64,000 bases of DNA from an uncultured bacterium (GCA_943787795.1 CALSNU010000003.1:480001-544000); one strand, 5' to 3'; positions 1 through 64,000 are shown, numbered from the stretch's first letter. Notes: generated by a model from the sequence alone, not told the origin. Program-made: numbers and translations.

Positions 1-2
1 AC

Positions 3-434
3 CACTTCAGCGCGGTCTATGACTTCGGCGACGGGGTGAAGGGCTTCTTCTCCTGCCGCCAGATCGCCGGCGCCTTCCGCGACGTGTCGGATCACGCCTA
101 TGGCACCAAGGGCATCGCGCACCTGCAGTCCCACCGGATCGAGGGCGAGACCAACTGGCGCTACCGAAACCCCGGGGTGCCGGACAACATGTACCAGAAC
201 GAACACAACGAGCTGTTCGCCTCCATCCGCGCGGGCAAGCCCATCCACAACGGCGACTACATGTGCCGCGCGACGCTGCTCGCGCTCATGGGCCGTATGT
301 CGGCCTACACGGGCCAGGAGATCTCCTGGAACCAGGCGCTGGAGTCCAAGGAGGACCTCGCGCCCAAGAGCTACGACTTCATCGACAACCCCGTGAAGCC
401 GGTGGCCCAGCCGGGCATCACGCCGTTCGTCTGA
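3..434 (+). CDS. Gfo/Idh/MocA family oxidoreductase, C-terminal part (5' truncated by window edge)
   Basis: Frame open from window start (HFSAVYDFGDGVKGFFSCRQ); C-terminal YQNEHNELFASIRAG...LMGRMSAYTGQEISW...PVAQPG typical of planctomycete Gfo/Idh/MocA proteins. Confidence 0.75.
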   Translation, partial: HFSAVYDFGDGVKGFFSCRQIAGAFRDVSDHAYGTKGIAHLQSHRIEGETNWRYRNPGVPDNMYQNEHNELFASIRAGKPIHNGDYMCRATLLALMGRMSAYTGQEISWNQALESKEDLAPKSYDFIDNPVKPVAQPGITPFV

Positions 435-524
435 GCCACGCTTCAGGACCTCTTCTGGAGGTTCCTGCCCATCGGAGCCCGCGGGATCGTCGATCCTGCG
501 GGCTCCGGTCCGTAAAACTAGGGC

Positions 525-1595
525 ATGACCGACCCCGCACCCGCCGGCCCCCGCCCGGCTCCGATGGAGCCGCCCTCCACCGAGCGCCGGATCCAGACCG
601 TTTGCCTCCTGATCCTGGCCTCCATCGCGGTCGGGGCCACGCTGCAGGCGCTGCGGGACGTGATGATCCCCTTCGCCCTGGCCCTCTTCCTCGCCCTGGC
701 GCTCTCGCCGGTCGTGGACCAGCTAGCCGCCCGCACCCGCCTCTCCAGGGCGGTGTCGGTGGGCCTGACCATGCTCCTCGGGGCGCTGCTCCTGGTCATC
801 GTCGGCGGCGTGGTGGCCTCGTCGCTCAAGGAGTTCGAGGCCATCGGAAAGACGGCCTCCGAGGGTCAGGCCGAGGGCGGGCTCGACGCGCTGCTCAAGA
901 CCGTGGGCCTCGATGCCTACGCCGACAAGATCGAGGAGACCCTCCGCGGGCTCCTGCCCCAGCTCGTCAGCGTCCTGGGGTCGCTGCTCTCCCAGGGCGT
1001 GACCGTCCTCATCTTCATGATGTTCCTCCTGCTGGAGCAGGGCCGCCCGGGCCGCTCCAAGGGGGCGGGGGCCGGCGCGGCGGCGGGCTCGATGCAGAGC
1101 ACGGTGCGCGACGGCGTCCAGCAGTACATCTCCGTGAAGATGGTCACCTCCGCGGTGACCGGCATCGCCGTGGGCTCGATCCTGATGGCGCTCAAGGTGC
1201 CAGCGGCGGTGCTCTTCGGGGTCCTGACGTTCATGCTCAACTTCATCCCGACCATCGGCTCGGTGGTGGCCGTGGCCTTGCCAGTGCCCGTGCTGCTGGC
1301 CGGGGGCGCGGACTTCTTGACCCTGGGCCTCGCCGTGGCGCTGCCCGGCGCCGTGCAGTTCGTGGTGGGGCAGATCTGGGAGAACAAGCTGCTCGGGGAT
1401 CGGTTCGATCTGCGGGCCTCGGTGGTGCTGCTGGGCCTGGTCTTCTGGGGGCACATCTGGGGCATCGTCGGGATGATCCTCGCGACGCCGATCACCGCCG
1501 TGCTGAAGACGCTCATGCGTGGCTCCGAGCTCACCCAGCCGGTGGCCTCGCTCATGGGGCAGCCTGCTCCCAAGGCGCCGGACGCTCCGGACTGA
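525..1595 (+). CDS. AI-2E (PerM/TqsA) family transporter
   Basis: 356 aa, multiple TM helices, LNFIPTIGS and LVFWGHIWGIVGMILATPITA motifs of the AI-2E family. Confidence 0.9.
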   Translation: MTDPAPAGPRPAPMEPPSTERRIQTVCLLILASIAVGATLQALRDVMIPFALALFLALALSPVVDQLAARTRLSRAVSVGLTMLLGALLLVIVGGVVASSLKEFEAIGKTASEGQAEGGLDALLKTVGLDAYADKIEETLRGLLPQLVSVLGSLLSQGVTVLIFMMFLLLEQGRPGRSKGAGAGAAAGSMQSTVRDGVQQYISVKMVTSAVTGIAVGSILMALKVPAAVLFGVLTFMLNFIPTIGSVVAVALPVPVLLAGGADFLTLGLAVALPGAVQFVVGQIWENKLLGDRFDLRASVVLLGLVFWGHIWGIVGMILATPITAVLKTLMRGSELTQPVASLMGQPAPKAPDAPD

Positions 1596-2041
1596 TGGCC
1601 GGGGCCGGATCGATGATCGAGGTCGCCGCCGCCGTGATCGTGCGCGGGGGGCGGGTCCTGGTGGCCCGCCGGGCCAGGCCGGCGTCGTTGGCTGGAATGT
1701 GGGAGTTCCCCGGCGGCAAGCTCGAGCGCGGCGAGACCGGGCAGGAGGCGCTCGCACGGGAGATCGTCGAGGAGCTGGACCTGAGGGTTGAGGTCGGCGG
1801 TGTCCTTGGGAGCTCTCTTCGAGTTCCTCCGGGCGAAGCCGCGGCGGACCTGCGGCTGACCGCGTACGCTGCGCGCCCCGCGGACCAAGACCAGGAGCCC
1901 CGGCTCGTGGATGGGACCCACGACGAGCTCCGATGGGTCACCGCGGGGGAGCTCCCGTCCCTCGAACTCGCCCCCCTGGACGTGCCCCTCGTGGAGGGCG
2001 CCGTCGCCTTCCTCGACGCCCCAGATGATCACCTTCGCTGA
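1595..2041 (+). CDS. NUDIX hydrolase, MutT/NudG-like (deoxy)nucleoside triphosphate pyrophosphohydrolase
   Basis: Nudix box WEFPGGKLERGETGQEALAREIVEELD; ATG overlaps upstream TGA (TGATG); alternative start 1613; is the 3' part of ORF-track 263..2041. Confidence 0.9.
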   Translation: MAGAGSMIEVAAAVIVRGGRVLVARRARPASLAGMWEFPGGKLERGETGQEALAREIVEELDLRVEVGGVLGSSLRVPPGEAAADLRLTAYAARPADQDQEPRLVDGTHDELRWVTAGELPSLELAPLDVPLVEGAVAFLDAPDDHLR

Positions 2042-3239
2042 ATCCCAGGCGCTCCTCGAGCGCCTCGACGTCGCCGATCGCGCCCACCGCACCGAGCGCT
2101 GTGACCTGCGCGCCGCCCGCGGCCGCGTCCTCGCCAGCGACGTCAGGATCGACCGGGACCAGCCGGGCTTTGATCGCGCCACCATGGATGGCTACGCCGT
2201 GGTCCCCGACGGCGACCGAGCGGACTTCGACGTGGTGGGCACGGTCACCGCGGGCACCTCCCATGAGGGCCCCCTGGGCCCGGGGCAGGCGGTGAGGATC
2301 ATGACCGGAGCGCCTGCTCCTGGGGGCACGACGGTCGTCCCCGTGGAGCGCACCTCCCCTCTCGAGGACGGGGCCCGCGTCCAGCTTGACGCGGCACCGG
2401 CGCCGGCAAAGAACATCGCCTGGCGAGGGGAGGACGCGCGCGAGGGCGACACCCTCGTGGCGTGCGGTACGCGCCTCGGCCCGGCCCACCTCTCGGTGGC
2501 CGCGATGGCTGGCGCGACGGAGGTCGAGGTCTTCTCGCGCCCTAGCGTCTCGGTCGTGACCACCGGCGACGAGGTCGGGGCGTCTGGCAAGGCGGGGATC
2601 CGGGACAGCAACGGCCCCCTGCTCGACGCGCTCATGAGCGCCCTGGAGGTCGAGGTGACCCGCCGCCACGCCAGGGACCAGGAGGGCGAGCTGCGGGCCG
2701 CTCTCGAGGGCGCCGCCGCCGGCGCCGACGTCGTGGTCACCACGGGCGGCGTCAGCATGGGGGAGCGCGATCTGGTCCCGGCGACCCTCGCCGAGCTCGG
2801 CTACGAGACGGTCTTCCACAAGGTCCAGGTGCAGCCGGGTAAGCCCGTCCTCGTGGCGCGCCGACCGGACGGCGCGCTCTTCGTGGGCCTGCCCGGGAAC
2901 CCGGTCAGCGTGCTCGCCACGGCGCACCTGTTCCTGATGCCCGCGCTCGGCCTCTTCCTTGGCGGCTGGCGCCCGGCCAGCTTCGACGTGCCCATGGCCG
3001 GTGCCTACGAGCACAAGGGTCGACGCCACCTGTTCCTGCCCGCCTCCTTCGAGGGCGGCGGGGTCGTCCCCGCGCGCTGGAACGGTAGCGGCGACCTTAT
3101 CGCGGCTGCCGCAGCGGACGGGCTCGTGGAGCTCCCCGTGGGCGCCACCTTCGCGGCGGGAGACCCCGCCCGCTTCATCCCCTACGTCGGCCACGCGCTC
3201 GCTGAGCGCGCCGCGATGCCGCCGCGTAGCGCGCGCTGA
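2025..3239 (+). CDS. moeA: molybdopterin molybdotransferase MoeA
   Basis: FDRATMDGYA, IMTGAP, TGDEV, DSNGP, TTGGVSMG, QPGKP, GLPGNPVS motifs; ATG 2025 overlaps the NUDIX gene end. Confidence 0.95.
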   Translation: MITFAESQALLERLDVADRAHRTERCDLRAARGRVLASDVRIDRDQPGFDRATMDGYAVVPDGDRADFDVVGTVTAGTSHEGPLGPGQAVRIMTGAPAPGGTTVVPVERTSPLEDGARVQLDAAPAPAKNIAWRGEDAREGDTLVACGTRLGPAHLSVAAMAGATEVEVFSRPSVSVVTTGDEVGASGKAGIRDSNGPLLDALMSALEVEVTRRHARDQEGELRAALEGAAAGADVVVTTGGVSMGERDLVPATLAELGYETVFHKVQVQPGKPVLVARRPDGALFVGLPGNPVSVLATAHLFLMPALGLFLGGWRPASFDVPMAGAYEHKGRRHLFLPASFEGGGVVPARWNGSGDLIAAAAADGLVELPVGATFAAGDPARFIPYVGHALAERAAMPPRSAR

Positions 3240-3313
3240 TCCGGACGCTGCACTGAGCGCAGCGCCTCCCCAACCCCTCAATGAACGTGTCCGGCAATCG
3301 CCGGTGAGTGACC

Positions 3314-3850
3314 ATGACGAACAAGGCGAAGATCGGTGTCGTGACCGTCTCGGACCGCGCCAGCCGGGGAGAGTACGAGGACCTCGGGGGGCCCGCGATT
3401 CACGCGACCTTCGAGGAGTACCTGACCTCCGAGTGGGAGGCCGTTCCGCGGGTGATCCCGGATGATCAAGGCCTGATCGAGCGGACCCTGGTGGAGCTGA
3501 TCGACGAGGAGGGGTGCGACCTCGTGGTGACCACGGGCGGCACGGGGCCCGCGCCCCGGGACGTGACCCCGGAGGCCACGGAGGCGGTCATGCACAAGCC
3601 CATGCCCGGCTTCGGGGAGCTCATGCGGCAGGTGAGCCTGCAGTACGTGCCCACCGCGATCCTCTCCCGCCAGACCGCGGGGATCCGCGGCAAGGCGCTC
3701 ATCGTGAACCTGCCGGGCAAGCCCAGCGCGATCCGCCAGTGCCTCGACGCGGTGTTCCCGGCGATCCCCTACTGCCTCGACCTCACGGGGGCGGCGCGCC
3801 TCGAGGCCGACGAGGCCGTGATCAAGGTCTTCAGGCCGAAGAAGAAGTGA
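3314..3850 (+). CDS. mogA: molybdopterin adenylyltransferase MogA
   Basis: TVSDRAS, TTGGTGPAPRDVTPEAT, MPGFGELMR, PTAILSRQ, NLPGKP motifs; downstream of moeA. Confidence 0.95.
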   Translation: MTNKAKIGVVTVSDRASRGEYEDLGGPAIHATFEEYLTSEWEAVPRVIPDDQGLIERTLVELIDEEGCDLVVTTGGTGPAPRDVTPEATEAVMHKPMPGFGELMRQVSLQYVPTAILSRQTAGIRGKALIVNLPGKPSAIRQCLDAVFPAIPYCLDLTGAARLEADEAVIKVFRPKKK

Positions 3851-3902
3851 GGGTGCGCCGGGCGGCGGCAGGTGCGCCCGGGCCGGCCCGCGCCCAGGCG
3901 GC

Positions 3903-4370
3903 TCAGGGTCGACGCGTCGGGAGGCGCAGGATGTAGCCAGCGCCGATCAGCGCCAGCGCCGCGACCGCGATGGACGGAGCGAGGCGCTCGCGGAGCGGCA
4001 CCAGCAGGGCGAACGTCACAAAGCCCGCCATCATGGAGAGCGCGGTGAGCTTGACCCGCAGGCTCACGCCCCGCCCGGCGCGGAAGTCCTCGATCAGCGG
4101 GCCGAAGGTGGGATTGCGGAGCAGCCAGGCGTAGAGCCGGGGAGAGCTCCGCGCGAAGCACGCGGCGGCCAGGAGGAGCAGCGGGGTGGTAGGCAGGCCG
4201 GGGACGATGACCCCCACGGCGCCGACGGCCACGAAGGCGAGGCCCAGCAGCGCCCACAGCGCCCGAGAGAGGCCAGAGCGTGAGCCCGCGAGGCGCTCTG
4301 CGGCCGCCACGCGCTCCGCCTCGCTGGGGGGCGTGCCGTGGGGATGCCGATCGGGCTCGGTGGGGGCCAT
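3903..4370 (-). CDS. YbaN/DUF454 family inner membrane protein
   Basis: GVIVPGLPTTPLLLLAAACFARSSPRLYAWL...FGPLI signature; start chosen at ATG 4370 (uncertain). Confidence 0.85.
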   Translation of the reverse strand: MAPTEPDRHPHGTPPSEAERVAAAERLAGSRSGLSRALWALLGLAFVAVGAVGVIVPGLPTTPLLLLAAACFARSSPRLYAWLLRNPTFGPLIEDFRAGRGVSLRVKLTALSMMAGFVTFALLVPLRERLAPSIAVAALALIGAGYILRLPTRRP

Positions 4371-4389
4371 CTCGTGGGGCACGGCGCCG

Positions 4390-5379
4390 TCAGCGACCGC
4401 CTGAAGAGCTGCCGGAAGAGCTGCCGGAAGGGCTGACGGGGGAGGCTGCGCCGCGGGGTGTTCCACTCGGGGGGGCGTCCCCTCGGCCGGCTGGCGACTC
4501 CGACGAACGAGCGCGTCCTTCGAGCCTGAGTTGGATGACCTTGCGCTGCTCGGGTGTGAAGGACTGGGGGTCGATCTCGACGGCCACGCCCCAGGCCTCG
4601 AAGGCCTCATCGATCCGGTCGGCGTCCTGCAGCGCGATGCCGTAGTTATTCCACGTGCCCGCGCTCAGGTCTCCATCCTCGATCAGCCGCTCGTAGCCCT
4701 CGATCGCAGCGTTGAGCCGGCCCTCCTGCAGGTCGCGATCGGCGGTGATCCTCAGGTACCGCGCCGGCGCGGAATACTGGGGCACGACGGCCATCGCGGC
4801 CACGACGGCGCCGAGGACCAGCGGCGCCACCCAGCGACGCCGCAGGCCGCAGGCAAAGCCCATGAGCCCACCGCCGAAGTGGGCCGCGTTGGCCACGGCG
4901 AGGACGCCGAGCTCGGTGAGCGCGATGCAGAGGATGAACCACCCGAGGAAGAACCGGATCAGGCGGGCGTCGATCACGCCAAAGAAGCGCGGGTCGTACT
5001 TGCCCCTGGCGAAGGCGTAGAAGGCGAAGCCGTACACGATGCCCGAGAGGCCCACGGCGCTGTGCATCATGGCGGCCTCGAGGCCGCTGGCGGCGATGGC
5101 GCAGATGACCGTGAGGACGGCCGTGACGGGGGAGCCCATTCGGGATTCGATCACGCGCCCGAGCATCCAGACCCAGTAGACGTTGAACAGCAGGTGGAAC
5201 GGTCCGCCGTGGGGCAGGATGCACGTCACGAGTCGCCAGGGCTCGGAGAGGGCGAGGCTGGGGAGCAGCATCAGGTGCTCCACGCTTCGCCCGCTGGCGT
5301 CGGCCAGGAAGGCGGCGATGGCTCCGACGATCATCACCGCGGTGACGGGGAAGCGCTGGGCGTCTTGGATCAAGCTCAT
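4390..5379 (-). CDS. rhomboid family intramembrane serine protease with C-terminal TPR
   Basis: EPWR, HLLFN, catalytic GLSG (Ser) and AHFGG (His); TPR-like WNNYGIALQDADRIDEAFEAWGVAVEIDP. Confidence 0.9.
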   Translation of the reverse strand: MSLIQDAQRFPVTAVMIVGAIAAFLADASGRSVEHLMLLPSLALSEPWRLVTCILPHGGPFHLLFNVYWVWMLGRVIESRMGSPVTAVLTVICAIAASGLEAAMMHSAVGLSGIVYGFAFYAFARGKYDPRFFGVIDARLIRFFLGWFILCIALTELGVLAVANAAHFGGGLMGFACGLRRRWVAPLVLGAVVAAMAVVPQYSAPARYLRITADRDLQEGRLNAAIEGYERLIEDGDLSAGTWNNYGIALQDADRIDEAFEAWGVAVEIDPQSFTPEQRKVIQLRLEGRARSSESPAGRGDAPPSGTPRGAASPVSPSGSSSGSSSGGR

Positions 5380-6497
5380 TGGGAAACTCCGCCGCGGCCG
5401 CTGCGGCGCCGACGCCGCGTCGAGATGGCGGCGAGCACAACGATGAACACGATGACCGCCGGGGTCCAGACCAGGCGGGGCTTCTCGGGAGGATCAGGGG
5501 GACCTTCGCGCTCCCCGGGCATCTGATCGGGAGCGGGGGTGCTGGCATCGGAGCCAGGGCGGATGGACACGGGCAGGGGGCCTGCGCTCAGCGTCCGGTA
5601 GCCCGGCGGATGGGCTTCAGGGTCGAAGGTGACCAGCGTGACGGCCGGCGTCGCGGTGGGGGCGGTGGAGGTGGCCTCGAGGTCGTACCGAAAGACGCGC
5701 CCGAACTGCCGCTCGGCCCTGGTGCGCTCGCTGCGTGTCCCGACCAGGCGCAGCCCGTCGACCGCGGCGAGGCGCGGCTCAGCCCGACCCTCGTTGAGGC
5801 TGCCGCCGAGAACGGCCACCTCGAACTGCAGAGTCTCGCCCACTCGAGCCCGATTGGGCTCGATGCTCACCTCCATGGTGAGGGGGCCGACGGCCCCCTC
5901 GAAGTCGATGGGCTGATCCTCCTCGGGGAGGGGGCGCACCGCGAGGGAGACCGAGGGGCCGCGGACGGAGCGCTCGACCCGCTCCACTGGCACCGAGCCG
6001 CGCACGAGGTCCTCCCTGAATGCGGAGCTGACCGCGTAGCGCCCCGTGGCCTCGGGCAGCCGGATCGGGCCCGGGCGACGGGCGCGGGCGAAGCGAGTCA
6101 GGCGGAGCCGCGTCACCCTCGGATCCGGATCCTCATCCTCGGCCCGGACGATCTCGCCGTCGAGGACGAGGGAGCAGCCCCCACCCTCCTCTCGGGGCAG
6201 CAGCTCCAGCGGCTCCATGGACTCCAGCGGCTGGAGGGCTTCGAGCTGGAGGGGAAGCCCGAGGGGTTGAGGGAAGAGCTGGACGAAGCCGCCCTCGTCG
6301 GTCGCCGTCGCCGTGACCTCGAGGGTTAGCTCGAATGTCTGCCCCGGGTAAATGTCCCCGGCGGGCACGACCCACCGCAGCTCGATCTCCTGGGCCTGGA
6401 GAGGGCCGCCGGTCGCGAGAGCGATGGCCGCTGCGAGGGCCAAGAGGCCGTGCCGCAGCCGAGGCGCGGGGATAAGGGGTTGGAGTGGATGGACCAT
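5376..6497 (-). CDS. BatD-like secreted protein with C-terminal TM anchor
   Basis: Signal peptide, Ig-like repeats with VRPLPEE..F.GAVG and VGETL motifs, Pro-rich linker, C-terminal TM helix followed by RRRRR. Confidence 0.65.
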   Translation of the reverse strand: MVHPLQPLIPAPRLRHGLLALAAAIALATGGPLQAQEIELRWVVPAGDIYPGQTFELTLEVTATATDEGGFVQLFPQPLGLPLQLEALQPLESMEPLELLPREEGGGCSLVLDGEIVRAEDEDPDPRVTRLRLTRFARARRPGPIRLPEATGRYAVSSAFREDLVRGSVPVERVERSVRGPSVSLAVRPLPEEDQPIDFEGAVGPLTMEVSIEPNRARVGETLQFEVAVLGGSLNEGRAEPRLAAVDGLRLVGTRSERTRAERQFGRVFRYDLEATSTAPTATPAVTLVTFDPEAHPPGYRTLSAGPLPVSIRPGSDASTPAPDQMPGEREGPPDPPEKPRLVWTPAVIVFIVVLAAISTRRRRRSGRGGVSQ

Positions 6498-6577
6498 CGG
6501 GGCGGGCTTGCCTGAAGGAGCGATGAGACCCTAGCCCATCGTGTGACTAGGATTGGAGCCCTGACATCGGATCTCCG

Positions 6578-8989
6578 GTGCCCAAGACCATGATCTCCAT
6601 CCTCGCCCTCGCCGCGTCCGTCGTCCCACTCTTCGCCCCGCAGGACCCGACCCGGGGTGCTGATCCCACCCAGGGGGCGCCCGCCTCACAGGAGGATGCT
6701 CGCCAGAGGTCCGACGGCCCCGCGGCAGGCAGGCAGCAGCCCGGGTCGCAGGCGCAGGAGGGCGCGATCCCCGGCCCGTCTCCGCTCCAGCGGGGCGGCC
6801 CCGCCCCCGGCAGCCGAGAGGCCATGTGGCCTGCGCCCACCGCCGAGGACTGGGCCAAGCCGGTGCAGATCACCTGGCAGCGCACCTGGGAGGACGCCAT
6901 GGCGACCTCCAAGGAGACCGGCAAGCCGATCATGGTCGCGGTCAACATGGACGGCGAGATCGCGAGCGAGCACTACGCGGGCATCCGCTACCGCGACCCG
7001 GAGGTGGGCAAGCTCTTCGAGCCCTATGTCAACGTGATCGCGTCGGTGTACCGCCACAACCCGCGGGACTATGACGAGAACGGGAACCGCATCCCCTGCC
7101 CTCGCTTTGGCTGCGTGACCTGCGGTGAGCACATCGCCATGGAGCCCATCGTGTACGAACGGTATCTCGACGAGACGCGCGTGGCGCCGCGCCACATCGG
7201 CGTGGAGCTCGACGGCACCGAGTACTACGACGTGTTCTACGCCCTCGACGTGACCTCGGTCATCGAGTCCTGGCGAGAGGGCATCGAGGACCGCGAGGAC
7301 ACCTCGCTCCCGCCTAACAATGACAAGTCCGAGGAGCAGCTCCTCTCGAGCCGCTCGGTGCGCGATCGCATGCTCGTGGAGCAGCGCTTCCGGACCGCGA
7401 AGCGCCAGGAGCGGCTCAAGGTCCTGGACCTCACCTCGAAGCTCGGCCTCGGCGCGCCCCTCGAGGTGCTGCGCCTCGCGCTCTTCGGTCTCGACGTGGA
7501 GGTCGCCTCCCGCGCGCGGAGCGTGCTGGCGGAGCAGCGGTCCGAGGCGGCCATCGACCTGATCGCAGAGGCGCTCGCGGTGCCGATGCCGGACGCCGAG
7601 CGCCAGATGCTCATCGGCGCCCTCGAGGCCATGGGGGGGCAGTTCCCCCGGGCCCGCTCCCTGAGCGTGACCCTGCGCGGGCTCGACGAGTCCGCGGGGA
7701 GCGAGGAGTTTCAGGCCCTCGCCCGGACCCTGGCGACCCGGCGGCGGGATGAGGTCGCCGTGGAGCGCTACGAGCTGGAGACGCGCATGGAGCGCGCCGC
7801 GGCCCGGACCGTCGCGACCCCCGAGGAGCGCGGGCTCGCGGAGCTGGAGCGCGCCGAGGCGACCCTGCGGCTCGCCGTGGATCCGGGCGCGGGAGTCGGG
7901 GTGGCCGCCGGCAGGGGGGCGAGCCAGCGCCTCCAGCAGATGCGCTGCAAGGACGCCCTTGAGGCAGCCGCGGCGGCACGAGAGCTCGGCGTCGCGAGCT
8001 GGCGCGTCGACGCGGTCACGGGGCTGGCGGCGAATCAGCTCGGGGACGCCGAGCTGAGCGCTCCTGCGATCCTGAGGGCCCTCCAGACCATGCTCAGCTC
8101 TCCCGACGCCGCCGCCAGCGACACGGCTGCGGGCTGGATCGGGATGGGGACGCTGTCCCTCGCCGCGGACCTCCGCATGGGAGAGATCTTCGCCGCAGCG
8201 CGAGCGGACGAGGCCTGGCCCAAGGAGTGGATGAGCGAGGTCAACGCCGCCTTCGACTTACTGGCGCAGCACCCGCTCGGCACGGAGCAGCAGGTCGCCA
8301 AGCACCACGACTTCCTCGTCCGCATGGGCGCGCGCGGGCGAGCCTTCGAGGTGCTCACGCGTGGTGTGGCTACCCACGAGGGGAGCTGGGACCTTCACGC
8401 GCGCCTGCGGGACCGGCTGCTCATGAAGAGCGGCGTCAAGGGCATGGAGCAGACCTACGCCGCCATGACCGGCCGCCCCGGCGCGAGCGCATCCGTGGCC
8501 TGGTATGCGGGCTATGCGGGCATGGTGGCCGGCGAGTTCCGCCGCAGGCGCTCGCAGAACGAGGCCGCGCTCGCGTCCTATGACAAGGCGATCGCTCACT
8601 TCGCCCAGGCCATCGAGCGCGACCCGAGCGTCGAGTCCACCGCCGCTCATTACTGCGCCATGTCCCTTGCGGGCAAGGCCGCGGTGAAGCTTGAGCAGGA
8701 CAAGCTGGCCGAGGCCACCGACCTCCTGATCGCCTCATTCCAGCGCTGGCCCCGAGCGGCGAACGCCCTGGATGGAATGAACGCCTCGGCGGTGACCACC
8801 TCCAACTTCGTCTCGGCGAGGCTCGCCTGGGCCGGCATGGACGAGGACGCTGCCCGCCTCGCCGAGGCCCGGGAGGGCCTCCCCACGGAGCTCCTGGCCC
8901 CGCCGGCGTTCGAGACGCCGCCTGACACGCCTGCCGCGCGGAACCGTGATCGCCGCGGCCGGCAGCGACGCGGGCGGCAGGGCCGCTGA
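6578..8989 (+). CDS. secreted hypothetical protein: thioredoxin-like N-terminus, Cys/His motif, HEAT/TPR-like helical C-terminus
   Basis: 803 aa, signal peptide, WEDAMATSKETGKPIMVAV (thioredoxin-like), CPRFGCVTCGEH, helical repeats; start may be ATG 6590. Confidence 0.7.
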   Translation: MPKTMISILALAASVVPLFAPQDPTRGADPTQGAPASQEDARQRSDGPAAGRQQPGSQAQEGAIPGPSPLQRGGPAPGSREAMWPAPTAEDWAKPVQITWQRTWEDAMATSKETGKPIMVAVNMDGEIASEHYAGIRYRDPEVGKLFEPYVNVIASVYRHNPRDYDENGNRIPCPRFGCVTCGEHIAMEPIVYERYLDETRVAPRHIGVELDGTEYYDVFYALDVTSVIESWREGIEDREDTSLPPNNDKSEEQLLSSRSVRDRMLVEQRFRTAKRQERLKVLDLTSKLGLGAPLEVLRLALFGLDVEVASRARSVLAEQRSEAAIDLIAEALAVPMPDAERQMLIGALEAMGGQFPRARSLSVTLRGLDESAGSEEFQALARTLATRRRDEVAVERYELETRMERAAARTVATPEERGLAELERAEATLRLAVDPGAGVGVAAGRGASQRLQQMRCKDALEAAAAARELGVASWRVDAVTGLAANQLGDAELSAPAILRALQTMLSSPDAAASDTAAGWIGMGTLSLAADLRMGEIFAAARADEAWPKEWMSEVNAAFDLLAQHPLGTEQQVAKHHDFLVRMGARGRAFEVLTRGVATHEGSWDLHARLRDRLLMKSGVKGMEQTYAAMTGRPGASASVAWYAGYAGMVAGEFRRRRSQNEAALASYDKAIAHFAQAIERDPSVESTAAHYCAMSLAGKAAVKLEQDKLAEATDLLIASFQRWPRAANALDGMNASAVTTSNFVSARLAWAGMDEDAARLAEAREGLPTELLAPPAFETPPDTPAARNRDRRGRQRRGRQGR

Positions 8990-9229
8990 CCTCGGCGCCC
9001 TCGCCGCTGCGTTGACGCGGCCGCGGGGGCTCGGGCGCGACCAGGGTTGAGACAGTCCGGCGGCCCCTCAGGGATGCGCTCGGCCGGAGGGTGAGCCGCA
9101 ATCGTCAAGGAAGTGTCTCACCTCTGGGGAGTCGCCCGGCGGCGGAGGACGGCTGGCACAGGCGGGCTATAGTCAGGACCTCGCCCCGGCGGTTCCCCGG
9201 GGCAGGCAGCTACCTGCCAGGCGCACCCC

Positions 9230-12200
9230 ATGATCCGACTCTCCTTGGCCGCGGCTCCCATCGCCGCGGCTCTCATCGCCGCGACGTCGGCGTTCTCCCC
9301 GCTCTTCGCGCAGGACGAGCCCCTCCGGGGCCCGCGCAAGATTGATCCCCGCTGGCACGCGCTCACCCACGCGCGCCTGATTCCCTCGCCAGGAGCGCTG
9401 GTGGAGGACGCCACCATCGTCGTGCGGGACGGGGTCATCGTCTCTGTCGAGGCCGGGGGCGACGCGCCGGCCGGCGCCAGGGTCTGGGACTGCTCCGGCA
9501 TGACGGTTCACGCGGGCTTCGTGGAGATGTACGCGGGCGTCGATGCGCCGCTCCCCGACGCCACAGGGCTCGGGGGATACTGGCAGTCCGAGAAGGTCGT
9601 GCCCCAGCGCTCTGCGCTGGACGGCGAGCGGCTCAGCGAGTCGGACCTCGAGTCCCTGCGGGGCGCCGGGTTCACGGCGGCGGCGATCGCGCCGTCGGAC
9701 GGGGTCCTCGGCGGATCCTCGGCCGTGGTGGCCCTCGGTGCGGGAGAAGGGGACGTCGCCGCGGCGACCCCCGAGGTGATCGAAGACGGCGTCTACCAGA
9801 CGCTCGCGTTTCGGCGGGCGAGCTGGGGCAGCGAGGGGAGCCTCGCCTACCCGAACTCGGAGATGGGGGCCATCGCGCTCATCCGCCAGGCCCTGATGGA
9901 CGCGGATCATCACGCGGCCTGTCTGGCGGTGGACGCCACCGAGGTGACGGGCCACGAGCCCCCGCAGCCCAACGAGGCGCTGGACGCGCTCCAGCGCGGC
10001 GGCGCACCGTTCCTCTTCAATGCCTCCAGCGAGCTGCAGCTCCTGCGCGCGGCGCGCCTGGCGGACGAATTCAACCGCCCGGTCATGGTGCTCGGCTCGG
10101 GCACCGAGTTCCGGCGAATCGACGCCGTGCTCGCCGCCGGTCTGCCCCTGGTGCTGCCGGTCAACTACCCGGAGGCGCCGGACGTCTCGACCTCCATGGC
10201 GGCCGACGCCCATAGCCTGCGCGACCTGGCGACCTGGGAGCAGGCCCCCAGCAACGCGCGGCGCCTGGTGGACGGTGGCGCGGTGGTGGCGTTCACCTCC
10301 GCGCGCCTCGACGACCGGGGCGACTTCATGGCGGGCGTCCGTGAGGCCATCGAGCGGGGCCTGGCGCCGGAAGAGGCGCTGCGCGCCTTGACCACCACGC
10401 CGGCGCGCTTGCTCGGGGTCGATGATCGCCTGGGCAAGGTGGAGCCCGGTCGCCTGGCTCACCTCGTGGTGCGCACCGAGGACCCCTTCGCCGAGGACTC
10501 CGAGATCCGGGACGTGTGGGTCGCAGGCCGCCGCTTCGAGATCGAGGCCGCCCCGGCGGACTCCCACGAGGGCGACTACGCCTTCCGCCTCGAGACTGCT
10601 GACGGTCCCGTTGAGGGCACCTTGCGCCTGAAGAGCTCCTCCAGCGCCGAGGTCCTCGTGGGGGAGGACAGCATCGAGCTGAATGACCTGAAGGTCGGGC
10701 CGCAGCACATGCACTTCCACCTGGAGGCCGAGGCCCTCGCTCCCGAGGGCGTCTTCTCTGGCACAGGGCTCTTCGAGGGTGAGGCCATCCATGGCTCCCT
10801 GGTGGGGCCCGACGGCGCGATGATGCGCTGGTCGGCCACGCGCACGGGCGACGTACCCGATGAGGATGAGGAGCAAGGCGACGCGGCCGCTTCCGCCTCT
10901 GAAGGCGAAGGCGACGCGGAGGGAGCGGAGAACGAGTCCGAGGATGCGAGCGAGTCGCCCGCCCCGTCCATGGGAGCTGAGTCCACCGAGGATCAGCCCC
11001 TGCCGCTGCCCTTCGGGGCCCACGGCCTCACGTCCTACCCTGAGTCCGAGACGGTGCTGATTCGCAACGCGACGGTGTGGACCGCCGCCGAGGCGGGCAT
11101 CGTTGAGGGGGCGGTGATCCTCGTCGAGGACGGCAAGATCCGTTACGTGGGCCCCGAGGCCCTGGCGCCCGTCCCCGACGGCGCGCGGGTCATCGACGCC
11201 GAGGGCGGCCACGTCACTCCTGGCCTGATCGACTGCCACAGCCACACCGGGATCAGCGGCGGGGTCAACGAGACGGGCCGCCGGGTCACCAGCGAGGTGC
11301 GCATCGGCGACGTCATCAACCCCGACGACATCAACTTCTACCGGCAGCTCGCCGGCGGCCTCACCGCCGCCAACCTGCTGCACGGCTCGGCCAACGCCAT
11401 CGGCGGCCAGAACGCGGTGATCAAGCTGCGCTGGGGCGCCGCCCACCCCGAGGATATGAAGGCCGAGGCTGCCATGCCCGGCATCAAGTTCGCCCTGGGC
11501 GAGAACCCCAAGCGCGTGGCCGCCGGAACGGACCGCTCCGACGAGTACCCCCAGACCCGCATGGGCGTCGCGGCGCTCATCGAGGATCGCCTGGTGGCGG
11601 GCCGCGAGTACCGTGAGAGCCTGGAGCGCTACGCGGCCCTCTCCGAGTGGGAGCGCGCGCGCACCATGCCCCCGCGCCGGGACCTGGAGCTCGAGGCCCT
11701 CGGTGAGATCGTCGCCGGGGAGCGCTGGATCCACTGCCACAGCTACCGCCAGGACGAGATCCTCATGCTAGCCCGTCTGGCCCAGGCCTTCGGGTTCAAG
11801 ATCGGCACCTTCCAGCACGTGCTGGAGGGCTACAAGGTCGCCGAGGAGATCGCCGAGGCCGCCGTGGGGGCCTCGACCTTCTCGGACTGGTGGGCGTACA
11901 AGTTCGAGGTGGTGGACGCCATCCCGCACAACGCGACCCTCATGAGCGACGTGGGCGTGAACGTGTCCATCAACTCCGACAGCAGCGAGCACGCCCGGCG
12001 CCTCAACACCGAGGCCGCCAAGGCGGTGAAGTACGGCCGCATGGAGCGCGCCGAGGCCATCAAGCTGGTGACCCTCAACCCGGCCATCCAGCTGGGGATC
12101 GGGGAGCAGACCGGCTCCATCGAGGTGGGCAAGGATGCGGACCTCGCCATCTGGTCCGGCGACCCCCTCAGCTACCAGTCGCGCTGCGTCTCGACTTTCG

Positions 12201-12502
12201 TGGACGGCCGCGAGCTCTTCTCGCTGGCGTCCGACGCCGCCGCGCGCGCTGACGCCGAGGCGGAGCGTCAGCGGATCATCCAGAAGCTCCTGAAGGGGGG
12301 CAGCAAGCCCAAGAAGTCCCGGGGCAGCTGGGGCGGCCGGGACGGAGGTGAGCGCCTCGCGGACCGCGACCTCGCTCGCTTCCGCGACGAGCTCGAGGAC
12401 CTGTGGCGCTCCGGCGCCGACCCCACTCTCTCGCGGCCAGGGGTGTGCGGCTGCTTCGATGTCCTCTACGAGATGGCCGCCACGCGCGCCGGGAGCCGCT
12501 GA
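9230..12502 (+). CDS. secreted double-domain amidohydrolase (imidazolonepropionase-like)
   Basis: Signal peptide; two amidohydrolase barrels; second has GLIDCHSH, HCHSYR, FQHVLEG, NSD, GSIEVGKDAD. Confidence 0.85.
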   Translation: MIRLSLAAAPIAAALIAATSAFSPLFAQDEPLRGPRKIDPRWHALTHARLIPSPGALVEDATIVVRDGVIVSVEAGGDAPAGARVWDCSGMTVHAGFVEMYAGVDAPLPDATGLGGYWQSEKVVPQRSALDGERLSESDLESLRGAGFTAAAIAPSDGVLGGSSAVVALGAGEGDVAAATPEVIEDGVYQTLAFRRASWGSEGSLAYPNSEMGAIALIRQALMDADHHAACLAVDATEVTGHEPPQPNEALDALQRGGAPFLFNASSELQLLRAARLADEFNRPVMVLGSGTEFRRIDAVLAAGLPLVLPVNYPEAPDVSTSMAADAHSLRDLATWEQAPSNARRLVDGGAVVAFTSARLDDRGDFMAGVREAIERGLAPEEALRALTTTPARLLGVDDRLGKVEPGRLAHLVVRTEDPFAEDSEIRDVWVAGRRFEIEAAPADSHEGDYAFRLETADGPVEGTLRLKSSSSAEVLVGEDSIELNDLKVGPQHMHFHLEAEALAPEGVFSGTGLFEGEAIHGSLVGPDGAMMRWSATRTGDVPDEDEEQGDAAASASEGEGDAEGAENESEDASESPAPSMGAESTEDQPLPLPFGAHGLTSYPESETVLIRNATVWTAAEAGIVEGAVILVEDGKIRYVGPEALAPVPDGARVIDAEGGHVTPGLIDCHSHTGISGGVNETGRRVTSEVRIGDVINPDDINFYRQLAGGLTAANLLHGSANAIGGQNAVIKLRWGAAHPEDMKAEAAMPGIKFALGENPKRVAAGTDRSDEYPQTRMGVAALIEDRLVAGREYRESLERYAALSEWERARTMPPRRDLELEALGEIVAGERWIHCHSYRQDEILMLARLAQAFGFKIGTFQHVLEGYKVAEEIAEAAVGASTFSDWWAYKFEVVDAIPHNATLMSDVGVNVSINSDSSEHARRLNTEAAKAVKYGRMERAEAIKLVTLNPAIQLGIGEQTGSIEVGKDADLAIWSGDPLSYQSRCVSTFVDGRELFSLASDAAARADAEAERQRIIQKLLKGGSKPKKSRGSWGGRDGGERLADRDLARFRDELEDLWRSGADPTLSRPGVCGCFDVLYEMAATRAGSR

Positions 12503-12503
12503 T

Positions 12504-13826
12504 ATGAGCACCTCCATTCAACTTCAGCTCGCGGCGCTCGTCGCCCTCGCAGCCCCCGCCCTCTCCCAGGACCTGACCCCCAGCGCGGCCGCCCAGGAGG
12601 GCCCGGTGCTCCTGCGCGGCGCCACCATCCACACGGTGTCCGGCGACGTGATCGAGGGCGGCGACCTGCTCTTCGAGGACGGCGTCATCCAGGCCGTCTC
12701 CGCCGAGCGCCTCGACGCGGGTGAGGCCCGAGTCTTCGAGCTGGAGGGGCGCCACGTGTTCCCCGGCTTCGTCCTGGCGACGAGCACCCTGGGGCTCGTG
12801 GAGGTGGACTCGGTGGACATGACCATCGACACCTCCGAGGGCGGCTCCCTCAACCCTGAGGTCTATGCTGCGGTGGCCGTGAACCCTGACTCCTGGCACC
12901 TGCCCGTCACCCGCCGCAACGGCGTGCTGGTGGCCGGCGTGTTCCCCCAGGGGGGCTTGGTCCCCGGCCGCGTCTCCACCATCCAGCTGGACGGCTGGAG
13001 CTGGGAGGACCTGGCCCTGGACCGCCACGCCGGGCTCGCCATCAACTGGCCCTCCGAGCGCTCCTCGCGCTTCCGTCGCTGGAGCGGCGGGGGCGGTGAC
13101 TCCGGTGACCGCGCCAAGCGTCAGATCGCCGAGCTGGACGCCCTGTTCGACGCCGCGGCTGCCTACGTGGCCGCCAAGGACGCCGACCCCACCGTCCCCA
13201 CGGATCTGCGCTTCGAGGCCATGCGCCCGATCCTCTCGGGCGAGGACCCCGTGTTCCTCTCCATCACCACCCGCAAGCAGGCCGAGGCGGCCCTGCCCTG
13301 GTGCGCAGCGCGCGGCCTGCGCGTCGCCATCGCCGGGGGCCGCGACGCCCTCCAGTACGCGGACCTCCTGGTGCGCCACGACGTGCCCGTGGCGATCACC
13401 AGCACCCACCGCCTCCCGCACCGCCGGGACCTCTCCTACGCCACCACCTACGAGCTGCCCGCGAAGCTCGAGGCCGCCGGCGTCCGCTGGTGCCTGACCA
13501 TGGGGGCTCGGGACAGCTCCAACGCGCGCAACCTCTGCTACGAGGCCGCCGCCGCGGTGCCCCACGGGCTGACCCCCGCCCAGGCACTGCGCTCGGTGAC
13601 CCTCTCCTCCGCGGAGTTCCTGGGCATCGACGACCACGTGGGCTCCCTGGACAAGGGCAAGCACGCCACGCTCTTCGTGGCGGACGGCGACCCCTTCGAG
13701 CTGGGCACGAAGATCGAGCACGCCTTCGTCCAGGGCCGCAAGATTTCCCTCACTGACAAGCAGACGGCCCTCGACGCCAAGTACCGCGAGAAGTACCGCC
13801 AGCGCGGGACGCTCAAGCGGGACTGA
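12504..13826 (+). CDS. secreted amidohydrolase family protein (partner subunit)
   Basis: ATG 1 nt after upstream stop; signal peptide; GATIHTV, LGLVEV, GSLDKGKHATLF motifs. Confidence 0.85.
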   Translation: MSTSIQLQLAALVALAAPALSQDLTPSAAAQEGPVLLRGATIHTVSGDVIEGGDLLFEDGVIQAVSAERLDAGEARVFELEGRHVFPGFVLATSTLGLVEVDSVDMTIDTSEGGSLNPEVYAAVAVNPDSWHLPVTRRNGVLVAGVFPQGGLVPGRVSTIQLDGWSWEDLALDRHAGLAINWPSERSSRFRRWSGGGGDSGDRAKRQIAELDALFDAAAAYVAAKDADPTVPTDLRFEAMRPILSGEDPVFLSITTRKQAEAALPWCAARGLRVAIAGGRDALQYADLLVRHDVPVAITSTHRLPHRRDLSYATTYELPAKLEAAGVRWCLTMGARDSSNARNLCYEAAAAVPHGLTPAQALRSVTLSSAEFLGIDDHVGSLDKGKHATLFVADGDPFELGTKIEHAFVQGRKISLTDKQTALDAKYREKYRQRGTLKRD

Positions 13827-14036
13827 GAGGGCGCCGGCACCAGGGTCAGGATCGCCTCGCTCCTCGGAGGAGGAGGCGCCTCCACAGTCATCTGCTCAGG
13901 CACGACCGCTTCTTGGTTCGCGAGGGCCGGACCCGGTCTCGCCGGAGCGGTTGTGTCGACCTGGCGGGGGTCACCGCGGCCTTGGATGGGGATCTCACCC
14001 TGGGGCCGCGGGTCGGTCCCGGCGGCCCACTGCGGC

Positions 14037-14372
14037 TCAGCGCTTCCCGGCGCCATAGCCCCGCAGGAGTCGCCGGCCGGCGTGGAGGACCAGGCCGAGC
14101 ACCACAGCGCCCCCGGCCACGGCCCACACCATCGGCTCGGCGGCGGCGTCGGCGACGACCTCGAGCACGACCATGCCCCAGCCCCAGGCGAAGTAGAGGG
14201 AGCCGGAGAACGTGCGGGTGCGCCAGAGCTGCACGGAGGCGTAGAAGCCCACCAGCGCCACGGCGAAGGTCATGACGTACAGGCCTGGCCCGTACGCCCC
14301 CTGGCCCAAGAGGATCGCCGCGAGGGTGATCCCGGCGACCAGGAAGAGGCTGCATTGCCGAGGCGTGAACAT
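14037..14372 (-). CDS. small hypothetical membrane protein (4 predicted TM)
   Basis: MFTPRQCSLFLVAGITLAAILLG..., hydrophobic segments, GC-rich third positions. Confidence 0.55.
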   Translation of the reverse strand: MFTPRQCSLFLVAGITLAAILLGQGAYGPGLYVMTFAVALVGFYASVQLWRTRTFSGSLYFAWGWGMVVLEVVADAAAEPMVWAVAGGAVVLGLVLHAGRRLLRGYGAGKR

Positions 14373-14559
14373 GGGAATCCCTACGAGCCGCGCACCGGGG
14401 TATTCAGGGGAGGGCACGGGTAGCCGGGGCGGCAGCTGGGGTGCCCTTGGGGCACATCCCCGGTCCTCCATGACCCCTGGGAGCGAGGAGCCGCGCGGAG
14501 TGCGTGCCCGCCGGGTCAGGAGTGGCCGGGTCGCCCGCGGGCGACCCGGCGGCGTCATC

Positions 14560-16872
14560 TCAAAGCGCGATGGTCAGGTCATCGCCCTCGCCCTTCTCGT
14601 CGATGCCATTCGGACCGATGGACCAGAGGGTGCCCTCCTGGCCGGTGACGGAGTACCTGTAGGCTCGACCCCAGGCGTCGAGGGGAATCGCAGTGCCCTT
14701 GAGGTAGCGGGAGCCGAACTCATCCGGCTCCACGAGGGGTTCGAGGGTGGCGGGCAGTCGACCTGCGTTGTTGAGCTGGAACGACTCTAGCGCCGAGCTC
14801 AGGGCCTCTAGATCGGCCTGAGTCTGGCTCTGCGCGGAGGCCTGGTCCTCCTCGGTGTCGTCAAGGAACATCGGCTGTTCGCCGACCTCCGCGTTTACTG
14901 TTTGCTCGTCGTCCCATCCGTCTCCCGCCGCGTCGAAGCCCGTAGCGGCTCCAAAGACGCTCGCGCCGCCGATGACAGCGATGCCCATGAGCATGGAGAC
15001 CTCGGGGCCGATGGAGGACTCGGTGACGTCCATCCGGCCGCCCTCGAGGGCCAACGAGTAGCGCTCGCTCGGGCTGAAGTGACGGGTCAGCACGGTCATG
15101 TCAGGAAGCGCCTCCAGCTGGAACGGCAGCTCGCCGCCCCCTGCGAGGCCACCGAGCATCGGGGCGAGGGCCTTCAGCTGGGTGTAGAGGTTGCCCATGA
15201 AGAGCGGCCAATCGGCGAAGTTCACCATCGACGCGCCGTCGGCGACTCCGGTCTGGACGAGGCCCGCATGGAGCGTCGCCTCCTCGCCGGCCTTGATGAG
15301 CTTGGCGACCCGGCGCACCTCACGCTTGGCGTGGGTGGGGAGCGTGGAGAACAGGACGCGATCGTCCATCACCGTGATGGTGGGGCGGACGAAGGTCGAG
15401 GGGTCAATTGGAAGCCCGGCCATGAGACCGCCGCCCTGCATACCGCCGCCGCCGCCGTCGGCGTCTGCCAGGGACCAGCTGTAGAGCGTGGCGCCCCGGT
15501 AGTCTGTCCGCTGCCCCTCGATCTCGCCGAGCTCCTTGATCATGCCTACCAGGCCGTCCATGCCGCGGGTGAAGGCCTCGCGGTCCTCCAGTTCGGCGAC
15601 CGCCATCAGGTTCGGCGCCGAGAGCAGCGAGCGGAGCTTCGGCAGGCTGTAGGAGATCGAGTCGCCGAGCGGCGCGATCACGTCGCGGTCCACGCGGAAG
15701 CCGAACTGCTGCTCCAGCTGGGACATCATGGCCTCCACGGACTCAGGGTCGGGGGCGGCTTCTGTCACCATGCCGAGGAGCATGGCGGGGTCGAAGCTGG
15801 CGACGGCGGTGACGAGGGCGTCGGGGTGGGCGAGGTCCAGACTCGAGGCCTCGATGGGGGAGCCGCCGATCATGTCGAGGCCGGGGCTGGGAGACTCGCC
15901 GGGGACCCACCCGCGGGTCGAGAACCGGCCGCCCTCGAGGATGCTCACGTCCCAGTGGCCGCCTCGAATCATGGCGGAGGCCGGGGCGCCCATCATGAGC
16001 TCGAGCATCGAGCCCATGGGGCCGAGGAGCAGCGTCTCCATCAGCCCCCCGCCGCCGTCCATGGACTCCATCAAGGCGTTGATCCCCGCGTACGGGGAGA
16101 CGTAGGCCTCGATCATCCTCACGCCAGCGCTCTCTCCGAGCTTGGCCCGACCGGCGGTGATCTGGTCGCTGACCACCCCGAGCGCCACGCCGCTCATGCG
16201 CTGGAGCTCGGCGTCGATGTCCTCGAGGCCGGCGACCAGCACGGCGCGCGTGCCCCCTTGCACGATGTACTGGGGGAGCGAGCCGTCCATGCCCACCATG
16301 CCGTTGATCGTGGCGCTGGCGGCCCCGAAGGAGCCCCCGTCGCCTTGTAGCGTGAGGGTGCGCGTGGAGAGCTTGGGCTTCATGCTCTCCGGGAGGCCCG
16401 CGGAGTTCGCCGCTGTGTAGTCCATGAGGACCTTGACCCAGGCGGCGCACGAGGCCTCATCCACGAAGTCCACCACCCAGCGGATGGCCAGCTGGGGCTC
16501 CTCCGTGGGGAAGCCGAGGGTGAAGATCGCGGACATGAGGTCCGCGTCACCCAGGAAGTCCAGGGAGATGGAGATGGACCGAACTCCCTGGTGCAGGTCG
16601 AGGATCGGCGGGAGGTCGTTCCCCATGCCGCGCAGCTGCTGGACCAGGAGCTCCACCGGGTCCACGGGGCCGCTCCCCATGACCTCGCCGATGGCCTTCT
16701 GGAGGTCAGCGTCCGCCATCATCTTCGCCATGGCGGTCGTGCCGTAGCGCCCCATGGTTCCCTGGAGATCCGGCACGCTGAGGACGAACTCCGCGGAGTC
16801 GGGGTGGAGCCCGGGGGCCTCCTGCGGCGTCAGGGGCGAGAGGGTCGTGGCGAGTGCGAGGGTGAAGAGCAT
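14560..16872 (-). CDS. secreted protein with DUF3352-like body and C-terminal type II secretion GspG-like pseudopilin domain
   Basis: Signal peptide MLFTLALATTL; C-terminus LESFQLNNAGRLPATLEPLV...YLKGTAIPLDAWGRAYRY...LWSIGPNG..GEGDD matches the GspG globular domain. Confidence 0.7.
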   Translation of the reverse strand: MLFTLALATTLSPLTPQEAPGLHPDSAEFVLSVPDLQGTMGRYGTTAMAKMMADADLQKAIGEVMGSGPVDPVELLVQQLRGMGNDLPPILDLHQGVRSISISLDFLGDADLMSAIFTLGFPTEEPQLAIRWVVDFVDEASCAAWVKVLMDYTAANSAGLPESMKPKLSTRTLTLQGDGGSFGAASATINGMVGMDGSLPQYIVQGGTRAVLVAGLEDIDAELQRMSGVALGVVSDQITAGRAKLGESAGVRMIEAYVSPYAGINALMESMDGGGGLMETLLLGPMGSMLELMMGAPASAMIRGGHWDVSILEGGRFSTRGWVPGESPSPGLDMIGGSPIEASSLDLAHPDALVTAVASFDPAMLLGMVTEAAPDPESVEAMMSQLEQQFGFRVDRDVIAPLGDSISYSLPKLRSLLSAPNLMAVAELEDREAFTRGMDGLVGMIKELGEIEGQRTDYRGATLYSWSLADADGGGGGMQGGGLMAGLPIDPSTFVRPTITVMDDRVLFSTLPTHAKREVRRVAKLIKAGEEATLHAGLVQTGVADGASMVNFADWPLFMGNLYTQLKALAPMLGGLAGGGELPFQLEALPDMTVLTRHFSPSERYSLALEGGRMDVTESSIGPEVSMLMGIAVIGGASVFGAATGFDAAGDGWDDEQTVNAEVGEQPMFLDDTEEDQASAQSQTQADLEALSSALESFQLNNAGRLPATLEPLVEPDEFGSRYLKGTAIPLDAWGRAYRYSVTGQEGTLWSIGPNGIDEKGEGDDLTIAL

Positions 16873-17094
16873 GGGATCTACGGGGCGAGAAAGGAGGGGG
16901 CTGCGGCGCCGGGTAGCACCTAGGAAATCTAGTGGTCTGGGCCGGCTCCGACGAGGGAGGCCTTGTTCCTTTCGCGGACGGGCGGGGATATTTGCCTTGG
17001 CCGCCAGGAAGTTCAGCTTCGGGAGCCGCCTCCAGAGGCCGACGGTGAGATCCAAGGTGGATCTCAGGCGAAGCTCGGCCGCAACAGGTTGGCA

Positions 17095-17675
17095 ATGGCG
17101 ACCATCCCTTCGTCTCCGATGGTGCGCTATCTCAGGCTCAAGACTGCCGACGGGACGCTCCTGGCCCACGTCGCGGCCTTGGCGGCGCTGGCGGCGGGAG
17201 GGACCGCGGGCCAGCGGCTGGGGCCTGGCAGGTTCAGCCCGGCCTCGTGCCGTCCCTCGGCTGCGTCCTCGGGCTCATGGGGGTCATCGCGGCCCGGAGC
17301 TAGGCAACCGCGACGCTCTTCCCGGTCGGCTCGGGAATCTGGGCGCTCTTCAGCGTCGCGTGGCTCCTCCACTTCACGTACTGGGGACTCGAGGGGATCG
17401 GCCCCTGGCTCGTGGCGACCGCCACCGGGCTCTGCGTGGCCGTCAGCGTCTGGCAGCGTGGCTTCTCCAAAGCCCATGGAGTCCGCTACTGGACGACCTC
17501 CTTGCTGGGCGGGCAGGCGTGGATCTACTGGCAGGGCGGCCTCGCAGACGGTCGGTGGAAGCTCTCCACCGCGCTCGCCTGGCCAGCGCTCCTCTGCCTG
17601 TGCTTCATCGTGCTGTTGGTGACCGAATGGGGCACCTCCGGTCCACAGGGCTCGGACTCCCGCGACCCAGACTGA
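17095..17675 (+). pseudogene. probable disrupted membrane protein gene (frameshift near 17220, in-frame TAG 17301-17303)
   Basis: Hydrophobic, codon-biased reading LGCVLGLMGVIAARS*ATATLFPVGSGIWALFSVAWLLHF continues in frame into ORF 17412..17675; the N-terminus (MATIPSSPMVRYLRL) lies in another frame. Confidence 0.45.
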
Positions 17676-17780
17676 GGACACCTTGCGGGGTTTCCTTCGT
17701 CCATAGGGGGGGGCCGGCGCTCCTGCTCTTGCCTTCCGGCCGTGGTCTGGGTGATGACGAGTCCCCCGCGCGGTCTCCGG

Positions 17781-19976
17781 TCAGTCATTGTGGTGGTCCC
17801 ACGCGACGAGGAATTCACCGCCCATCAGCAGGGGCGACGCGTCCGTCGGGCGAAGTTCGAAGGCCACGCAGCCCTCCGGTCGCCCCTCGATCCAGTAGAC
17901 GCGCTGAAAGCCCATCTTCAGTGCGAGGTCCATGGCGCGCTCTCGGCTCAAGGAGGGGCGGTTCGAATCCACGTCGTAGAGCTGAAACCCGTAGTTGATC
18001 CAATCCACGCCGGGCACCGGTCTCGGCTGGCCCTGCAGCATGGCCATCTCCGTCAGCACCGGCCCGCTGAACGGTGCGGCGCGTGGCTGCTTCGGCGTGC
18101 TCGACCAGTAGGCCTCCAGGCCGGGAGGCACGTACACCACAGATCGTCGCCGCTCGGCGCGTGGGGTTACCTCGTAGAGGTGCCGGAGGCACGCCGTGAC
18201 CGCGGCGCGGGAGCGCTGGTGCCCTGTCTCCGTCCCCGTGGATACCGGTACGCTCCGTCGGTCCGCCGCTACGTCCTTGCCCATGCGGACTAGGTCCCTC
18301 CCAGTGTTGAAGACGAGGATCACCGTGAGGGCCTGGATGACGCGCCTTTGGCGGCGCTCGCGCCGCGCCCCGTCGCCGCCGCGGGAGTTGTCCTTTGTGG
18401 CTGGTGTGCGGCGGCTCAAGCCCGGACCGAGGCGCAGGCAGACAGAGACCACAATGATCACCGACAGCCACTGCTGTACGGTGTGAAAGTAGAGGCCGGA
18501 GCCTCCGGCGATCACCACGCTCATGCTGATCGCGAAGCCAATGATGGCGACGATGAAGAGCACCTCGAGGTCGAGCAGGCGCCCCTTCCTCAGGCGAGCC
18601 CTGAGGCGAGCAGGGCTTGTCACACCGAGCTCGCAGCACCGCAGCCAGCAAGCCAGCCCGGCCCAGGCAAGGCTCACGGGGAAAAAGATGGGCCAGAAGG
18701 GAACCTCCACGTAGGCCCGGAGGAAGTGCAGGGGCTCCAGGCTCGCGGCCTCCTCAGGCGCCCATCTCAGCGAGTTGATATAGAGGGCCATCGCCAGCGT
18801 CAGACCCAGTGAGGCGAGGGGCACTGGTCGGATCAGCCATCCCGGCCGGCGTGCGACCAGCCACGCGATGGTGGGCCCTGCTAGGACCAATAGAGAGATC
18901 TTTGAGATGCCCCACAGGCCGATGGCGATCGGGAGGAGAAGGGCCTGGAACCAGCCCCTGCGGGCGCCCCACTGCAGCCACGGGAGGATGGCGCCCATGC
19001 AAAGGAAGGCGAGCGTAAGCCCAACGCCCATGGACTCCGAGATGAGGAAGCTAGGCTTGAGCCCAGCCAGGTGCCCGATGGGTGATGGGAGGAAGCCACC
19101 GATGGCGACCATGACCACCAGCCAGGCGGTCCACCAGCGTTGCCGGTCGCGTCCGTGCCCAATCCCCCGGCGCCTCCTTGCCCGAGCGGACGCGGCCGCA
19201 GCGAGGATGAGCGCGTGCGCAAAGAGGGTGGTGAAGACGATCGGATAGGCGGTGCAGTAGCTGGTGACCACTGAGGTCCCTTGGCCCTCGGCCAGCGCCG
19301 CCATGGCGGCATGACTGCCCCAGTGGTAGCCGAGCCACGGGAGGCCGTCGAGGCCCGTGCTGGGAACCTCGTAGGAACGGAGCATGCCGGCGATCGACAT
19401 GTGGAAGACGGAGTCCACGTGCGTATTCCCTATGGCCTCCAGTCCGACGTCCGTCGTGGGCGTTAGATATCCACGGCCGAGTGTGATCGAGGTCAACAGG
19501 ACGCCCATCGCGAGCCCTGCGAGGGCCAGGGTCCGAACTCGGGGGGCGCCCTCCCCCTCGCGCCGAGCCAGGACAAGGGCGAGGCTGGATACGCCAAGAA
19601 GGGCGCACACGAGGCCCGCCCCCGGCCCCAGCCAAAAGCCTCCGGCGAGACCCACTAAGAGCACGGCAGCGGTTCTGGGTCCTGGGTCCAAGGGACCATC
19701 CCGGCCAACGAGTAGGGGTAGGTTGAAGACCATCCATGCGAAGCCGACCGAGAGAGCGGCCTCGCGGACCCACAGGTCCTCCAGTCCAAGGCGGCACAGG
19801 ATGATCACCGCGCCGATCGTGGCTGCGGCGGCGGAGGCGGTCAGGGCGCTCCAAACTGCGGGCCCGCCGGGAGCCTCCGCCAGATCGCCCGGCTCAAAGC
19901 CGGGGCGATCTCCGGTCGAGGGCTTGGAGTGGTCGGAGCTGGTTTGGTCTGAGCTCATCTTCCCAGCGAATGTCAT
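17781..19976 (-). CDS. polytopic membrane protein, possibly GT-C fold glycosyltransferase
   Basis: 731 aa, more than 12 TM segments, loop HVDSVFHMSIAGMLRSYEVPSTGLDGLPWLGYHWGSH, soluble C-terminal domain; start may be 19958. Confidence 0.65.
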   Translation of the reverse strand: MTFAGKMSSDQTSSDHSKPSTGDRPGFEPGDLAEAPGGPAVWSALTASAAAATIGAVIILCRLGLEDLWVREAALSVGFAWMVFNLPLLVGRDGPLDPGPRTAAVLLVGLAGGFWLGPGAGLVCALLGVSSLALVLARREGEGAPRVRTLALAGLAMGVLLTSITLGRGYLTPTTDVGLEAIGNTHVDSVFHMSIAGMLRSYEVPSTGLDGLPWLGYHWGSHAAMAALAEGQGTSVVTSYCTAYPIVFTTLFAHALILAAAASARARRRRGIGHGRDRQRWWTAWLVVMVAIGGFLPSPIGHLAGLKPSFLISESMGVGLTLAFLCMGAILPWLQWGARRGWFQALLLPIAIGLWGISKISLLVLAGPTIAWLVARRPGWLIRPVPLASLGLTLAMALYINSLRWAPEEAASLEPLHFLRAYVEVPFWPIFFPVSLAWAGLACWLRCCELGVTSPARLRARLRKGRLLDLEVLFIVAIIGFAISMSVVIAGGSGLYFHTVQQWLSVIIVVSVCLRLGPGLSRRTPATKDNSRGGDGARRERRQRRVIQALTVILVFNTGRDLVRMGKDVAADRRSVPVSTGTETGHQRSRAAVTACLRHLYEVTPRAERRRSVVYVPPGLEAYWSSTPKQPRAAPFSGPVLTEMAMLQGQPRPVPGVDWINYGFQLYDVDSNRPSLSRERAMDLALKMGFQRVYWIEGRPEGCVAFELRPTDASPLLMGGEFLVAWDHHND

Positions 19977-20564
19977 GGGCTATCAAAGGAGGCGTGGTCC
20001 TCCGGGTGTCACGTGGGAGCCGGCCGCATCGTATGGGATATGCTGGGCGCCCCTCGGCGCGAGCGTACGGCGCGCGTCGCCTGGCGTTCCAACGCAGGGG
20101 AGCGAAAGACGGGAGATGTGGCGTCGCCGCCCACGTCGATCATGCCGTCTCGGTTCGGGGGTCGAGGGGAGGGCTGCACGCCGCTGGAGTGGTGGGACGA
20201 TGGGAGCCTCACCGAGCCTCGTCACGGGGCGTGGGCGGCCGAAGTGGCCCTCGGGAGCGGCTCACTTGCTGCCGCCCTTCCGACGCCGACGCCTCGCGTG
20301 AGGGAAATCTGCCGCCCTGGCCTGCCGCTGAGGGCCCCAGCCTCCGTACCCTCTAGCCCTCGACCGCCGCATTCGTGGCCCCCCCCGGGGTCGCTGCGGG
20401 TGCGGAGCCCCGGCCTGCTGGACGGCTTGTGACGTCCGGCGATAGGCCACGGACTGCCTGCCTGGTGTGGGCGCCTGGTGCCCGCCGGTCCCCACTTGAA
20501 CAAGATTGCGCGGCGTCTCCCTAGCCGCCACCGGGCCTCCCTGGCCCAAGCCAAGACGATGACC

Positions 20565-23333
20565 ATGAGCGTGTACACCGACTACCTCGAGCAGATCGAG
20601 GCCCGCAAGGGCCAGGGCCTCCACCCCAAGCCCATCGAGGACGCCGAGCTGGTCGAGGCGCTCATCGCCCAGATCGAGGACGCCGGGAACGAGCACCGCG
20701 AGGCCTCGCTCCAGTTCTTCATCTACAACACGCTTCCCGGGACGACCAGCGCGGCGGGGGCCAAGGCTCGCTTCCTGAAGCGGATCGTCCTCGGTGACGC
20801 GGTGGTCGAGGAGATCACTCCCACGTTTGCCCTCGAGCTGCTCTCGCACATGAAGGGTGGCCCGTCGGTGGAGGTGCTGCTCGACCTCGCCCTCGGGGAC
20901 GACGCCGGGATCGCGCGCCAGGCGGCCGACGTCCTCAAGACCCAGGTCTTCCTCTACGAGGCGGACACCGATCGCCTGAAGGCCGCCCACGGGGCCGGCC
21001 ACGCGCTCGCGACCGAGATCCTGGAGAGCTACGTCCAGGCCGAGTTCTTCACCTCGCTCCCCGAAGTGGACGAGACGATCCAGGTCGTCACCTTCGTCAC
21101 CGCGGTGGGCGACGTGTCCACGGACCTCCTCTCGCCGGGGAGCGACGCCCACTCCCGGTCGGACCGCGAGCTCCACGGCCAGTGCCTCTTCGAGCACGAC
21201 AAGGAGAAGCAGGACGCACTCCGGGCGCTGCAGGCCCAGCACCCCGACAAGCGGATCATGCTCGTGGCGGAGAAGGGCACCATGGGCGTGGGCTCCTCCC
21301 GCATGTCCGGGGTGAACAACGTCGCCCTCTGGACCGGCGTTCAGGCGAGCCCCTACGTCCCGTTCATCAACATCGCGCCCGTGGTCGGCGGCACCAACGG
21401 GATCTCGCCGATCTTCCTCACCACCGTGGGGGTCACCGGCGGCATCGGGCTCGACCTGAACAACTGGGTCAAGCGGCTGGGGCCGGACGGCGAGCCGGTC
21501 CTCGACGCGGACGGCGAGCCCGTGCTGGAGGAGGTCTTCTCGATCGACACGGGCACCGTCCTGACGATCAACACGCGCACCAAGAGGCTCTACGACGAGA
21601 GCGGCGCAAAGGAGCTCTGCGACATCTCCCCGGCCTTCACCCCCCAGAAGCTGGAGTTCATCCGGGCCAAGGGGTCCTACGCCGTGGTCTTCGGCAAGAA
21701 GCTCCAGACCACCGCGGCGGAGATCCTCGGGGTGGAGAAGCCGGCGGTGTACGCCGCCGCCAAGGAGGTCTCCCACGCGGGGCAGGGCCTGACCGCTGTG
21801 GAGAAGATCTTCAACCGCAACGCCGTGGGGACGACGCCGGGCGCCGTGCTGCACGCCGGGTCGGACGTGCGGGTCAAGGTCAACATCGTCGGCTCCCAGG
21901 ACACGACGGGCCTGATGACCTCCCAGGAGCTCGAGATGATGGCGGCCACCGTCATCTCCCCGACCGTGGACGGGGCCTACCAATCCGGCTGCCACACGGC
22001 GTCGGTCTGGGACAAGAAGGCGCAGCGCAACATCCCGAAGCTCATGAGCTTCATGAACGACTTCGGGCTGATCACCGCGCGGGACCCCGAGGAGAAGTAC
22101 CCGGCGATGACCGACGTCATCCACAAGGTCTTGAACGACCTCGCCGTGGACGACCGCGCCGTGATCATCGGCGGCGACTCCCACACCCGCATGTCGAAGG
22201 GTGTGGCCTTCGGCGCCGACTCCGGCACCGTGGGCCTGGCCCTCGCGACGGGTGAGGCGACCATGCCCATCCCCGAGTCCGTCAAGGTGACCTTCAAGGG
22301 CACCCTCAAGGATCACATGGACTTCCGGGACGTGGTGCACGCGACCCAGGCGCAGATGCTCCAGGAGTTCGGGGACAACGTGTTCCAGGGCCGCATCATC
22401 GAGGTCCACCTGGGCACCCTGCTCTCCGATCAGGCGTTCACCTTCACGGACTGGACGGCGGAGATGAAGGCCAAGGCTTCGATCTGCATCTCGGAGCCGG
22501 AGACCCTCATCGAGTCCCTCGAGATCGCCCGGGATCGGATCCAGATCATGATCGACAAGGGCATGGACAACGAGGGCGCCGTGCTGGCGGGCCTCGTGGC
22601 CCGCGCCGAGGCGCGCATCGCCGGGCTCCGCTCCGGCGAAGACCCGGCCCTGCTGCCGGATGACGACGCCCGCTACGCCGCGGAGTTCACCGTCGACCTC
22701 GACATCATCGACGAGCCGATGATCGCGGATCCGGACGTGAACAACGATGACGTGTCGAAGCGCTACACCCACGACACCATCCGCCCGGTCTCTCACTACG
22801 GCGGCACCAAGGAGGTCGACCTGGGCTTCGTGGGCTCCTGCATGATCCACAAGGGCGACATGCAGATCATCGCGCAGATGCTGAAGAACATCGAGACGAA
22901 GGAGGGCTCGGTGACCTTCAAGGCGCCCCTCGTGGTGGCCCCGCCGACCTACAACATCGTCGACGAGCTCAAGGCCGAAGGCGACTGGTCCATCCTCCAG
23001 AAGTACTCGGGCTTCGAGTTCGACGACCTGCTGCCCAAGAGCACGGCCCGCACCCAGTACGAGCCGATGATGTACCTGGAGCGGCCCGGCTGCAATCTGT
23101 GCATGGGCAACCAGGAGAAGGCGGCGAAGGGTGACACCGTGATGGCCACCTCGACGCGCCTCTTCAAGGGCCGCGTGGTCGCGGATAGCGACGAGAAGAA
23201 GGGCGAGTCGCTCCTCGCCTCGACCCCGGTGGTCGTCCTCTCCACGATCCTCGGGCGCACCCCGAGCATGGACGAGTACCTCGCCGCGGTGGACGGGATC
23301 AAGCTCACCAGCTTCGCGCCCCCGGTGGACTGA
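20565..23333 (+). CDS. acnB: bifunctional aconitate hydratase 2 / 2-methylisocitrate dehydratase
   Basis: HEAT-like N-terminus, STDLLSPG, GVGSSRMSG, GSQDTTG, QSGCHT, GGDSHTR, FVGSCM, PGCNLCMGNQ, TSTRLF. Confidence 0.97.
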   Translation: MSVYTDYLEQIEARKGQGLHPKPIEDAELVEALIAQIEDAGNEHREASLQFFIYNTLPGTTSAAGAKARFLKRIVLGDAVVEEITPTFALELLSHMKGGPSVEVLLDLALGDDAGIARQAADVLKTQVFLYEADTDRLKAAHGAGHALATEILESYVQAEFFTSLPEVDETIQVVTFVTAVGDVSTDLLSPGSDAHSRSDRELHGQCLFEHDKEKQDALRALQAQHPDKRIMLVAEKGTMGVGSSRMSGVNNVALWTGVQASPYVPFINIAPVVGGTNGISPIFLTTVGVTGGIGLDLNNWVKRLGPDGEPVLDADGEPVLEEVFSIDTGTVLTINTRTKRLYDESGAKELCDISPAFTPQKLEFIRAKGSYAVVFGKKLQTTAAEILGVEKPAVYAAAKEVSHAGQGLTAVEKIFNRNAVGTTPGAVLHAGSDVRVKVNIVGSQDTTGLMTSQELEMMAATVISPTVDGAYQSGCHTASVWDKKAQRNIPKLMSFMNDFGLITARDPEEKYPAMTDVIHKVLNDLAVDDRAVIIGGDSHTRMSKGVAFGADSGTVGLALATGEATMPIPESVKVTFKGTLKDHMDFRDVVHATQAQMLQEFGDNVFQGRIIEVHLGTLLSDQAFTFTDWTAEMKAKASICISEPETLIESLEIARDRIQIMIDKGMDNEGAVLAGLVARAEARIAGLRSGEDPALLPDDDARYAAEFTVDLDIIDEPMIADPDVNNDDVSKRYTHDTIRPVSHYGGTKEVDLGFVGSCMIHKGDMQIIAQMLKNIETKEGSVTFKAPLVVAPPTYNIVDELKAEGDWSILQKYSGFEFDDLLPKSTARTQYEPMMYLERPGCNLCMGNQEKAAKGDTVMATSTRLFKGRVVADSDEKKGESLLASTPVVVLSTILGRTPSMDEYLAAVDGIKLTSFAPPVD

Positions 23334-23346
23334 ATCGGCGGCCCGT

Positions 23347-24624
23347 TCAGCCGAGGAGGTAGGCCTTGAGGGCCGCGGAGTTCGCGGGGATCGTCACGGC
23401 CTGCTTGGGTCGGTCGATGATCGCCGTGAGCCGCTCGGGCATCTCTGGTGAACGGCCGATAGCGGGGGCCACCACCTCGCCGAACTTGCACGGAGCGGCC
23501 GTGTGCAGGAAGACCCCGCGGGCTGCGGGGTCGTCGCGGAGGACGGCGTCGAGCGCAGCGTGGCCGATGGCGCCGTGGGGGTCCACGACGTAGCCGGAGG
23601 TCTCGTACACCTGCTGCATCCGCGCGCGGGTGGCGGGGTCGTCGAGGTAGAAGCCGCGGACCGTGGCGCGGAGGGCCTCGAGGTCGTCGCCGACGAGCCG
23701 GAGCAGGCGGATGAAGTTGCTCGGGGCGCCGACGTCCATGGCGTTGGAGATGGTGGGGATGCTCGGGCGCGGGCGGTAGTCGCCGGTCTCCAGGTACTCG
23801 GGGACCACGCGATTCACGTTGGTGGCGGCGACGAACCCCCGGCACGGCATGCCCATGCGGTGCGCCAGGAGTCCGGCGGCGAGGTTTCCGTAGTTGCCGG
23901 AGGGCACGCTGAAGATGACCTCCCCCCCCAGTCGTTGGACCGCGCTGGCGAAGGTGGTGGCCTGTGGGATCCACCGGGCGATGTTGATCGAGTTGGCGCT
24001 GGTGAGGGGCCGCGCAGCCTGGAGCTCGGCGTCGAGAAAGGCGGACTTGACCATGGTCTGGCAGTCGTCGAAGGCGCCCTCGACCTCCAGCGCCTGCACG
24101 TTGCCGCCCACGGTGGTGAGCTGCTGCTCCTGCACGCGGCTAATACGCCCCTTGGGGTACAGCAGCACCACGTCGATGCCCTCCACGCCGTGGAATCCCT
24201 GGGCGACGGCGCTGCCCGTGTCGCCGCTGGTGGCGACCAGCACCGTCACCTTTCGGTCGCTGAAGTGGCTGATCGCGCGGGCCAGGAAGCGGGCGCCCAC
24301 GTCCTTGAACGCCAGGGTCGGCCCGTGGAAGAGCTCGAGCGCGTAGCGGCGCTCGTCGGTCTCGACCAGGGGGAAGGGGAAGTCGATGGCCTCGGCGCAG
24401 ATGCGCTCGAGGTCAGCGCGGCCCATCGAGCCCTCGGCGAAGGGCCAGAGGATCTCCGTCGCGAGCTGATGGTGCTCCATGTCCGGGGTCGCCGCCCAGG
24501 TCTCGAGGGGGACCGTCGGGATCTCGTTCGGGAAGTAGAGCCCCCCTCCCGGAGGAAGGCCGCGCAGGATCGCTTTGTGGAAGGGTGCCGTCTCGCCGTG
24601 GTCTCGTGTGCTGTGGAAGTCCAT
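23347..24624 (-). CDS. thrC: threonine synthase
   Basis: LELFHGPTLAFKD (PLP Lys), ATSGDTG, SANSIN, VPSGNYGN, SNAMDVG, DPHGA. Confidence 0.97.
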   Translation of the reverse strand: MDFHSTRDHGETAPFHKAILRGLPPGGGLYFPNEIPTVPLETWAATPDMEHHQLATEILWPFAEGSMGRADLERICAEAIDFPFPLVETDERRYALELFHGPTLAFKDVGARFLARAISHFSDRKVTVLVATSGDTGSAVAQGFHGVEGIDVVLLYPKGRISRVQEQQLTTVGGNVQALEVEGAFDDCQTMVKSAFLDAELQAARPLTSANSINIARWIPQATTFASAVQRLGGEVIFSVPSGNYGNLAAGLLAHRMGMPCRGFVAATNVNRVVPEYLETGDYRPRPSIPTISNAMDVGAPSNFIRLLRLVGDDLEALRATVRGFYLDDPATRARMQQVYETSGYVVDPHGAIGHAALDAVLRDDPAARGVFLHTAAPCKFGEVVAPAIGRSPEMPERLTAIIDRPKQAVTIPANSAALKAYLLG

Positions 24625-24629
24625 GGGGA

Positions 24630-25562
24630 TCAGGCGTCGTTGCTGAGGACGTGAGCCCCCCGAGTGGAGATGGAGCTGAGATGAACCTGGTGGCCTGCGC
24701 CGGCCTCGTGGAGAGCCGCCGAGATCGCCCGACCCACGTCGTCGGCGGTGCGTCGGTCCAGGCTGACCCAGTAGCTCGATGGACCGCTCCCGCTGATGCC
24801 GCCTGCCCGGGCGCCGGCGTCCAGGGCCGCGTGCCCGATGGTCTTGAAGTAAGGCTGGAGCGGGATGCGGTGCGGCTCCGCGAGGACGTCCTCAAGGGCG
24901 AGCGCTGCATCCAGAGCATCGCCAGAGTGACAGCAGTGCACGAAGCGGCCCAGCCGCGCCATCTGCTGCAGGGCGTCCGTCAGCGGGACGGCGCCGGGGA
25001 GCACTGCGCGGGCCTCCGCGGTCTCGATGACGGCCTCGGGATGCACCACGGTGAGGTGCCAGTCCGGCGGGGGCAGGCGGTCGACGCGCCCGTCTGGACC
25101 CACGAGGCACAGCCCTCCGAGCAGGGCCGGCGCCACGTTGTCCGCGTGCCGGGCTCCGCTGGCGACCTGCTCACCATCCAGAGCCATGGGTAGCAGGTCC
25201 TCCGGGCTCAGGTTGGCACCTGCGAGCGCGGCCACGCCGAAGGCGGCGCTCGCGGCCGAAGCGGCGCTCGACCCGATGCCGCTGCCCGGCAAGACGGCCT
25301 TGTGGACGGTCAACTCCACACCCCACTCCACGTCGAGCGCCCTGAGGACGCTGCGTGCAGCCACCCCGCTCACGTTCCGCTCCACCTCCAGGGGGAGGTC
25401 GGCGCCGTGGATGGCGGCGAGGGTGACGCCCGGCTCCCGTGTGCGCCTGAGCTCCAGCCGCTCCATCGGCCGCTCGAGCGCCAGGCCGAGGCAGTCAAAC
25501 CCCACCGTGAGGTTGGCCACCGTCGCGGGGGCGGCCACAGTGATCTGCTTGAGAGGGGCCAT
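24630..25562 (-). CDS. thrB: homoserine kinase
   Basis: APATVANLTVGFDCLG, GHMP motif PGSGIGSSAAS, HADNVAP, ISGSGPS; directly upstream of thrC. Confidence 0.95.
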   Translation of the reverse strand: MAPLKQITVAAPATVANLTVGFDCLGLALERPMERLELRRTREPGVTLAAIHGADLPLEVERNVSGVAARSVLRALDVEWGVELTVHKAVLPGSGIGSSAASAASAAFGVAALAGANLSPEDLLPMALDGEQVASGARHADNVAPALLGGLCLVGPDGRVDRLPPPDWHLTVVHPEAVIETAEARAVLPGAVPLTDALQQMARLGRFVHCCHSGDALDAALALEDVLAEPHRIPLQPYFKTIGHAALDAGARAGGISGSGPSSYWVSLDRRTADDVGRAISAALHEAGAGHQVHLSSISTRGAHVLSNDA

Positions 25563-25637
25563 TTGGGGGAGGCTCGAGGGACGGGCGGGCAGGTTGGGAG
25601 GCCGGTGCACAGGTGTGCTGCGCCGGCCGAGCCCGGT

Positions 25638-26051
25638 TCAGGCGCTCGCGTAGACGTTGAACCAGCGCTGGCAGTAGGTGCACTTCACGTCCCCGCTCGG
25701 AGAGACGTCGGCGCCTTCGCCTAGGGCGGCGCCGCAGTTGGTGCAGGCCAGCTGGGACGGACTCCGCGGTGTTCCTGCTGTCGGCGTTGCTGCGGCAGGA
25801 CGCGCCGCTGTGGACGACGCGGCTCCAAGGGCCGAGCTCAGGGTGGAGGGGGCAGCGGCCGCTGCCTTTGGCTGGAGTCCAAGGGCCCCGGCAACACCGA
25901 CGAGGACGAAGACCGAGGCGATGAGGCTCCCGAAGACCTTGAAGAGCAGCGGAGGCGCCCCGAACCCCTCCGCGGACCAAAGGGCCACGATCATCACGAG
26001 GCCAATGGCCCCGAAGATAGCGGGAATGAGGCGACTGATGATCGTCGTCAT
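25638..26051 (-). CDS. small membrane protein with C-terminal zinc ribbon
   Basis: Two TM helices, Ala/Pro linker, CTNCGA...SPSGDVKCTYC. Confidence 0.7.
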   Translation of the reverse strand: MTTIISRLIPAIFGAIGLVMIVALWSAEGFGAPPLLFKVFGSLIASVFVLVGVAGALGLQPKAAAAAPSTLSSALGAASSTAARPAAATPTAGTPRSPSQLACTNCGAALGEGADVSPSGDVKCTYCQRWFNVYASA

Positions 26052-26231
26052 GTGCGGATGATACGCGGGGACGGACGTGATGTCGGTCAGATCGCTCCAG
26101 GGTCGTCGAGCAACGGCCTGCGACCAAGATCGCTCGCGTGCGGTGCTCGGTGCATTCACCCGCTCTCGACGCCTCCTGCGCGCGCGCCTTGAGCTCCCGG
26201 AGCACACCTCTCCGTGACCGAGGCGGTCCAG

Positions 26232-26311
26232 GCGAGCCAGTGTTCGTGCGAGCCAGTGTTCCTGCGGCCCAGTGTTCCTGCGGCCCAGTGTTCCCGCGGC
26301 CCACAGCTCCC
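26232..26311. repeat. intergenic tandem repeat, 16-bp unit GCG(A/G)(G/C)CCAGTGTTCCT, about 5 copies
   Basis: Units start at 26232, 26248, 26264, 26280 and (degenerate) 26296. Confidence 0.9.
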
Positions 26312-26594
26312 CGGGCAAGTGCTCCACCGCCTCGTGTTCAGGGGCGTCATGCTCAGGCGCCCCGGCCGCCGTCCGCGTGGCATCTGGCCACAGAGGCCGA
26401 GTCGGCTCTACCATTAGCCGCCGTGCCTATGGTGAGTTGATGGGGACCAGGCGGCCCCGCGGAGCGGAACGGCGATCACCTGGGAGACCCCGTTCGAGGC
26501 GCGGGGATCGGGGTGTAGGAGGGGCGGTGGCGTGTTCTGGGACGGCGTGGCGCCTCAAAGAGGGAAGCCTTCAAGCGGCGCTCCGGGGTGGACG

Positions 26595-26804
26595 ATGACC
26601 TCGCCCATGGACGGAATCTCCAGCCAGCAATCCAGCGCACTCTCCAGGTCGAGCGCTTCCATTGGGAGCAAGATCAATGTGGCTGTTCTGGGCAAGGTCC
26701 AGGATCAGCAGAAGGCCGAGGGCGAGGCGGCGGTGCGCCTGATCGAATCCGCCCGCCTGGCGAAGGAGCCCGGCAAGGGCGGCCGGCTCGACGTGAGAGG
26801 CTAG
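26595..26804 (+). CDS. YjfB-like putative motility protein
   Basis: INVAVLGKVQDQQKAEGEAAVRLIES...GKGGRLDVRG matches the YjfB pattern; start 26595 or 26607. Confidence 0.7.
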   Translation: MTSPMDGISSQQSSALSRSSASIGSKINVAVLGKVQDQQKAEGEAAVRLIESARLAKEPGKGGRLDVRG

Positions 26805-26826
26805 GGCCGCCCGCGTCGGGCGCACT

Positions 26827-27162
26827 TCAAGGGGCGGCAACGCTCGTTGAGAGCTGGAGGGTGATCACGCCCGCGATGATGAGGCCGAGCCCTGCGAGCG
26901 CCGCGGCGTCGAGCTCCTGACCGTGGAGCCACCAGGCGATCAGGGTCACGAGGAGGACGCCGACCCCGGACCAGACGGCGAAGGCGATCCCCACCGGGAT
27001 GTCCCGGAGGCAGAGTGAGAGCATGTAGAAGGCGACGCCGTAGCCGACCGCGACGATGGCGCTCGGGATGGGGCGGGTGAACCCCTCGCTGGACCTGAGC
27101 GCCGAGGTCGCGGTGACCTCGGCGGCGATGGCGACGGCGAGGTAGAGCTAGCCAGGTGACAT
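26827..27162 (-). pseudogene. SMR (EmrE/QacE-like) small multidrug transporter with premature TAG at codon 5
   Basis: [33 protein letters not shown]...YGVAFY...[17 protein letters not shown] at 27148-27150 where SMRs usually have Trp. Confidence 0.85.
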
Positions 27163-27398
27163 GGGTGCGCCCCGGGTGATCGGTCCTTGGGGATGTGGCG
27201 ACGCCGGTGGGTTTTGGTGGCTCACGGGGTGCGCCGTGGCCTGAGGCGGCGGGGCTCTCCCGCTGCCTGCGGGCGAGAGTTCACCGCCAGATGAGCCGAC
27301 GGATCGTCGCACCCGCGGCGCCCCATGGTCGGGGCGCGACAAGCAGGACGTGGAAGAGCTGCGACCACCCATCTTTCGCCGCCCGCTAGTCTGTGCCC

Positions 27399-28361
27399 AT
27401 GCGAATCGTCAGCTTGCTTCCGTCGTCCACGGAGATTGTCCACGTCCTCGGGCTCGACGCCGACCTCGTCGGGATCAGTCACGAGTGTGACTACCCGGCC
27501 TCGGTGACAGACAGGCCAGTCCTGACCTCCTCGAAGATCGATATCGGCCAGCTCTCAGGGGACATCGACCGCGACGTTCGCCGCGTCCTGACCGATGCCC
27601 TCGCGGTCTATGACGTGGACGCCGAGGGGCTCGAGCGGGCCAGGCCGGACGTCGTGCTGACCCAGGACCTGTGCGATGTCTGCGCGGTGTCGATCCGCGA
27701 CGTCGAGGCGGCGCTCCAGTCCATCGCGAGCGAGGGCGTCCAGCTTGTGAGCCTCCGGCCGACGCGGCTCGATGATCTTGACGGGGCCCATGGGGTCATG
27801 GGGGACATCGAGCGGGTGGCCGAGGCGCTCGGTGAGGCCGCCGAAGGGAAGCGAGTCGCGGATGGGCTGCGGGACCGGCTCAGCAGCCTGCGCCAGCGTG
27901 CCGCGGAGGCCGTGGGGGCGGCGAGCCGACCGCGCGTCCTCACCATCGAGTGGATCGATCCCGTGATGGTCGGCGGCACCTGGATGCCCGAGCTCGTTGA
28001 GATCGCGGGGGGGGCGGCTCTGGTCACCGAACCAGGCCAGCACGCGCCGACCCTGGACCGTGGCGCCCTCTCGGCCCTCGATCCCGAGGTCGTCCTCATC
28101 AAGCCCTGCGGCTTCGACCTGGAGCGCACGCGGCAGGAGCTCGGGACCCTCCACGAGCTCATCGAGTCCATGCCCTGGCGCGACAGCGCGAAGTCGAGGA
28201 CCTTCGTGGCGGACGGCAACGCCTTCTTCAATCGCCCGGGGCCGCGCCTCGTCGAGTCCGCGGAGATTCTCGCGGCCATGACTCACCCCTCGGCCTTTCC
28301 TGACCTGGTCGAACGTCATGGCGAGCACTACTTCCCGCTCCGCGCCGTGCCGTCCAGCTGA
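27399..28361 (+). CDS. BtuF-like (cobalamin/iron-complex) substrate-binding family protein, no signal peptide
   Basis: MRIVSLLPSSTEIV, GISHECDYP, TQDLCDVCAV, EWIDP, PCGFDL, DGNAFFNRPGPRLVES. Confidence 0.85.
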   Translation: MRIVSLLPSSTEIVHVLGLDADLVGISHECDYPASVTDRPVLTSSKIDIGQLSGDIDRDVRRVLTDALAVYDVDAEGLERARPDVVLTQDLCDVCAVSIRDVEAALQSIASEGVQLVSLRPTRLDDLDGAHGVMGDIERVAEALGEAAEGKRVADGLRDRLSSLRQRAAEAVGAASRPRVLTIEWIDPVMVGGTWMPELVEIAGGAALVTEPGQHAPTLDRGALSALDPEVVLIKPCGFDLERTRQELGTLHELIESMPWRDSAKSRTFVADGNAFFNRPGPRLVESAEILAAMTHPSAFPDLVERHGEHYFPLRAVPSS

Positions 28362-28390
28362 CAGGGTGCTCTTGCGGGGGGCGCCTCATG

Positions 28391-28468
28391 GGGGTGCCCT
28401 GACGGGGTGCCCTGAAGGCGTGCCCTGAAGGCATGCTCTGGCGGCATGCTCTGGCGGCATGCTCTGGC
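28391..28468. repeat. intergenic tandem repeat, 13-bp unit x6 with progressive drift
   Basis: GGGGTGCCCTGAC, GGGGTGCCCTGAA, GGCGTGCCCTGAA, then GGCATGCTCTGGC x3. Confidence 0.9.
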
Positions 28469-28723
28469 TGAGGCTACCTGGGGCCCGGGCTCCGTCGGAG
28501 GCAATCTCCTCGGTCGAAGTGTGGCCGCGACGGCGGGGAGGTCATCCAGCGATGCGCCCGCGCGGGTTGCAGAAAGCACGTGCTCTGTCAGGATCAGGGG
28601 CAGTCGCCGGCCAGCGCTCGGTGGAGACAAAGCCTGCTGCGCCACGGGCCAGAGCGCCTCGGGGGGGGATTCCCAAGGGTGCGCTGCACGACCGTTGGTC
28701 GTCGTCCCCCTGGGGGGAGCGGG

Positions 28724-31642
28724 TCACCGGGGCCCGTCGAAGCTCATCTCGTGCTCCTGGCCGGCCTGCACCTCGACGGATTGCGACTCAGTGCGTGCCG
28801 AGCCTTCTGTGGGTGCCCCTACAAGACTGAACCGGTGCCTCCCCGGGGCCAGGCCACTGAAGACCGCGCGGCCATCCACCACCTGCTTCAGCTGCGGTGT
28901 ACCTCCTCCCGGCGCGCGAGCCATGACCATGACACCCGCCGTGTCGCCACCCACTCGTACCGTGACGGTCCCGGCCTCGACGAAGCGTAGGTCGACGCCT
29001 TGGGTGATGGTCCCGGTCTCGACCACCATGGGCTCGGTCTCCACGGACCCATGGTCGTCGCTCTGCGCCTTCACCACCAGCTCAACGTCCCCGGCGACGC
29101 CGCGCAGGGAGTAGCGTCCCTCCTCATCCGTGCGGACGGGATCGGTGAGGTCCGCGCCGCTACTGATGACCTGGGCTCCTCCTATCGACGAGCCAACCAT
29201 CACGAACCCGATCGAGCGCTGCCCCCCTGCATCAGGCCGGCGAGCGGACACTCCGGCATCGACCACCGGCTTGCCGCTGGCGTCCACGACCCGTCCCTCG
29301 ATGAGGGTCACCGGCAGGTCCGCCTCGAAGCGGGTGTCGATGGCCTCCACCTCGACGTCGAAGCGATCGTCCATGACCCGCGTGGGGTGGCTGATGCGGA
29401 GCTCGTACGCCCCTTCGGTCACCGCGTCGAAGCGGAATTCGCCCCGGCCGTCCGTCTCGGTGTTCGGTCCCGCGGGGCCGAGCCCCAGCAGCGGGCCCCC
29501 CGGTCCGGAGCCCTCGGGCTTCGCCAGCACGACCCTCGCCCCGGCCAGGGGCTGACCGTTCTCGGTCACCACGCCCGTGACCACCACGCGGTTCGGCGCC
29601 AAGAGGGTCAGCTCGGTGACCGCGCCCTCGACGACCTTGGCCTCGGTCCAGCCCTGATCATCGCCGCCGCTGAGGCCGAGCCCGTCAAGGTCGAAGGAGA
29701 TCATCCCACCCTCGGCGGGCTCTTCGCCCACCCTGAAGCGCGCCGGCCCCGCCGAGAACGCGCCGAGGGTGACGGAGCCATCGGGACCCGTCCTCGCGGG
29801 CTCCCGCTTCTTGCTCCTGCGCCCGCCGCCCTGGCGGTACTCCACGACGGTGCCCGGGAGGGTGCGCCCGGTGGAGTCCACCACCGTCACAGCCACCCAG
29901 CCGGGGGCGGGGAGCCGGACGAGGTGCTCGGTGACCGTCCCCGAGGACGACACGCTCACAGGCCCCGTGCGTGTCTGCGGGTGATCGGGGTGGGAGACGA
30001 TCACGTCCACGGCCGCTCCCTCCTCCAAGGCGAGGACGCAGACACCCTCGTCGTCGGTCTCACCGCTCACAGAGGGTCCGGAGAGATCCACTGGCATGGG
30101 CAGATCCCCCGGGCCCTCGGAGCTCATGTTCATGCTCACGCGCCGCCTGATGGTCCGACTCCCGTTGGCGGCCGCAGGAACGTGCTCCGCCGACCGTACC
30201 TTGGCGCCTGGTAGCGGGTCACCCTCGGCGGTGAGCACCGTCACCCGCAGGGAGGCGCGGGAGAGGAGGCGCACCACACCGAGGGCGACCTGCTCATCCG
30301 GCTGGACCCGGACCTCACTCTTCCAGGGCGCCTTGCCCCGTGCCTTCACCTCGACCTTGAGGACCTGGCCGCCCGCCTGCGGGAAGAGGCGCTCCACGCG
30401 AGCGACCCCCCCGGCCAGCTCCTCATCCTCCTGGATGACCTGCGACGCCCAGTTGAAGCCCGCCAGCACCTCCGCGGACAGGAGCGGCTCCCCCTCCTCG
30501 TCCACCAGCCGCATCTCGACCGTGGCGCCCTCGCTGTAGGGGACTTTGACCCCGCGATCACCGGCACGGACCGTGACGCTGTTCGAGCGTTGGGACTGCC
30601 CGGGGAGGATCCCGCCGCCGAAGCCCTCGAGCTTGACCTTGTAGTCGGCTCCAGGATCGAGGCCGGTGAGGCGGAAGCGGCCGTCCGGCTCGACCCCGGC
30701 CTCTCGGTCCCCGGGGCCGCTACCGCTCCCCAGAGCCCAGAAGTCCTGGCCCGACCGGGTCGCCGAGACGCGCCAGGAGGCCGCCTCGTGCACCCCGGGG
30801 AGACCGGTGACCCACCCCTCGGCGACCCCGCCTTGATCGAGCGTGACCAGGATCCCCTCGACCTTGCCGCCGGCTCGGCTCAGCTCTCCGGTGAACTTCG
30901 CGGCGACGAACGCCTCGTGGCTCACCCTGTACTCGTACGGCCCCACGGCCTGGTCCGTGATCATGAAGCGGCCTTCCAGGTCAGACTTGACGCCCTCGGA
31001 CCAGCCGCCGGAGCCGAGGAGGAGATCCTCGATGCTGGAGTCCCTCGAGGACCGGATTCGCGCCCCGGCGACTCCCCTCCCTTCGCGGTTCACCACCCGC
31101 CCCATGAGCACGCCTCCCTGCACGAGGGTTAGCTCGCCGAGATCGAGCGTGGCGCCGGTCTCGAGGCGGAGCTCCCGCTCCAGCGTTACGTAGCCCGGGC
31201 AGGCCACCTCGAGCCGCGCCTTCCCGCCAGTCCCCTCCACCATGAAGCGGCCCTCGTCGTCGCAGATCCCGCTGGGTTCATCCGGGCGATCCCGGCCCCC
31301 GTAGAGCCTCACCTCGGCACCGGCGAGCACGCGGGCGGCAGCGCCCAGCACGCGCCCTTCGGCGGCGGCTGCGGCCTCCGCGCGGCTCTTGTCGGTCGCT
31401 GCCCCGATCGACGGAGCCGAGGAGGCCTCCGCCTCTGTCGCCTCCCGTCCAAGTTCCTCATCTCTGAGTGTCAGGGACGCGAGCTCAGGCGCCACAGCGT
31501 CTTCGCCGGCCGCATCCTGAGGGGGCGCCGCATCCACGGTTGACGCAGCGCCGTCGAGCGAGGCTGCAGGATCGCGGAGCAGGAGCGTGCCCGCCCCGAG
31601 GAGTCCGAGCGCGAGGGCCAGCAGGCAGAAGAGGAGGCGCAT
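28724..31642 (-). CDS. membrane-anchored protein with multiple carboxypeptidase-regulatory-like (Cna-B type) repeats
   Basis: N-terminal TM; repeated GRVV..G.PVAGA.V....TD..GRF.....G.Y units. Confidence 0.85.
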   Translation of the reverse strand: MRLLFCLLALALGLLGAGTLLLRDPAASLDGAASTVDAAPPQDAAGEDAVAPELASLTLRDEELGREATEAEASSAPSIGAATDKSRAEAAAAAEGRVLGAAARVLAGAEVRLYGGRDRPDEPSGICDDEGRFMVEGTGGKARLEVACPGYVTLERELRLETGATLDLGELTLVQGGVLMGRVVNREGRGVAGARIRSSRDSSIEDLLLGSGGWSEGVKSDLEGRFMITDQAVGPYEYRVSHEAFVAAKFTGELSRAGGKVEGILVTLDQGGVAEGWVTGLPGVHEAASWRVSATRSGQDFWALGSGSGPGDREAGVEPDGRFRLTGLDPGADYKVKLEGFGGGILPGQSQRSNSVTVRAGDRGVKVPYSEGATVEMRLVDEEGEPLLSAEVLAGFNWASQVIQEDEELAGGVARVERLFPQAGGQVLKVEVKARGKAPWKSEVRVQPDEQVALGVVRLLSRASLRVTVLTAEGDPLPGAKVRSAEHVPAAANGSRTIRRRVSMNMSSEGPGDLPMPVDLSGPSVSGETDDEGVCVLALEEGAAVDVIVSHPDHPQTRTGPVSVSSSGTVTEHLVRLPAPGWVAVTVVDSTGRTLPGTVVEYRQGGGRRSKKREPARTGPDGSVTLGAFSAGPARFRVGEEPAEGGMISFDLDGLGLSGGDDQGWTEAKVVEGAVTELTLLAPNRVVVTGVVTENGQPLAGARVVLAKPEGSGPGGPLLGLGPAGPNTETDGRGEFRFDAVTEGAYELRISHPTRVMDDRFDVEVEAIDTRFEADLPVTLIEGRVVDASGKPVVDAGVSARRPDAGGQRSIGFVMVGSSIGGAQVISSGADLTDPVRTDEEGRYSLRGVAGDVELVVKAQSDDHGSVETEPMVVETGTITQGVDLRFVEAGTVTVRVGGDTAGVMVMARAPGGGTPQLKQVVDGRAVFSGLAPGRHRFSLVGAPTEGSARTESQSVEVQAGQEHEMSFDGPR

Positions 31643-31645
31643 GGT

Positions 31646-31687
31646 GCGGGGAGGTACAGGACGGCGGGGAGGTACAGGACGGCGGGG
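31646..31687. repeat. 18-bp direct repeat GCGGGGAGGTACAGGACG x2 plus partial copy, just upstream of the start codon at 31642
   Basis: Units at 31646 and 31664. Confidence 0.85.
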
Positions 31688-31817
31688 GTGGGCGTGGACG
31701 AGCGTGGTACGGCAGAGCCGTCGGCGGGTTGGGCCTGAAGCTGCAGATCGTCCCGCGCTCCGCCCGTTGTGGGCCCCGGCCCTGAAGGGCGAAGCGGTTC
31801 AGGTCGCGTCCGCAGCT

Positions 31818-32444
31818 CTAGGCGTGGCAGAGCTGGTCGACGAGCTTGTTCAGGTCAGCCTTGTTCGTCTGGCAGAGCCGCACCATGTCGGAGAACGTGA
31901 CGTCGCGGGGGCCTCGCTCGGCCAGAAGGTCGAGCAGGCGGAGCCAGAGGGCCGAGGTCATCTCGGCGTCGGCGAGCGCACGGTGGAAGGTCCCGTCGCT
32001 GGGGAGGTCGAGGTGCTCTACGAGCGTGCCGAGCCGGTGATTGGGGGCCGTCGGGCAGAGTCTTCGCGCGGCCAGCAGGGAGCAGGCGAGGCTCCCTCGT
32101 GGTTGGCGGTCGATGCGCGCGTATTCAGCCTCGAGGAAGCGGCGGTCGAAGGAGGCGTTATGGGCCACCAGATTGGCCTCGCCTGCGAAGAGTGCGAAGC
32201 GCTCCATGACCACCTCGCAGGGCTCGGCCTCGTCGAGCATCGCGTTGCTGATCCCCGTGTACTCCTCGATGAACGGAGAGACAGGCACGCCCGGGTCCAT
32301 GAGGGACTGGAAGCGGGCGACGGGGACGCCGCCCTCGATGCGGACGGCACCAATCTCGATCGAGCGGTCCCCTTGGGCAGGGGAGAGCCCGGTGGTCTCG
32401 AAGTCGAAGATGATGCAGGTCCTGGCGTCATCGGTGGCCGTCAT
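31818..32444 (-). CDS. 3'-5' exonuclease, DnaQ/DNA polymerase III epsilon-like (DEDDh)
   Basis: DFETTG, HNASFD, HRALAD motifs. Confidence 0.92.
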   Translation of the reverse strand: MTATDDARTCIIFDFETTGLSPAQGDRSIEIGAVRIEGGVPVARFQSLMDPGVPVSPFIEEYTGISNAMLDEAEPCEVVMERFALFAGEANLVAHNASFDRRFLEAEYARIDRQPRGSLACSLLAARRLCPTAPNHRLGTLVEHLDLPSDGTFHRALADAEMTSALWLRLLDLLAERGPRDVTFSDMVRLCQTNKADLNKLVDQLCHA

Positions 32445-32781
32445 GTCGACACCGTAGCGAGTGCGGTGGCCCCTTCACTCCACCGGGCGGGATTCCATCC
32501 CGTCGCAAGGCGGCGAGCGGCGTTGAGGTGGCCTGGCGCCGGGTGAGCCTCGCGTGAGGGGCCTCGCCTGGCGGCACGAGGGCGCGTTGTTCAGGGTCAT
32601 GGGGGATGAGCGGCGGTCCATTCTTGGAGCCTGGGAGCCTCAAGGCACCTGTGCCGGCCAGCCACGGGGTGCTGCGTCATCAAGCCACGTCGCGTTCGGA
32701 GCGCGTCGAATCCAGGGGCTCAGGGCCGCGAACCGATTATCGCTGGAGGGTGGTGCAGATCGCACCCCCGACGGTGAGATC

Positions 32782-33678
32782 ATGAGCAGCTGGCACGAGA
32801 CACTCTTCGAGGCGCTCCGGGCCCGGTGGGAGGCGCCGCTGACCCGTCGGGTCATCGGCTGGGCCCTCACGGCGTCCTTCTTCGTGTCGATCGTGTGCAT
32901 CGAGCTGGCCCGCCAGGGCTGGATGCCGACGGTCCTCGGTCAGCCGCTTCCGACGAACCACCTGGCCGCGATCTCCTGGGTCTTCACGCTGCTTCTGATC
33001 GTCGAGGTGCTCGACCTGGTCTTCTCGCTGGCAGAGTCCATCGCCAACGCCCTGGGCAAGCAGCTGGAGATCTTCTCGCTGATCCTGGTCCGCAAGACCT
33101 TTGACGAGCTCGCGCGGCTGCCCGAGCCCATCGACATCGGCGGCGCGACGGAGGTCCTCCTCGAGATGGGGGCCTTGGCCGTCAGTGCCCTCGTGGTCTT
33201 CGTGGCGCTGACCCTGTACTACCGCCTCCAGCGGCACCGTCCCATCTCCACGGACGCGGATGACGTGGCGCACTTCGTGTCCCTGAAGAAGGCTGTCTGC
33301 CTCGGTCTCCTGGTGGCCTTCGTGGTCACCGGCGCGCTCTTCGGCTTCAGCTCCCTCACCGTCGACGCTCCCGACGAGGCCCTGTCCCTCGACTTCTTCG
33401 TCGTCTTCTTCACCGTCCTCGTCTTCTCGGACGTCCTCCTCGTCCTCGCCTCGCTCACGGTGACGCGCGAGTACCGCGTGGTCTTCCGCAACTTCACCTT
33501 CGCGGTGGTCACGGTCTTCCTGCGCATCGCGCTGGTGGCCGATCCCTACCCCAAGGCCATCCTCGGCGCCGCCACTGCGCTGTTCGCTCTCGCGGCGGCC
33601 TGGGCCTTCGACTTCAGCCGTCCCGTGGATCGAGAGGAGCCTCAAGGTGCGGCCGCGCTGCGCCATGAGCGCCCATAG
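32782..33678 (+). CDS. conserved hypothetical polytopic membrane protein
   Basis: About 8 TM helices; FTLLLIVEVLDL...GKQLEIFSLILVR and VFRN motifs; strong codon bias. Confidence 0.75.
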   Translation: MSSWHETLFEALRARWEAPLTRRVIGWALTASFFVSIVCIELARQGWMPTVLGQPLPTNHLAAISWVFTLLLIVEVLDLVFSLAESIANALGKQLEIFSLILVRKTFDELARLPEPIDIGGATEVLLEMGALAVSALVVFVALTLYYRLQRHRPISTDADDVAHFVSLKKAVCLGLLVAFVVTGALFGFSSLTVDAPDEALSLDFFVVFFTVLVFSDVLLVLASLTVTREYRVVFRNFTFAVVTVFLRIALVADPYPKAILGAATALFALAAAWAFDFSRPVDREEPQGAAALRHERP

Positions 33679-33747
33679 CGCGCCGCCGCTCGATCGGAGC
33701 TCTCGCAGGCCGCGCCTGGCCTTCGGGGTGGCGCCTCGGCGCTTGCC

Positions 33748-35802
33748 TCAGTCTTCGTAGGAGCGATCGTTGGGGAAGGCCGGACCCCGCTTGCGAGCGG
33801 AGCCTCGACGGGGCCCACCGCCGGCCCGCTGCCCAGGGCCGGTACCCGGATCACCGGTGGAGCCTGCGGTGTCGCGGCCCCGCGCCTTGCGGCTGGCGCT
33901 CTCCTCGCGCCGCCCCTTGTTCTTGGTGGGGCGGGCCGAGCCCTCGCTGCCGCGACGGGCCTCGCGCGCCTCCTTGGGGGCCTTGGCGGGGATGAGGCAC
34001 TTGGGTCCGGAGCCGATGAGGTCGGTGCGGCCGGCCTCGGTCAGGGCCTTGTGCACGGTGAAGTAGTTCTCCGGCGCGAAGAATTGCATCAGCGCCCGCT
34101 GGACCTTGCGGTCGCGCAGCTTGGTCACCGTCTCCACCGGCTTCATGGTCATCGGGTCGAGGCCCGTGTGGTACATGCAGGTCGCGATGTCCATGGGGGC
34201 CGGGATGAAGTCCTGGACCTGGCGCGGCTTGTAGCCCGAGGCCTTGAGGTACTCCGCCAGCTCGATCATCTCGGCCACGCCTGAGCCAGGGTGGGACGCG
34301 ATGTAGTACGGGACGAGGTACTGCTCCTTGCCCGCGCGCTTGGAGGCCGCCTTGAAGCGCTCCGCGAAGTGGTCGAAGGTGTTGGTCGCCGGCTTCTTCA
34401 TGTGCTCAAGCACGTTGTCCGACGCGTGCTCGGGCGCGACCTTGAGGTGGCCGCCCACGTGATGTCGGGCGAGGTCCTCCAGGTACTCGTCGTCGAACCG
34501 CGCGAGGTCCATGCGGATGCCGCTCGCGACGTTGACCTTCTTGATGCCGGGGACCTCCCGGACCTTCTTCATGACGCTCTTGGTGGGCGCATGGCTGGTG
34601 TCCAGGAGCTTGCACACGGTTGGGTGGACGCACGATGCGCGCTTGCACACGGCCTCAACCTCCGGCTTCGTGCAGCGCATGCGGTACATGTTGGCGGTGG
34701 GCCCGCCCAGGTCCGAGATGACCCCGTTGAACTTGGGGTCGGCCGCCATGGTCTCAACCTCCTTGAGGATCGACGCCTCGCTGCGGCTCTGGATGGCGTT
34801 GCCCTGGTGCATCGTGATCGAGCAGAACGTGCAGCCGCCGAAGCACCCGCGCATGATCGTCACGGACTCGCGGATCATCTGATCCGCGGGGATCGGCTTC
34901 TTGTAGCTGGTGTGGCTCATCCGTGTGTACGGCAGGTCGTACACGCGATCGAGCTCGTCGGTCTCGAGGGCGAGGGCCGGCGGGTTCACCACGAGGGTCC
35001 GGTCTCCGTGCTTCTGGGTGAGCCGGGCCCCGTTGAGCGGGTTGGTCTCCTGGTGCAGCGTGCGCGTCATCTCCGCGAACGCGACCTTGTCGGCCTTGAC
35101 CGCCTCGAAGGAGGGCATCTCCAAGGTCTTGGTCACCGGCTCGCCGATGGGGCGGTCGAACCCGTGGGCGGGGAGCTCCTCCTTCTTGCCCATGAGGTAC
35201 GCGACCCCGCGGAGGTCCCTGCAGTCTCGGATGGTCTGGCCCTCATTGAGGCGCCGCGCGATCTCCACGATCTGGGTCTCGCCCATGCCGAAGCCGCACA
35301 GGTCAGCCTTACTCGGCACGAGCATCGACGGTCGAACCGTCTCGGACCAGTAGTCAAAGTGTGCGATCCGGCGCAGGGAGGCCTCCACCCCGCCGATGAC
35401 CACGGGGACGTCGGCGAAGGCCTCGCGGCAGCGCTGGGAGTAGACCGCGGTGGCCCGGTCCGGCCGCAGCCCGATCTCACCACCTGGCGAGTAGGCGTCC
35501 TGGTTGCGACGCTTCTTGTTGGCGGTGTAGTGGTTGATCATGGAGTCCATGTTCCCACCGCTCACCGCGTAGAAGAGCCGCGGCTTGCCGATCGCCTTCC
35601 AGGCGTCCGCGTTCTTCCAGTCCGGCTGGCAGAGCAGCGCCACCTTGTACCCCTCCGCCTCGAGGGTCCGGCCCAGGAGCGCGTTGGCGAACGAGGGGTG
35701 ATCCACGTACGCGTCCCCCGACACGAAGACGATGTCCGGCTGCTCCCAGCCGAGCGCCTCGACCTCGCTCGGGGTGATGGGGAGAAGGTCGAGGTTGGGC
35801 AT
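33748..35802 (-). CDS. ygiQ: YgiQ (UPF0313) family radical SAM protein
   Basis: [26 protein letters not shown] (CxxxCxxC), [23 protein letters not shown]. Confidence 0.93.
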
Positions 35803-36223
35803 GCGGCACGCAGGATAGCCGGAAGTGAGGGGCGCGCCTACGCCCGAACGGGCTGGCCGCGGGGTGCGTCACCGCGCCGCCAGTCCATCGAGGCGAGGGC
35901 CCGGCGCGGAGCTCCGCGAGCCGCATGCCGAGCCTCCATTTGAGCGCGCATGGGTGCCTGGCGTTCGATGGGGAGGCTGCGGGGAGGAGCTCCGAAGGGG
36001 CCGGCCGGCCGGGAGCGGGAGGCGCCTGGGCAGGTGCCTGTCGCCATGGCGGTCGCTTGCCGCCGTGGCGAGGCCCCTGTGTCCGTGGGGTGGTCCCTGT
36101 GTTCTTAGCGTGGTCCCTGTGTCCAGGGACGTCGCCTGTTGCGCCCGAGCGAACGAATTCACATGAAGCACCTTGTCGGGCGTGTGTGTTGAATCTGAGC
36201 CCTGGATCAAGTGGATTGGCGGA

Positions 36224-36925
36224 ATGAAGAACGCTCCCTCGCTGATTGTGCTGCTGGTGTTCGCGGCGCTGGCCGTGGCTTGCCGCGTCAAGCCGGATCT
36301 CGCGCGCGCAGAGGTGCCGCAGTCGGGCTTCCTGCCGGATTACTCCCTCCTCGAGCCAGTGGTCACCCCGTCCCCCGACGCCAGGCTCTTTCGATATCGC
36401 AAGCCGGGCGTGGACCCGGAGCTCTATCACGCGGTCATCCTGGATCTCATCGAGGTCAACCAGAACGTGACCGACACGATCTCCCAGGAGACGATCGACC
36501 GGACCCGGGAGACGCTCCAGGCCTCCATGACGGAGGCGGTGCTGGTACGGGGAGCGGTCGACGTCATCGCGGAGCCGGGTCCCGGCGTCGCTCGTTTTCA
36601 GGTGAAGATCACCGGCGCCGAGACCACGGCGGACGGCCTCCAACCGTGGAGCTTCACTCCGGTCGGCCTCGCCCTCAACGGGGCGGCCTATGTCGGCGGT
36701 GTGAACGCCAAGACGCCGATGCTGCTGGTGGAGAGCTGGCTCACCGACAGCGACACGGGAGACCTGCTCGGGGAGGGGCTGTTGATGGTCCAGGGAGACT
36801 CCTTCCGGACGGGCGCTGGTTCGCTTGAGTCCTTCATCGAGATGGCCAACAGGGCCGTGAGCGTGGTCATGGAGTCGTCCGCGCCAGAGCGGCCCGAGGC
36901 GGACCAGGCCATGCGGCCGCGCTGA
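36224..36925 (+). CDS. DUF3313 family lipoprotein
   Basis: Lipobox LAVAC, SGFLPDYSLL, PGPGV..ITG, E...DS.TG.LL. Confidence 0.8.
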   Translation: MKNAPSLIVLLVFAALAVACRVKPDLARAEVPQSGFLPDYSLLEPVVTPSPDARLFRYRKPGVDPELYHAVILDLIEVNQNVTDTISQETIDRTRETLQASMTEAVLVRGAVDVIAEPGPGVARFQVKITGAETTADGLQPWSFTPVGLALNGAAYVGGVNAKTPMLLVESWLTDSDTGDLLGEGLLMVQGDSFRTGAGSLESFIEMANRAVSVVMESSAPERPEADQAMRPR

Positions 36926-36990
36926 GGTGATCCGGCGCCAGCTGTGCTCACCCGAGAGCATGGCGCTGGCTTCGCTTCGCCGCCGAGTCC

Positions 36991-37045
36991 GACGCTGTCG
37001 TGCTGGACGCTGTCGTGCTGGACGCTGTCGTGCTGAACGCTGTCG
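36991..37045. repeat. intergenic tandem repeat, 15-bp unit GACGCTGTCGTGCTG x3.7
   Basis: Exact units at 36991, 37006, 37021, partial at 37036. Confidence 0.9.
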
Positions 37046-37585
37046 ACCTTGACGCCCTCAGGCGAGACCCTGCTGGCCGGCCCGGAGGGCGCCTTGGGTC
37101 GCGGCTCCTGCCAGGCACCGTCCCCGAGTGACCCGCCTCTCGCGCCGCGGCCCTTGGCCCTCGTCGAGCCAGGCGGGATCGCCCGGGCCCGCGCCGACGG
37201 TCACGGACACTCCCGTGTCGATTCGCGCGCCCTTGCCCTCGCCGCGGACGGCCCGAGCCCCCGGCTTGCCCATCCCTTCAACCGGTGGTGTTCCGGAGGC
37301 GGATCGGGGGTCTCCCGGTGGGGTTGGATCGGGCAAGACTGTGAGCGCAGCCATACGGCGCCGGGGTGCGGTTGCGGGGGCGGCGGCTGCGTGCGTGTGT
37401 GTGCGTGCGTGCGGGGGGGGGGCTCGGTTAGGGGGGGCTCGGGTCGGGCCCCCAGGACCCGACGCAGAGGCCGGAGCAGGGCGACCCCCAGGGGGTGCTC
37501 CAGGATGCGATCAGGGAGAGGTGCGGGGGCCTGCCGTTCAATTCAGAAGCGGGGGCGTTTGACCTCGGTCGGATAACATGGAGCG

Positions 37586-40033
37586 ATGCGCCCCATCTCA
37601 ATTGCTCTGCTCCTCCTCGCCGCCTCGCCCGCTGCTGCCCAGGGCCCCTCAGCGGGCCGCGTGCTCTGGTTGACCGGCAGCACCGGGGTGGAGGAGCGCA
37701 TGGGCGACCAGGTCGAGGCCTGGCGGGACGCCAGCGCCTCCGGCCACGATGTCGTGCAGGGCGATGGTTCGCGCATGCCCGTCCTTGAGCGGTACGGGCC
37801 GGGCGGGCACCCGACGCTCGTGTTCGACGGTAATGACTCGCTCACGCGTGCGGACGGCATGCCGACCGGCAGCTACACGAAGGTCATGGTCTGCGCCATC
37901 GACGACCTCTCGGCCACCAACAACGTCCTCTCTGGTGGGTCTCAGCACGCGGTCTACTTCGAGAGCTCGGACCTCGCGCGGATGTACCACTCGGGCCCCT
38001 TCGTGACGAGCGGGACCCCGGTGGCCGCGGGAGAGCTGGTGCGGTTGGTCGCGACCTACGACGCCCAGACCCAGACCGGCAACCTCTACCAGAATGGCGT
38101 GCTGGTGGGCACTGGGAGCGCGCCGCCACACACGGACACGGGAATTCAGCTTGGGTCCTTCTCGGGCGGGTTCGGCCTCGTGGGTCGGATCTCCGAGGCG
38201 ATGGTGTACGACCGCGCCCTCGATGGAGGAGAGCGCGCGTCGATCGAGGCCTACCTCACCTCGAAGTATTTCTCGGCGACCCCTCCTGTGGTGGTCCTTG
38301 ACCGCGCTCCGCGGAGCGGGCAGCTCCTGCAGCGCGACGGCCAGGACCGCGCCAGCGTGACCTTCGAGGGCCGCGTGCTCTCGGGAGGCTTCGATCGCGT
38401 GGAGGTGCAGGTCTTGCGAGACGGCCAGCCCTTCCAGGTGGTGGACCAGGCGCTGAGCTACGCCGCGGGCGAGGCGGCCTTCGCGCTCTCCGCCGAGATT
38501 GACGCGGGGTTCCACGACTACGAGGCCACGGTGCGCCTGCTCGCAGGCTCGAGCGCGACCCCGGCGGTCGTCCGCGGCCGAATCACCTGCGGAGACACCT
38601 TCCTGATCCAGGGGCAGTCCAACGCGGGGGCCTGGGACTTCACCAATGAGGGTGTGGCGAACCAGGCCAAGAGCCCCTGGATCCGCTCGTTCGGGTCCTC
38701 GGTGGACAACGCCGGGACGGTCTTTGACCAGACCTGGGACGAGGCGGACGCCGAGGTGGAATACGGCCACTCGGCGATCGGGCAGTGGGGCCACGTCCTG
38801 GCTCAGCGCCTGGTGGCGACCCAGGGGGTCCCGATCGCGATCGTGAACGGCGCGGTGGGAGGGACCAACAGCACCCAGCACCAGCGGGATGTGAGCGACC
38901 CCGAGAACCTCGACACGATCTACGGTCGCCTCCTGTGGCGAGCCCGGCTCGCAGGCATCGCTTCAACCGCGCGCGCGCTCCTCTGGTACCAGGGCGAGAG
39001 CGACGGCGGCAACGAGACGCTCCACGGCCAGAACTTCGCGGCGCTGTACGCCGACTGGCACGCAGACTTCGCGACCATCGAGCAGCTCTATGTCTTCCAG
39101 GTGCGGACGGGATGCGGCGTCGGCGGCCGTAGCGTCCGGGAGGTGCAGCGGCAGCTCCCGAGCCTGTACCCGGACCTGCGGCTCATGTCCACGACGGCGG
39201 CGCCGGGCCACGACGGCTGCCACTACGGGAGCGCCGGCTACGAGGAGCTCGGGAGGCGCGTCGCGCGGTTGGTGCTGCGGGACCTCTATGGATCCACGGA
39301 CACCCAGGACATCACGGCCCCTGACGTCGTGAGCGCCGCGTGGGTGGACTCCGTCCAGGATCGCATCCGGCTGACCTTCCGCGAGGAGGCGGACACCCTC
39401 GTCTGGGGAGCTGGCGCACAGGTGCACTTCCAGCTCAGCAACGGGCAGCAGGTCGTCGGCGGGACCTCCCTGGGGAACTCCATCGTCCTGGACCTGCCGG
39501 GGCCCGGCACGGCGACCCGGCTCTCCTACCTGGGCCACGCCTTCGACGGCCCGTGGGTGACCAACGCGCGCGGCGTCGGCCTCCTGGCGTTCTTTGACGT
39601 CCCGATCGATGACTGCCCGGCGCCGCCGCCCGCGAGCTTCTGCGTCTCGGCGCCGAACTCGGTGGGAGCGGGCGCCCAGATCTCGTCCTCGGGGAGCCCG
39701 TCGATCCTCGTGAACGACTTCCTCCTGCAGGTGTTCTTCCTGCCGCCGAACCAGGTCGGCTTCTTCTTCTACGGGTCGGCGCCCGGCCAGGTGCCGCTCG
39801 GGGACGGCTTCCTGTGTATCGGTCAGAGCGGCGGCATCCAGCGGCTCCCGGTGGCCCCGTCCAACTTCCTGGGGAGCGCCTTCTATGGGCTCGACTTTGG
39901 CGCGCCGCCCCTGAACGCAGGGGCCGGTCAGGTCGTGGCGGGGACCCACTACTACTTCCAGTACTGCTACCGGGACCAGGGAGGCGTCGGCTTCAACTTC
40001 AGCGACGGCCTCGACGTGAGCTTCTGCCCCTAG
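37586..40033 (+). CDS. secreted LamG-like + sialate O-acetylesterase (SASA/DUF303, SGNH) protein with conserved C-terminal domain
   Basis: Signal peptide; LamG-like domain (ATYD...LYQNG...GRISEAMVYDRAL); GQSNA, WYQGESD, DGCHY esterase motifs; C-terminal FCVSAPNSVG...FQYCYRD...FSDGLDVSFCP. Confidence 0.85.
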   Translation: MRPISIALLLLAASPAAAQGPSAGRVLWLTGSTGVEERMGDQVEAWRDASASGHDVVQGDGSRMPVLERYGPGGHPTLVFDGNDSLTRADGMPTGSYTKVMVCAIDDLSATNNVLSGGSQHAVYFESSDLARMYHSGPFVTSGTPVAAGELVRLVATYDAQTQTGNLYQNGVLVGTGSAPPHTDTGIQLGSFSGGFGLVGRISEAMVYDRALDGGERASIEAYLTSKYFSATPPVVVLDRAPRSGQLLQRDGQDRASVTFEGRVLSGGFDRVEVQVLRDGQPFQVVDQALSYAAGEAAFALSAEIDAGFHDYEATVRLLAGSSATPAVVRGRITCGDTFLIQGQSNAGAWDFTNEGVANQAKSPWIRSFGSSVDNAGTVFDQTWDEADAEVEYGHSAIGQWGHVLAQRLVATQGVPIAIVNGAVGGTNSTQHQRDVSDPENLDTIYGRLLWRARLAGIASTARALLWYQGESDGGNETLHGQNFAALYADWHADFATIEQLYVFQVRTGCGVGGRSVREVQRQLPSLYPDLRLMSTTAAPGHDGCHYGSAGYEELGRRVARLVLRDLYGSTDTQDITAPDVVSAAWVDSVQDRIRLTFREEADTLVWGAGAQVHFQLSNGQQVVGGTSLGNSIVLDLPGPGTATRLSYLGHAFDGPWVTNARGVGLLAFFDVPIDDCPAPPPASFCVSAPNSVGAGAQISSSGSPSILVNDFLLQVFFLPPNQVGFFFYGSAPGQVPLGDGFLCIGQSGGIQRLPVAPSNFLGSAFYGLDFGAPPLNAGAGQVVAGTHYYFQYCYRDQGGVGFNFSDGLDVSFCP

Positions 40034-40124
40034 GCGGGTGGAAGGCCACCGCCAGGGGCGCTGCTCCCAGGCAGGAAGGGCATCAGGCTGGCGCAGGCCA
40101 GACGGTTGGCCTGCGCCAGCCACG

Positions 40125-40418
40125 TCAGCCGTCGTCGCTCTCCCCGCATTGGTCGGGGGCCTTGGCGCCCTTGCTAGCGGCGACCGCGAGACCCCAGAGC
40201 AGGAGGTAGGGCGCCCAGCCCCAGAGGACGAAGTTGAACATGACGGCGGCCATGGCTTCGACCACTCGCTCCGGCAGGAGGACGACGGCCCCGTCTGACA
40301 CACGCTCGATCCCGTCGGAGGCCCAGGCGACCGCACAGAAGGCGAGCCAGACCAGGACCGGGAGCATGCAACCCATGACCACGGGGTTCGTGCGTCTCTT
40401 GTGTTGGCCCTCTTTCAT
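40125..40418 (-). CDS. small hypothetical membrane protein
   Basis: Two hydrophobic helices; ATGA overlap with the upstream gene; GGAG-type RBS. Confidence 0.5.
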   Translation of the reverse strand: MKEGQHKRRTNPVVMGCMLPVLVWLAFCAVAWASDGIERVSDGAVVLLPERVVEAMAAVMFNFVLWGWAPYLLLWGLAVAASKGAKAPDQCGESDDG

Positions 40419-41110
40419 TTCTCCTCCTGCCCCCCGTCTTCGCTCGGCGCGCCTTCGGGCTTCGGAGCCTCGGCCGGTACGGGCTGCGCGAGGGTTATGC
40501 TCCGGATGGCTCCGAAGCCCTTCCCCTCGAGCTTCTTGCCGGGCCGCTGGAGGTGAAGGTGCCCGGCGCGAAGCGAGAACTCCTTGACCTTGATGAGGCG
40601 GGCCTGGAAGGGCTTGCCCCGCAGGGGGGTGACCATGACGTCCTCCCCGACCATCCTCTTCCAGCTGTCGAGGGTCGCCCTCTGGGCCGCCTGCTCTGTG
40701 GCGGTGGGCGGGGGCGCATCCGCCGCGAGTCGGCTCGTGAGGATCCCGCAGGCGGGCACGCCCATGGGCGCGATCATCAAGAGGGCGAGCGCGCTCCCGA
40801 GGCGACGCTGCCGCCTTGTTGCAGGGGGCCTCGGCATCTTTGGCTTCGTGGTGGCCGCCCGCAAGGCGAAGGGGGCGTAGACCAGCGCCATGAGGAACAG
40901 CCACAGGAGGAGGCTTGGCCCCCACATGATCGCCATGAAGAGATTGAGCCGGGCAATCTGCTCGTTCCACGAGCCCAACAGGATCGCGAACCAAGCGACG
41001 GAAAACAGGGACGGTGACATGCAGAGCCAGAAAAGCGCGGGGCAGGGCATAAAGGTGAACACGCCCCTCCGCGGCTCGCTGGTGGCAGGGTTCATTCTGA
41101 CGTCGGTCAT
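40415..41110 (-). CDS. hypothetical membrane protein (3 TM + soluble C-terminus)
   Basis: 231-aa ORF with three hydrophobic segments; translationally coupled to 40125..40418. Confidence 0.55.
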   Translation of the reverse strand: MTDVRMNPATSEPRRGVFTFMPCPALFWLCMSPSLFSVAWFAILLGSWNEQIARLNLFMAIMWGPSLLLWLFLMALVYAPFALRAATTKPKMPRPPATRRQRRLGSALALLMIAPMGVPACGILTSRLAADAPPPTATEQAAQRATLDSWKRMVGEDVMVTPLRGKPFQARLIKVKEFSLRAGHLHLQRPGKKLEGKGFGAIRSITLAQPVPAEAPKPEGAPSEDGGQEEK

Positions 41111-41524
41111 GGGGCAACCTCGAAGTCTTGGGGTCCGGGCATGGCGCCGTCGTCAGGCGCCGCTGCCGGGGGGGGGGGAAGCGACGAGAAGTCCTCATCG
41201 CGGCAGGTCCTTATCCTCGGCGCATCCCGGGCCCATCGACCTGCGCTCACAGTGGGCCCGTTGATCAGCCCACCTGATCGATCGGCTCCTCTGCTCGCCC
41301 CTGGGCGGACTGGGGCGGGTTGGGGCCGATTCGTGCCGCTTGAGGCCGCACGTCTGGCGCGCCGCGCGCCTCGGTCACATTAGTCACATCGGCCCCGGGA
41401 GAGCGCCTCGGGCACCGCTCCGGCCCGATTCGGCCCGATTCGGCCCAGCATCGCTCCCTTCGGCGTGCTCAGCCTCTCCCCATGGCCAAGGCCACCTCGC
41501 GTCACCAGCGCACAGGGGGCGGGC

Positions 41525-41755
41525 TCACTTCGGCGGGCCCGTCTCCACGGTGCGGGGGCCGCCGGAATCGAAGACCGAGACGCACTGGCCGATCCAGAGG
41601 AAGGGGAGCAGGAGCAAGAGGAAGCCCAGGCAGCTGGTGCACCCCGGCGTCCGGGGCTGTCGTCGGGCCCCGAGTCCGTCGCGGACGCCTCGCTCGACGG
41701 CCTCACGGAGGCGCCGCTCGTCGTCCTCCTCGTCAAAGTAGATCTCACCGGGCAT
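41525..41755 (-). CDS. small hypothetical single-TM protein
   Basis: MPGEIYFDEEDDERRLREAVERG...GCTSCLGFLLLLLPFLWIGQC; protein-like composition. Confidence 0.5.
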   Translation of the reverse strand: MPGEIYFDEEDDERRLREAVERGVRDGLGARRQPRTPGCTSCLGFLLLLLPFLWIGQCVSVFDSGGPRTVETGPPK

Positions 41756-42067
41756 GCTCGAGGAGAAGAGCGCGGCCGAGCGAACCGTGACGCCAAATCC
41801 CGGGAGAGTCTCTCCCCGGTCCGTCCCGATTGGGCCTCGTATCTTCTGCCCTCTGGAGCGTCACCGCCACCGCGTCCGCAAGGTCGCACGTGGTCCGCCC
41901 GCCGAGCGCGTCGGGGCGCCAGCCTGGGATCGCCGGGTTGGACCATGACGGTCCCCGTCAGGGGCGGCGTCGACTTGAGGTTGACGCTCCAAACTCCTGG
42001 TGCGTGGACCGGACTTGGGCGCGACGCGCCCTGGCTGCGCGCATCGCGTCAGCGTCTATATCCGCCC

Positions 42068-43462
42068 CTATCTTAGGGGCTGCGCGATGCAGTACAGGTG
42101 TCGCGAACCGCGCAGGTACAGCTCGTCCCCGACGATCGCGGCCGAGGCGCTGAAGGTGTCGTCGAGGAGGTTTTGGGCCAGGATCTGAGGGTTCTCGGGG
42201 TCGGCGCTGAGGACGAGGGTGAGGCCGCTGCGGTCGGTGATGTAGAGGCGGTCCTTGGCGGCGACCGGGGAGGCGTAGATCTCGTTCAGGCCGGGGAGGC
42301 GCATGGCGCGGTTGGGCTCGGCGCCGGTGGCGGCGTGGACGCGGGTGAGGAAGCCCTGGTAGTGGTTGAGGAAGTAGAGCCAGCCGTCCTTGAGGAGCGG
42401 GGAGGGCACGTAGGGCGTGCCGCGCTGGCGGCGCCAGGCGATGCGGTCGGTGGTGGTGATGTCCCCCTTCGCGCCCTCGAGCCGGATGCCGAGCATGCGC
42501 TTGCGCACGTAGCTGCTGCCCGCGAAGACCATCCCGTCCCCGGCGACGGGGGAGGCGACGACGTTGTTGGAGAGGCCCGCGCACTCCCAGATGACCGAGC
42601 CGTCCTCCAGGTCGTAGGCGCAGACCCGGCGGGTGCCGCTCACGATGATCTGCTTCCGGCCGTCGTGCTCCACCACGATCGGGGTGGCCCAGGAGGTCAC
42701 CTCGTCCCGCTCCTTGCGCCAGCGTTGCTTGCCCGTGGCCTTGTCCATGGCCGCGATGAACGAGGGACCCTCGTGGTCCCAGTTGACGATCACGGTGTCC
42801 CCGTGGAGGGCGGCGGTGGCCCCCTCTCCGTGGCCGTGCTTCACCTGCATGTCGCCGAGGTCGTCGTGCCAGAGCACCTCGCCGTCCAGGTCCAGCCCGT
42901 AGATGCCGTAGGAGCCGAAGAAGGCGACCAGGTGCTCCCCGTCCGTGACCGCGGACGCGGCCGCCAGGGCGCCGGACACGTGGAAGCCGGCGTGGGGGAG
43001 CTGCTCGTGGAGCTCGGTCTCCCAGACGATCTCGCCGCTCTTGCGGTCGATGGCGAAGGCGATGAACCGGTGGCGCTGGCGGACCGGCGCGTTGTCGTGG
43101 GCGCCGGGCGCGTCGTCGGGGACCGGGTCGAGGATCGGGCCGATGGGCACCGCCGCGGTCAGGAAGACGCGGTCGCCCCAGATCACCGGGGTCCCGTAGC
43201 CCTCGCCCGGCAGCGCCGTCTTGAAGCGGACGTTCTCGGTCTCACTCCAGCGGGTGGGCGGGTCCGAGTCCGGCGCGACACCGGTCCCTAGCGGCCCCCT
43301 CCACTGCGCCCAGTGTGCTTCGGCTGCTCCGACCTCCGGCGTCCTCGCCTCCGTGCCCTGCGGGGCCGCCGCGAGCGCCGCCTGCGGGCTGGGCTCCTGC
43401 GCAAGCGCAGGCGCCCCAAGAAGGCAGGTCAGGAAGGTGGCCCGTGTGACGAGAGCGGTCAT
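42068..43462 (-). CDS. PQQ-binding-like beta-propeller repeat protein (BamB-like)
   Basis: WAQWRGPLGTG, repeated W-x-x motifs, SWATP, VASPV, YVPSP, IYASPV, FSASAAI..LYLRG. Confidence 0.92.
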   Translation of the reverse strand: MTALVTRATFLTCLLGAPALAQEPSPQAALAAAPQGTEARTPEVGAAEAHWAQWRGPLGTGVAPDSDPPTRWSETENVRFKTALPGEGYGTPVIWGDRVFLTAAVPIGPILDPVPDDAPGAHDNAPVRQRHRFIAFAIDRKSGEIVWETELHEQLPHAGFHVSGALAAASAVTDGEHLVAFFGSYGIYGLDLDGEVLWHDDLGDMQVKHGHGEGATAALHGDTVIVNWDHEGPSFIAAMDKATGKQRWRKERDEVTSWATPIVVEHDGRKQIIVSGTRRVCAYDLEDGSVIWECAGLSNNVVASPVAGDGMVFAGSSYVRKRMLGIRLEGAKGDITTTDRIAWRRQRGTPYVPSPLLKDGWLYFLNHYQGFLTRVHAATGAEPNRAMRLPGLNEIYASPVAAKDRLYITDRSGLTLVLSADPENPQILAQNLLDDTFSASAAIVGDELYLRGSRHLYCIAQPLR

Positions 43463-43651
43463 GGAGTCACCTTACGCGGGGGCCCTGGAGGTTGTTGGTC
43501 GCGGCCCTGGTCCTCCCGGGCACGCGAGCCTCGGGGCGCCGTGGTCGCGCATGGGAGGGGTCGGCGTTCCCCCAAGGCACAACGGCCCGGACTTCGCCTG
43601 CTCCGCCCTGGCCAGGCGCCGTGAGGCCCTGGTGAAGGCATCTGGCCCGGG

Positions 43652-45037
43652 CTAGGCCAGCAGCTCGGTCAGCGGGCCGGCGTGGGAGACGCCGTTCTGC
43701 TTGAGCACCAGGTCCTCGTTCCCGAAGAATTCGATGGGGTTGCCGTGGGCGTTGAGGACCGTCGTCCACCAGTCCGCGATGGTGCGGCAGCCCTTGGCGC
43801 CGTACTCGGGGTACCGCAGGTAGCGGCCCGGCAGCTTCAGCTTGCCGCTGCAGCCACCGAGGACGAGGTAGGGCCACTCCCGGCACGAGCCGTGGTGGGC
43901 GTCGCCGGAGTCCGACAGGAAGACGATCATGGTCCGGTCGAGCAGGTTGCCGTCGCCCTCGGGCACCGCCTTCAGCTTGCCGGCGAGAGCCGCCAGGAGC
44001 GCCGTGTGGTGCTCGCGGATGATGTCCCGGTACTCGGCCTGGGGCCTCGTGCCCTCGTCGTGCCCGATGCCGTGGTTGTGCTTGTCGATCCCGAGCTGCG
44101 TGTAGGTCGTGTTGATGTTGTCGAGGCGGATCGTGACGACGTTGGTGAGCCCCGCGATCAGCGCGGCGGCGGCGAGGTCGAAGTGGGCCTCTTGCCGGAG
44201 CTCCTCGGGCTCGGCCGTGTACTTGTCGGAGAGCGCGGGGGCGTGCTCCTTGATCTGGGCCTTCATCCCGGCCAGCCGGGTGTGCCGCACCTGCAGCTCC
44301 TCGAAGGAGTTCAGGTACGCGTCCAGCTTGTCGCGCTCCGAGGAGGGGACCTGTTTGCGGACCTTCTTGAGGTCCCCGACCATGAAGTCGAAGAGGTTTC
44401 GCTGGAGCCTGAAGCGGGTCTTGCCGGACTCGGTCGCGGACACGGCGGAGCCGAACAGCTGTTCGTAGGCGAGGTCGGGGGAGCCCTGGAAGGGCCGCTC
44501 CTTGCCCGGCCCGGTGGCCGTGATGCCCGGGTACAGGGTGCCGCCGTAGCTCTTGCTCAGGGCCTTGCCCTTGACCGCGAGCGCCACGTGGTTGAAGGGC
44601 GCCGGGTTGAGCCGCGCCAGCTCGGCGTCGGCGGTCGCCCGCACGACCGCGCCGGCGTCGAACTCGCCGCCGGTCATGTAGGCCGCCATCATGCCGAAGT
44701 AGCTGGAGTGTCCGCCCCGGCACATCTTCCCGGAGAGGCCCTGCACGATGGAGAGCTGGTCCTTGAAGGGCTCCAGCGCTCGCATGGACTTTGGCAGGGC
44801 GGCCTTCGTCAGGTCCGCGTTGAACAGGTCCGGGCGGGCGTCTGTCCCCTGGAACGCCAGCGGGGTGACGCCCTCGGGGACGATGCCGCTCGACTTGACG
44901 ACGAACACGAAGCGGCTGGGGAAGGCGTCCTGGGCGCCGCCCGCCTGCAGCTGGAGTTGGCGCAGCAACGGGGTGAGCAGGGCGCTCCCGGCGCCGAGGG
45001 AGAGGCCCCTCATGATCTCGCGACGTGAGTAGTTCAC
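43652..45037 (-). CDS. DUF1552 domain-containing protein (Tat-like signal)
   Basis: SRREIMRGLSLG; LEPFKDQL..VQGLS; ERDKLDAYLNS; LIAGLTNV; LKAVPEGDGNLLDRT; GTGA overlap with the upstream gene. Confidence 0.9.
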   Translation of the reverse strand: MNYSRREIMRGLSLGAGSALLTPLLRQLQLQAGGAQDAFPSRFVFVVKSSGIVPEGVTPLAFQGTDARPDLFNADLTKAALPKSMRALEPFKDQLSIVQGLSGKMCRGGHSSYFGMMAAYMTGGEFDAGAVVRATADAELARLNPAPFNHVALAVKGKALSKSYGGTLYPGITATGPGKERPFQGSPDLAYEQLFGSAVSATESGKTRFRLQRNLFDFMVGDLKKVRKQVPSSERDKLDAYLNSFEELQVRHTRLAGMKAQIKEHAPALSDKYTAEPEELRQEAHFDLAAAALIAGLTNVVTIRLDNINTTYTQLGIDKHNHGIGHDEGTRPQAEYRDIIREHHTALLAALAGKLKAVPEGDGNLLDRTMIVFLSDSGDAHHGSCREWPYLVLGGCSGKLKLPGRYLRYPEYGAKGCRTIADWWTTVLNAHGNPIEFFGNEDLVLKQNGVSHAGPLTELLA

Positions 45038-47406
45038 TGGCCTCGCCTCCCGGCGGCGTTGACGGTCTTGCGGTAGAGGAACGAGTCCGAGGTGAGCAGC
45101 GACGTGACCAGGGCCCGGAAGCTCCCGCCGCTCTCGAGGTACGCCTCGTCGGCGGCGATCAGGGTCTTCGAGTCCGCGAGGGTCTCGTTCCTGCCCATGT
45201 AGTAGCGGAATACGTGCCGGATGATCGACTGGCGGGCCATGTCCGAGCGGGCCAGGCGGTGGATCAGATCCAGGGCGTCTTCGACCTCGCCGTCGACGTC
45301 CAGCTCGTCCGTGCCCTCGAGGAGCCCGCGGGCGTTGACCGGCTTGCTGCTGCCGTCGCCGATGGTCTCGGTCTGTCGGAAGCGGCCCAGGTCGTCGTAC
45401 ATCTCGAAGGTGTGCCCGAGCGGGTTCATCTTGGCGTGGCAGCGCCAGCACTCCGGGGCCTCGGTGACCTCCAGCCGCTCCCTGAGAGTCTTGCCGTGAT
45501 CCTCAGGGACCGTGGCGTCGACGGTGATCGGGATGTCCGGCACCACGCCAGCGAGCAGCCGCTCGCGGACCCACTTGCCGCGGCGGATGGGGTCCGTCGA
45601 ATCGTTGAGCGAGTGGGCGATGAGCCACGCCGGGTGGGTCAGCATCCCCGCGCGGTGGGGCCGCTTGTAGGGCTGGGGGAGCAGGAAGTCCTGCTCGTCG
45701 TCCTCGAGGTCGTAGACCATCGGGTACTTCTTGTAGAGCTGCTGCATGCCGTGCCGCAGGAACTCCTCGTCGTCCGAGTGCTTCCATTGCCCGCACTCCT
45801 TCACGATCTGCTTGATGGCGCGGATGCTGCCGTTGAAGCCCCGGTTGAACTTGTGCAGGTGGTACTTCTCGTTGAGCTCGTCCCAGCCGTCGAGGTCCAG
45901 TCTCTGCAGCAGCTCCTGCTGCTTGGCCTCGGGGAACTCGCCCGCGTCCAGCTGCGCCTGGTTCAGCTTGTAGAAGTCGTAGACCGTGTTGCGGAACGTC
46001 TGGCGGTTGAGGATGAAGTACTCGTCCGAGGTCAGCAGCCGTTCGAGGACGTCCTGGTCGTCTTCGAGGATGTTGAGCACGAAGAAGTCCGCCTCGCGCT
46101 CGTACATCTGCGGGTAGTTCTCGCCGTAGTACGCGAAGCCCCCGGAGCGCTTCTCGTCCTTGAAGATCTTGTGGGCCTGGGCGTAGCCGAAGAACTCCTG
46201 AAAGAAGCGGAGGGTGCGGGGCTTCTCGATGTCGGGGTCGGCGAGGATGCGTGCAACCTCCCGCTCGACGTCGGCGCGGGTCTCGAGCTGTCCGTCTCCG
46301 GCGGCGCGCATCAGGGCCCCGTCGGGCCGGCGGTCGGTGAGCGCATAGGCGATGGCGAAGGCCAGCTCGGTGCTCGAGAGCATGCGCCGCCCCCCGCTGC
46401 CCCGCTTCCCGAGCCCGATCTCGAGCCGGTAGACGGACTCGTGGTGGAGCATCACGGCCATCAGCACGACGCGGAGGGCCTCCGCCGTGCCGCCCTCGCG
46501 CGCGGCCTGCCGGAAGAGCCGGTCGTAGTCCTTCTCCTCGCCGCGGGTGGGGGCCCGGTAGACGACGGTCTGGAAGTGCGCCCGGAGGATCGGTGCCAGG
46601 ACCTCCTCGTCGGGGGCCTCACTGGAGGCGGCGAGGGCCGCATAGCGCGTCTCGATGAGGGCGTCGGCCGCAAGGCCGGCGTTGCTGACCAGCGTATTGA
46701 CCACCGCCGAGTCGGCGAACAGCAGGTCGGCGTAGTCCTTGATGCCCATCTTGTCCTCCAGCATGAAGGGCTGCCGCAGGTGACCGGGGTCGCCGCCGTA
46801 GCCCGCCTTGATGCTGTCGAAGACGTTGGGGCTGGTGCGCCAGAGCCTCGCCGGGGAAAAGGGCGCGGTCTCGATCTCGCCGCTGAACAGCCGCTCGTGG
46901 TCCACGTAGTTGCCGAAGGAGGGGCTCTGGAGCTTCGCGTAGATGTCCGACTCGTTCCCCGACTTCGCGAGCTCGCCGTCGATCCAGCGGATCACGGCGT
47001 CCCGTTCGCGCGTCTTGGGCTGCTTCCCGCTGGAGGGCGGCATGGCCTCCACGACGAGCTGCAGGAGCACGTTCTTCCAGAGCTCCATGTCCTGACCCGC
47101 CGCCAGCTCCGCGCTGATGCCATCGAGGCGGACGTCCGCCTCGGTCCGGCTCCCCGCGTGGCACCTCGTGCAGTAGCGATCCAGGAACGGCCGGACGGTC
47201 TCCTCGAAGGCGGTCCCGTCGACGGCCGTCTTCACGTCCCCGCGGCGGGGAATGGGCGTGTGCCGGGTGCTCGGCGCCGCAGATCCAACCGAGACCGCGA
47301 GCGAGCCTGCCGCGATCAGCAGGCCGAGGCCGAGACCATGGCGTCGCCGCTCGACTCGAAGCCCGCCCTCGGGGCTGGGTGAGGTGGTCGGGTGTGCCTG
47401 GCTCAT
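45034..47406 (-). CDS. DUF1592/DUF1588/DUF1585 domain protein with planctomycete cytochrome c domain
   Basis: CTRCH + MPP (PSCyt-like), ELAFAIAYALTD.RPD, RAGMLTHP, DPIRRGKWVRE, TLRERL..CWRCH.KMNPLG, FRYYMGRNE. Confidence 0.9.
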   Translation of the reverse strand: MSQAHPTTSPSPEGGLRVERRRHGLGLGLLIAAGSLAVSVGSAAPSTRHTPIPRRGDVKTAVDGTAFEETVRPFLDRYCTRCHAGSRTEADVRLDGISAELAAGQDMELWKNVLLQLVVEAMPPSSGKQPKTRERDAVIRWIDGELAKSGNESDIYAKLQSPSFGNYVDHERLFSGEIETAPFSPARLWRTSPNVFDSIKAGYGGDPGHLRQPFMLEDKMGIKDYADLLFADSAVVNTLVSNAGLAADALIETRYAALAASSEAPDEEVLAPILRAHFQTVVYRAPTRGEEKDYDRLFRQAAREGGTAEALRVVLMAVMLHHESVYRLEIGLGKRGSGGRRMLSSTELAFAIAYALTDRRPDGALMRAAGDGQLETRADVEREVARILADPDIEKPRTLRFFQEFFGYAQAHKIFKDEKRSGGFAYYGENYPQMYEREADFFVLNILEDDQDVLERLLTSDEYFILNRQTFRNTVYDFYKLNQAQLDAGEFPEAKQQELLQRLDLDGWDELNEKYHLHKFNRGFNGSIRAIKQIVKECGQWKHSDDEEFLRHGMQQLYKKYPMVYDLEDDEQDFLLPQPYKRPHRAGMLTHPAWLIAHSLNDSTDPIRRGKWVRERLLAGVVPDIPITVDATVPEDHGKTLRERLEVTEAPECWRCHAKMNPLGHTFEMYDDLGRFRQTETIGDGSSKPVNARGLLEGTDELDVDGEVEDALDLIHRLARSDMARQSIIRHVFRYYMGRNETLADSKTLIAADEAYLESGGSFRALVTSLLTSDSFLYRKTVNAAGRRGQ

Positions 47407-47596
47407 GTGGGACGGTGAGCCTCGTCGAGGCCGGATCCCACACTAGTCGGTACGGTTGGAACCCTCAAGGAGTCCAGAGGCGCCGTCACCGCAGTCCCAG
47501 AAGCGGTCGCGGGACGTTTGGGAGCGAACGCGGCCCACGCGCGCCCCCCGATGCGAGAGGACGTCGAGTCCCCGTGCGCCGGGAGCCGCTGGCCTG

Positions 47597-47668
47597 CCCG
47601 TGGCTCCCGTGATCCCTGTGGCCCCCGTGATCCCTGTAGCCCCCGTGATCTCCGTAGCCTCCGTGGTC
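47597..47668. repeat. intergenic tandem repeat, 18-bp unit (9-bp sub-period) x4
   Basis: CCCGTGGCTCCCGTGATC, CCTGTGGCCCCCGTGATC, CCTGTAGCCCCCGTGATC, TCCGTAGCCTCCGTGGTC. Confidence 0.85.
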
Positions 47669-47734
47669 TCGGCGGCGTCGCCCGATCAAAGGCCACGGGG
47701 TGAGGTGGAGGGCGTGGGGCCACGGGCGGGCCGC

Positions 47735-48283
47735 TCAGCTCCCGGACTCGACCTGGCCCTTCAGGTTCAGGAGCCCCTTGTCGAACATGCTGCAGAGCTC
47801 GGCGTCCATCAGGGGCGTCATGAGGCCAGCCAGGGCGCGCGGCATGAAGTCGTCGACGTCGCCCTCCATGGTCCAGGTGACCGTGGTGGACCCATCGGCC
47901 TCCCCATAGGTCATCGAGCAGACCGCCGGCGCCCGCAGCCCGTCCATGATGAAGGCCATCTCGTACGCGATGCCGCTCTCCGGGTCCGAGCGGGTGAGGG
48001 TCAACTCGCCGTTCCCCTGGTCCGAGGTCCAGGTCTGGCTGGCCCCGGCGCCGACGGTCTGGTCGCCGTAGGTGGTCACGATCGAGGGGTCCTCCTCTTC
48101 CCATGGGGCCCACGCCGGCCACTTCTCCAGGTCGTTGACGTGCACATGGATGGCCGCCGGCGCCGCGTCCATCGTGAGGGAGCGTTCGATCCGGTAGGTC
48201 GTCGGCATGAGCATGCCCGCGATGGCGCCAACGACGACCAGCAGGACCAGGGCGCCGAGCACGAGGGTCAGGACTTTCTTCAT
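47735..48283 (-). CDS. SRPBCC (polyketide cyclase/dehydrase-like) family protein
   Basis: N-terminal TM; IERSLTMDAAP, VNDLEKWPAWAPW, GAGASQTW, TTVTWTMEG, FDKGLLNLK. Confidence 0.88.
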   Translation of the reverse strand: MKKVLTLVLGALVLLVVVGAIAGMLMPTTYRIERSLTMDAAPAAIHVHVNDLEKWPAWAPWEEEDPSIVTTYGDQTVGAGASQTWTSDQGNGELTLTRSDPESGIAYEMAFIMDGLRAPAVCSMTYGEADGSTTVTWTMEGDVDDFMPRALAGLMTPLMDAELCSMFDKGLLNLKGQVESGS

Positions 48284-48513
48284 GGCAATCGTCTCGCTTC
48301 ACTGTCTCGCTGGACCGTCACGGGGGCGTGCGTCCTTCCCTTGGGCCGGGCTCCGTGCCGCCCCCGAAGTCTGAGACCCCGGCCGCTGGCGCGATCTTAC
48401 CCCGTGCCGTCGACGCTGCCGCGGAAGTTGCCCTCAGGCCCCCTGCGCCCGCGCGCGGCCCTCCCCTGCACTCGGTGGTGAGCCCCAGGGAGGGGCGCGC
48501 TCGCCGGCTCGGA

Positions 48514-50088
48514 TCAGCGCGTCAGCGGGACTTCGACGATGCACAGCGAGTGGGGGGGCAGGCGGACCGCTCCGGCCTTGAAGGTCACCTCGGTCACCGC
48601 GGGCGTCACTCGGTCCGGATGCTGGATGTCGTTGTAGGCGTCCGGGGACGCTCCGGTGAGGAGCGTCGCCTGGAAGGTGCCATCGACGAGCCGGTCGCCC
48701 AGCTGGAGCGTGCAGGTGACCTCGTCCGAAGGGTGGCGGTTCATCATGGCCACGGACCAGCTCCGACCGGACTCGTCGACCGTGGCGATGGCGTCGACCA
48801 TGGCGACCGAGGCATCACCCTCGAAGAGTCGGTCCGACTCCACGCGCGCCTTGGCGATCCGGGGGCCGAGCTGGTTCGCGTACATGGCCATGGCGTGGAA
48901 GTGGGTCCTGCGGACGACGCCTTCGGGGTGCACGTACAGGGGGCCCGTCTGGTTCACCAGGCACGCGATGTTCGCCATGGAGACCTGGTCCGCGTGGCGC
49001 AGGCAGGCGTTGAAGAAGGACGCGCAGAACAGGGCGTCCGCCATGGTGTAGAGGGACGGCTCGAGGCTCTTGTCGCGGGCGGCGAGCAGGGCGATGACCT
49101 CGGGGTCGCTGGGGTCGACCTGGCGAGGGTGGTGACCTGAGAAGCCCGGGTGGTGCCATGAGCGCAGGTTCCACTCATCGAAGGCGATGGAGAGCCGCCC
49201 GCGCATCCCCGCCCCCTCGATCGCGTCCACCACGGCGCCCACGTGCGCGTCAGGCTTCTCGGACAGCATCATGCAGGCGAGGTAGTCGGGGGTCTGGTGC
49301 TGCTGGTAGTTGGGGACCCAGTACTCGTGGATCGAGAGGAGGTCGAGGTGCTCCCCGGCGGTCTCGAACAGGTAGGGGTCGATGTGAGCCCTGGGCCCGT
49401 GGGAGCCCGAGCAGGTCACCTGGATGCTCGGGTCCACGCGCTTCATGGCCACGGCGGTGTCCCGGACCTTGTCGATGTAGCCCCGCCCGCCCTTCTCGTT
49501 GCCCACGCTCCAGAAGCGCACGCCGAAGGGTTCGGGGTGCCCGTTCCTGGCCCGCAGCTCGGCGAGCTCGCCCTCCGTGTCATTGCAGTAGCCCACCCAG
49601 TCGGCCATCTCCGGGATGTCGGCGAGGCTGTTCTGGCAGATGTACGGCTCCGCCCCGAGCCGCCGGCAGAGCTCGATGAACTCGTGGGTCCCGAAGGTGT
49701 TGGGTTCCAGCACGCCCCAGCGGTCGTCGCGGTAGGGCTGACGCGCCTCACCGACCCCCTTCTTCCAGTGATAGCTGTCCACGAAGCAGCCGCCCGGCCA
49801 GCGGATGACGGGGACCCTCAGCTCCCTGACCGCCTCGATGACGTCGAGGCGAAAGCCTGCGCTGTCGGCGAGCGGTGAGCCTGGGTCGAAGAAGCCGCCG
49901 TAGATCTGCTTGCCCAGGTGTTCGATGAAGCCCCCGAAGATCATCGGGTCGTAGGGCACGGCGGGACCGTCCACGTCGACGACGATGGAGGCCTGATTCG
50001 AGTCCAGGGGGGGCTCCACGCCTGCGATCGCCCCGGCGCATGCCGGCCCCGTCGGCGCGAGGGCGAGGAGGATCAGGGGAACGCTCAT
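48514..50088 (-). CDS. alpha-L-arabinofuranosidase, glycoside hydrolase family 51
   Basis: FIEHLG, RWPGGCFVD.YHW, NTFGTHEF, acid/base GNE, nucleophile FDEWN, MANIA.LVN, LPPHS. Confidence 0.93.
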   Translation of the reverse strand: MSVPLILLALAPTGPACAGAIAGVEPPLDSNQASIVVDVDGPAVPYDPMIFGGFIEHLGKQIYGGFFDPGSPLADSAGFRLDVIEAVRELRVPVIRWPGGCFVDSYHWKKGVGEARQPYRDDRWGVLEPNTFGTHEFIELCRRLGAEPYICQNSLADIPEMADWVGYCNDTEGELAELRARNGHPEPFGVRFWSVGNEKGGRGYIDKVRDTAVAMKRVDPSIQVTCSGSHGPRAHIDPYLFETAGEHLDLLSIHEYWVPNYQQHQTPDYLACMMLSEKPDAHVGAVVDAIEGAGMRGRLSIAFDEWNLRSWHHPGFSGHHPRQVDPSDPEVIALLAARDKSLEPSLYTMADALFCASFFNACLRHADQVSMANIACLVNQTGPLYVHPEGVVRRTHFHAMAMYANQLGPRIAKARVESDRLFEGDASVAMVDAIATVDESGRSWSVAMMNRHPSDEVTCTLQLGDRLVDGTFQATLLTGASPDAYNDIQHPDRVTPAVTEVTFKAGAVRLPPHSLCIVEVPLTR

Positions 50089-50318
50089 GGGGCCATTTAT
50101 CCGGCAGCGGAGGGGGTGGGACAAGCACCATGTGCCGTGCGGTGTGCGTTCTTCAGGGGGCGCTTGCAGGATCATGGTTTTGGGTGCCATGAGGGCTCGG
50201 GCTGTTCGGGGTGAGCTCGGGAGCGACCTCGGGAGCGAGCTTCAGGGCGACCGTGCGCCGCGGGCGTGCTGGAGTTCGGTCCGGACGAGGCGGGCCGGCT
50301 GCTATTCTCTCCGGCCCC

Positions 50319-53300
50319 ATGACCTCCAGCTCCCATCCGGCTTCCAGCTCCAGCTTCGGAGGTGACCTCTCGCCCGGCGAGCTCCTCGACGGGCGCTACA
50401 AGATCGTGGCGATGGTCGGAGAGGGTGGCATGGGGCAGGTCTACCTCGCGGAGGACCAGGTCCTTGGGCAGCCGATCGCCTTGAAGCTCCTGCCCGCGGC
50501 CATGGCGGAGCGCGCTGGAACCCTCGAGAGCTTCCTCGCGGAGGTGCGGCATTCGCGCGAGGTGTCCCACCCGAACGTGGCCCGGGTCCACGACATCGGG
50601 ACCTTCGAAGGCCGGCACTTCCTCACGATGGAGTTCGTCGATGGGGAGACCCTCGAGCGCTTGATCCGCCGCATCGGCAACCTCCCCAACGAGAAGGCGG
50701 CCCAGATCGCCCTGGAGATCTGCGCTGCGCTCACGGAGGTTCACCGCAAGGGGGTCCTGCATCGCGACCTCAAGCCGGCGAACGTCATGATCGACGGGGA
50801 CGGGCACGTGCGGCTCACGGACTTCGGGCTGGCTGTGCTTGAGGCGCAGGGCTCGGACGCGGCGATGGGTGGAACCCCGGCCTACATGGCGCCCGAGGAT
50901 CTCCGAGGGGCGGCCCCGAGCATCTCGGGTGAGGTCTTCGCCCTTGGGCTCGTCCTCTGTGAGCTGTACTCGGGTGAGAGGGTCATGGGGGGGCGCGCCG
51001 TTGACGAGCTGCGCCGCGAGCACAGCAGCGGGGCGCCGGAGCGATCGGTGGAGGTGCTGCGTGAGCGCGCGCCTCGGGTCGCTTCGATTCTCGCGCGCTG
51101 CCTGGCGCCTGAGCCCAGGGACCGACCCGACCTTGAGGAGGTCCGAAGGACCTTCGCGGCCGAGCGCGACCAGCGCCCTCTCACCGAGGCCCGGCTCGAA
51201 GCCGCTGGCGCCGCGACCAACCTCCCGCGACTCCTCACCGGGCTCGTGGGGCGCTCCTCGGAGCTGGACGAGGTCGAGGGGGCCCTGGCGGGGGGCCCGC
51301 TGGTCACCCTCTCGGGTCCAGGTGGGGCGGGCAAGACGCGATTGGCCCTCGAGGTCGGTCACCGCGCCCTCGCGGGGGCCCCAGGGGGCATCTGGATCGT
51401 TGACCTCTGCGGGCTCGGGGACGGGGCGTCGCTCGCTGAACTGGTCTCGACGGTGATCGGTGCCCAGGGGGCCAGCTCGGGCTCCACGCTCGAGGCCGTG
51501 TGTGCGCACCTGCGGGCGAGCCCCGGACTCCTCATCCTCGACAACTGCGAGCATCTCGTCGACGACTGCGCCGCGCTGGCGGCCGAGGTGCTCGCCGGAG
51601 CACCAGAGGCTCGTATCCTGGCGACCTCTCAGGAGCCCCTGGGGCTGGCGGAGGAGCAGGTGGTCCGCCTGGCGCCGCTCGAGGTCCCTGCCGCGGGGGG
51701 ACGGCCCGGCCTGCAGGAGATCGAAGGGTCGGCGGCCGTGCAGCTGTTCGTCGAGAACGCCCAGCTCGCCAACCCCTCGTTCGTGCTCACGGAGGACAAC
51801 GCGCCATCGGTGGCAGAGATCTGCCGGCGCCTGGATGGGATTCCGCTGGCCATCAAGCTCGCGGCGGCGCGCGCAGGGAAGATCTCGCTGGCGGACATCG
51901 CACAACGGCTCGACCAGCGCTTCAGGCTCCTCACCGGCGGACGGCGCGGGGAGCCCGATCGCCAGCGAACCCTCCGCGGCGCGCTGGACTGGAGCCATGA
52001 GCTCCTCTCGGAGAGCGAGCAGCGCGTGTTCCGCTCCCTGGCCGTGTTCGCGGGGTCGTTCACCCTGGCGGCGGCCGAGGAGGTGGTCTGGAAGGACGAC
52101 GATGACCCGTGGAGCTCGCTGGATGACTTCACGCGCCTCGTGGATCGCTCGCTGGTGCTGGTGCGCCATGACCCCGCCGGCGGCATCCGCTACGTCCTGC
52201 TGGAGTCGATCCGCTCCTACGCCGCCGAACGCCTCGAGGCGAGCGGAGCGCGGGACGAGCTGCGCCGTCGGCACCGGGCCTTCTTCCTCGGGCTCGCGCC
52301 GGGCCTGGTGGAGACCGCGCTGAAGGGCCCCGAGGAGGCGGACCGCCGAGTGCTCCTCGAGGAGATGGACAACCTCCGGCTGGTGCTCGAGGTCCTCGGC
52401 CCCGAGGACCTGGAGACCAGCCTGGCGATGGGCTCGGCGCTCGCCGAGTACTGGTTCAACTCGGGGTTCTGGAGGGAGGGCCGCCGCTACCTGCAGCAGC
52501 TCCTCGGTGAAGATGCCGCGCACCTCGACATGGCGCTCCGCCGGGCCCCCTTGTACTGGGCCGGCAAGCTCGCGCAGGGCCTCGGCAAGATGGACGAGGC
52601 AGAGCAGCGGCTGAGTGAGCTCCTCAGGCTGTCGGTGGAGGGCCAGGACCAGGCGTCGCGCAGGCTGGCGCTCTCTGGGCTCGGGAACCTCGCGGAGTAC
52701 CGGACGGAGTACAGCCGCGCCGAGGACCTCTACCGGGAGAGCTTGGAGCTGTGCCGCGAGGCGGGGGATGAGCGCGGGCTCGCGGCAGCCCTGGGCAATC
52801 TGGGGGTCGTCGCCCAGCGGCGCGGCGACATCTCGACGGCTCGCGCCTCCTTCAAGGAGGCAAGCGAGCACTTCGCCGCGCTGGGCCTTCAAGCCCAGGT
52901 GGGCGCTGGCCTCAACAACCTCTGCGTCCTGTCCATCCTCGAGGGTGACATGGATTCGGCGAGGGATCTGGGGATGCAGAGCCTCGCGATCCGGCAGAAC
53001 CTGGGGGACACCTCCGGCGTCGGCGGATGCCACACGAACCTCGCGGCCATCGAGCTTGAGTGTGGGGCGCTTCCGCAGGCGGCGGAGCATGCAGGCAAGG
53101 CCCTGGGCATCACGCTGGAGCTGGGCGCGATGTACCACGTGGCCGGCGTGCTTGACCTGTGCGGTGAGATCCTGGCCGCCGCCGAGCAGCCGGACGTGTC
53201 GGCGCGGCTCTGGGCCCGGGCGAAGCGTCTCCGTGGTGACCTGGGGACGCCCGTCTCCGAGGGTGAACAAAAGGCCCTTGAGCCGAAGATCGCGAGCGTC

Positions 53301-53411
53301 AAGGAGGCGCTCGGCGCAGAGCGGTTCGAGGCAGAGTGGAAGCTCGGTGACGTCGGCGAGCTGGAGCCCCTCGTCGAGGTCCTACGCGAGCGGCTGGGAT
53401 CGCTGGTGTGA
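50319..53411 (+). CDS. Ser/Thr protein kinase fused to STAND (NB-ARC-like) ATPase and TPR repeats
   Basis: GEGGMG, ALK, HRDLKPAN, DFG, YMAPE; Walker A GPGGAGKT, Walker B LILDNCEH, LDGIPLAI; C-terminal TPRs. Confidence 0.92.
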   Translation: MTSSSHPASSSSFGGDLSPGELLDGRYKIVAMVGEGGMGQVYLAEDQVLGQPIALKLLPAAMAERAGTLESFLAEVRHSREVSHPNVARVHDIGTFEGRHFLTMEFVDGETLERLIRRIGNLPNEKAAQIALEICAALTEVHRKGVLHRDLKPANVMIDGDGHVRLTDFGLAVLEAQGSDAAMGGTPAYMAPEDLRGAAPSISGEVFALGLVLCELYSGERVMGGRAVDELRREHSSGAPERSVEVLRERAPRVASILARCLAPEPRDRPDLEEVRRTFAAERDQRPLTEARLEAAGAATNLPRLLTGLVGRSSELDEVEGALAGGPLVTLSGPGGAGKTRLALEVGHRALAGAPGGIWIVDLCGLGDGASLAELVSTVIGAQGASSGSTLEAVCAHLRASPGLLILDNCEHLVDDCAALAAEVLAGAPEARILATSQEPLGLAEEQVVRLAPLEVPAAGGRPGLQEIEGSAAVQLFVENAQLANPSFVLTEDNAPSVAEICRRLDGIPLAIKLAAARAGKISLADIAQRLDQRFRLLTGGRRGEPDRQRTLRGALDWSHELLSESEQRVFRSLAVFAGSFTLAAAEEVVWKDDDDPWSSLDDFTRLVDRSLVLVRHDPAGGIRYVLLESIRSYAAERLEASGARDELRRRHRAFFLGLAPGLVETALKGPEEADRRVLLEEMDNLRLVLEVLGPEDLETSLAMGSALAEYWFNSGFWREGRRYLQQLLGEDAAHLDMALRRAPLYWAGKLAQGLGKMDEAEQRLSELLRLSVEGQDQASRRLALSGLGNLAEYRTEYSRAEDLYRESLELCREAGDERGLAAALGNLGVVAQRRGDISTARASFKEASEHFAALGLQAQVGAGLNNLCVLSILEGDMDSARDLGMQSLAIRQNLGDTSGVGGCHTNLAAIELECGALPQAAEHAGKALGITLELGAMYHVAGVLDLCGEILAAAEQPDVSARLWARAKRLRGDLGTPVSEGEQKALEPKIASVKEALGAERFEAEWKLGDVGELEPLVEVLRERLGSLV

Positions 53412-53469
53412 GGGGCGGCCGCCCTTGGAGGGGCCGCCGCTGCGGATGACCCCGACGGCCGCCGCCACT

Positions 53470-53518
53470 CCCCGAGCGGGCCCCCGAGTGGGCCCCCGCG
53501 CGGCCCCTCCGAGCGGAC
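53470..53518. repeat. degenerate 12-bp tandem repeat CCCCGAG(C/T)GGGC x about 4 between convergent genes
   Basis: Units at 53470, 53482, 53494 and a degenerate fourth. Confidence 0.6.
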
Positions 53519-53575
53519 CGGGTCCACGCGGCGGCTCCCAGTGGCCCTCATGCTTCCCGGCGCGGTTCAGCCTCG

Positions 53576-53788
53576 TCAGGGGGTCGAGAGTTCCCCTTGG
53601 GCGCGCTTGAACCAAGCGATGGTGCGGTCGAGGTGCTTCGTCCCGTAGAGCTTGGTGAACTCCCGGGTCTTGGGATGGTCGGGGTCGCGCATCTCGGCGA
53701 GGCGGGCGTCGACGAACTCCTGCGTCAACGGGATGCCGCAGCGGACTTCGATGCACTCGCGCCAGGCCTCGTAGGTGGTGAGGTTCAT
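53576..53788 (-). CDS. small conserved hypothetical protein (W-x2-C-I-x3-C-G-I-P-L-T motif)
   Basis: MNLTTYEAWRECIEVRCGIPLTQEF...FTKLYG..HL.RTIAWF; strong codon bias; downstream of DUF1826. Confidence 0.75.
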   Translation of the reverse strand: MNLTTYEAWRECIEVRCGIPLTQEFVDARLAEMRDPDHPKTREFTKLYGTKHLDRTIAWFKRAQGELSTP

Positions 53789-53896
53789 GGGTGGGTCGTG
53801 TGAGTCATTCAAAGGGCCTGTCGGCATGGACGGTCCAGCGGCGACGAGGTGTTGAGGGATGGGGCCTCCGCAACGTACGCGCGGGAGGGCGGAGAC

Positions 53897-54571
53897 TCAC
53901 TCGATCCAGTCGAGGGTGAGCACCACCCGTCGTCCTCCGTTGGGCGGGGGCGATCGGTGGACGACGGCGCGCTCGGACGCGTACGGCCAGGTCGTTCCCT
54001 TGAAGATCGCCAGGTGGCCGCAGTCGGAGCGGCCGAGGCGATCCCAGCTTCGGACGAGGCCGGAGGTGGCATCGTCGGGGCCTCCGGCGTGGCCCAGGCG
54101 CGCGCGGTCGACGTCCCGGTCGTCGAGCCACTCCGTCGGGGCCCCAAGGACATTGAGCACCCCCCGCGCCACGACGCGGTCCACATGGAACCGAGGACAG
54201 TGGGGCCCATCGGCCACCAACTGACGAACTCCGACCGCCTCAGCGCCCAGGAGCTGGGCAAAGACGCTGACGGCCTCTTCCACGTAGGCCACCCACGCGG
54301 CCGCGTCGTCGTCGGCCTCGAGCGCGAGTGGCGCGAGCGCGCCTGTGAGTGGCTCGCCCTCGGGCGTCGCGACCTCGGCGGTCCAGCTTCGGGGCCCGGC
54401 CCGGGCCAGCGCCTCCGCATGTGCGAGCGCCGCCGCGCTGGGCTCGATGGGCGCGGTCACGAGCATCACCTCGGGCTCGTAGAGCCGCGCGAGGTCGGGC
54501 AGCGTGGTCCCGCGAACAACGGGCTCAGCGGTCGGGCCCAGGGTGGAGGAGGGGAGGTCTGAGTACTGCAA
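53897..54571 (-). CDS. DUF1826 domain-containing protein
   Basis: CPRFHVD, TEW, FKG, VHRSP, RVVLTLD; TTG start uncertain. Confidence 0.88.
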   Translation of the reverse strand: MQYSDLPSSTLGPTAEPVVRGTTLPDLARLYEPEVMLVTAPIEPSAAALAHAEALARAGPRSWTAEVATPEGEPLTGALAPLALEADDDAAAWVAYVEEAVSVFAQLLGAEAVGVRQLVADGPHCPRFHVDRVVARGVLNVLGAPTEWLDDRDVDRARLGHAGGPDDATSGLVRSWDRLGRSDCGHLAIFKGTTWPYASERAVVHRSPPPNGGRRVVLTLDWIE

Positions 54572-54786
54572 GTCCTGGCGCGGCCAAGGAGTTCAGGCTC
54601 CGCGGCTATGCGGGCAATGCCGCCGGGCCCCATGGGGTTCCGAGCGTGTGGTGATTTTCGCACCACCAGCCCGGCCGCGCCCTGGCCCCGACGCGAACCC
54701 AACCCAGAGCGGGCGAACCGACCGTCAAGGGACTCATCCCAGGACCCCGCGCCCCTCCCCGCCGGCGCCAGCCCAGCCCACGGGCC

Positions 54787-55068
54787 TCACTGGAACGTCA
54801 CTGCCACCGCGTCCGTGAAGCTCGAGGCGGTCTGCCCGCCGACCGCGTCCCGGTACCAGAGCTGGAAGTTCCAGGCCTCGCCCGGCTGAACCGACACCAG
54901 CCCCGTGGGGGTCGACTGGGCGTTGAGGTTGAGGTCGAGGTAGGTCACGCCCGTGGCGCCCGATGTCTGGATTTGTCCCGGGCCGACGAATCGTCCCACG
55001 CTCCCCTGCAGGCAGGGGGCGCCCTGGCTGTTGCTGACGATCGGGACTTAGCCCTGGGTCTGGGAGGT
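54787..55068 (-). pseudogene. remnant of the conserved C-terminal domain of a secreted protein
   Basis: TSQTQG*VPIVSNSQGAPCLQGSVGRFVGPGQIQ...VQPGEAWNFQLWYRD...FTDAVAVTFQ; in-frame TAA at 55048-55050; no N-terminal part. Confidence 0.7.
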
Positions 55069-55133
55069 GGAGCCTTCGCGTTAGGAGTCCGGACGGGTGG
55101 GAAGTGGCCGTTGGCTCACCTGGCGCCGGGGGC

Positions 55134-57824
55134 TCAGCGGTCGTGGGCGTGGCCGTGGTCGTAGTCCATGGCCTCGTCCTCGGTGCGCTTGTCGATGGGG
55201 CCGGTGGACTGGACGGCGCCGGAGAAGAAGAGGGCGTTGAGGAGGAGGCGGCGGGTGCCGTACCAGACGCCGCGGAAGCAGGGGTCGTCGATCATGGCGG
55301 TGACGGTGCCGCCGCCCATGCGGCGCACGCGGACGGCGGGGGTGCCGGCGATCTTCGCCACGTTGGGCTCACTGGCGAAGCCGGAGACCAGGGGGCTCTC
55401 GGTGTAGCGCAGGGGGGTCGCGAAGGGGTCGGGGCCCTCGGGCAGGACGCCCTCGAAGTTACGGAAGACGGGGACAGTGTCCCGGTCGAAGCCGTAGCCC
55501 AGCGGGTGGGTGCGATCGATGCGGGCCTCAAAGATGGTGCCGGCGATGCGCTGCTCGGCGCGGCGGGCCTCGTACTCGCCGTAGGGGATGTCGCCGGGCT
55601 CGGCCTCGTCGTCCTCATCGTGGGCGTCGTGGTCGTGGTCGCTCGCCTTTGTGGTCATGAGGCGTTCGGCCGCCCACAGGGCGGAGCGCTTGGTGGCGAT
55701 CACGTGGCCGCCGTCGCGGACCCAGGCGCCGAGCTGGTCGGCCTCCTTCTCGCCCCAGCCGCCCGTGGCGCCGTTGACGAGGATGACGTGGGTGTAGTCG
55801 GCGAGGTCCAGGCGCGCGAGGCGCGCGCGGTCCACGGTGCTGATCGTGAGGCCGACCCGCGTGTCCAGGTCGTGCCAGACCTCGCCCGCCTCATAGGCGG
55901 AGACGCCCGAACCGATGAGGAGCAGCGGCTTCGGCTCGCGCAGGACGCTGAAGGAGCCGCTGCCGAGGTCGGGGCCCACGTCGGTCAGGCCGGTGGCGAT
56001 GGGGATCAGCTCGAGGCCGTGCTCGCGGGCGTCCAGGAGCGCGGCGGTGATGGCCTTTGCGGAGAGCTCTTGGGGGCCCATGGGCACCAGAATGGCGCCG
56101 GGGTCCAGGGTGACCCGGCGGCCAGCGGACTGGCCGGCGATGGTGACCTCCTTCGTGAGGACGCTGGTGCGGATGCCAGCGGCCTGCAGGTGCGCGAGCC
56201 CGGCGGCGGCGCCGGAGCTGTGCCACTGGAAGGCGTAGGCGGTGACCTCCCCGTCGGACCACAGCTCGCGGTCGGAAGCGTCGCGCGTGGGGTCCGCGAC
56301 CTCGCCCACCAGGTCGCCGCTCCACTTCGCCATCGGCACCGCCTCACAGCGCACGTCAAAGCTCAGGGGGAAGGTCCAGGAGGACACGTCGTAGAAGGTG
56401 TTGTCGTCCCAGGAGGTGCGCGTCTCGAAGAGCGCGCGCACGAGCTTGGCCTGAGGCTGGTCCGAGGGGATGACGTAGGACTCGTCCTCGGGGAAGCCCT
56501 CGAGGTCCTCGGCCAGCTCGTGGACGGCGATGCCGTGGCGCTGGATCCGGTCCACCATCTCGTTCAATCGGAAGCGGTCACGGTCGGTGACCACGTAGCC
56601 GCCGACGTCGCCTTCCCGAGCCTCGGCGCGGGCGTCGCGGAAGAACTCGCGCTGGTACGCGCCGAGCTTGACCCGCATGCGGTCCGCGGCCTCGAGGGTC
56701 GTCAGGGAGGTGGTGAACTGGTTGCGGATCGTGAAGGGGAAGGTGAGCTCGCCGCGCTTGGTGCTCATCAGGTGGCCGCGGGAGCTCGCCTGCTCGAACA
56801 AGATCCCGATGGCGCCCTGGAGGTCGGGGTACGTGGAGCCCTTGCCGTAGTAGAAGTCGTCGAAGCGCTCCTCGGTGAAGTACAGGCTCCCCATGGCGTC
56901 CAGCGCCGCGGCGTGGAACTTCGCGATCTCCCCGGTGAGCTGCTGGTTGCGCTCGGGGGTCAGGGGATTGCGGCGGCTGGGGATCCCCGGCTGGAAGAAG
57001 TAGGTCGAGTCGCTCCCCATCTCGTGGTAGTCGGTGAGCACCGTGGGCATCCAGCGGTGGAAGGCCGCTACGCGCCCGCGGGACTCGGGGTGGGTGAGCA
57101 GCAGCCAGTCTCGGTTCAGGTCGAACCAGTAGTGGTTGGTGCGCCCGCCCGGCCAGGCCTCGTTGTGCTCGCGGGAGGCGGGGTCACCCACCAGCTGCCG
57201 GCCCCGGTGCATGTTCGCCCAGTGGGCGAAGCGCGCGCCGCCGTCGGGGTTCACGCAGGGGTCCACGAGGACCACCGTGCGCTCCAGGTAGGCGTCGAAC
57301 TCCGCGCCGCTGGCGGCGGCGAGGTGATAGAGCAGGAGCAGGCTGGCGTTGGCCGCGCTCGACTCGTTGCCGTGGACGCCGTAGCCCATCCAGACCACCG
57401 AGGGGCCGTCGTAGTCGGCGGCGCCCGTGAGGACCGCCGAGCGGTGGGCGGCGCGGATCTCCTCGATGCGCGCGAGGTTCGCCGGCGAGCTGATGGTGGC
57501 CAGCAGCGTGGGCCGGGCCTCGTGGGTCTGGCCGGTCTGCTCCAAAGCCACGCGCGGGGACTTGTCGGCGACCACCTCGAACCAGCGCACGAGCTGGTCA
57601 TGGCGCACGTGCCAGGTGCCGACGGGCCAGCCGAGGACCGACTCGGGGCGCGGGAAGTCCGGGTCGTAGGCCTGGCCCGAGGGCAGGTACGTCTCCAGGG
57701 TCGGGGGCCAGAGCGTCTCGTGTTCCAGGGCTCCGCCCTGGGCAGCCTCGGCGCGGGGCGCGGCGAGCAGGAGGACGGCGGTGCTGGCGAGGAGGCTACG
57801 TCGGATCAGGGAGAGCGCGGTCAT
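55134..57824 (-). CDS. M14 family zinc carboxypeptidase (secreted)
   Basis: Signal peptide; VHGNES, NPDG, GRTNHYWFDLNRDW, DYHEMG, GILFEQAS. Confidence 0.92.
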   Translation of the reverse strand: MTALSLIRRSLLASTAVLLLAAPRAEAAQGGALEHETLWPPTLETYLPSGQAYDPDFPRPESVLGWPVGTWHVRHDQLVRWFEVVADKSPRVALEQTGQTHEARPTLLATISSPANLARIEEIRAAHRSAVLTGAADYDGPSVVWMGYGVHGNESSAANASLLLLYHLAAASGAEFDAYLERTVVLVDPCVNPDGGARFAHWANMHRGRQLVGDPASREHNEAWPGGRTNHYWFDLNRDWLLLTHPESRGRVAAFHRWMPTVLTDYHEMGSDSTYFFQPGIPSRRNPLTPERNQQLTGEIAKFHAAALDAMGSLYFTEERFDDFYYGKGSTYPDLQGAIGILFEQASSRGHLMSTKRGELTFPFTIRNQFTTSLTTLEAADRMRVKLGAYQREFFRDARAEAREGDVGGYVVTDRDRFRLNEMVDRIQRHGIAVHELAEDLEGFPEDESYVIPSDQPQAKLVRALFETRTSWDDNTFYDVSSWTFPLSFDVRCEAVPMAKWSGDLVGEVADPTRDASDRELWSDGEVTAYAFQWHSSGAAAGLAHLQAAGIRTSVLTKEVTIAGQSAGRRVTLDPGAILVPMGPQELSAKAITAALLDAREHGLELIPIATGLTDVGPDLGSGSFSVLREPKPLLLIGSGVSAYEAGEVWHDLDTRVGLTISTVDRARLARLDLADYTHVILVNGATGGWGEKEADQLGAWVRDGGHVIATKRSALWAAERLMTTKASDHDHDAHDEDDEAEPGDIPYGEYEARRAEQRIAGTIFEARIDRTHPLGYGFDRDTVPVFRNFEGVLPEGPDPFATPLRYTESPLVSGFASEPNVAKIAGTPAVRVRRMGGGTVTAMIDDPCFRGVWYGTRRLLLNALFFSGAVQSTGPIDKRTEDEAMDYDHGHAHDR

Positions 57825-57923
57825 GCAGAGAGTGTGCACGACAGCCCCGCATCTCGGACAGGCTGGGCGCCTCTTCTGCCCGTGGGCGGGCCCGCAGCAG
57901 GCGGAGCCGCGGGCGAGGTGCCC

Positions 57924-58517
57924 TCAGTCTGACCCGCCGGGGAACCAGGGGTCGATGGGCTCTCCGTCGCGCTCCTTGCCCTCCACGAAGCCTCCGCGCA
58001 GGGACGCCGCGTAGGCGGACACCAGCACGATCTCGTTCATGCTTAGCTGGTCCTTCCAGGCGGGCATGCCCGCCGCGATGGAGCCGCCGATGACGGTCTC
58101 GGCCACGTCCTCCAGTTTGCGCACGCGGATGTAGTGGTCGTCGGTCAGGTTCGGACCGGAGACGCCGGCCCCGTCGCTGCCGTGGCAAGAGACGCAGTTC
58201 GCCGCGAAGATCGACTGACCGACCCTCAGCCAACGGCTCTTCTCGGGGTCGGTCATGAACGCGCCCATGGTCCCCGCGGTCGGCGCCAGGTTGCCGATCT
58301 CCGCGAACTGGGCCTGGAGCTCGGCGGTCACGGCGCGGTCGTAGCTCGCCGCGGGGTCCGTCAGGTCCGGGCGGATCACCGACAGGAAGATCGAGCCGAA
58401 GGCCAGCACCGCAGTGGCCAGCGCCGCGAGGGACCACCAGCCGGGGAGGGGGTGGTCTCCCTCCTCGATACCATGCGCCGGGGGGCGCTGGGGCTGGCTG
58501 GGGTCGAGGTCTGACAT
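57924..58517 (-). CDS. ccoP: cbb3-type cytochrome c oxidase subunit III-like monoheme cytochrome c
   Basis: GIEEGDHPLPGWW N-terminal CcoP motif, TM helix, CVSCH, GPNLTDD, GMPAW. Confidence 0.85.
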   Translation of the reverse strand: MSDLDPSQPQRPPAHGIEEGDHPLPGWWSLAALATAVLAFGSIFLSVIRPDLTDPAASYDRAVTAELQAQFAEIGNLAPTAGTMGAFMTDPEKSRWLRVGQSIFAANCVSCHGSDGAGVSGPNLTDDHYIRVRKLEDVAETVIGGSIAAGMPAWKDQLSMNEIVLVSAYAASLRGGFVEGKERDGEPIDPWFPGGSD

Positions 58518-58581
58518 GGCGCAGTAGGAGTGGGCGGCGGGGCGTTGAGTTCAACCGGGGCGCAAGGCCGCGGGGTCTGGG

Positions 58582-60819
58582 CTACTGGGAGCTCGCCGGG
58601 GTGGGGAGGTCGTCTTGGGAGGGTAGCCCGAGCTGCTGGAGGTAGGCCACCAGGGCGATGGCGTCCGAGGCCTCGAGCGGCACCGGCGCGCCGGCGCCCG
58701 GCCGCAGGAGGGGCGCGCCATTCTGGGCCTCGAACTCCGAGACGAGCTCGGCGGCCTGCGCGGCGGCCCGAGACGCGGCGGCGGTCGGGGTCTTGGTGAG
58801 CCCCGAGCGGTGCACGAGTCGCGGGAGGTCCCTGGGCTGCTCGAAGAGGTGCCGGTAGGACGGCATGATCGAGCCGGGGGAGACGGCCCGCGGGTCGTCC
58901 AGGTGGGTGACCTGCCAGCGCGTGGAGCGGCGGCCACCCTCACGTGCGAGGTCGGGGCCGACGCGGCGGGTGCCCCAGAGGGAGGGGCCGGGCTCCACGG
59001 GTTCGGTGTCGGCGCTGATGGGGCCGTACCGCTTGGTATCCGCGAGCAGGGGCCTCACGGCCTGGGTGTGGCAGGTGGCGCAGCCCTCTCGCTCGTAGAC
59101 CGTGCGGCCGTAGGCCTCCAGCGGCGTGAGGGGCGCGGGGGCCGCCGGGGCTGCGCGGAGCAGGGGGCCGAGCTGGATGGTGCCCACGGCGCCCGCCGAG
59201 AGCAGGATCCAGGAGGCGAGCCGGAGGGGCCGGCGCTCGAGGCGTCGGTGCCACCACAGGGAGCAGAATACCTGCAGGCGGCGGCCCCAGTCGAGGATGG
59301 CGCCAGGGGGCGCGGCGGGCGGCGCTTCCGCTTGGGAGAGGGGCTCGAGAGGCGGCTGAGTGACCGAGGTTCGAGGGTAGGAGGACGGCCGGGCGCCCCA
59401 GGTGCGCAGCAGGTTCCAGGCTCCGGTCAGCGCGCCAGTGAAGAACAGCCCAAGCCCCACCAGGTGCAGGAGCCGGTGTCCCTCCACGCGCGTGACGGCC
59501 TCGGTGAACTCGGGGTGCAGCAGGTGCCCCTCGGGGGAGAGGGCGCCGAGGACTCCAGCCTGGGCTGCGCCGCTGAAGCGGAGGGCCGCGGCGGAGGTGA
59601 GGACCCCGAGGGTGGCGAGCCAGAAGTGGGCCCGGGCCAGGCCGGCCGAGTGGAGCGGCGCGTGGAAGATCCGCGGGGCCAGCCAGTAGGACCCGGCGAA
59701 GACCACCGATGCGCCCCAGCCCAGGAAGAGCAGCTCCTGGTGGCCTTCCACCCAGTCCGTCGAGCCCACCGCCGCGCTCACGCGGCGCAGGGCCAGCAGC
59801 GGGTCTTCGAGGGCCGCCAGGGCGAAGAAGAAGAGGGCGGCGACCAGGAACGGACGCGCAGGGTCCCGTTCGTCGCGGACCGCTCGCTGCCCGTCCCGCA
59901 GGGTGGCAGCCAGGTTCAGCACCCCGCTGGTGGACGGCACCCAGACGAGGAAGGCGAAGGCCAGGGCCAGGGCCAGGGCCCAGCCGGGCGTCGGCGTCAG
60001 GTGCAGGTGACGGGGGGCGACCCACAGCTGGATCAGCAGCAGCGACCACAGGTGGACGATCGCCATGCGGTAGGAGTGCAGGGGCGCGCGGCTGATGCGC
60101 GGCGCGAGGTCGTAGGCCACGCCGAACAGGCCGATCACCAGGAGGGCCCCCGCGCCGTTGCGCACGTACCACCACTGGAGGGCCGCGTCGGCGGCCCCTG
60201 TGAAGGGCGGGCTGCCGAGGATCGGGTGGTGGAGCGACGCGAGGGCCGCCGCGATCTGGAGGCCCCCGAAGAGGAGGGTGGCCGCGAGGTAGAACCAGAG
60301 AGACGCGTACATGTAGCGCTGGCGCCGCCGCGTCAGCGTCATGAGGAGCTGGACGCCGAACAGGGTCCAGAGGCCTGCAAGGGCGAGGTCCACCGGGGCC
60401 TCGGCGGGGGAGAGCAGCCGCGGCTCCAGGGCGCCGCCGGCCACGGTCCACGCGGCCCAACCCAGCCCGAGCTGCCAGCCCCACAGGTGAAGCGTCCCGA
60501 GGGGCGCCGCGGCCATGGGCGCGCAACACAGCCGCTGGGTGGAGTGGTGCACCAGGGCGAAGAAGCCGTTCCCCAGGAACCCAAGGAGCATCAGGAGCTC
60601 TGCGAGGGGGCGGAGGCGGCCGAAGCCCAGGGCCGGGTGCACGTCCGCGAGCTCGGGGTGCACGAGGCTCCAGCCGGCCAGCGTGCAGAGCGCGAGGGAG
60701 GCCAGAGCCCAGGTCCACGCGGCCGCCAGGTAGCGGCGGGCCGGGTCGTCGTCGAGCCAGGGCCCGGTCGCGCCGGGGGGGCGGTCCTGGTCGGTGGCTT
60801 GGCGTGGGGCAGCGGTCAT
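58582..60819 (-). CDS. ccoN: fused cbb3-type oxidase subunit I/II (CcoN-CcoO) homolog with degenerate heme-copper site
   Basis: FGRLRP, WGWQ, QWWY, SYR..IVH.W, TDW..GH, HFWLAT scaffold motifs; CcoO part EGCATCH.Q..RP, WG..R.GPDLAREGG, SIMPSY, ALVAYLQQLG. Confidence 0.88.
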   Translation of the reverse strand: MTAAPRQATDQDRPPGATGPWLDDDPARRYLAAAWTWALASLALCTLAGWSLVHPELADVHPALGFGRLRPLAELLMLLGFLGNGFFALVHHSTQRLCCAPMAAAPLGTLHLWGWQLGLGWAAWTVAGGALEPRLLSPAEAPVDLALAGLWTLFGVQLLMTLTRRRQRYMYASLWFYLAATLLFGGLQIAAALASLHHPILGSPPFTGAADAALQWWYVRNGAGALLVIGLFGVAYDLAPRISRAPLHSYRMAIVHLWSLLLIQLWVAPRHLHLTPTPGWALALALAFAFLVWVPSTSGVLNLAATLRDGQRAVRDERDPARPFLVAALFFFALAALEDPLLALRRVSAAVGSTDWVEGHQELLFLGWGASVVFAGSYWLAPRIFHAPLHSAGLARAHFWLATLGVLTSAAALRFSGAAQAGVLGALSPEGHLLHPEFTEAVTRVEGHRLLHLVGLGLFFTGALTGAWNLLRTWGARPSSYPRTSVTQPPLEPLSQAEAPPAAPPGAILDWGRRLQVFCSLWWHRRLERRPLRLASWILLSAGAVGTIQLGPLLRAAPAAPAPLTPLEAYGRTVYEREGCATCHTQAVRPLLADTKRYGPISADTEPVEPGPSLWGTRRVGPDLAREGGRRSTRWQVTHLDDPRAVSPGSIMPSYRHLFEQPRDLPRLVHRSGLTKTPTAAASRAAAQAAELVSEFEAQNGAPLLRPGAGAPVPLEASDAIALVAYLQQLGLPSQDDLPTPASSQ

Positions 60820-60933
60820 GGGAAGAGACGCCGGGTCGGAGCCGGCCGGCGCGGCCTCAGCCTAGCGACCCTGGGACCGCAGCGGAACGGAAGCGGGGTC
60901 GCTGCAAGGCGCCGGGTTTCGGATCGAGCCGGC

Positions 60934-62181
60934 TCAGGCGTCTGCGTCTGGGAGCTCCTCGCTTCGGAGCTCATTGCTTCGGAGTTCCTCGGCGAGCCGG
61001 CCGAGGAACAGCCCGACGTCGGTGACGACGCCCACGGTTTGGGAGGAGCCGCGGTCGCTGAGCTTGGTCACCACCGCGGGGTTGATGTCCACGCACACGA
61101 CACGGACCCACGAGGGCAGCATGTTGCCGACTCCGATGGAGTGCAGCATGGTGCTCAGCATCAGGACCATGCCCGCGTCCTCGAGCTGGTGGGCGTAGGC
61201 CTCCTGCGCCTCGATCAGGTCCATGAGGGTGTCGGGGAGCGGGCCGTCGTCGCGGATCGAGCCGGCCAGCACCACGTCCACGTCGTTCTCGACGCAGGCG
61301 TGCATGATGCCGCTCTTGAGCACGCCCGTGCGCACGGCCTCGGGGATCGAGCCCGCGTGGTTGATGCGGTTGATGGCCCGCATGTGGTTCTTGTGCCCCT
61401 CCTCGACGGGCTTACCTGTGCCGAGGCTCACTCCCAGCGAGGTGCCGAAGAAGCAGTTCTCGATGTCGTGCACCGCGAGGGCGTTCCCCGAGAGGATGGC
61501 GTCGACCCAGCCGCCCTCGATCAGGCTGCGGAAGGGGGTGATGCCGTCGGTGTGGATGACCACAGGGCCTGCGACGAAGATGATCCGCTTGCCCTCCTCG
61601 CGGGTGCGGCGCATCTGGCTCGCCACGCGCTTGACGCTGGTCTCGACGCTGCGCTCCGAGCTGATGTCGTTGCTCATGAACGCGAAGGAGGCGCGCTCAC
61701 CCTGGACCTGGTCCAGGTTGACCCGGACACCGGAGACGCCGCAGACCACGAGGTCGCCGGCGCGCACGTCGCGCAGCTTGCGGCAGAGGGGCTCGCCGCC
61801 CTCGAGGACGATCACAGCGTCCATGCGCTGGGCCCCGACGGAGCGCCAGACCCCATCGAGTCGGATCTCGGTGCGGTGATTGGTGGTGGAGTAGAAATCC
61901 TCGGGCACGCACATGTCGCGCTCGATGGGGACGAGCCGGGCGTCCCTGGCCGAGGCGACCGCGCAGCCGAAGGACAGGGTGGCCTCGATGGTCTCGCGCA
62001 GGGTGGCCTCGTCCTCGGCCGTGATCTTGAGCTCGATCTCAGACTCGTCGGCGTGGGTCGTGCCCACCTCGAAGCGCAGGATCTCGTAGGACGCGCCGTG
62101 CTCGAGGATCTGGTCGAAGATCCGCTCGAGGACGTGGGTGTCGATCAGGTGACCCTTGGCGCTGACGGTCTCGTGGAGCAT
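60934..62181 (-). CDS. TIGR00300 family protein (LOR/SDH-related, ornithine cyclodeaminase-like)
   Basis: GHLID, PEDFYSTTNH, QRMDA, FAFMSNDISSER, GNALAVHDIE, LAGSIRDDGPLP, CVDINP.VVTKLSDRGS. Confidence 0.9.
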   Translation of the reverse strand: MLHETVSAKGHLIDTHVLERIFDQILEHGASYEILRFEVGTTHADESEIELKITAEDEATLRETIEATLSFGCAVASARDARLVPIERDMCVPEDFYSTTNHRTEIRLDGVWRSVGAQRMDAVIVLEGGEPLCRKLRDVRAGDLVVCGVSGVRVNLDQVQGERASFAFMSNDISSERSVETSVKRVASQMRRTREEGKRIIFVAGPVVIHTDGITPFRSLIEGGWVDAILSGNALAVHDIENCFFGTSLGVSLGTGKPVEEGHKNHMRAINRINHAGSIPEAVRTGVLKSGIMHACVENDVDVVLAGSIRDDGPLPDTLMDLIEAQEAYAHQLEDAGMVLMLSTMLHSIGVGNMLPSWVRVVCVDINPAVVTKLSDRGSSQTVGVVTDVGLFLGRLAEELRSNELRSEELPDADA

Positions 62182-62225
62182 GGGGCGGGGAGTGGCGGAG
62201 CGAGCCGGGTCGAGGGAGGGCGACG

Positions 62226-62732
62226 TCAGGCCTCGAGCGGCCCGCGGGAGGCCGACCATCGTGCCACGGGAAGCCTCGGACTGTGAGCGGCAGCGGGCGC
62301 ATCCCAGCCAGGCTCCAGATCCACGAAGACGCTCGCCTCTACCCGGCGACCGTCCACCGCATCCCACGCCTTCAGATCCGTCAGCACGCCGTCGTCGACC
62401 CGGGCGATCAGCTGAACCCAGCCGGCCGGTGTGCCCTCCATGTCCAGGTGGCTGGGACATGCCTCCTGGGCGGAGTGGCTGTGCCAGACGCCGAGGATCT
62501 CGAGGCCCTGAGCGCGGACCGCCTGCTCCTGTCGCAGCAGGTGCACCGGGTCCAGGAAGAACCGGTCCGCGGCCGTGGCGAGGTTCTGGGCGACCGTGAG
62601 GCGGCGGACGCTCCGTTCACCCCCGACGTGCTTCCCGAGGAGGATCCCGCACGCCTCTTGTGGCGCGTGCTCGACCGAGGCGCGGGTGAGCCGGATCACC
62701 TGCCGGCGGTTCAGGGCGATGGGGAGGATCAT
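62226..62732 (-). CDS. Mov34/MPN/JAB (M67) family metallopeptidase
   Basis: PQEACGILLG and JAMM motif WHSHSAQEACPSHLD; ATGA overlap with the upstream dipeptidase. Confidence 0.88.
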   Translation of the reverse strand: MILPIALNRRQVIRLTRASVEHAPQEACGILLGKHVGGERSVRRLTVAQNLATAADRFFLDPVHLLRQEQAVRAQGLEILGVWHSHSAQEACPSHLDMEGTPAGWVQLIARVDDGVLTDLKAWDAVDGRRVEASVFVDLEPGWDAPAAAHSPRLPVARWSASRGPLEA

Positions 62733-64000
62733 CGGGACCCTCCCGCAGCCGGAGCCGCTACCGCAGCCGCAGCCTGGGCTGCGGAGAAGGCCTCCACCGC
62801 GCGCCACACGCGCAGGGTGTTGCCGGACCAGATCTTCTCGATGTCCTCGGCCGAGTAGCCACGCCGGACCAGCTCGAGCGTGACGTTCCAGGTCTCGCTG
62901 GCGTCGCTCCAGCCCTCGATGCCGCCGCCTCCGTCGAAGTCAGAGCTGATGGCCACATGGTCCACGCCGATACGGCGGACGGCGTGGTCGATGTGATCCA
63001 CGAAGTCACGGACGTTGGCGCGCTCGCGGGCCTCGTCGAAGGCGCGGACGCGTTCGCGGAGCGTCCGGTTGAGGGCGCGCACCTCCGGGTCGGAGCTCGC
63101 GGGTCGGCTGCCCTGCTGCGGGGGTAGCCCGAGCTCCTCGCGGGTCCGCCGGATGAAGCCCCGGCGGTCTCCGTCGTCCTTCACGTAGCTCGCGAAGGCC
63201 ACGCACTGGATCACGCCGCCGTTCGCCTTGAGCGCGTCGAGCTCCGCGTCGCTCAGGTTGCGCCCGTGCAGTCGGACGGCGTCCACGCCGGAGTGGGAGG
63301 CGATCACCGGGGCCTTCGAGTGCGCGATGGCCTCGAGGCTGGTCTTCTCGGAGGCGTGGGAGATGTCGACCATGATTCCCACGCGGTTCATCTCCTCGAT
63401 GGCGCGGCGCCCGAGGTCCGAGAGCCCGCCGTGCAGCGGCTCGTCCGCCGGCGTGTTGGAGTCGCCGAGCTGGCTGTGCTTGTTGTGGGTGAGGCTCATG
63501 TACCGAGCCCCTCGCCCGTGGAACGTCTCGATGGCAGAGAGGTCCTCGCCCATGGCGTAGCCGTTCTCGATCCCGATGCAGGCCACAAGGCGGCCCTCGG
63601 CGGCGATTCGCTCCACGTCCGCTGCGCTGCGGGCGAGGCCGATCTCGTCGGGGAAGCGCTCGGCCATGCGCTCGATGGCGTCGAACTTGGCGTCGGCGGC
63701 GGCGCGTGCCCTGGAGAAGGCCTCGGGGGTGAGGTCCCCCTGCCCGACGTAGACGATGAAGAACGCGACATCGAGGCCGCCGCTGCGCATCTTCGGGAAG
63801 TCCACCTGGTTGCGGCCCCAGACCCGCGGGTCGCTGCGCAGGAGGAAGCGGCGCAGCGCCGCGGGGTCCTCGGGGATCTCCACAGAGGCCAGGGACGTCG
63901 AGATGTCCTTGTGGGTGTCGAGGGTCAAGGCGGCGGCGTGGATCGCCCGCGCGCGCTCGAGGATCGCCGTCTCGGGCCCCGCACCAAGGATCCAGCACTG
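62729..64000 (-). CDS. membrane dipeptidase (peptidase M19, renal dipeptidase family), 5' truncated by window edge
   Basis: DTHKD, QVDFPKM..GGLD, GIENG, MVDISH, ASHSG, HGRNLSD, SSDFDGGG; frame open to 64000. Confidence 0.93.
   Translation of the reverse strand, partial: QCWILGAGPETAILERARAIHAAALTLDTHKDISTSLASVEIPEDPAALRRFLLRSDPRVWGRNQVDFPKMRSGGLDVAFFIVYVGQGDLTPEAFSRARAAADAKFDAIERMAERFPDEIGLARSAADVERIAAEGRLVACIGIENGYAMGEDLSAIETFHGRGARYMSLTHNKHSQLGDSNTPADEPLHGGLSDLGRRAIEEMNRVGIMVDISHASEKTSLEAIAHSKAPVIASHSGVDAVRLHGRNLSDAELDALKANGGVIQCVAFASYVKDDGDRRGFIRRTREELGLPPQQGSRPASSDPEVRALNRTLRERVRAFDEARERANVRDFVDHIDHAVRRIGVDHVAISSDFDGGGGIEGWSDASETWNVTLELVRRGYSAEDIEKIWSGNTLRVWRAVEAFSAAQAAAAVAAPAAGGSR

Follow-up and report, generated by a model that had tools for sequence, protein, structure and literature searches.

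A planctomycete ccoNO-ccoP pair in which CcoN has lost most of its metal ligands and the heme-c subunits have kept theirs

Oxygen reductases of the heme-copper superfamily are described as needing three CuB histidines and a cross-linked tyrosine, and gNOR as the first family with even a single active-site histidine replaced (PMC11214002, in the portion available). In verrucomicrobial methanotrophs, a cbb3-type oxidase is found beside alternative complex III (ACIII), and the accessible part of that report treats it as an oxidase (PMC8498564). The accessible parts of PMC4013037, PMC11266412 and PMC10556555 contain nothing on lost ligands. Furthermore, full-text literature searches, with subscription journals and supplements outside their scope, found no description of a ligand-less CcoN; sequences of this kind could be contained in the datasets of PMC11214002.

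The window analyzed here, the whole stretch of 64,000 nucleotides, carries on its minus strand a ccoNO fusion gene (58582..60819) that joins a ligand-less CcoN to an intact CcoO. As the preliminary description had stated, its 745-residue open reading frame is uninterrupted by any stop; it scores 510 bits against the fused-form family PRK14485, for which the cut-off is 1080. By phmmer, residues 28-482 align to Pseudomonas stutzeri CcoN (3mk7_A) with an E-value of 1.4e-70 and residues 524-664 to P. stutzeri CcoO (3mk7_B); P. stutzeri numbering was counted along the alignment to 3mk7_A. The CcoN membrane domain (residues 28-475; 59395..60738, minus strand) has kept the fold and lost the CuB site and the low-spin heme ligands. 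The predicted structure has a mean pLDDT of 82 and compares with 3mk7_A at a TM-score of 0.94 (by target length) and an rmsd of 2.1. Sequence, model and tree alike give the protein the fold of a heme-copper subunit I and an affinity to the C family.

We take H60 and H347 to be the ligands of the low-spin heme b, H345 that of heme b3, and H207, H257 and H258 those of CuB. In the window CcoN, four of these six histidines and the cross-linked tyrosine are replaced, two of the histidines by arginine (all codons on the minus strand, from the alignment to 3mk7_A). The bis-His low-spin pair has become Ala73 at H60 (codon GCA, 60601..60603) and Glu362 at H347 (59734..59736). The CuB triad reads Arg/Arg/His instead of three histidines, with Arg220 at H207 (codon CGC, 60160..60162), Arg270 at H257 (codon CGT, 60010..60012) and His271 retained at H258 (60007..60009), and Gln264 (codon CAG, 60028..60030) stands in place of the cross-linked Y251. 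The putative heme b3 ligand and its partner are both present, as His360 at H345 (59740..59742) and Glu338 at E323 (59806..59808). All of these replacements and retentions had been proposed from an alignment by eye, and every codon coordinate agrees with the alignment to 3mk7_A; equally, the KEYAELE stretch, presumably the calcium-site loop, is lost as had been reported and reads RLLSPAE. Three positions that we assume to belong to the cbb3 proton channel, S240, T215 and Y317, are altered in 11 of 11 sequences of the window clade, and Y223 and H243 are kept.

Misalignment as the source of the ligand loss was ruled out by phmmer and profile alignments, and sequencing or assembly error by congeneric genomes with identical residues. 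Five of these genomes cover all eight sites with the same residues (one with Val at the H60 position) and a sixth, partial one has the same residues at the sites that it covers, so that the ligand pattern is not an assembly artefact. In addition, RNA-library contigs over the H207/Y251 and E323/H345/H347 codons show no differences (one study, possibly not independent); in this one study the contigs cover ccoNO patchily, at a depth like that of the rest of the 9 kb. A promoter and terminator scan at ccoNO gave nothing useful. Judged by its residues, the window CcoN has almost certainly lost O2 reduction. Since two of the three CuB histidines, the cross-linked tyrosine and both low-spin histidines are gone, the proposal of the preliminary description that it would be neither a normal O2 reductase nor an NO reductase is supported; the arrangement that marks NO reductases, a non-heme metal site of three histidines plus glutamate (or a variant) together with a low-spin heme, is likewise not found in it. 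The window protein is a pseudo-enzyme form of a cbb3 oxidase.

The CcoO domain (residues 523-732; 58624..59253, minus strand; Pfam FixO, E 1.6e-45) has an intact CxxCH heme-c motif (59068..59082, minus strand) and an intact Met (58864..58866, minus strand). Directly after ccoNO follows ccoP (57924..58517, minus strand), which encodes 197 residues with one CxxCH and a Met. Neither these intact CcoO features nor ccoP figured in the preliminary description. The heme-c subunits of a cbb3 oxidase are therefore both present with their motifs, and a heme-c assembly gene occurs in the host genome, G000. At the window locus there is no ccoQ between ccoNO and ccoP and no ccoG behind ccoP. The upstream neighbor is an ornithine cyclodeaminase-like gene (60934-62181, minus strand; TIGR00300 over cut-off) that is 95-96% conserved in the clade, preceded in turn by a JAB-domain gene and an M19 dipeptidase. 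That ccoNO works together with its ornithine-cyclodeaminase-like and M14 peptidase neighbors was rejected: in G016 these two genes stand side by side with no ccoNO, and other genes flank the pair in the Pirellulaceae. Between the M14 peptidase and a 182-residue gene, which are adjacent in G006, the window has a block (48514-55000) with a 524-residue ORF, a 1030-residue ORF labeled kinase-like by eye, DUF1826 and small ORFs.

The same ligand pattern recurs at the same site in six other congeneric genomes (G003, G004, G006, G009, G015 and G017). Their ccoNO is 80-84% identical to that of G000, compared with 95-96% for the upstream gene; the orthologs in G003 and G017 are truncated where their contigs end, and the frame is open in G000 and four complete orthologs. 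NG86 estimates of dN/dS are 0.16-0.27 over 15 ligand-less pairs and 0.15-0.32 for canonical copies, and by part they are 0.15-0.18 for CcoN, 0.04-0.10 for the former-site segments and 0.09-0.18 for ccoP. A maximum-likelihood codon grid gives an omega of 0.07-0.10 for the ligand-less CcoN versus 0.05 for the canonical one, and an omega of 1 is rejected for the former (2dlnL 652). Constraint on the ligand-less CcoN is somewhat relaxed yet strong. With 71% of all CcoN columns showing no variation in the clade, the invariance of seven of the eight former-site residues is unremarkable. A decaying pseudogene is rejected: neither a broken frame nor a dN/dS near 1 was found, and the pattern recurs in the six other genomes at a dN/dS of 0.07-0.10; orthologs with the shared pattern, for which the preliminary description had suggested a search, do exist. 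A database protein identical to the window protein over the CcoN part (P0004) has a frame shift near residue 465 and has lost the CcoO heme motif, which is either an assembly error or a real break.

An ortholog 81% identical to the window CcoNO is labeled Planctomycetota, and the sequencing runs that hold the stretch are marine. The genome G000, which is 85% complete, contains two heme-copper subunit I genes, the window ccoNO and an A-type oxidase clustered with ACIII; this ACIII-caa3 cluster contains its own heme-c carriers. The check for a canonical ccoNOQP elsewhere in this 85% complete genome found none. The rrf2, CcoQ, G, H, DsbD-like, I and S proteins of the relatives' canonical operons have no counterpart there, with no tblastn match for ccoG, H, I and S and no family match for ccoG. 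Among 18 congeneric genomes, all incomplete, six have only the canonical copy, seven only the ligand-less one, one (G017) both and four neither ccoNO nor ccoP; a working cbb3 was not found in seven of the eight ligand-less carriers, and ccoG occurs in exactly the seven genomes with a canonical copy. The canonical operon of G017 is flanked by genes whose G000 counterparts, at 89-92% identity, lie in the interior of contig C6 with no operon next to them. Because these flanks lie mid-contig, the absence at that site of G000 is not an assembly gap, and the same identities rule out bin contamination as the source of the G017 operon. An early-decay paralog, the second possibility raised in the preliminary description, is not supported given the low dN/dS, the long stem branch of the window clade (1.28 changes per column) and the canonical copy not found in seven of eight carriers. 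The ACIII membrane subunit is present in five of five carriers tested, cytochrome b in none of the 18 incomplete genomes, and bd oxidase, NirK and NosZ over cut-off in none of the five tested carriers. Candidate acceptors for a heme-c relay in G000 are its numerous multiheme proteins and six CCP/MauG-family matches; the genome also has a RegB/RegA-like pair (L084:1525-3698, contig C5).

Ligand-poor CcoNO proteins extend beyond this genus. The 150 best cluster representatives at 50% identity include 42 fusions that cover all sites, 33 with at most four of the histidines and six with all six; these numbers give no prevalence, since clustering merges the canonical proteins into a small number of representatives and the query itself is ligand-less. 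In the 33 ligand-poor clusters among these 150, CxxCH is kept in all 33 and the CcoO Met in 32, and Y251 and the full CuB triad in none; H257 is kept in 3, H258 in 4, H207 in 7, H345 in 9, H347 in 16 and H60 in 17. Both H60 and H347 are kept in 14 of them, neither in 14 and only one in 3 plus 2 (clusters that are not independent), and H345 and the H60/H347 pair are both absent from 14 of the 33. Since H60 and H347 are kept or lost jointly, heme b may still be bound in many relatives, and a single function for the whole class is not required. Canonical invariant columns have a mean retention of 0.85 in CcoO versus 0.52 in CcoN of the ligand-poor clusters. The ligand replacements vary between lineages, with no new ligand in common. 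Common to every lineage are the fold and the two c hemes, and the copper site is kept by none. An organism name is attached to five of the 30 representatives whose records were consulted, or to members of their clusters: four planctomycete and one proteobacterial. In a phylum sample, the family cut-off was exceeded in 55 of 401 genomes, which is no prevalence as only two candidates were scored per genome and ligands were read in the stronger rows only; around G492, 15 of 201 genomes of a Planctomycetota family match the query P0015, all at 41-48% identity and without a close relative, and the ESM Atlas returned COX1-family clusters only, mostly Verrucomicrobiota. Three CcoN-CcoO fusions with zero histidines (P0075, P0112 and P0151) branch with the divergent cbb3-like outgroup and likely represent a further origin of ligand loss. 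Frameshifted ccoNO operons on long contigs (L162-L165 and L167), mostly with shifts in several genes, are probably sequencing errors.

Within the Pirellulaceae, nine relatives of P0015, in records named Rubripirellula, Rhodopirellula or unclassified planctomycete, carry a stand-alone ccoNO-ccoP pair (eight of nine loci extend to ccoP). They have lost H60, Y251, H257 and H347 and keep H345 in nine of nine and E323 in eight of nine; a canonical-scoring CcoN was found in none of the nine genomes and ccoG in none of five tested. Matches occur in 58 of 151 related Pirellulaceae genomes, with the loci read for all 58 (one only in its CcoO part). Twenty of these carry a copy that has lost Y251 and at least one histidine, and only one of them, G839, also showed a canonical copy with the query used. 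The ligand-less copies have a glycosyltransferase gene upstream that also stands before complete canonical operons in 6 of 30 loci, and graded states are found at this shared site: in L143 the ligands are intact and ccoG is gone, in seven loci the tyrosine and part of the CuB set are lost with all b-heme ligands kept, and in the P0015 set the low-spin ligands are lost too. From these living states, and not from a rooted reconstruction, we infer an order of loss. The genome with L143, G771, has a second ccoNO copy (L142) in a full operon elsewhere, and further ligand-poor ccoNO genes are found in L144 (G839, beside a canonical operon in the genome), L145 (G794, no ccoP nearby) and L154 (G772, nested among canonical copies). 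The window genus itself has a second ligand-less ccoNO-ccoP type at another site (L039:462-3337 in G013, and P0011), which keeps only H257.

The formal alignment that the preliminary description had proposed as a check did not restore the His ligands. In a 31-row tree, which left out 74 of 105 rows (mostly long single branches and near-duplicates), the window clade and G013 nest among the canonical CcoNO copies of the genus with a support of 97, and the Pirellulaceae ligand-less copies nest among Pirellulaceae canonical copies. G013/P0011 are sister to the window clade in trees, and H345 is lost there. Grouping the 12 ligand-less rows into a single clade is rejected in the 31-row tree (p-AU 2.7e-18), which rules out one origin for all ligand-less copies despite the grouping of many of them in large FastTree trees, read here as long-branch pull. 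Taken together, ligand loss arose separately in the Pirellulaceae and in the window genus.

With modest confidence, we favor a reading of the dead CcoN as a membrane scaffold that carries a CcoO/CcoP heme-c relay, probably fed by ACIII. CcoN and CcoP are a textbook pair; CcoN would hold the fused CcoO and bind CcoP, and the unit would serve as a two-heme c relay or electron buffer at the outer membrane face. The likeliest electron donor would be ACIII, the only complex III found, and electrons would leave to another acceptor, either the caa3 oxidase (A-type) or a diheme protein of the peroxidase family, and would not pass into CcoN. ACIII is named as the likely donor because a ligand-less CcoN adjoins ACIII genes in L172 and L173: relatives of P0010, whose CcoN has zero histidines, lie directly behind ACIII genes in these two of three loci, the third having only a weak ActF match, and in L172 CcoO- and CcoP-like genes follow. 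Going by the Pirellulaceae, the assembly genes behind ccoP would have been deleted before the tyrosine and CuB ligands were lost and then the b-heme ligands, with the c hemes staying. Such a scaffold fits the pattern as the simplest job, and the persistence of the pair in genomes where no working cbb3 was found means that it is no regulatory subunit of such an enzyme. Of the repurposed roles listed in the preliminary description, the scaffold fits best and a single-heme protein is not favored. An exit of electrons from the c hemes of cbb3 has been described in Neisseria, where CcoP supports nitrite reduction, although by a third heme that the window CcoP does not have (PMC2924362; PMC8552683, available parts). 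Against a relay, the pair is unlinked to ACIII both in G000 and in the Pirellulaceae, and because the ACIII-caa3 cluster of G000 has heme-c carriers of its own, the need for an additional relay is not obvious; the missing linkage and this self-sufficient-looking cluster are the main weakness of the reading. Furthermore, CcoN is about as constrained as CcoO, which is more than a plain anchor seems to need, and both genes are missing from four of the 18 congeneric genomes.

That absence would suit an entrenched remnant without a positive job, in which selection preserves no more than folding or some small residual role before the eventual deletion of the pair, as would the graded loss series at one site, the divergence of ccoNO ahead of its neighbors (80-84% against 95-96% identity for the upstream gene), the drift of ligand positions to Ala, Leu or Arg and the frameshift behind the CcoN part of P0004. 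However, a useless 2.9-kb pair should have been deleted or broken, as ccoQGHIS were, and none of the examined genomic ligand-less fusions with an intact CcoO motif contains a stop; the frameshifted operons retrieved still had ccoG, with shifts in other genes or with canonical ligands. A dN/dS within two-fold of working copies and heme-c motifs kept in 33 of 33 ligand-poor clusters among the 150 best also make a remnant unlikely. A further reading is a single-heme protein, in which His360 and Glu338 would bind one high-spin heme with His271 and the two arginines on the distal side, for peroxide reduction or gas sensing fed by CcoO. Heme peroxidases have a His-carboxylate proximal pair with a distal His and Arg, a likeness to the window site. 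H345, E323, H258 and both arginines are invariant in 11 of 11 clade sequences, with synonymous changes in the Arg codons, the former-site segments have a dN/dS of only 0.04-0.10, the independent Rubripirellula set that lost H60 and H347 keeps H345 in 9/9 and E323 in 8/9, and H345 co-occurs with E/D323 in eight of nine clusters (p 0.056). Yet seven of eight invariant residues are expected at 71% column invariance, the sister lineage G013/P0011 lost H345, its retention in 9 of 33 clusters is below the mean of 0.52, His to Arg needs one base change, and the calcium loop and low-spin heme that would feed the site are gone, so that we hold this reading to be distinctly unlikely. Its fuller form, a new one-heme, copper-free membrane enzyme or sensor (His360-Glu338, a His/Arg distal pocket, fed from the CcoO heme) reached twice, here and in Rubripirellula, is more doubtful still; if true, it would be a heme-copper-superfamily protein with peroxidase-like or gas-sensing chemistry.

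A signaling role, in which the dead complex would modulate a redox kinase of the RegB/PrrB type, like the cbb3 of Rhodobacter sphaeroides, is very unlikely. In G000 the ACIII-caa3 cluster is immediately preceded by genes for the RegB-like kinase and the RegA-like regulator (both below family cut-offs), and cbb3 is reported to inhibit PrrB, but this signal is tied to oxidase activity (PMC12492659, as far as available), the kinase is also found in G016, which has no ccoNO or ccoP, and no gene linkage connects it to the pair. Finally, a working O2 or NO reductase with an unfamiliar ligand set is barely credible. The fold is intact in the model, and heme-copper families with one histidine replaced exist, such as gNOR (PMC11214002, in part), but here four of six histidines and the tyrosine are replaced, two of the former by arginine, S240, T215 and Y317 are changed in 11/11 sequences, ccoG, H, I and S were not found in G000, and the replacements differ by lineage without a shared new ligand.

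The repeated retention of dead copies suggests that cbb3 has a second job that outlasts O2 reduction. If scaffold and c hemes were kept several times under near-normal selection after catalysis was lost, working cbb3 oxidases probably share that job, and the dead copies would isolate it for study. The Pirellulaceae series gives a likely order for the dismantling of a respiratory enzyme, visible in living genomes; new here are this series and the separate Planctomycetota origins of ligand-less CcoN. As databases name these ligand-less proteins cbb3 oxidase subunits, surveys that use ccoN as a sign of low-oxygen respiration miscall these marine planctomycetes.

Compared with described systems, the window pair shares with cbb3 CcoNOP (P. 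stutzeri 3MK7; fused form PRK14485) the fold, the CcoN-CcoO fusion, the ccoNO-ccoP order and the heme-c motifs. Unlike it, the pair is without four of six histidines, the tyrosine, the calcium loop and three presumed proton-channel residues, as well as ccoQ, G, H, I, S and rrf2, and it persists where no canonical copy was found. The cNOR, qNOR, eNOR, gNOR, nNOR and NOD families of the same superfamily also do without the cross-linked tyrosine, but combine a low-spin heme with a metal site of three histidines (in gNOR, two plus Asp), whereas the window CcoN has one of three histidines and neither low-spin ligand (PMC11214002, portion available). The orphans CcoN3 and CcoN4 of Pseudomonas aeruginosa are likewise extra ccoN genes outside the main operon, but form active oxidases with shared CcoO and CcoP, while the window CcoN brings its own CcoO and CcoP and is without an active site (PMC10556555, available part). 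The P0010 family also combines a ligand-less CcoN with intact CcoO- and CcoP-like cytochromes; there, however, the genes are separate, stand behind ACIII, have zero ligand histidines and are 24-29% identical, whereas the window gene is a stand-alone fusion that derives from the genus's own cbb3.
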